Assembly: GCF_013155575.1 (NCBI RefSeq)
Contig: NZ_JABJTU010000116.1
Source of the DNA: Corallococcus exiguus
GTDB lineage: Bacteria; Myxococcota; Myxococcia; Myxococcales; Myxococcaceae
Length of the DNA stretch: 28,109 nt
Strand: one strand, 5' to 3'
The notes beneath the pieces were generated by a model. It had not been told where the DNA came from. It did no database searches and saw nothing but the letters and a program-made list of their open reading frames with translations. Within the stretch, counting starts at the first letter, position 1. The number at the start of each line of letters is the position of its first letter. A program made the position numbers and the translations under genes. Positions 1 to 28,109 of the stretch are shown piece after piece.

Positions 1-151
1 GCCCTTCCCCTCGGACCTCCACGTCTGGCCCCTGCGCGAACAGGAGCCCCAGGTCGTGGAGGTGGTCGCCGTCTGGCCCTCCGGAGGCCTCAGCCCCGCC
101 GTCCAATCCATCCTTGACGGGCTGCGTCGCCGCCTGAACAAACGACGATAA
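1..151 (+). CDS. 3' end of an upstream ORF truncated by the window edge; product unknown
   Basis: Frame 2 is open from position 2 to a TAA at 149-151 (...SILDGLRRRLNKRR*). GC3-rich codon usage is like the neighbouring genes. No recognisable motif. Confidence 0.3.
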   Translation, partial: PFPSDLHVWPLREQEPQVVEVVAVWPSGGLSPAVQSILDGLRRRLNKRR

Positions 152-244
152 TCCGACGAAGACGTCGAATTCTGCCGGATTTCCGTCTTGCAGTGGGGTG
201 GGTATTCTTCAGGAGTCCTGCATCTCCTGAAGGAGCCGCTCGCG

Positions 245-1840
245 ATGACGCCCACGGAACGGACCATTGCCCGCCTTCCCGCCCACCTGCGCCGCTACGT
301 GGTGGGCCAGGACTACGCGGCGTACACGCCCAGGGATCAGGCGGTGTGGCGGCACATCCTGGGGCAGCTGCGCGAGCACCTGAGCGACAAGGCGCACCCC
401 GTCTACCTGGAGGGCCTGGAGGCCACGGGCATTGGCGCGGAGGCCATCCCCAGCCTGGACGAGATGAACGAGAAGCTGTCCACGCTGGGCTGGTCCTGCG
501 TGGCGGTGCGCGGCTTCATCCCGCCGGCCGTCTTCACGGAGCTGCAGGCGCTGGGCGTGCTGGCCATCGCGGCGGACATCCGCACGCACGAGCACATCCA
601 GTACACGCCCGCGCCGGACATCGTCCATGAGAGCGCGGGCCACGCGCCCATCATCGCGAACGCGCGGTACGCCCAGTACCTCAAGGCCGTGGGGCTGGTG
701 GGCTTCAAGGCCATTGCCAGCGTGGAGGACCAGGCCGTCTTCGAGGCCATCCGCAACCTCTCCGTGGTGAAGGAGGACCCCACCGCGACGGAAGAAGAAA
801 TCGCCCACGCGCAGGCCCGCCTGGAGGCCGCCAACGCCAGCCACCGCTACATCAGCGAGAGCACCCGCGCGAGCCGCCTGTACTGGTGGACCGCGGAGTT
901 CGGGCTGATTGGCGACCTGAAGCACCCGCGCATCTACGGTGCGGGCCTGCTGTCCAGCATCGCCGAGGCCCGGCACTGCCTGACGTCCGCCGTGCACAAG
1001 CTGCCCCTGGGCGTGGCGTGCGCGGACACGGACTACGACATCACCCGCATGCAGCCGCAGCTCTTCGTGGCACGCGACTTCGAACACCTCTTCGAAGTCC
1101 TGACCGATTTCGAGTCCACGCTCGCGTGGAAGCGCGGCGGCGACCTGGGCCTCAACGAGGCGCTGCGCGCGCGCACGGTCAACCACCTGGTGCTCGCGGA
1201 CGGCCGCGAGGTGACAGGCAAGGTGGTGGAGCTGCTGCCCGCCGCGAAGGACGTGGCCCCGGGCCTGTCCACCGCGCTGGCCCGGCTGGAGGGCCCCATC
1301 CTCACGTCCATGAACGGACACGCCCTGGACAAGCCGTTCAGCGGCGCGGCGCTGGTCGCCTTTGGCCAGGGCACCCTGCCGGAGCGAGGGAGCTTCACGC
1401 TCACGCTCGACAGCGGGCTGGTGCTGGAGGGCTTCGCGGTGGGCGGCGGAGAAGTGATTGCCCTGCGCGGCACGCTGGCCGGCCAGGAGCTGACGCTGCC
1501 GTCCATGGCGCGCCTGTACCTGACGGAGCGGCTGCCGTCCGTGGCGGGCGGCCCCGCCGACCCGGGCACGTGGGACGAGTGGTTCGGGGAGATGGACGCC
1601 TTCTCCGCGGGCGACGGCGAGGCCCAGGCGCGCGAGCGCAAGGCGCAGGCCCTCCCCCCGTCGCTGGCCGCCCTCTACACGGAGGTGCGCCGCATCCGCG
1701 AGACGGGGCAGCTGGCCTCCGAGCGGCTGGAGCAGATCGCCCGCGCGTCCACGGACTTCCCCACTGACTGGCTCCTGCGCGCCGAGGTCGCGGAGCTGCG
1801 CGGCGAGGTTCCCGCCCGGCGCGAGGCGGCGCAGGCGTAG
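245..1840 (+). CDS. phhA: Biopterin-dependent aromatic amino-acid hydroxylase (phenylalanine 4-monooxygenase family) with ~200-aa C-terminal extension
   Basis: ATG at 245 lies 9 nt after an AGGAG at 231-235; the track ORF begins upstream at 188. PDIVHESAGHAPI carries the 2-His iron motif, with YWWTAEFGL and IYGAGLLSS as in PAH/TyrH catalytic cores. The last ~200 aa (Gly/Ala/Leu-rich, then a charged helical tail) have no counterpart in ~300-aa bacterial PAHs. Confidence 0.8.
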   Translation: MTPTERTIARLPAHLRRYVVGQDYAAYTPRDQAVWRHILGQLREHLSDKAHPVYLEGLEATGIGAEAIPSLDEMNEKLSTLGWSCVAVRGFIPPAVFTELQALGVLAIAADIRTHEHIQYTPAPDIVHESAGHAPIIANARYAQYLKAVGLVGFKAIASVEDQAVFEAIRNLSVVKEDPTATEEEIAHAQARLEAANASHRYISESTRASRLYWWTAEFGLIGDLKHPRIYGAGLLSSIAEARHCLTSAVHKLPLGVACADTDYDITRMQPQLFVARDFEHLFEVLTDFESTLAWKRGGDLGLNEALRARTVNHLVLADGREVTGKVVELLPAAKDVAPGLSTALARLEGPILTSMNGHALDKPFSGAALVAFGQGTLPERGSFTLTLDSGLVLEGFAVGGGEVIALRGTLAGQELTLPSMARLYLTERLPSVAGGPADPGTWDEWFGEMDAFSAGDGEAQARERKAQALPPSLAALYTEVRRIRETGQLASERLEQIARASTDFPTDWLLRAEVAELRGEVPARREAAQA

Positions 1841-1878
1841 GGCCCGTCGCTTCGAATCCCAGACGGATGACGCGCAAC

Positions 1879-1912
1879 GGCCCGGTCGACCTCTTCACGA
1901 GGTCGCCGGGCC
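1879..1912. terminator. GC-rich hairpin between convergent genes; putative bidirectional terminator
   Basis: ggcccggTcgacctc / ttcac loop / gaggtcgccgggcc gives a ~14-bp stem with one bulge. It sits between the hydroxylase stop (1840) and the minus-strand gene stop (1944). Confidence 0.5.
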
Positions 1913-1943
1913 GAATCACGTCCGGGGGCTTTCGCCGCCGGGG

Positions 1944-3558
1944 CTACTTGTTGATGCGCACCATGGCCACGTCGTAGTGGCGCTCGGTCACGTAGCCGTT
2001 CGCGGCCTTGCCGGGGCGGTACATGTTCCCGGTCTTGTCATCCACGTAGAAGCGGTTGTTCGGGTTCGTGTCCTTGCCCGTGCTGGCGTTCTTCGTGCCC
2101 GGGTCGTGGAACGTGTAGTAGGTGCGGCCCTTGTCGTCGACGCCGCGGCCCGTGATGGTCACGAAGTGGTCCGTGAGGCCGTCCGCGTTGTAGCTCGCGT
2201 CCTTGTGGCTCACGCCCACGACCACCGGCTTGCCGGCCTCCAGCTGCTTGTCGATGTAGCTGCGGCCCTCGGCGGCCTTCTTCGAGTCCACATTGAGCGC
2301 GCCGACGCCGTTCTCGCTCTTGCCCACCTGGATGCGGCGGTCCGGGCCCAGCACGGTCGCGCCGGAGTCACGCGCCATCGCCGTCGCGGCCTTGAAGCAC
2401 GCCGTGTCGCTCGCGGTGTAGCCGTGGCCGTTCTCGAACTGGCTGTAGTACGGCACCTTCACGTGCACCGCAGGCTTGTCCTTGGACGGGGCCACCTGCT
2501 CCGTGTTCGCGGGGGCCGCCTCCGTGGTGGGCTTGGAGGTGTTCGTGCCCTGCGTCGTGGGCTTGCCTTCCGTGGTGCCCGGCTTCGAGCCGTTGTTCAC
2601 GGACGGGGGAACCACGCCCGTGTTGGTGTTGGCCGGCTTCGTCGTGGTGCCCGACTTCTCCTGCTTCAGCATCGCGAGGGCGTCCTTCGCCTCCGACTTG
2701 AAGCGATTGGCCACGCCCTTCTGCACGTCCTTGGAGCTGCCGGAGAAGTGCACCAGGGTGCCGCTGGCGTTGGTGCGGCCGCGCTCGGCGTAGATGTCCT
2801 TGATGAGCTGCTCGTCGCTCACCTTCGCGGGGTCGCGACCGTTGAGCGCCTTCTTGAAGATGTCGTCCGCCTTGCCCGGGCCGTGCTGCACGGAGGTGGA
2901 CCAGGCCACGTCCCGCAGCGCCGCGGAGCGCTTGTCCAGGTCGATGCCCGTCGCCTTCTTGATGTTGGCGGCGCCCGCGTCGTAGTGCGTGGTCTTGATG
3001 TAGTCGTGCTGCGCCTTGTCGAAGCCCTTCGGGTCCTTCGCGGCCAGCTGCTTCCACGCGGCGGAGAACTCCGCGGTGCCCGGCTTGCTGCCCGACAGCG
3101 CCTTGTGGAACTCCGGGTTCGTCTTCTTCAGCGAGTTGACGAACGACTGCGCGGACCCGTTCGCGGAGGCGAACTGGTAGGAGCCGTAGGACACGCCGCC
3201 CTTGTCACCCTTGCCCGTGGACACGGTGCCGGGGCCGCGAGCCTCGTACTTGCGGCTCAGCCCGCCCAGCTCCCCGTTGGTCGCGCTGCTGGAGTTCGTG
3301 TTCGCGGCGGGCGTGGTCGCCTTCGCGCCGTCCGTGGACTGCGTGAAGCTGTCGCCCGACGTCTTCGTCCCCGCGCTCGACTTGTTGGTGCCCTTCGTGT
3401 CGAAGCCGTCCTGCACCTTCAGCGTCTGGCCAGCCAGGATCTTGTTCGGATCCTTGATGTTGTTCGCCTTGGCCAGCGCGTCAACGGTGGTGTTGTAGCG
3501 CTTCGCGAGGCCGGAAAGCGTGTCACCCGACTGGATGCGAACGTTGGAGACGGTCACG
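1944..3558 (-). CDS. Multidomain cell-wall hydrolase: N-terminal LysM + central lysozyme-like (GH108-like?) region + C-terminal C39-like (Peptidase_C39_2/BtrH-like) cysteine peptidase; no signal peptide
   Basis: The track ORF runs to a GTG at 3662 with no SD. An internal GTG at 3558 is preceded by AGAGGGG at 8-nt spacing and is preferred. LysM: [43 protein letters not shown]. Central [19 protein letters not shown] is lysozyme/GH108-like. C-terminal [28 protein letters not shown] ... DHFVTITG gives the Cys/His of a C39-like peptidase. Long Thr/Ser/Gly/Lys low-complexity linkers separate the domains. Confidence 0.6.
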
Positions 3559-3690
3559 GAGAAGACCCCTCTATGTCTGGCCGCGACCAAAGGCGCCGCG
3601 GACGTGCTTGGATTGACCGGATTATCGAAAGGCAATGCGATCAGTTTCGCATTCCCAGTCACAATCGTGTGAAACCAGTGATTCCAGCAA

Positions 3691-3726
3691 CTTCAGTTTC
3701 AGCGGATCGATCCGCTGAGACTGAAG
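3691..3726. promoter_or_regulatory. 36-bp near-perfect palindrome (18-bp arms, 1 mismatch) in a divergent intergenic region; candidate operator
   Basis: cttcagtttcagcggatc|gatccgctgagactgaag. Its 3' end lies 25 bp upstream of the ATG at 3751, between divergently transcribed genes. Confidence 0.4.
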
Positions 3727-3750
3727 AACCTGCCCAGGAGGACCAGTCGG

Positions 3751-4785
3751 ATGTCCAGGATCCAACCGGAATTCAAAAGTTTGGCATTACTGTTTGCCAT
3801 TTGCGTCACGGGCGCGGTCCCGGACGCCTCGGCTCAGGGGTCCGAGGGACTCACGGGGGTCTATTCAAACAAGGGCGGGACGCTCGCCATCGTCGAGGGC
3901 AGCAACGAGACGCTCGTGCACTTCTCGGGCTCGTTCCCGCAGGGCAGCAGCGCGGGCACCTGCGATTGCGCCCTGGTCGTCCAGAAGAAGACAGTCACGA
4001 ATTGGTCACTTCATCAGGCGGGTGAGGAAGACGCCTGGACGCTGCGCGTCAATCCCAAGCAATTCGTCCTGGAGTCGGGTCCGTCACCGTCCTGTTGCGG
4101 CGCCGGCTACTCAGGCAAGGACTCGTTCGCCCGGAGCACCGCCAAGCCGCTGAGCATCTGCAAGGTGAAGGTGTCCAAGGCGGGCTTCCACGCGTCGGAC
4201 GCGGCCAACACGCCGCGCAAGGCGTTCGTGGTGTCCGGCGACGCGGTGGAGGCCTACGTCGACCCGGTGGAGCCGGACTTCCTCGCCGCGCGCTTCCAGG
4301 GGCCCCAGAAGGCCACGGCGGGGCTGATCAAGCGTGAGGACCTGGACTGCGCGGCGGAAGGCGCGCCCACGGCCGCGAAGGCTCCCGTGGCCGCGGACAA
4401 GCTCCAGCCCTTCGCGGGGACGTGGGTGGAGTTGACGCGGCAGGGCAAGGGCTTCGTGGTGCTCAAGCCCTGCTCGGCCGCGACGCGCAGCTTCACCGTC
4501 AAGCCCGCGACGGGCGAGGTGGAGGTGCAGCTGGGCCAGGAGGCCACGACGATGAAGGTGACGTCCGTGGAGGCCGGCAAGGGCGCCGGGGCCTGGGTGC
4601 TAGGGCTCACGGCCGCGGACGGCAAGCCGGAGGCGCTCCAGTGGAAGACGGCCGACGCCGCGAAGGGCACCGTGACCGTGAACAGCCCGGACCTCTTCTC
4701 CCAGAGCCACGACTACGTGCGCCAGGAGAAGAAGTCCGCCTTCCCGTCCAAGCAGGAGACGGGGTGCGACGAGTTCGAGCGCTAA
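3751..4785 (+). CDS. Secreted hypothetical protein (Sec signal peptide, Cys-containing, Ala/Lys/Thr-rich)
   Basis: AGGAGGA at 3736-3742 sits 8 nt before the ATG. N-terminus MSRIQPEFKSLALLFAICVTGAVPDASAQG is a classic signal peptide. The first ~350 nt have noticeably lower GC than the surroundings. Its TAA stop (4783-4785) overlaps the TAG of the convergent metalloprotease gene (4782-4784). Confidence 0.65.
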   Translation: MSRIQPEFKSLALLFAICVTGAVPDASAQGSEGLTGVYSNKGGTLAIVEGSNETLVHFSGSFPQGSSAGTCDCALVVQKKTVTNWSLHQAGEEDAWTLRVNPKQFVLESGPSPSCCGAGYSGKDSFARSTAKPLSICKVKVSKAGFHASDAANTPRKAFVVSGDAVEAYVDPVEPDFLAARFQGPQKATAGLIKREDLDCAAEGAPTAAKAPVAADKLQPFAGTWVELTRQGKGFVVLKPCSAATRSFTVKPATGEVEVQLGQEATTMKVTSVEAGKGAGAWVLGLTAADGKPEALQWKTADAAKGTVTVNSPDLFSQSHDYVRQEKKSAFPSKQETGCDEFER

Positions 4786-6362
4786 CGCGCCCGTGAACGC
4801 CGCCGGGCCCGCAGGCCCCCGCCGAGCAACAGCGCGATGAGCGCACCGGACAGGGGGCCCCCCGCGGCCTGGCAGCCACCGTCATCCGCGGGCGTGCGCG
4901 GATCATCGATGGGGTCCACGGGCTTGCCCGCGTCCACGGTCCCCGCATCGGCGGTGCCTGCGTCCGCGCCAGCATCGGGCGTCCCAGCGTCGGTTCCGGC
5001 GTCCGTGCCCGCGTCCAGCGACTCGAGGGGCGCGCAGGACGCGGCCTGGCCGGTGGCCGCGATGCACAGCCGGCCATAGCGCCCCAGCCCTTCCATCCGG
5101 CCGTCCACGACCGCCACCATCACGCGCGTGGCGTCATCCGCGGCCACCTGGGTGCGCAGTGCGTTCGGCCCGTCCACGGTCGCCACCCGCAGCACAGCGT
5201 CATCCGTGACGGCCGCGACGACCAGGTGCACCGTGGCCGGGTCGATGCCCGGCTCGGGCTCATACGAGGCGCCCACGAAGGACGCGCCGCCGGGGACCTC
5301 GAAGATCCGCGAGGCCGCCGCCGCGACGCGTACGCGGTCGATCGTGGTGGGGAGCTCCGCCGCCGTCTTCGCCACCGGCGCATAGCCCTCCCCTCGCGCA
5401 TAGCCGAAGCCCGGCGTCGCGCGCGGACCGGTGCCCAGGTTCCAGGTGGCGAACAGGGCGAAGGCCGCGTCGAAGCTGGAGGCAAAGTCGCGGCGCAGAC
5501 AGGTGTCCAGCAGCACCGGCCAGCGGGCCTCCGGCTGGCGCATGGACTCCTCCAGCAGCGCGACGAGCGCGGCGTCACCGTAGCGCTCGCCCACGAACTG
5601 GAAGAAGAGCCCCGCGCCGTAGATGAAGGTCACGCCGGGCCCCGCGGGGTCCAGCACCAGAGTGCTGTCCGGGGTCAGCATGTAGCCGCGGGTGAAGTGC
5701 TCCAGGTCGTCGAGCGCGGGCTCGAAGCGCTCGGTGGCCCAGACGGCGGTGCCCTCGGAGGCGACGCCGCCCAGGTCGGGCCGGTAGGCGGCCTGCACCG
5801 CGTGGAAGAACTCGTGGCTGGCCAGGATCTCCACGGCCTCTGCGTCGGACGGGTAGTTGTAGCCCGTGAAGTCGTTCTCCTGGAGCATGAAGCCCGTGCA
5901 GCGTGTGACGCCGTCCAGACAGGTCTCCTGCCGGAAGGCGCCGTCGCCAATGCCCGCGAAGTCCACCAGGTACACGTCGAAGCGGCCGTCGCCGCCGTCG
6001 TCCCCGGCGGGGTTCGTGTCATCGGGTGGCAGGCGGAAGCCCAGGTCCACGTAGAACGTCGCCACGCGTTCGTAGGTGCGCCCAACGAGCTCCACGAAGT
6101 CGGGCACGCCGCTGCCATCGGCGTCCGCGGGCGGCACGGCGTGGGTGCCCTGGCGGGTGAAGTGGATGCGGAAGCGCCCACCCGGCGACACGACGGACTC
6201 CACCGTGTCCCCGGGCTCGTAGCGTGGCGTTTGCGAAGTCGGCGAGGTGGGCCGCCCGGACTCGGCGGCCAACCCCACCACGGCCTCCCGCTCGTGCGGG
6301 AGGCCGCGCGGGGTTCCCGCGCCGGCCAGTAACAGGAGCAGCGTGGGAACCCCGGTGGTCAT
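4782..6362 (-). CDS. Secreted zinc metalloprotease (HExxH...E gluzincin-type) with DAGT tandem repeats and C-terminal MYXO-CTERM sorting signal
   Basis: Start ATG at 6362 gives MTTGVPTLLLLLAGAGTP as signal peptide. ILASHEFFHAVQ followed by ASEGTAVWATE gives HExxH plus a downstream Glu. The C-terminal ~40 aa is DAGTDAGTDAGTPDAGADAGTADAGTVDAG then GGCQAAGGPLSGALIALLLGGGLRARRRSRAR, the Cys-Gly / hydrophobic / Arg-rich layout of myxobacterial MYXO-CTERM tails. The start overlaps the upstream lipoprotein stop (TGATG), implying an operon. Confidence 0.75.
   Translation of the reverse strand: MTTGVPTLLLLLAGAGTPRGLPHEREAVVGLAAESGRPTSPTSQTPRYEPGDTVESVVSPGGRFRIHFTRQGTHAVPPADADGSGVPDFVELVGRTYERVATFYVDLGFRLPPDDTNPAGDDGGDGRFDVYLVDFAGIGDGAFRQETCLDGVTRCTGFMLQENDFTGYNYPSDAEAVEILASHEFFHAVQAAYRPDLGGVASEGTAVWATERFEPALDDLEHFTRGYMLTPDSTLVLDPAGPGVTFIYGAGLFFQFVGERYGDAALVALLEESMRQPEARWPVLLDTCLRRDFASSFDAAFALFATWNLGTGPRATPGFGYARGEGYAPVAKTAAELPTTIDRVRVAAAASRIFEVPGGASFVGASYEPEPGIDPATVHLVVAAVTDDAVLRVATVDGPNALRTQVAADDATRVMVAVVDGRMEGLGRYGRLCIAATGQAASCAPLESLDAGTDAGTDAGTPDAGADAGTADAGTVDAGKPVDPIDDPRTPADDGGCQAAGGPLSGALIALLLGGGLRARRRSRAR
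4921..5020. repeat. Imperfect 12-15-nt tandem coding repeats (DAGT units) in the metalloprotease C-terminal linker
   Basis: Visible both as repeated gtcc(a/g)cgg / gcgtccg units and as the DAGTDAGTDAGTPDAGADAGTADAGTVDAG peptide. Confidence 0.6.
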
Positions 6363-7390
6363 CACGGCAGGTAGGCCCAACGCAGGCGGATCGAACCCGC
6401 GCTGGTAGAAGAGCTCACCTTGCCCGTCGTGTCGCACTCCGCCTGCACGGTGGGCTCATAGTAGCCCTTGACCTGCAGCTTCGCGTGACGGCCATCCGCC
6501 AACTGGATGAGGAAGACCTTGTTCGTCATCTGCAGGCATTGGGCATAGTCCCAGAACGTGAGGGTCTGGGTCGCCGGGCTCTGGAGGCCGAACGGGTCCC
6601 CGCTGAACGTGCAGGTGTCGGGGGTGTAGTAATCCTCCGCCTGGAACTGCGCATCCGTGGGCACGGACGTCACCGATTCGAACGTCGCACCCTCCGGCGT
6701 CTGCGCCACCGTCACGCACGACGGCCCGGACACGCCGCTGTTGAAGCGGACGACGTAGCGGCGCACCGCGACGTCCCACTCCGTCGAGTTCAGCGCGGCC
6801 TGGTCATCGATGTTGACCTTCTGGAGGCCCGTCGGCGTGAAGCGCGCGTAGGTGTACGAATCCGGAACGCTGGTGCCACCCGCGCGGCCGTCCAGGAACG
6901 TGAGGTACTCGCCCTGGGTCGTGCCCTCCTCGGTCACGCCGCCGGTGGCGAGGGTGGTCCGGAGCCGGAGCTTGTCGATGCTCTGCTCCGTGCAGGCCAC
7001 GGCGTTGCGGCACAGCTCCGCGCCGCCGTCCGTGGGAGGAGTGCCCGCGTCGGTCTCCGTGCCCCCGTCGGTGGTCGTCCCTGCGTCGGTGTTGGTGCCC
7101 GCGTCGGTGGTCGTCCCTGCGTCGGTGGTCGTCCCTGCGTCGGTGGTGGTGCCCGCGTCCGTCTCCGGCTCTTCGATCGGCGTCAGGGTGCGCAGCTCGC
7201 ACTTCTTGTCCGCGTTGCAGGTCCAGGCCTGGCCCGCGGGGGCCGCTCCCTCATCGCGGCAGTCGAACGCATCCACGCACTCGTCGCCGCTGCATCCCGG
7301 CGCCACCACGGCCAGCGTGAGGGCCGCCAGGGCCCCCATGCCGAACCACCGTGCACTGCTCTTCCGGACCGCCCCTTCGGGGTTGCTCAT
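6362..7390 (-). CDS. Lipoprotein with (TDAGTT)n tandem repeat linker; first gene of a lipoprotein-metalloprotease operon
   Basis: ATG at 7390 is preceded by GGTGA at 5-nt spacing; the track ORF extends to a GTG at 7399. MSNPEGAVRKSSARWFGMGALAALTLAVVAPGCSGDEC is a signal peptide ending in a lipobox (VAPG|C). TDAGTTTDAGTTTDAGTTTDAGTNTDAGTTTDGGTETDAGT repeats follow, then a ~220-aa C-terminal domain with several Cys. The stop overlaps the ATG of the downstream protease by 1 nt (TGATG). Confidence 0.7.
   Translation of the reverse strand: MSNPEGAVRKSSARWFGMGALAALTLAVVAPGCSGDECVDAFDCRDEGAAPAGQAWTCNADKKCELRTLTPIEEPETDAGTTTDAGTTTDAGTTTDAGTNTDAGTTTDGGTETDAGTPPTDGGAELCRNAVACTEQSIDKLRLRTTLATGGVTEEGTTQGEYLTFLDGRAGGTSVPDSYTYARFTPTGLQKVNIDDQAALNSTEWDVAVRRYVVRFNSGVSGPSCVTVAQTPEGATFESVTSVPTDAQFQAEDYYTPDTCTFSGDPFGLQSPATQTLTFWDYAQCLQMTNKVFLIQLADGRHAKLQVKGYYEPTVQAECDTTGKVSSSTSAGSIRLRWAYLP
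7042..7167. repeat. 7 tandem copies of an 18-nt unit (gtscckgcgtcggtsktc) encoding the TDAGTT repeats
   Basis: Direct inspection: the units start at 7042, 7060, 7078, 7096, 7114, 7132 and 7150. Confidence 0.8.
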
Positions 7391-7399
7391 CGTCGTCAC

Positions 7400-7484
7400 C
7401 TTTCGCCGCGGAGACCCGCCGCCGTTCGATGGGGACGATCTCTATTCGATAACGATTCTCATTTTCAATATCGATGATCCACTT
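7400..7484. promoter_or_regulatory. AT-rich (~45% GC) 85-bp spacer between the MVP-like gene stop and the lipoprotein gene start; putative promoter/operator
   Basis: tctattcgataacgattctcattttcaatatcgatgatcc stands out against the ~70% GC background. It contains ATCGAT-like half sites (tcgataacgat ... atatcgatgat) and a TTGAAA -35-like hexamer on the minus strand. Confidence 0.35.
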
Positions 7485-15585: not shown

Positions 15586-16848
15586 TCAATGCTGGGTCTC
15601 GCGGTCCTTGATGAGCCGCTCCAGCTCTTCCCGGATGATGGCCTCCGCCAGCTGCGGTACGACCTCCCAGGCAATCTTCTCGATGACCTCGCGGGACGCC
15701 TTCGACAGCGCCTCGCGCAGCAGCGCCTCGCCGCCATCCGCGGCCGGACGGGCGCGCGCGGGAGGAGTCGCCGGCGAGGGGCCGCCGATATCCAGGGAGA
15801 TTTCCTCCGCGCCGCTGGGCTCGGGCAACGAGTCCTCGATGCGGATGCTCCCCGTGCGGGCCTGCGCGGCGGGCGGGGCGGCCGGTGCACCCAGCCCGAA
15901 CGGATCCCGGGCACGGGCGGCCGGAGGCACCGCGGCGGGCGGGGGCGCGGACGGCAGCGGCGCGGCGCCCGGAGGACGCGGGAAGCCGCCCGGGATGTTC
16001 GGGGCGCCAGGGCCCGGAGGACGCGCGGCCATGCCCGGAGGCGGCGCACCCGGAGGACGCGCGCCCGGCGGCACGGCACCCGGAGGAGGACGCGCCCCCG
16101 GCGGCATGGCACCCGGAGGCGGCGCACCCGGAGGACGCGCACCCATGCCCGGAGGCGGCGCACCCGGCGGAGGACGTGCACCCGGCGGCATGGCGCCCGG
16201 AGGCGGCGCACCCGGAGGACGCGCGCCCGGAGGAACAGCGCCCGGCAGCGGACGCGCCGCACCCGGAGGAGGAGGCACACCGGCGCCCGGAGGACGCGCG
16301 CCCGGAGGCACGGCACCCGGCGGAGGACGCGCACCCGGCGGCACGGCGCCCGGAGGCGGCGCACCCGCGGGACGCGCACCCGGCGGCACGGCGGCGGCGG
16401 GCGGCGCGCTGGCCGGAGCGCTCGGGGCGGAGGTCTGGGGCAGAATGCGCGTCGCGGCGGACGCGGGCATCGTGTTGGACTTCTGGCCCACCAGCGCCTT
16501 CACCTTGTCGAGGAGGATCTGGCTCTCGAAGGGCTTGGCGATGTGGTCATCCGCCCGGGCGGCCTTCGCGCGGTTCTCGTCGAACGCCTCGAAGGTGCCG
16601 GCCAGGAGCAGCACCGGGATGGCCTGCGTGGAGGGGTCGCTCTTGAGCGCCTCGCAGACCTCGTAGCCGCTCTTGCCCGGCATCATCACGTCGGCGAGCA
16701 CCACGTCCGGACGCAGCTCGCGCGCGCGGGAGATGGCGTCCAGCCCGTTGTCCACCGCGGTCACCTGGAAGTCTTCCGTCGCGAAGATCATCCCGATCAC
16801 CTTGCGGATGGTGAGCGAGTCGTCGGCGATCAGTAGATTCTTGGGCAT
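15586..16848 (-). CDS. romR: RomR-like response regulator: N-terminal receiver domain, very long Pro/Gly/Ala-rich (PPGARPPGA)n linker, conserved acidic helical C-terminal domain
   Basis: Receiver motifs LLIADDS ... DVVLADVMMPGKSGYEV ... KPF. ~190 aa of PPGA/PPGARPPGAV repeats. C-terminal LLREALSKASREVIEKIAWEVVPQLAEAIIREELERLIKD. The REC / Pro-rich / Glu-rich helix architecture matches M. xanthus RomR as remembered. Start taken at ATG 16848 (MPKNLLIADD); alternatives are ATG 16872 or TTG 16932. Confidence 0.6.
   Translation of the reverse strand: MPKNLLIADDSLTIRKVIGMIFATEDFQVTAVDNGLDAISRARELRPDVVLADVMMPGKSGYEVCEALKSDPSTQAIPVLLLAGTFEAFDENRAKAARADDHIAKPFESQILLDKVKALVGQKSNTMPASAATRILPQTSAPSAPASAPPAAAVPPGARPAGAPPPGAVPPGARPPPGAVPPGARPPGAGVPPPPGAARPLPGAVPPGARPPGAPPPGAMPPGARPPPGAPPPGMGARPPGAPPPGAMPPGARPPPGAVPPGARPPGAPPPGMAARPPGPGAPNIPGGFPRPPGAAPLPSAPPPAAVPPAARARDPFGLGAPAAPPAAQARTGSIRIEDSLPEPSGAEEISLDIGGPSPATPPARARPAADGGEALLREALSKASREVIEKIAWEVVPQLAEAIIREELERLIKDRETQH
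15900..16455. repeat. Highly repetitive GC-rich coding repeats (ggcgcacccggaggacgcgcgcccggcggcacg-type, 9/27-nt periodicity) encoding the Pro-rich linker
   Basis: Direct inspection; the same units recur more than 15 times with minor variation. Confidence 0.8.
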
Positions 16849-16965
16849 CGGCTCCGGCCTCGGGGGGCGCATACCCCCCTGAATTCGTTTGAGATTTCGG
16901 GCGAGCAAGCCTGCCTGCACGCCCTGTGTCAATCGGAGAAGCTTAGGATTCGCGCGTTGGGCCGA

Positions 16966-17778
16966 TCAAGAAAACATGCGCTGCAGGTCCAGTAACATCA
17001 CCGGATCCGGCAGCCCCGGCGCCCGGAACGTTCCGGGAAGCTCGGCCGGCTTGAACTTCTGCAGCACACCAAGCACCCGGGTGGCCGCCAGCCCCACGTT
17101 CCGCCCCGCCAGTTCCGTGAGGACGAACAGCTCCTCCGCCTGGGCCGGCGCACCCAGCAGCGCTGGAATCGAACAGATGGGCCACAGCGCCTGCGCGTGG
17201 GGATAGACGCCCGCCACCGGCCCGCTCTGCACCGGGAGCACGCTGAACGCCTCGCCCCGGGGCACCACCTGGGAGACGCAACCCAGCGGAACGCCGAACA
17301 GCACCCCCTGGGATTCCAGCACCAGTGCCCGCTCCGGGGGCACGTCCGCGTAGTGCACGGGCCGGGGCTCCGGCGGGGTCGCCCGGGGACCCGCCCGGTG
17401 CGGCAGCGCCTCCACGATGAGCTCCAGGTACAGCCGATCCTTGTGCAGCACCGCGCCCCGGCTCAGCGGCGCCAGCGAGTCCGCCAGGCCCGGAGGCAGC
17501 AGGAAGAACGGATCCCTCGCGACGTCCGCGACCTCCACCACGGCGCGCACCCGCACCGCGAGCGTGGGGCTGACGTCCAGGACCACGACCATGCCCGGCA
17601 CTTCCTCAGGCAGGCCGCCGAGCAGCGCGGCGAGGTCCTTCACTTCCAGTACGCCGCGCAGACTCGCGCCGCGAGCGCCCGGCATCGCGACCTCGATGAC
17701 GGAGGTGGCCTCTACCGCGTAGCGCGTCTCTCCGGCCTCCACCAGCAGGCAGAGCCGCCGTCCGCTTTCAAAGGGCAC
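16966..17778 (-). CDS. Tandem CheW-like domain protein (putative chemosensory coupling/adaptor protein), upstream of and probably co-transcribed with the romR-like gene
   Basis: Two segments resemble CheW cores (RRLCLLVEAGETRYAVEATSVIEV ... VKDLAALLG and ALVLESQGVLFGVPLGCVSQVV). GTG start at 17778 is preceded by AGGG. Its stop lies 34 nt before the upstream-most romR start candidate. The family call is weak. Confidence 0.4.
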   Translation of the reverse strand: MPFESGRRLCLLVEAGETRYAVEATSVIEVAMPGARGASLRGVLEVKDLAALLGGLPEEVPGMVVVLDVSPTLAVRVRAVVEVADVARDPFFLLPPGLADSLAPLSRGAVLHKDRLYLELIVEALPHRAGPRATPPEPRPVHYADVPPERALVLESQGVLFGVPLGCVSQVVPRGEAFSVLPVQSGPVAGVYPHAQALWPICSIPALLGAPAQAEELFVLTELAGRNVGLAATRVLGVLQKFKPAELPGTFRAPGLPDPVMLLDLQRMFS

Positions 17779-17831
17779 GGCCCGGGACCCTAGCAGCCTT
17801 CCAGCGTTGGGTGCTAAGCCCTGAAACAGTC

Positions 17832-19220
17832 ATGGCGCGACTGCTCCTCGTCGACGACGAAAAGATCGCCCGCAACCTCTACGGCGACTACCTCACGGCC
17901 GCGGGACACCTCGTCACTGCGGTGCCCACTGTGGCGGACGCGAAGGCCGCCCTCTCCGCGGCGCGGTTCGACGCGGTGGTGACGGACCTCATCCTCCCCG
18001 GCGGCGACGGCATGGAAGTCCTCCGTCACGTGCGCGAGCGCTATCCCGGCGTGGAGGTGCTGGTCATCACCGGCCTGGACAAGGTGGCCCCCGCGGTGCG
18101 CGCCATCAAGAGCGGCGCGGCGGAGTACCTGGTCAAGCCCGTGGCTCCGGAGGCCCTGGAGCACGCGCTGCGCCGCGCGCTCACCACGCGCGACCTGATG
18201 CGTGAGAACGCGTCCCTGCGCCAGCACGTCGCGCTGCTGGAGGCGGGCCAGCGCATCGCCACCACGCTCGACCGCGAGCGGCTGTCCACGGCCGCGTCGG
18301 ACGCGCTGGAGTCCATGGCCAACGCCTCCGCGGTGATGCTCCTGGAGCGGGATCCCGGCGGCACGGGCTTCCGCTCGCACGGCATGCGCGGGCTGCCGGT
18401 GGACCTGCACGAGGCGCTCGTCCCGCTGCTCATCGAGCGGCTTTCGGGCACGCGCACGCAGGTGGAACTCGACGGACTTCAAGTTCCCTGGCCGCGCACC
18501 CTCTCCTTCCCCGCCGTGGACGGGGAATTGGTGCTGGGCCACGCGGTGCTCTTCCACGACAACGCGCCCGCGGAGCACCACGCGGAGACGGTGGGCTTCC
18601 TCGTGCGCAACTGGGCGCTGGCCCTGCGCAACCTGGGCCGCTTCGCCGCCGTGGAGGACCTGGCCTACGTCGACGATCTCACCCGCCTGTTCAACACGCG
18701 CTACCTGCACCTGGTGCTGGACCGCGAGGTGAACGAGGCCCTGCAGACAGAGCGGCCCTTCTCCCTGCTGTTCCTGGACCTGGACCGCTTCAAGGCCATC
18801 AACGACACGCACGGGCACCTGGTGGGCTCGCGGGTGCTGGTGGAGGCCGCGCGCGTGCTCAAGGGCTGCGTGCGCGACCCGGACGTGGTGGCGCGCTTCG
18901 GCGGCGACGAGTACGTGGTGCTCCTGCGCGGCACGGACTCCGGCGGGGCCCTCAAGGTCGCCGAGCGCATCCGCCGCACCATGGAGACCCATCAGTTCCT
19001 GGGCCGCGAGGGGCTGGCGCTCAAGCTCACCACCTGCATCGGCGTGGCCAGCTTCCCCGAGCATGCCCAGGACAAGGACCACCTGCTGGACCTGTCCGAC
19101 CGGGCCATGTACCGGGGCAAGCGTGGCACCCGGAACGTCGTCTACATGGCGGCGCAGGACCTGGAAGCCACCCCGGCCGAGCGCCGTCAGAATCCCCCGC
19201 CCCCGCAGGGCCAGGGCTGA
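17832..19220 (+). CDS. Response regulator-diguanylate cyclase (REC + GAF-like? + GGDEF; motif variant GGDEY)
   Basis: REC: LLLVDDEKIARNLYGDYL ... DAVVTDLILPGGDGMEV ... KPV. GGDEF domain: RLFNTRYL ... LFLDLDRFKAINDTHGH ... RFGGDEYVVLL ... DRAMYRGK. The active-site motif reads GGDEY rather than GGDEF. The GAF-like call rests only on the inter-domain region and is not motif-supported. Confidence 0.75.
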   Translation: MARLLLVDDEKIARNLYGDYLTAAGHLVTAVPTVADAKAALSAARFDAVVTDLILPGGDGMEVLRHVRERYPGVEVLVITGLDKVAPAVRAIKSGAAEYLVKPVAPEALEHALRRALTTRDLMRENASLRQHVALLEAGQRIATTLDRERLSTAASDALESMANASAVMLLERDPGGTGFRSHGMRGLPVDLHEALVPLLIERLSGTRTQVELDGLQVPWPRTLSFPAVDGELVLGHAVLFHDNAPAEHHAETVGFLVRNWALALRNLGRFAAVEDLAYVDDLTRLFNTRYLHLVLDREVNEALQTERPFSLLFLDLDRFKAINDTHGHLVGSRVLVEAARVLKGCVRDPDVVARFGGDEYVVLLRGTDSGGALKVAERIRRTMETHQFLGREGLALKLTTCIGVASFPEHAQDKDHLLDLSDRAMYRGKRGTRNVVYMAAQDLEATPAERRQNPPPPQGQG

Positions 19221-19235
19221 AAGCCGCACCGCGCG

Positions 19236-19625
19236 CTACTTGCGCAGGCTGCCCACGGTGAGGTGCTTGGGCAGCTCCACTTCCGCGGGCACGCCGCCGC
19301 CGCCCTCGCCCACCGCCTCCACCTCTTCGTGAGACGCGCCGGTGGTGATGAGGCGGTACTTCTGCGACGCCTCGCGGTCGTGCTGGGCCTGCTCCGGATC
19401 CAACCGCGCGATGAGCTGCCAGAAGAGGGCCGCGTGCTCCCGCTCCTCGTCCATGACGTGCCGCAGGATGGCCTTCGCCTCCTCGTTGTCCGTCGCGTCC
19501 AGGTGCGCGGCGTAGAGGTTGATGGCGTCCAGCTCCGCCTCGATGTTGAGCCGGATGGAGCGGGCCAGTTCGGAGTCCGTCAGCTTCCGGGGCACCAGCG
19601 AGTGGAACGGGTTCGTCTGCGGCAT
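19236..19625 (-). CDS. encC: Ferritin-like (rubrerythrin/EncFtn-type ExxH) encapsulin cargo protein of the EncB/EncC type, with C-terminal LTVGSLR targeting peptide
   Basis: ATG at 19625 is preceded by GAGG at 5-nt spacing; the long upstream part of the track ORF has GC-artefact composition and was rejected. 129 aa. EAELDAINLYAAHLD ... MDEEREHAALFWQLI gives a di-iron ExxH helix pair. A Gly-rich linker (GEGGGG) is followed by the C-terminal PKHLTVGSLRK, matching the LTVGSLR-type cargo-loading peptide of M. xanthus EncB/C/D as remembered. No encapsulin shell gene is in the window. Confidence 0.7.
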   Translation of the reverse strand: MPQTNPFHSLVPRKLTDSELARSIRLNIEAELDAINLYAAHLDATDNEEAKAILRHVMDEEREHAALFWQLIARLDPEQAQHDREASQKYRLITTGASHEEVEAVGEGGGGVPAEVELPKHLTVGSLRK

Positions 19626-19782
19626 GAAGACCTCAGCGACAGGGAGGGTTTCCAGCAAGCGAGCGGGCAGCAGCGTTTCCGTCAGGCCAGGCCGGAAGGC
19701 GTGCGCGAGCATCCGTTCGGTCGCGAGCGCGGTCAACCGAATCCCGCTGGGGGTGCGTTGCACGTGAACACCTGCCTCCGCC

Positions 19783-21312
19783 ATGCTCCCGCGCATGGAG
19801 ACCCCCTCGGCGCTCGCGCAGCTTCTCCAGGCCCTGGACGCGGGGGACCTGGAGAAGGCACGGCTCGCGGCCGTGGCGCTGCAACGCGCCAACGCCCACA
19901 CCCATCAGGTCGCCGCGGAGGTCCTCCATGAGCTGCGTCAGCCCCTGCTGGGCGCGAAGGCCTACGCCCAGCTGCTGGCCGAGGAAGGAGGCTCCAGCGG
20001 CCCGCTGAAGCTGCTGCTCGCGCAGGTGGAGCGGATGGAGCAGATCGTCTCCGACTTCATCCGCCTGGCCAGCGAGCGGCCGGCCCCGCAGCAGCGGCTG
20101 TCCCTGGCCGCGCCCATCTGGGCGGCGGCGAAGGTGTTCAGCGTCAACCCGGACTCGGCGCGCATCTCCCTGGAGGTGGAGGCCCCCGAGGACCTCACCA
20201 TCCAGGGCAACGCGCGGCTGATTGAGCAGCTCACGCTCAACCTGCTCAACAACGCCCGCGACGCCATGTCCGGCCGGGGCCGCGTGAAGGTGACGCTCAC
20301 GCGCGATGGCGCCTCCGCGGCCCTCTACGTGTCCGACTGGGGACCGGGCATCCCGGACGAGCTGAAGACGCGCATCTTCGAACCCTACGTCTCCGCCAGC
20401 AAACGCGGCACGGGCCTGGGGCTCGCCGTCTGTCGTCGCATCGCGCAGGAGCACCACGCGCAGATTGCCCTGGTGCCGCCCACGACGCTGCGCGAGGTGC
20501 CGCCCCCGGCCACTGTGTTCCGCGTGCTCTTCCCGCCCACGGACGCGCCGCGCCCGCCGCGCAAGCGCCTGCTGGTGGTGGACGACGAGGGCATCATCCG
20601 GATGGTCTTCAAGGACCTGATGGACAAGGAGTGCGAGGTCATTGAAGCGGCCACGGGCGAGGCCGCGCTCGAAATCCTCCGCTCGTCGCGCGTGGACCTC
20701 ATCGTCACGGACAAGAACCTGCCCGGCATCTCCGGCCTGGAGCTGGCCCAGCACGCGCGGAAGCTGGACCCCGCGTCGCGCGTCATCCTGATGACGGGCT
20801 ACCCCTCGCTGGTGACGACGCAGCAGGCGCTGCAGCTGGGCGTGGTGGACTACCTGCTCAAGCCCTTCGACGACATCCGCCAGGTGCGCGCGCTGCTGCG
20901 GCAGGCGCTGTACACGCCGGCCGCGCCGCCTGTCCCCGCCCCCAGCGCTGGCGTGCGCCGGGTGGACGTGCTGGAGGACAACCCGGCCACCGCGCGGCTG
21001 ATTTCAGAGGCGCTGACGCTGCTGGGCCTGGAGGCGCGCGTCGTCGCGGGCGCGGAGGTGGCCACCATGGAGCCGCCCGTGGGCGTGGTGGTGTCGTGGG
21101 ACTTCGCGCCGGCCTACGGCAAGAAGGCGCTGGAGCTGGCCCGGGCCCTGAGCCAGGGCGCGCCCTTCGTCGTCCTGGCCGAGCACCTCACCATGGACAC
21201 GGCGCTGGCGTCGCTGCGCGCCGGGGCCGCCGCGTGCCTGCCCAAGCTGCTCTCCGACACCTCCGCGCTCAGCCGAGAGCTGGGCCTGGCCTTCAAGAAG
21301 ACCGCTTCCTGA
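19783..21312 (+). CDS. Hybrid sensor histidine kinase / response regulator (HisKA + HATPase_c + receiver + second receiver-like domain)
   Basis: H-box HELRQPL. N/G boxes NLLNNARDAM and DWGPGIP ... GTGLGLAV. Receiver LLVVDDEGIIR ... DLIVTDKNLPGISG ... KPF. The C-terminal ~120 aa is a degenerate receiver-like domain. No obvious RBS at either candidate ATG (19783/19795). Confidence 0.8.
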   Translation: MLPRMETPSALAQLLQALDAGDLEKARLAAVALQRANAHTHQVAAEVLHELRQPLLGAKAYAQLLAEEGGSSGPLKLLLAQVERMEQIVSDFIRLASERPAPQQRLSLAAPIWAAAKVFSVNPDSARISLEVEAPEDLTIQGNARLIEQLTLNLLNNARDAMSGRGRVKVTLTRDGASAALYVSDWGPGIPDELKTRIFEPYVSASKRGTGLGLAVCRRIAQEHHAQIALVPPTTLREVPPPATVFRVLFPPTDAPRPPRKRLLVVDDEGIIRMVFKDLMDKECEVIEAATGEAALEILRSSRVDLIVTDKNLPGISGLELAQHARKLDPASRVILMTGYPSLVTTQQALQLGVVDYLLKPFDDIRQVRALLRQALYTPAAPPVPAPSAGVRRVDVLEDNPATARLISEALTLLGLEARVVAGAEVATMEPPVGVVVSWDFAPAYGKKALELARALSQGAPFVVLAEHLTMDTALASLRAGAAACLPKLLSDTSALSRELGLAFKKTAS

Positions 21313-21320
21313 AAAAGACT

Positions 21321-21363
21321 CCGGCCCCGGGCGCCCCGCTTTCGCGAGGCCCACCGGGGCCGG
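21321..21363. terminator. GC-rich inverted repeats between convergent HK and groEL genes; possible bidirectional terminator
   Basis: ccggcccc (21321-21328) pairs with ggggccgg (21356-21363). An inner 5-bp stem ggccc-acc-gggcc is also present. Large loop and no clear T-tract, so weak. Confidence 0.25.
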
Positions 21364-21397
21364 AAACCCTACGAAGCTACGGAGCCGTTACGTCGGC

Positions 21398-23089
<1,692 letters not shown>

Positions 23090-23116
23090 TTAGCACTCGG
23101 CCATGTCGAGCGCCAA
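23090..23116. promoter_or_regulatory. CIRCE-like element (HrcA operator) upstream of groEL
   Basis: TTAGCACTC-ggccatgtc-GAGCGCCAA versus consensus TTAGCACTC-N9-GAGTGCTAA: left arm 9/9, right arm 7/9, exact 9-nt spacer. About 50 nt upstream of the groEL ATG. Confidence 0.6.
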
Positions 23117-23220
23117 CATAAGGGCCGCATCGACGATGTCAACGGAAAGGGGCAGACGTGTGGGCCTGAGGACGCCTACTGGCCCGCCTGGGTGGGGGGC
23201 CCAGACGGCCCGGGAAGGCC

Positions 23221-23577
23221 CTACTCCGCGAAGCGCACGAGGTTGAGCAGTTGCCCCATGTCCAGGGGCTTCTGCAGGGTGATGGCGACGCCCTTGCGCA
23301 GGCCCCGGTCGGAGATGTTGGCGTCCGTGCTGGCGGTCATCATCAGGACGGAGATGCGCTGGAAGCGGGGGTCCGCCTTCAGCATCTCCGTGAAGTGGAT
23401 GCCGTCCAGGTGGGGCATCAGGTAGTCGGTGATGACCAGCCCCACGGGGTGACGCTCCATGATGTCCAGGGCCTGGAGCGCGTCCGACGCCGAGAACACG
23501 GTGTAGCCATGCATCTCCAGGTAGCGAGAGAGCATGGTGCACAGCTCGTAATCGTCGTCGACGACCAGGATGTTCAC
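23221..23577 (-). CDS. Single-domain CheY-like response regulator
   Basis: 118 aa. ILVVDDD ... GLVITDYLMPHLDG ... LQKPL carries the Asp pocket, phospho-acceptor Asp and conserved Lys. GTG start, no clear SD. Confidence 0.8.
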   Translation of the reverse strand: MNILVVDDDYELCTMLSRYLEMHGYTVFSASDALQALDIMERHPVGLVITDYLMPHLDGIHFTEMLKADPRFQRISVLMMTASTDANISDRGLRKGVAITLQKPLDMGQLLNLVRFAE

Positions 23578-23665
23578 GGGGTTCGGGCCGAAACGGGGCG
23601 CTGGAAGGTAACAGCGACGCCGGTCGTTGACAACGCGAAGGACGGCTTCTTAGCTGCCGGCCCGA

Positions 23666-24739
23666 ATGGCGAAGCGCATGGCGAAGCAAGGGGAGGCGCG
23701 AGGCGTGGACGCGCGGCTGGAGGGGCTCGCTGACGCCTTCGAGGCGCGGGACTTCGAGGCCGCGCTCACCAGCGCCGACGCCCTGCTCCGGGACGTTCCG
23801 GACTCACCAGAAGCCCTGCACTACCGGGCCGCCGCGCTGGTGGAGGTGGGACGCCTGGAGGACGCGGGCAAGGCCTATGGCGCCGCCCTCAAGCTGGCCC
23901 CGGAAGACCTGGAGATCCTTTTCGGCGCGGCGGAATTCCTCGTGTGCCGTACCGGCGAGGACCGCGAGGCGGTGGAGGAAGGGCTGGAGTGGTGCGGCCG
24001 CGGGCGGAAGCTGGCGCAGCGGGCCGATGACGTGGAGCTCGTCTACGAGTTCCTCCTCCTGGAGGGCATGGGCCTCAACCAGCTGGGGGAATGTGAGTCC
24101 GCGCTGAAAATCCTGGACCAGGCGCTGACGCACATGCCGCGCTCGACGGACGCGCAGCTGGAGCGGGGCATCGCGCTGTTCGAGTTGTGCCGCTTCGCGC
24201 CCGCGCAGGAGTCCTTCGAGCGAGTGTTGAAGGACGCGCCGGATGAAGCCTGGGCGCACCACTACCTGGGGCTCGTCGCGGAGCGGCGCCAGGATGCGAA
24301 GGAGGCGAAGAAGCGCTTCTCCCGGGCGCAGGCGCTGGCCCCGGAGGAGCTGCCGCCGCCGGTGGCGCTGGAGGAGGCGGCGTTCGACCGCGCGGTGGAG
24401 GACGCGATGCGCGCCCTGCCCTCCCAGGTGAAGCAGTACATGGACAACGTGACGCTGGCGGTGGAGGACCTGCCGTCGGATGAGGACCTGCTGGGTCAGC
24501 AGCCGCCGCTGTCGCCGTGCATCCTGGGGGTGTTCCGGGGCACGCCCGTGGGCGAGCGCAGCGTGATGGACGCGGCGGATCACTTCCCGCCCTCCATCGT
24601 GCTGTACCAGAAGAACCTGGAGCGTTTCGCGCGGACCCGCGAGGAACTCATCGAACAGATTGGCATCACGGTGATGCACGAAGTCGGTCACTTGATGGGT
24701 CTGGATGAAGACGACCTGTGGGAGCGGGGGCTGGACTAG
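23666..24739 (+). CDS. TPR-repeat protein fused to a C-terminal Zincin_1-type (HExxH) putative metallopeptidase domain
   Basis: Several TPR-like helix pairs (EALHYRAAALVEVGRLEDAGKAYGAALKLAPED; AWAHHYLGLVAERRQDAKEAKKRFSRAQALAP). The C-terminus ends ITVMHEVGHLMGLDEDDLWERG, the HExxH...D(e)d signature of the small 'possible zinc metallopeptidase' family. No signal peptide. Confidence 0.6.
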   Translation: MAKRMAKQGEARGVDARLEGLADAFEARDFEAALTSADALLRDVPDSPEALHYRAAALVEVGRLEDAGKAYGAALKLAPEDLEILFGAAEFLVCRTGEDREAVEEGLEWCGRGRKLAQRADDVELVYEFLLLEGMGLNQLGECESALKILDQALTHMPRSTDAQLERGIALFELCRFAPAQESFERVLKDAPDEAWAHHYLGLVAERRQDAKEAKKRFSRAQALAPEELPPPVALEEAAFDRAVEDAMRALPSQVKQYMDNVTLAVEDLPSDEDLLGQQPPLSPCILGVFRGTPVGERSVMDAADHFPPSIVLYQKNLERFARTREELIEQIGITVMHEVGHLMGLDEDDLWERGLD

Positions 24740-24759
24740 CGCCGTTCTCCCCTGCCCTG

Positions 24760-25062
24760 ATGCGCGCCATGCATGCATGGACGAAGCTGGGGCTGATGGC
24801 GGTGCTGGGTCTGACGGGCTGTCTGGGCGACGACGACGAAGAGCCGCGCACGTGTCCGCAGGTGGTGGTGTTCGCGCGCTCGGACAGCGAGACGTGCAAG
24901 TCCTTCCCGACGCCGTGTGACGTGCCGGAGGGGTACGTTGAGTGCTGCGGCGGGCTCTTCGGAGGCTGCGCGGGGAACGTGTCCGGGAACACCTGCGTGG
25001 ATGATCCGTCCGACACGTGCCAGCCCGGGGGCAGCGCGGACTGCCCGGGCATCTGCCAGTAG
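24760..25062 (+). CDS. Small Cys-rich lipoprotein (about 10 Cys in ~80 mature residues)
   Basis: MRAMHAWTKLGLMAVLGLTGC has a lipobox LTG|C. Mature region is acidic with CPQ, CKSFPTPCDVPEGYVECCGGLFGGCAGN, CVDD, CQPGGSADCPGICQ. No SD, and the start is ambiguous (24760/24769/24796). Its stop is 3 nt from the convergent transglutaminase-like stop. Confidence 0.45.
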   Translation: MRAMHAWTKLGLMAVLGLTGCLGDDDEEPRTCPQVVVFARSDSETCKSFPTPCDVPEGYVECCGGLFGGCAGNVSGNTCVDDPSDTCQPGGSADCPGICQ

Positions 25063-25065
25063 GCG

Positions 25066-28109: not shown

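Follow-up and report, generated by a model that had tools for sequence, protein, structure and literature searches.

To our knowledge, few contact-dependent toxins of myxobacteria are known. One T6SS pair has been characterized in Myxococcus xanthus, TsxE and TsxI (PMC5801462). TsxE (MXAN_5572) combines LysM with an amidohydrolase domain and acts as an effector that depends on VgrG2 and the T6SS, with the cell wall as its predicted target; its immunity protein, the adjacent TsxI (MXAN_5571), has no recognizable domain, and the authors expected further unlinked effector-immunity pairs (PMC5801462). Wall-degrading toxin domains are better described elsewhere. VgrG-3C is a peptidoglycan-targeting glycoside hydrolase that is neutralized by a periplasmic immunity protein (PMC6099711), and reviews describe VgrG-3C with lysozyme-like or chitosanase-like catalytic residues (PMC6099711, PMC12663445). 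BtaeB of Bacteroides fragilis is a 617-aa cargo effector, cosecreted with BtpeA via the adaptor BtapC (PMC13402684). TseP of Aeromonas dhakensis is a chimeric T6SS effector with amidase and lysozyme domains, both of which are bound and inhibited by TsiP alone (PMC11893102).

We analyzed a stretch of 28,109 nucleotides from Corallococcus exiguus (GCF_013155575.1, NZ_JABJTU010000116.1), hereafter the window, in which a putative cell wall hydrolase and a putative immunity protein are encoded by divergent neighboring genes. Both enzymatic modules of the hydrolase belong to known toxin families; the three-domain partner is an uncharacterized immunity candidate, and within the literature searched we found no paper on the LysM-VgrG3C-peptidase architecture or on the partner family. 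We think it probable, with moderate assurance, that this divergent pair is a toxin-antidote module for interbacterial killing. Its features are as follows, with positions counted in the window.

1944..3557, minus strand: predicted hydrolase CDS, 537 aa, from ORF and GC3 frame analysis, GTG start at 3557-3555 and stop at 1944-1946
3414..3539, minus strand: LysM peptidoglycan/chitin-binding domain, aa 7-48 (PF01476), at the extreme N-terminus without a preceding signal peptide
3270..3410, minus strand: linker 1, aa 50-96, T/S/G/A/K-rich and of low complexity (composition)
2691..3269, minus strand: VgrG3-C-type lysozyme-like (chitosanase-fold) glycoside hydrolase domain, aa 97-289 (PF21277, 4NOO_A/4NSO_A)
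3243-3245, minus strand: predicted catalytic Glu105, codon checked, aligned to VgrG3
3204-3206, minus strand: predicted catalytic Asp118, codon checked, aligned to VgrG3
2463..2660, minus strand: linker 2, aa 300-365, T/P/K/G-rich (composition)
1947..2462, minus strand: BtaeB-CTD-like papain-type cysteine peptidase/amidase domain, aa 366-537 (phmmer against 9JDD_A)
2397-2399, minus strand: predicted nucleophile Cys387, codon checked, the sole cysteine of the hydrolase
2166-2168, minus strand: His464, codon checked, invariant
2103-2105, minus strand: Asp485, codon checked, invariant
3558..3750, no strand: divergent intergenic region, 193 bp, head-to-head arrangement conserved, presumably holding both promoters
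3751..4785, plus strand: partner CDS, 344 aa, putative immunity protein, divergent and 193 bp from the hydrolase
3751-3834, plus strand: Sec signal peptide of the partner, aa 1-28, predicted cleavage ASA/QG (hydropathy)
3838..4359, plus strand: partner domains D1 (aa ~30-140, eight-stranded beta-barrel) and D2 (aa ~141-203, bacterial SH3-like)
4363..4782, plus strand: partner domain D3, aa 205-344, lipocalin-like barrel, the BtaiB-resembling part

The hydrolase ORF has a strong codon-position GC bias in GC3 frame analysis (window GC, ~69%), and its best protein match is a C. exiguus protein with 99% identity. Two starts are candidates, GTG 3662 (572 aa, the longest reading) and GTG 3557 (537 aa), and GAGGGG lies ~8 nt upstream of the latter. 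Six of nine sister Corallococcus loci have an ATG or GTG at the exact 3557 position with an in-frame TGA 5 to 6 codons before it, and orthologues in Cystobacter, Archangium, Pyxidicoccus, and Stigmatella have the N-terminus MT.VS.Y.VRSGDTLS in common. The in-frame stops upstream in sister genomes exclude the 572-aa reading, and because of these stops and the orthologue N-termini, the true start is, judged from this comparison, GTG 3557, giving a protein of 537 aa with LysM directly at its N-terminus. The original prediction, made from this DNA alone, had already favored the internal start, a choice that the sister stops, orthologue N-termini, and GAGGGG bear out; its position, given as 3558, is in fact 3557. 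A sigma-70 consensus was not found in the 193-bp intergenic region, a promoter and terminator scan of the locus was uninformative, and a search for tRNA or Rfam elements as possible marks of an island found none.

Pfam and phmmer searches confirm the three-module architecture first proposed for this protein, with LysM followed by a lysozyme-like domain and a domain carrying Cys, His, and Asp. The LysM domain belongs to PF01476 (E = 2.4e-15; 56.7 bits against a curated cut-off of 20.9). The central domain matches the T6SS_VgrG3-like_C family PF21277 along profile positions 1 to 182 of 183 (E = 2.8e-53; 181 bits, cut-off 27) and the Vibrio cholerae VgrG3C structures 4NOO and 4NSO at 1e-29 (4NOO_A, 1.1e-29); the C-terminal domain of V. 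cholerae VgrG3, whose immunity protein is TsiV3/TsaB, is thus a clear homologue, with Glu and Asp conserved. Its KYE and GD motifs align with VgrG3, the KYE-containing motif picked out earlier matching residue for residue, and E105 and D118 are conserved in at least 90% of 33 orthologues. We take the aligned VgrG3 residues to be E827 and D842, and the numbering of the matched PDB chain agrees. Some homologues of the domain carry precomputed GH46 matches. The GH108 identity originally suggested for this region does not hold: PF05838 gives no match at E ≤ 1 in the Pfam scan, and the domain is instead VgrG3-C/chitosanase-like. The same scan finds no VgrG gp27/gp5 spike domain in the hydrolase, which begins with LysM and is not an evolved VgrG.

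The C-terminal domain is homologous to the CTD of B. fragilis BtaeB (Bfe7), which has been solved with its immunity protein BtaiB (PDB 9JDD, 9JG8/9JG9); phmmer gives E = 1.6e-21 against 9JDD_A/9JG8_C, deposited as "Peptidase C39-like domain-containing protein." In this alignment, ACF pairs with ACY and TDHF with TDHF of 9JDD_A, so that Cys and His are aligned, and C387, H464, and D485 are invariant in the 33 orthologues. The domain scores below the curated cut-offs of both Peptidase_C39_2 (PF13529; 18.5 bits, cut-off 24) and BtrH_N (PF14399; 14.9 bits, cut-off 29.7), and of either profile only the His-containing C-terminal part is matched. A C39/BtrH-like peptidase, as first proposed, is therefore right as a superfamily relation, the only level at which these profile scores relate the domain to C39_2 and BtrH_N, and wrong as a family assignment. 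The two linkers are T/S/G/K/P-rich by composition, as had also been described, and the length of linker 1 varies among orthologues. Together, these results support the view that predicted glycan- and peptide-cleaving modules are carried on a peptidoglycan-binding anchor. Because each enzyme module has a T6SS toxin domain of solved structure as a homologue, the hydrolase looks, from its sequence, like an antibacterial effector.

The lysozyme-like module also has relatives in phages. The VgrG3C-like domain occurs in large jumbo-phage virion proteins (phrog_34863, 1.5e-43; Erwinia and Dickeya phages, 34 to 43% identity), and the LysM matches endolysin PHROGs, as would be expected if the hydrolase were a domesticated phage lysin, either tail-associated or an endolysin. 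However, the best phage record covers ~50% of the hydrolase (the central domain only) and none covers 80%, phage genes are absent from the window and the orthologous loci, there is no holin, and the partner has no PHROG match. The phage-derived lysin considered in the original prediction survives at the domain level only, and we regard a phage origin of the gene as extremely improbable.

Neither the 537-aa nor the 572-aa reading of the hydrolase contains a Sec or Tat signal or a hydrophobic or transmembrane segment; its peak 12-residue Kyte-Doolittle value is ~1.1, versus 2.5 in the signal peptide of the partner. No signal peptide was seen in ~15 inspected homologues from Myxococcota, Proteobacteria, and Chloroflexota, most of which start directly with LysM. 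The lack of a Sec/Tat signal noticed earlier is thus real and shared, and it makes the suggested route as OMV cargo unlikely. A protein of this kind could also stay inside the cell and digest imported or recycled peptidoglycan fragments, the secreted neighbor being unrelated, and both the absent export signal and the single, reduced-state catalytic cysteine would suit such a role. This explanation is very improbable: it leaves unexplained the conserved secreted partner, along with a metagenomic pair, described below, of a peptidase-only and a D3-only protein, and LysM and lysozyme-like domains act on polymeric glycan, not on recycling intermediates.

How an exported hydrolase would leave the cell is suggested by analogy. 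The 28-kb window contains no gene for a T6SS, a T7SS, or any other secretion system and none for a holin or for lysis; the annotated flanks (5 to 8 kb per side) of five orthologous loci from four genera (including L001-L003 and L038) were likewise free of T6SS, T7SS, lysis, and other secretion genes, and vgrG, hcp, PAAR, and adaptor genes are missing from both. Nor does the hydrolase carry any known T6SS cargo marker, which counts against reading it as a T6SS effector. Delivery by a T6SS is nevertheless plausible because TsxE of M. xanthus is a LysM-bearing T6SS effector, and the T6SS-delivered relatives of both toxin domains, the TsxE precedent, and chimeras such as TseP/TsiP make the T6SS the most likely candidate for a route.

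The same genomic context could fit a predatory "public-good" bacteriolysin, released by an unrecognized export system or by partial lysis of the swarm, that would attack exposed peptidoglycan from outside, mainly in Gram-positive prey or prey with a damaged outer membrane; the partner would then be a periplasmic inhibitor for self-protection. Myxobacteria are predators, T6SS linkage is lacking in the window and orthologous loci, and the hydrolase is basic (pI 9.55), with a LysM anchor and the long T/S/P/K linkers that typify multidomain lysins acting outside the cell. Pyxidicoccus has a further signal-less hydrolase, SLT+LysM+C39_2, suggesting that such proteins form a general class, and the peptidase-only homologue P0145 has a signal-like N-terminus. 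We still judge this unlikely: the hydrolase lacks an export signal, holin and lysis genes are missing from its surroundings, a periplasmic inhibitor would be needless if an intact outer membrane excluded the enzyme, and for both enzyme modules the closest characterized relatives are toxins delivered by contact.

In favor of a toxin-antidote module, the hydrolase gene has a consistent neighbor. The partner carries a Sec signal peptide and eight conserved cysteines in its mature part, whereas the hydrolase has only its nucleophile cysteine, and the partner matches nothing in Pfam, PHROG, or PDB sequences. Partner orthologues with 45 to 52% identity lie head-to-head with the hydrolase in Cystobacter fuscus, Stigmatella erecta, and Pyxidicoccus xibeiensis, while all other flanking genes of the pair differ among these three. 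A one-genome-per-species scan located the full three-module hydrolase at 21 loci; by profile, the partner occupies the same position in 20 of them, to which Stigmatella and P. xibeiensis add further cases, and the one locus without it holds a second paralogue whose genome has the pair elsewhere. The neighboring immunity gene that the original prediction proposed to look for in orthologous loci therefore has a candidate. At a metagenomic locus (L040), moreover, a signal-less, peptidase-only protein (P0141) is encoded head-to-head with a 155-aa protein made of a signal peptide and D3 only (1.9e-38 against the D3 profile). With its signal peptide, its cysteines, the 20 of 21 loci, and L040, the partner presents itself as a periplasm-targeted product of an adjacent gene that co-occurs with the toxin, and it is most likely the antidote of the hydrolase.

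Some observations on pairing point the other way or limit this reading. No partner-like neighbor was found at the second three-module paralogue, L029, or at the other peptidase-only genes, L032-L037, and we count this against a toxin. Toxin-immunity pairs are usually codirectional, and the divergent orientation of the hydrolase and partner counts against it as well. L040 is the only clean module-for-module pairing found, which we treat as a limit. A second locus (L039), considered as another modular pair, proved to be what one deletion had left behind: both genes have lost their 5′ halves and retain only the 3′ ends.

The partner's fold gives partial hints at its function. Foldseek with the full partner model returned no significant PDB match, BtaiB not being among the top 50. 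When D1-D2 was modeled separately, the model was better (pLDDT 90) and matched only generic barrels and bacterial SH3 domains; because it gave no BtaiB match, the resemblance of the partner to BtaiB would, on these models, reside in D3. The D3 sequence profile does not detect BtaiB, and the structural BtaiB match is thus reproduced neither by Foldseek nor by profiles. To TsiV3 the partner has no similarity in sequence or fold. Among 1.84 billion representative proteins, a profile of the partner found 141 relatives: only a few are full length, around 12 are D3 only, and most, in ~100 clusters, are secreted D1D2-only proteins of ~200 aa. Hyalangium has an orphan D1D2-only copy with no hydrolase nearby. 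Orphan copies are common for immunity genes, and we counted the D1D2-only ones for the toxin reading.

We also considered D1D2 as a general companion of VgrG3C-like hydrolases and rejected this, since it occurs in 2 of 80 metagenomic contigs with such genes, many of them only 1 to 3 kb long; both of these also have the peptidase, and 77 further ones without a peptidase domain are also without D1D2 in the sequence available. That D1D2 neutralizes the lysozyme-like domain is proposed by elimination only. A more specific picture, which we offer tentatively and hold to be doubtful as a whole, is a fused, two-part immunity protein: D3 would inhibit the peptidase, D1-D2 would represent a new and widespread family of periplasmic VgrG3-type lysozyme inhibitors (~100 stand-alone clusters, with no Pfam model or fold match), and the toxin would be delivered without a known cargo signature, through an unlinked T6SS mode or another contact-dependent machine of myxobacteria.

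Homologues of the hydrolase rearrange its modules freely. The enzyme modules occur in another order, as LysM-peptidase-lysozyme (P0053), or with other partners, as LysM-peptidase alone (P0137) or as SH3- or PG_binding_1-peptidase fusions (P0151, P0154), and the lysozyme domain is joined elsewhere to CHAP, M23, or YkuD (L,D-transpeptidase)-like domains, the YkuD-like call resting on an HxxG...GSxGC motif seen by eye, without a profile. As delivery domains of another kind, WXG100-like N-termini precede the lysozyme domain in a Chloroflexota protein (P0084) and the peptidase (~55% identity) in Actinomycetota MAGs (L032-L034, P0149). Because both enzyme modules also stand behind such N-termini, this shuffling and these fusions are, as far as the architectures tell, the behavior of polymorphic toxin domains. 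LysM-VgrG3C proteins are not uniformly toxins, however: in a large soil lineage, their genes have conserved neighbors, alanine racemase upstream and an alpha/beta-hydrolase on the other side, and nothing there is an obvious antidote. An Ala/Gly-rich segment in this lineage, considered as a release-type membrane anchor, was discarded because strong hydrophobicity was seen in only 6 of 57 cases.

That lineage, downstream of the alanine racemase gene, is one reason to weigh a role in endogenous wall remodeling, such as developmental lysis or removal of myxospore peptidoglycan, with the enzyme held in check by a periplasmic inhibitor. Others are that housekeeping genes surround the hydrolase gene, whose position is syntenic within Corallococcus, and that endogenous inhibitors of hydrolases are known in other bacteria, which we counted in favor of this role. 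We find it quite improbable, because an autolysin must reach the periplasm and the ~15 inspected homologues have no signal; moreover, the pair moves as a two-gene unit among contexts across genera, and the peptidase is ~55% identical to WXG100-fused toxins of another phylum. Its distribution is also patchy: M. xanthus gave no hydrolase match in a protein search or in the one-genome-per-species scan, neither of which is exhaustive.

Each of these alternatives explains less of the evidence than a toxin-antidote pair does; they fall short above all on why an enzyme without a signal should go together with a partner that is conserved, secreted, and modularly matched. The original reading of the hydrolase as a bacteriolytic effector accordingly stands in outline, with both modules homologous to T6SS toxin domains and a candidate immunity gene beside it, and loses its GH108 and OMV components. 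If the pair is a toxin and its antidote, the 537-aa hydrolase would be synthesized in the cytoplasm without an export signal and handed to a contact-dependent delivery machine, which we infer to be most likely the myxobacterial T6SS. Once inside the target's periplasm, it would hold on to the sacculus through LysM and attack it in two ways, on the glycan strands with Glu105 and Asp118 of the VgrG3-C-type domain and on the peptide part with the Cys387/His464/Asp485 domain, as an amidase or an endopeptidase; with both components cut, the wall should come apart faster than under either enzyme alone. The partner would be exported by Sec to the periplasm of the producer and there neutralize toxin arriving from sibling cells, with the D3 barrel blocking the peptidase and D1-D2 blocking the lysozyme-like domain or serving some other protective role.

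Such a pair would resemble TsxE/TsxI in that a myxobacterial LysM protein aimed at the wall is encoded next to a gene without a recognizable domain. The cloning primer for TsxE encodes METYVVK, which suggests that TsxE too begins directly with LysM. TsxE differs in having an amidohydrolase_2 domain and a gene downstream of vgrG2 in one operon with tsxI, whereas the pair described here is divergent, unlinked to vgrG, and combines a lysozyme with a cysteine peptidase. The likeness to TseP/TsiP lies in two wall-cutting activities in one effector with one immunity protein; TseP, however, is built from unrelated families (its N-terminal amidase is Zn dependent), is encoded beside its carrier VgrG2, and has no LysM. 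The adaptor and N-terminal region of BtaeB have no counterpart here.

The locus joins two toxin domains so far characterized in Vibrio and Bacteroides and offers a conserved, easily testable candidate effector-immunity pair for myxobacterial warfare, a result that is not surprising in principle. If the interpretation is correct, modules of wall-degrading toxins and modules of immunity can be fused in parallel, and there is at least one new family of immunity proteins or inhibitors, in which D1D2 is far more widespread than the toxin. It would also raise the question of how a signal-less cargo that begins with LysM is recognized for export. Dual enzymes that cut both glycan and peptide are relevant to enzyme-based antibacterials.

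Shorter relatives of the hydrolase have neighbors of their own. A proteobacterial subfamily (Luteimonas, Caulobacter) shares a conserved small protein encoded downstream, a lipoprotein in Luteimonas, whose family is also present in 4 of the 80 metagenomic contigs with VgrG3C-like genes; neighbors of short-form hydrolases in Luteimonas, Caulobacter, and Myxococcaceae are unrelated to the partner. Databases label the hydrolase gene only as "LysM peptidoglycan-binding domain-containing protein" or "VgrG-related protein." One Corallococcus strain has an extra LysM-peptidase gene directly after the hydrolase gene, at the same locus as the partner.

The Pyxidicoccus xibeiensis locus that carries an orthologue of the Corallococcus three-module hydrolase and a locus from one Corallococcus strain each encode an extra wall hydrolase.

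L003 (Pyxidicoccus xibeiensis), 14008-15474, + strand: second signal-less wall hydrolase, SLT + LysM + Peptidase_C39_2
L038 (one Corallococcus strain), 5001-5849, + strand: additional LysM + peptidase gene (protein P0137)

The P. xibeiensis protein is analogous in design to the three-module hydrolase, and its gene lies 4.4 kb from the hydrolase orthologue; it hints at a wider myxobacterial class of unexported double-enzyme lysins. In the Corallococcus strain, the P0137 gene and an Exo_endo_phos gene form an insert between the hydrolase and aromatic amino-acid hydroxylase genes, and P0137 is 78% identical to the C-terminal domain of the hydrolase.

Two further homologues are altered, one of them a deletion remnant.

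L039, 4573-5747: deletion remnant of the hydrolase and its divergent neighbour, a putative immunity gene

The remnant keeps only the 3′ parts of the two genes, encoding the hydrolase peptidase domain and the C-terminal barrel (D3) of the neighbour with 20 nt between them; both 5′ ends and the signal peptide are gone. In P0046, a metagenomic homologue of 525 aa, the C-terminal domain no longer has the catalytic Cys and His, and the lysozyme-like domain is intact.

The peptidase domain also occurs in Actinomycetota MAGs.

L032, 5572-6525, + strand (also L033 and L034): WXG100-like N-terminus + peptidase domain

Because these three domains are ∼55% identical to that of the hydrolase and follow a WXG100-like N-terminus, they imply that the peptidase toxin module has moved between phyla and been reused by type VII secretion.

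Other genes encoding LysM with a VgrG3 C-terminal-type lysozyme-like domain (LysM-VgrG3C) occur in different contexts. Proteobacterial examples (Luteimonas, Caulobacter, and four metagenomic contigs) have in common a small protein encoded directly downstream.

L004, 7154-7645, + strand: conserved small protein 3′ of the LysM-VgrG3C gene
L005, 7920-8525, + strand: the same (also at L070, L081, L083, and L100)

This protein, a lipoprotein in Luteimonas, has no kinship to the partner of the myxobacterial hydrolase and probably represents an immunity family of its own. A soil lineage of ∼40 metagenomic loci (L044-L120) encodes LysM-VgrG3C proteins of ∼320 aa in fixed surroundings, each gene lying between an upstream alanine racemase gene and a downstream gene for an alpha/beta hydrolase. 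Their enzyme domain is preceded by a conserved AAGALG.ALAE segment; just 6 of 57 cases show strong hydrophobicity there.

The window itself also encodes the following proteins, all on the minus strand.

4782-6437 and 6362-7399, −: two DAGT/TDAGTTT-repeat proteins
7485-9761, −: bacterial homologue (758 aa) of the Major Vault Protein of eukaryotes, Vault repeat domains + MVP_shoulder (E 9e-45)
12038-15532, −: valyl-tRNA synthetase with C-terminal tail
15586-16932 and 16966-17778, −: apparent response-regulator receiver protein and adjoining CheW-like gene
19236-19904, −: EncFtn-like/rubrerythrin-like protein

The 551-aa repeat protein, for which Pfam gave no match, has GGC...LLLGGGLRARRRSRAR at its C-terminal end, seemingly a MYXO-CTERM sorting tail; the other has an HmuY-like domain. 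The synthetase tail, ∼110 aa of AKKA-type repeats, matches histone H1-like HC2. The apparent receiver domain, recognised from the translation, is followed by ∼200 aa of Pro/Gly/Ala-rich low-complexity sequence, and GGDEF and hybrid kinase genes come after the receiver/CheW-like pair. The EncFtn-like/rubrerythrin-like protein is possibly an encapsulin cargo-type ferritin.

Follow-up and report, generated by a model that had tools for sequence, protein, structure and literature searches.

What do two overlapping genes of Corallococcus exiguus, one for a lipoprotein and the other for a putative zinc metalloprotease with DAGT-type repeats in both products, do for this organism, and do the repeats matter to it? 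The window analysed here is a stretch of 28,109 nt from contig NZ_JABJTU010000116.1. Both proteins belong to families that are already named but unstudied: an HmuY-family lipoprotein (HmuY1) and a gluzincin of the MXAN_6640 family, the fold of which resembles that of M30 (lugdulysin). The literature searched contains no mention of MXAN_6640 or MXAN_6641 and no experimental study of either gene family; the sole mention of a myxobacterial HmuY is an aside of 2009, in which the HmuY and HmuR genes are described as adjacent in M. xanthus and Stigmatella. We consider it reasonably likely that the genes form a single operon, probably Fur-repressed, encoding a surface-anchored HmuY-fold lipoprotein and a myxosortase-sorted M30-like gluzincin with a PPC-like sandwich for heme harvest. 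The role is most likely the stripping of heme from the proteins of other organisms. The features are collected in Table 1.

Table 1. Features of the gene pair and of the region upstream of it
Feature	Position	Strand	Remarks
Fur-box-like operator	7443..7471; core 19-mer 7448..7466, GAAAATGAGAATCGTTATC	-	In the 94-nt gap upstream of the lipoprotein gene
Shine-Dalgarno-like AAGGTG	7396..7403	-	Direct reading; kept in the Corallococcus rows of the upstream alignment
Lipoprotein gene HmuY1	6362..7390	-	342 aa; Pfam HmuY; orthologues named 'HmuY family protein' by NCBI
Signal peptide and lipobox (..AVVAPG-C33)	7292..7390	-	From translation; orthologues with L-x-[GAS]-C at the same place
Cys-rich N-terminal mini-domain (C33 SGDECVDAFDCRDEG...WTCNADKKCE)	7193..7294	-	Corallococcus-specific
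Seven 18-nt units encoding (T/E/N)TDAGT, disordered tether	7041..7167	-	Tandem Repeats Finder; pLDDT <50
HmuY-fold beta domain, residues 125-342	6365..7018	-	AlphaFold2, Foldseek
TGATG stop/start overlap	6360..6364	-	1 nt common, at 6362; read directly
MXAN_6640-family putative zinc metalloprotease gene	4782..6362	-	526 aa; NCBIfam NF045524
Gluzincin catalytic domain	5358..6245	-	
HEFFH zinc-binding/catalytic motif (H183, E184, H187)	5802..5816	-	Read directly
Beta-sandwich domain like pre-peptidase C-terminal (PPC) and collagen-binding domains	5043..5348	-	
DAG(T/A/K) linker, disordered tether ahead of the C-terminal anchor	4921..5020	-	Translation; pLDDT 39-44
MYXO-CTERM sorting signal (GGC497, QAAGGPLSGALIALLLGGGL hydrophobic helix, RARRRSRAR)	4785..4886	-	

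The lipoprotein TGA (6364..6362) and the protease ATG (6362..6360) read TGATG on the minus strand, which confirms the 1-nt overlap noted in the preliminary description. The AAGGTG lies 7-12 nt upstream of the lipoprotein ATG at 7390; in some database entries the lipoprotein gene is shortened, its start being placed right behind the repeat. The co-occurrence of the two genes is strong: of 81 HmuY1-seeded genome loci, 73 have the protease gene downstream in the same orientation, and of the 64 protease-seeded metagenome loci that could be assessed, 60 have HmuY1 upstream of the protease. The pairing is nearly obligate. Across Myxococcota, 98 of 130 distinct adjacent pairs retain a stop/start overlap of 4 nt or 1 nt, and the two genes form an operon that is conserved among myxobacteria. 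The translational coupling proposed earlier is thus in keeping with an overlap that is retained phylum-wide, from which the coupling itself is deduced.

The description of the first gene product as a lipoprotein is borne out by its signal peptide and lipobox Cys33, with canonical lipoboxes in the orthologues. The Cys-rich mini-domain that follows is modelled as a helix and a hairpin (pLDDT 79-89) and was not found in orthologues from other genera; the same module heads other Corallococcus lipoproteins, P0086 (PD40/TolB-like) and P0078 (no Pfam hit on record). Pfam HmuY (PF14064) matches residues 197-314 with E=5.8e-13 (49.7 bits against a gathering cut-off of 27) and is present in all close homologues. 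Structure prediction of the C-terminal domain, suggested beforehand as a search for inhibitor, chaperone or substrate folds, gave a clear result, namely the HmuY hemophore fold. In the AlphaFold2 model pLDDT is mostly above 90 over residues 125-342, and all 12 significant Foldseek matches in the PDB are HmuY-family structures (8b6a, 3h8t, 6ewm, 3u22, 4gbs, 8b61, 6eu8 and 6r2h among them), with target-normalised TM-scores of up to 0.67. The best match by profile (E=8e-16) and by structure (Foldseek 2.6e-9) is BfrB of Bacteroides fragilis (HmuY-Bf-2, PDB 8b6a), at an identity of about 20%.

The heme-site residues are only partly retained. In HmuY of P. gingivalis the heme propionates are contacted by Arg79 and Tyr80 (PMC2671838), with which R211 (invariant) and Y212 (Tyr or Phe) of HmuY1 align in a WD..RRY motif. 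In an alignment of 149 family members, the axial heme-iron ligands of HmuY, His134 and His166, have no counterpart in the lipoprotein, although HmuY-type hemophores bear two such ligands (His/His, His/Met or Met/Met) on their two finger loops: His134 is replaced by an invariant Cys, C260, and the place of His166 is in an insertion beside the invariant C285. No His is conserved among the 149 members, and the sole conserved Met is M288. Heme-iron coordination of the known type is therefore excluded, and any heme binding by HmuY1 would have to involve the ring alone, the mode described for BfrB. Ligands differ within the HmuY family: BfrB is reported to bind heme via the porphyrin ring, and BfrC binds no ligand at all (PMC12106395). 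Like HmuY1, BfrB has no heme-iron-coordinating residues, but it possesses neither the cysteine framework nor a coupled protease. In HmuY1, C133, C260, C285 and C319 are near-invariant and C225 is found in 93% of members; judging from the sequences, the invariant cysteines probably form disulfides, which would give a protease-resistant fold.

The second gene product matches NF045524 (MXAN_6640 family) with 239 bits against a cut-off of 140, over profile positions 1-289 of 290, and it carries, as HEFFH, the HExxH motif that the preliminary description read as that of a metalloprotease. Its closest orthologue, 94% identical, is also from Corallococcus exiguus. The H, E and H of HEFFH and two downstream Glu residues (E203 and E211) are invariant in 48 family members; the protease queries ended at 6365, one extra codon, and alignment and structure-model numbering is therefore +1. 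The nearest known enzyme is lugdulysin/hyicolysin of MEROPS M30 (PDB 7bb8), with 12% identity to the protease and, in a profile search of the PDB, no detectable sequence relationship. Lugdulysin differs further in being a secreted staphylococcal enzyme without MYXO-CTERM, PPC-like sandwich or HmuY partner. The tripartite definition of MYXO-CTERM comprises a Cys motif, a transmembrane helix and an Arg cluster (PMC11980579), and the protease tail has all three, with the helix modelled at 506-526 and an Arg-rich end. The MYXO-CTERM assignment made at first reading is supported by this architecture, with GGC, hydrophobic helix and RARRRSRAR present. The model scores depend on what is scored: the tail alone reaches 20.7 bits with TIGR03382 (cut-off 15.85) and 20.1 bits with TIGR03901 (cut-off 20), but the whole protein only 12.1 and 12.4. 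The same tripartite tail occurs in the MYXO-CTERM/myxosortase (MrtX) pathway, of which TraA is the model client; the protease differs in its motif, GGC-Q rather than the generic GCGC, and its TIGR03901 score lies right at the cut-off.

What, then, of the repeats? DAG(T) repeats are indeed carried by both proteins, with seven 18-nt units in the lipoprotein. These read ETDAGT, TTDAGT, TTDAGT, TTDAGT, NTDAGT, TTDGGT and ETDAGT, followed by a degenerate PPTDGG; Tandem Repeats Finder reports a period of 18 x 6.6 at 7041..7159 and of 54 x 2.4 at 7041..7167, and the tract contains a 29-nt exact internal repeat. The protease linker, LDAGTDAGTDAGTPDAGADAGTADAGTVDAGK, has 8 DxG units at irregular spacing, and its DNA is weakly tandem (period 12 x 2.5 at 4987..5016). 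Only these two ORFs in the window have at least four DxG units within 45 aa. It had been proposed that such sharing between neighbours is unusual and that the repeats could make the two linkers recombine or change in length in concert. Both tracts do vary in unit number among Corallococcus relatives, and the DxG counts of the partners correlate across loci (Spearman 0.55). Nevertheless, we hold this reading to be highly improbable, and it is already largely refuted. The tracts are too dissimilar, the longest exact word common to both being 12 nt and identity being 69-76% over at most 32 nt; they are direct repeats 2 kb apart, between which recombination would remove both functional domains, and no allele of that kind was found in about 160 loci. 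Nor is the sharing unusual. Hexapeptide arrays of the type (x)TDAGT(x) are common in unrelated exported proteins of Corallococcus, Myxococcus and Archangium (P0086, P0078, an endonuclease/exonuclease/phosphatase-family protein, an esterase and others) and occur in unrelated ORFs of the loci fetched for comparison, whereas most orthologous pairs have no DAGT repeats and instead have Pro/Glu-rich or Gly-rich linkers.

Of the proposed length variation one part survives: copy number varies among Corallococcus relatives (4-15 units in the lipoprotein and 3-8 in the protease), as slippage inside a single tract would lead one to expect, but exchange between the linkers is unsupported. The lipoprotein/protease DxG counts in six Corallococcus backgrounds are 8/8, 5/8, 8/7, 10/5, 4/3 and 15/5, so that within this genus the two do not track one another, and every change preserves the reading frame. 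The arrays are better read as generic, length-variable tethers; on the structure models they appear to be ordinary flexible, disordered spacers beside each lipid anchor, and nothing more. Across loci the tether lengths of the partners co-vary, with a Spearman coefficient of 0.81 (n=97) and, in rough sister contrasts, of 0.41 (p=0.009), values obtained by automated, error-prone parsing in which, for example, L002 was mis-called. Such co-variation is consistent with side-by-side action.

Matched tethers would also suit a lipoprotein that serves the protease itself, as a cognate inhibitor, chaperone or docking subunit made in fixed proportion, keeping the enzyme latent or in place until it reaches the surface and carrying no ligand. 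Inhibitors encoded next to their proteases, such as the Inh/AprI proteins of Serratia and Pseudomonas and the potempins of Tannerella, offer a comparison. The near-obligate pairing and conserved stop/start overlap agree with such a role, as does a fold that has lost the heme-iron ligands and is probably rendered protease-resistant by disulfides between its invariant cysteines. However, the same HmuY1 clade, with all the invariant residues, also occurs without the protease, directly before a heme TonB receptor (L012, L015 and L017), and a pure inhibitor would leave the Fur box and the hmu linkage described below unexplained. We regard this explanation as unlikely.

The operator upstream of the pair concerns its regulation. 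Of the 19 positions of the core, which lies 58 nt ahead of the ATG, 16 agree with the E. coli Fur consensus GATAATGATAATCATTATC. No other site in the window comes within three mismatches of this consensus, and 0 of 100 shuffles produced such a site. In a comparison of 11 Corallococcus/Myxococcus loci, M. xanthus DK1622 among them, 25 of the 29 columns of the block 7443..7471 are invariant and the others nearly so, and the flanks diverge. In 1.5 Mb of fetched loci, all hits with at most three mismatches lie upstream of either an HmuY1 gene or the TonB receptor of a heme operon; in Polyangia loci no Fur box was found upstream of HmuY1 at up to four mismatches. From the motif, Fur probably represses the operon, which would be expressed when iron is limiting, although another Fur-family regulator could bind the operator.

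Gene linkage extends the connection to heme uptake. Corallococcus and Myxococcus stipitatus have a second, short HmuY paralogue (HmuY2) within a canonical heme operon that consists of a TonB-dependent receptor (TBDR), HmuY2, HemS/ChuX, a periplasmic binding protein, a FecCD permease and an ABC ATPase. The window itself is devoid of TonB receptor, HmuY2 and hem genes, and about 85% of loci have no hmu gene within their flanks. In other lineages the two systems meet: in an Archangiaceae MAG (L007) the whole heme operon is followed directly, in the same orientation, by HmuY1 and the protease, L015 has HmuY1 at the head of the heme operon, and TBDR-HmuY2 is joined to the pair in various orders elsewhere (L005, L014, L021, L023, L012, L017, L092, L103, L125 and others). 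Such linkage is seen in about 20 of 161 loci, against a background of ~1 such operon per 10 Mb of genome. An HmuR-type TBDR adjoins HmuY1 itself in L005, L007, L012, L014, L015, L017, L021 and L023. Other proteases are also recruited: 51 of 81 loci have an S8 subtilase in the same neighbourhood, and L012 and L017 have an M28 peptidase. This is consistent with a proteolysis-coupled uptake system.

The co-located S8 and M28 peptidases could also surround a generic predatory or nutritional surface protease, the HmuY-fold partner of which binds peptides, cobalamin, another tetrapyrrole or a metal and not heme. The variety of HmuY-family ligands, with one member that binds none, speaks for this, and the nearby TonB receptors score below the cut-offs of both the heme model (TIGR01785, 208 bits against 317) and the B12 model (TIGR01779, 211 against 600). 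Yet the receptor beside the pair in several lineages is 41-63% identical to the HemS/HmuTUV heme-operon receptor (tblastn best segment), and searches of the window and of 11 loci gave neither a cobalamin riboswitch nor a member of any other Rfam family. A Fur-type box common to HmuY1 and the heme-operon receptor points to iron, and we think a ligand other than heme improbable.

The harvest of heme by the pair might accordingly be pictured in the following steps. In iron shortage Fur would leave the operator at 7448..7466, as the motif and its conservation suggest, and the observed TGATG overlap would, through coupling, cause both proteins to be made in fixed proportion. Each would be exported and lipid-anchored, the lipoprotein by its N-terminus and the protease by its C-terminus along the pathway of PMC11980579 (MYXO-CTERM, MrtX, type II secretion system); the sorting signals of both are observed. 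The protease would cut hemoproteins of lysed prey or of the surroundings, like the gingipains in Porphyromonas gingivalis. HmuY1 would take the released heme or porphyrin, or hold the hemoprotein for the protease, and would then feed a separately encoded HmuR-like TonB receptor, HmuY2, HemS and HmuTUV, as the linkage in other lineages suggests.

In P. gingivalis, surface proteases free heme from hemoproteins and the protease-resistant HmuY takes it for a TonB receptor; this gingipain-HmuY cooperation is documented (PMC2671838; PMC10100897). The likeness lies in the Pfam family, the fold and the N-terminal lipid anchor of the lipoprotein, and in the presence of an HmuR-HmuY2-HemS-TUV operon in Myxococcota. 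There are nevertheless distinct differences. The first is genetic: the myxobacterial protease gene overlaps that of an HmuY paralogue phylum-wide, and the receptor is encoded outside this window. The second lies in the proteins, with a zinc gluzincin rather than a cysteine protease and, in HmuY1, a cysteine framework instead of the His134/His166 ligands. The third is that the myxobacterial hosts are free-living predators. A conceptual likeness also exists to Hbp/Tsh of E. coli, a dedicated secreted hemoglobin protease, which breaks down the hemoprotein and delivers its heme to an uptake system. Hbp belongs to the serine-protease autotransporters, itself binds heme, and is unrelated to the MXAN_6640-type protease in fold, anchoring and gene organisation.

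More tentatively, and with less confidence than in the operon and its part in heme harvest, we propose that Myxococcota possess a two-protein heme-harvesting device: Fur-controlled overlapping genes may provide a gluzincin and a cysteine-locked HmuY paralogue on side-by-side outer-membrane stalks of co-evolving length, which take apart the hemoproteins of prey and hand the tetrapyrrole on to HmuY2/HmuR. On an equally provisional footing, this might be the predator's counterpart of gingipain-HmuY, genetically hard-wired and with a mode of heme binding or hemoprotein docking unseen in known HmuY proteins. The acquisition of iron from prey by predatory myxobacteria has been little studied. If the proposal is true, MXAN_6640 and its upstream neighbour in M. 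xanthus DK1622 would offer a compact, genetically tractable model of proteolysis-coupled heme capture, the lipoprotein would illustrate how a hemophore fold works without its usual iron ligands, and the myxosortase pathway would gain a client with a clear physiological role.

Two adjacent genes on the minus strand, one for a lipoprotein (HmuY1) and one for a protease, had been singled out in the preliminary description for their overlapping stop and start codons and for the DAG(T) repeats that both encode. Upon re-reading of the sequence, every detail of that description was borne out, including the coordinates, the overlap, the repeats, the HEFFH motif and the C-terminal tail. The description is right; its emphasis is misplaced. 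Both genes are members of already named families.

Features of the lipoprotein–protease pair and its upstream region
Feature	Coordinates	Strand	Remarks
HmuY1 (lipoprotein) CDS	7390 to 6362	-	342 aa, by translation
Protease CDS	6362..4782	-	526 aa, by translation
HmuY1 stop codon, TGA	6364..6362	-	1 base in common with the protease ATG
Protease start codon, ATG	6362..6360	-	1 base in common with the HmuY1 TGA
Protease motif HEFFH	5802..5816	-	
Protease C-terminal tail		-	GGC, then hydrophobic helix, then RARRRSRAR
HmuY1 repeat	7041..7167	-	seven 18-nt units encoding (T/E/N)TDAGT
Protease repeat	4921..5020	-	looser run, eight DAG units
Fur-box-like site GAAAATGAGAATCGTTATC	7448..7466	-	16/19 to the E. 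coli Fur consensus

A scan with the HmuY1 alignment, taking one genome per species, gave 80 loci in Myxococcia and Polyangia, to which the separately retrieved M. xanthus DK1622 locus (L081) was added; in DK1622 an HmuY gene lies upstream of MXAN_6640. In 73 of these 81 genome loci HmuY1 is followed by an MXAN_6640-family gene in the same orientation, and in the reciprocal scan with the protease alignment HmuY1 lies upstream of the protease in 60 of the 64 metagenome loci with enough upstream sequence. Because the two genes are adjacent this often, the absence of any co-occurrence, which the preliminary description had named as counting against it, is decisively contradicted. The stop/start overlap is kept in 98 of 130 distinct adjacent pairs: 85 have a 4-nt overlap only (57 GTGA, 24 ATGA and 4 TTGA), nine have both possible starts and four have the 1-nt TGATG only. 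Judged by gene order and codon overlap, the pair is a phylum-wide, putatively translationally coupled operon.

HmuY1 matches the Pfam HmuY family at 49.7 bits (cut-off 27), and in a protein search its relatives carry the annotation 'HmuY family protein', the closest being from Corallococcus exiguus, at 80% along the full length, and a 217-aa entry being 100% identical to the C-terminal domain. An AlphaFold2 model built from 52 homologues is confident at residues 125–342 and in a small Cys-rich N-terminal module, and the repeat stretch is disordered. Against solved structures, this model significantly matches HmuY-family proteins alone (BfrB, HmuY, BVU_2192, BF2707, BfrC, Tfo and PinO). The N-terminal module (7193..7294, minus strand) is portable and consists of a lipobox and CxDECVDxFDCRDxG...C...C ahead of the DAGT array; it is missing from HmuY1 of other genera and is present at the head of other Corallococcus lipoproteins, namely P0086 (PD40/TolB-like) and the related P0078 (without a recorded Pfam hit). 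Because of this distribution, module shuffling at the repeat is suggested. Two database entries, P0004 (Corallococcus exiguus) and P0005 (Corallococcus sp. CA053C), are 217-aa versions that start directly 3' of the repeat, and their public annotation thereby lacks the signal peptide and tether; these short forms are probably start-codon or assembly artefacts due to the repeat.

Profile alignment to the HmuY structure 3h8t gave no equivalent of either heme-ligating position: the His134 column holds the invariant Cys C260, and His166 falls inside an insertion next to the invariant C285. Among the 149 members of the HmuY1 family no histidine is conserved, four cysteines are essentially invariant and M288 is the sole conserved methionine. 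Canonical bis-His or Met ligation was ruled out on these missing ligands, and HmuY1 is predicted to be unable to ligate heme iron as known HmuY proteins do. In HmuY2, the other, short HmuY paralogue, the finger-loop region does contain an invariant His, unlike in HmuY1. HmuY1 retains, as R211/Y212, the Arg/Tyr pair by which HmuY grips the heme propionates (PMC2671838). Its best match in structure is BfrB of Bacteroides fragilis, which reportedly binds heme via the ring without iron ligation; BfrC is reported to bind nothing (PMC12106395). Given the missing iron ligands, the retained R211/Y212 and the BfrB precedent, HmuY1 may act by binding the porphyrin ring, by docking hemoproteins for the protease or by regulating that enzyme. 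That it is purely an inhibitor of its neighbour is less likely, because the HmuY1 clade also adjoins the receptor without the protease, with all invariant residues intact.

The protease scored 239 bits against NCBIfam NF045524, 'MXAN_6640 family putative metalloprotease' (cut-off 140), and had no match in Pfam. Its sequence-level placement in a solved peptidase family was dropped, since searching the PDB by profile returned nothing but a spurious repeat-protein match and Pfam gave none. The structural model (pLDDT 82.9) consists of catalytic domain, β-sandwich, disordered linker and terminal helix; the sandwich has a likeness to pre-peptidase C-terminal (PPC) and collagen-binding domains. The alignment predicts an active gluzincin, because H, E, H and two downstream Glu residues are all invariant in 48 family members. 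Scored alone, the tail reached both MYXO-CTERM models, one of them barely, and it conforms to the tripartite MYXO-CTERM definition (PMC11980579).

The surroundings of the pair point to a link with heme uptake. HmuY2 homologues of Corallococcus and M. stipitatus sit in a textbook heme-uptake operon (HmuR-like TonB-dependent receptor, HmuY2, HemS/ChuX, periplasmic binding protein, FecCD permease and ABC ATPase), whose proteins served as probes on the fetched loci. With these, hmu genes turned up in the flanks of ten loci from genomes and about ten from metagenomes. In an Archangiaceae MAG (L007) the whole heme operon is followed at once, on one strand, by HmuY1 and the protease; in L015 the heme operon begins with HmuY1; L021 has HmuY1, protease, receptor and HmuY2 in that order, with a divergent heme-uptake operon adjoining the pair; and in Archangium and Cystobacter the order is receptor, HmuY2, HmuY1, protease. 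Three loci (L012, L015 and L017) have HmuY1 without the protease, the next gene encoding a TonB-dependent receptor of about 650 aa. Because gene orders vary in this way, comparison of the loci indicates repeated rearrangement with linkage retained, the pattern that would be expected for functional coupling to heme uptake. The Archangium minus locus L005 also has a DUF6607 protein gene (2262..3287, plus strand; 341 aa) upstream of the heme-type receptor, in an apparent single operon of DUF6607, receptor, HmuY2, HmuY1 and protease.

M. xanthus needs B12, and cobalamin was considered as a cargo because of this and of B12-like scores of the TonB receptors. It was rejected: neither the window nor 11 loci yielded a cobalamin riboswitch or any other Rfam family, and the receptor belongs to the operon of HemS and the ABC transporter HmuTUV. 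No paper linking BtuH with HmuY was found in the literature searched.

Further peptidases accompany the pair. A homologous S8 subtilase occurs with it in 51 of the 81 genome loci, mostly Polyangia, and an M28 peptidase lies downstream in L012 and L017. Three loci, by a crude ORF call, have an S8 subtilase and an MXAN_6640 domain in a single uninterrupted frame downstream of HmuY1 (L013, 6689..9844; L018, 6672..9908; L020, 3358..6459), with a MYXO-CTERM-like segment between the two in L018 and L020 and none reported for L013; each frame represents either a genuine fusion or a pair of genes without an in-frame stop between them.

Within the 94-nt gap that precedes the lipoprotein gene lies an AT-rich island, in a genome of 69% GC. 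The Fur-box-like site there is the sole such match in the window and arose in 0 of 100 shuffles. When aligned with ten Corallococcus and Myxococcus loci, DK1622 included, the block 7443..7471 is almost fully conserved (25 of its 29 positions are invariant), with unalignable flanks. Across 1.5 Mb of fetched DNA, all matches with ≤3 mismatches lie upstream of HmuY1 or of a heme-operon receptor; upstream of HmuY1 in Polyangia loci no site was found at ≤4 mismatches. These matches suggest that Fur, or a close relative in the Fur family, represses the operon in an iron-dependent manner. A sigma-70 promoter scan of 4600..7600 found nothing, which is unsurprising because the host is a high-GC myxobacterium.

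The repeats are ordinary. Shared arrays in neighbouring genes had been thought unusual; long (x)TDAGT(x) arrays also occur in P0086, P0078, an endonuclease/exonuclease/phosphatase-family protein, an esterase with its own MYXO-CTERM and others, and unrelated proteins retrieved with the lipoprotein query matched through the repeat or N-terminal module alone. A dozen ORFs with no relation to the pair bear clusters of this kind in 0.96 Mb of related loci, and most of 74 orthologous pairs lack DxG units, their linkers being Pro/Glu-rich in Myxococcus and Archangium and Gly-rich in Sorangium and Polyangium. The proposed recombination between the two linkers is rejected on this generic distribution and on nucleotide identity, as the tracts have ≤12 identical nt in common; the lipoprotein tract, for its part, contains an exact internal repeat of 29 nt. 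Unit number does differ between Corallococcus backgrounds, as the suggested comparison found (P0108, P0109, P0113, P0115 and locus L001): 8, 5, 8, 10, 4 and 15 units in the lipoprotein and 8, 8, 7, 5, 3 and 5 in the protease, with changes always in frame and the two tracts not in step. The lipoprotein tract closely follows the N-terminal lipid anchor and the protease tract closely precedes the C-terminal anchor; the most economical explanation is that slippage occurs inside each tract, in a disordered tether near the anchor.

Tether lengths were measured from the lipobox Cys to the first domain Cys in HmuY1 and from the last sandwich Cys to the MYXO-CTERM Cys in the protease. In this exploratory analysis, with automated and imperfect parsing, they co-vary over 97 adjacent pairs (L001–L167 and the window) with a Spearman coefficient of 0.81, and of 0.41 (p = 0.009) on rough sister contrasts, which would fit side-by-side action. 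Partners are often near-equal (e.g. 33/33, 40/40, 57/58 and 73/64).

Other genes of the window deserve mention. Bacterial homologues of the eukaryotic major vault protein (MVP) are uncommon; one of 758 aa, with Vault repeats and the MVP shoulder domain, is encoded directly upstream of the pair (7485..9761, minus strand) and is kept there in all Corallococcus loci fetched via protease orthologues (L082–L087). A 344-aa exported protein without a family match (3751..4785, plus strand) is convergent to the protease, the 3' ends overlapping by 4 nt; its gene has the same position in L082 and L084–L086 and is one gene further off in L083. A 572-aa protein with a LysM domain and a VgrG3-like C-terminal (peptidoglycan hydrolase-type) domain (1944..3662, minus strand) is kept two genes from the pair in L082 (Corallococcus exiguus) and the related L084 and L085. 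The valyl-tRNA synthetase gene (12038..15532, minus strand) encodes a Lys/Ala-rich, histone H1/HC2-like C-terminal tail through a 15-nt tandem unit present in about 21 copies (repeats 12077..12387). Next to a CheW-domain gene (16966..17778), ORF 15586..16932 (minus strand) has a response-regulator receiver domain, recognized by eye from the translation, ahead of a long Pro-rich array (PPGARPPGA...), which accounts for degenerate 15/30/114-nt tandem repeats (16013..16407).

The literature searched yielded no paper on MXAN_6640/MXAN_6641 or on myxobacterial hemophores, and no description of the pair itself. Its operon is probably under Fur control and linked to heme uptake, and we somewhat favour a heme-harvesting role for the two proteins. 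On that reading the pair would be a variant on a known theme: hemophore-based heme acquisition with a hard-wired protease.
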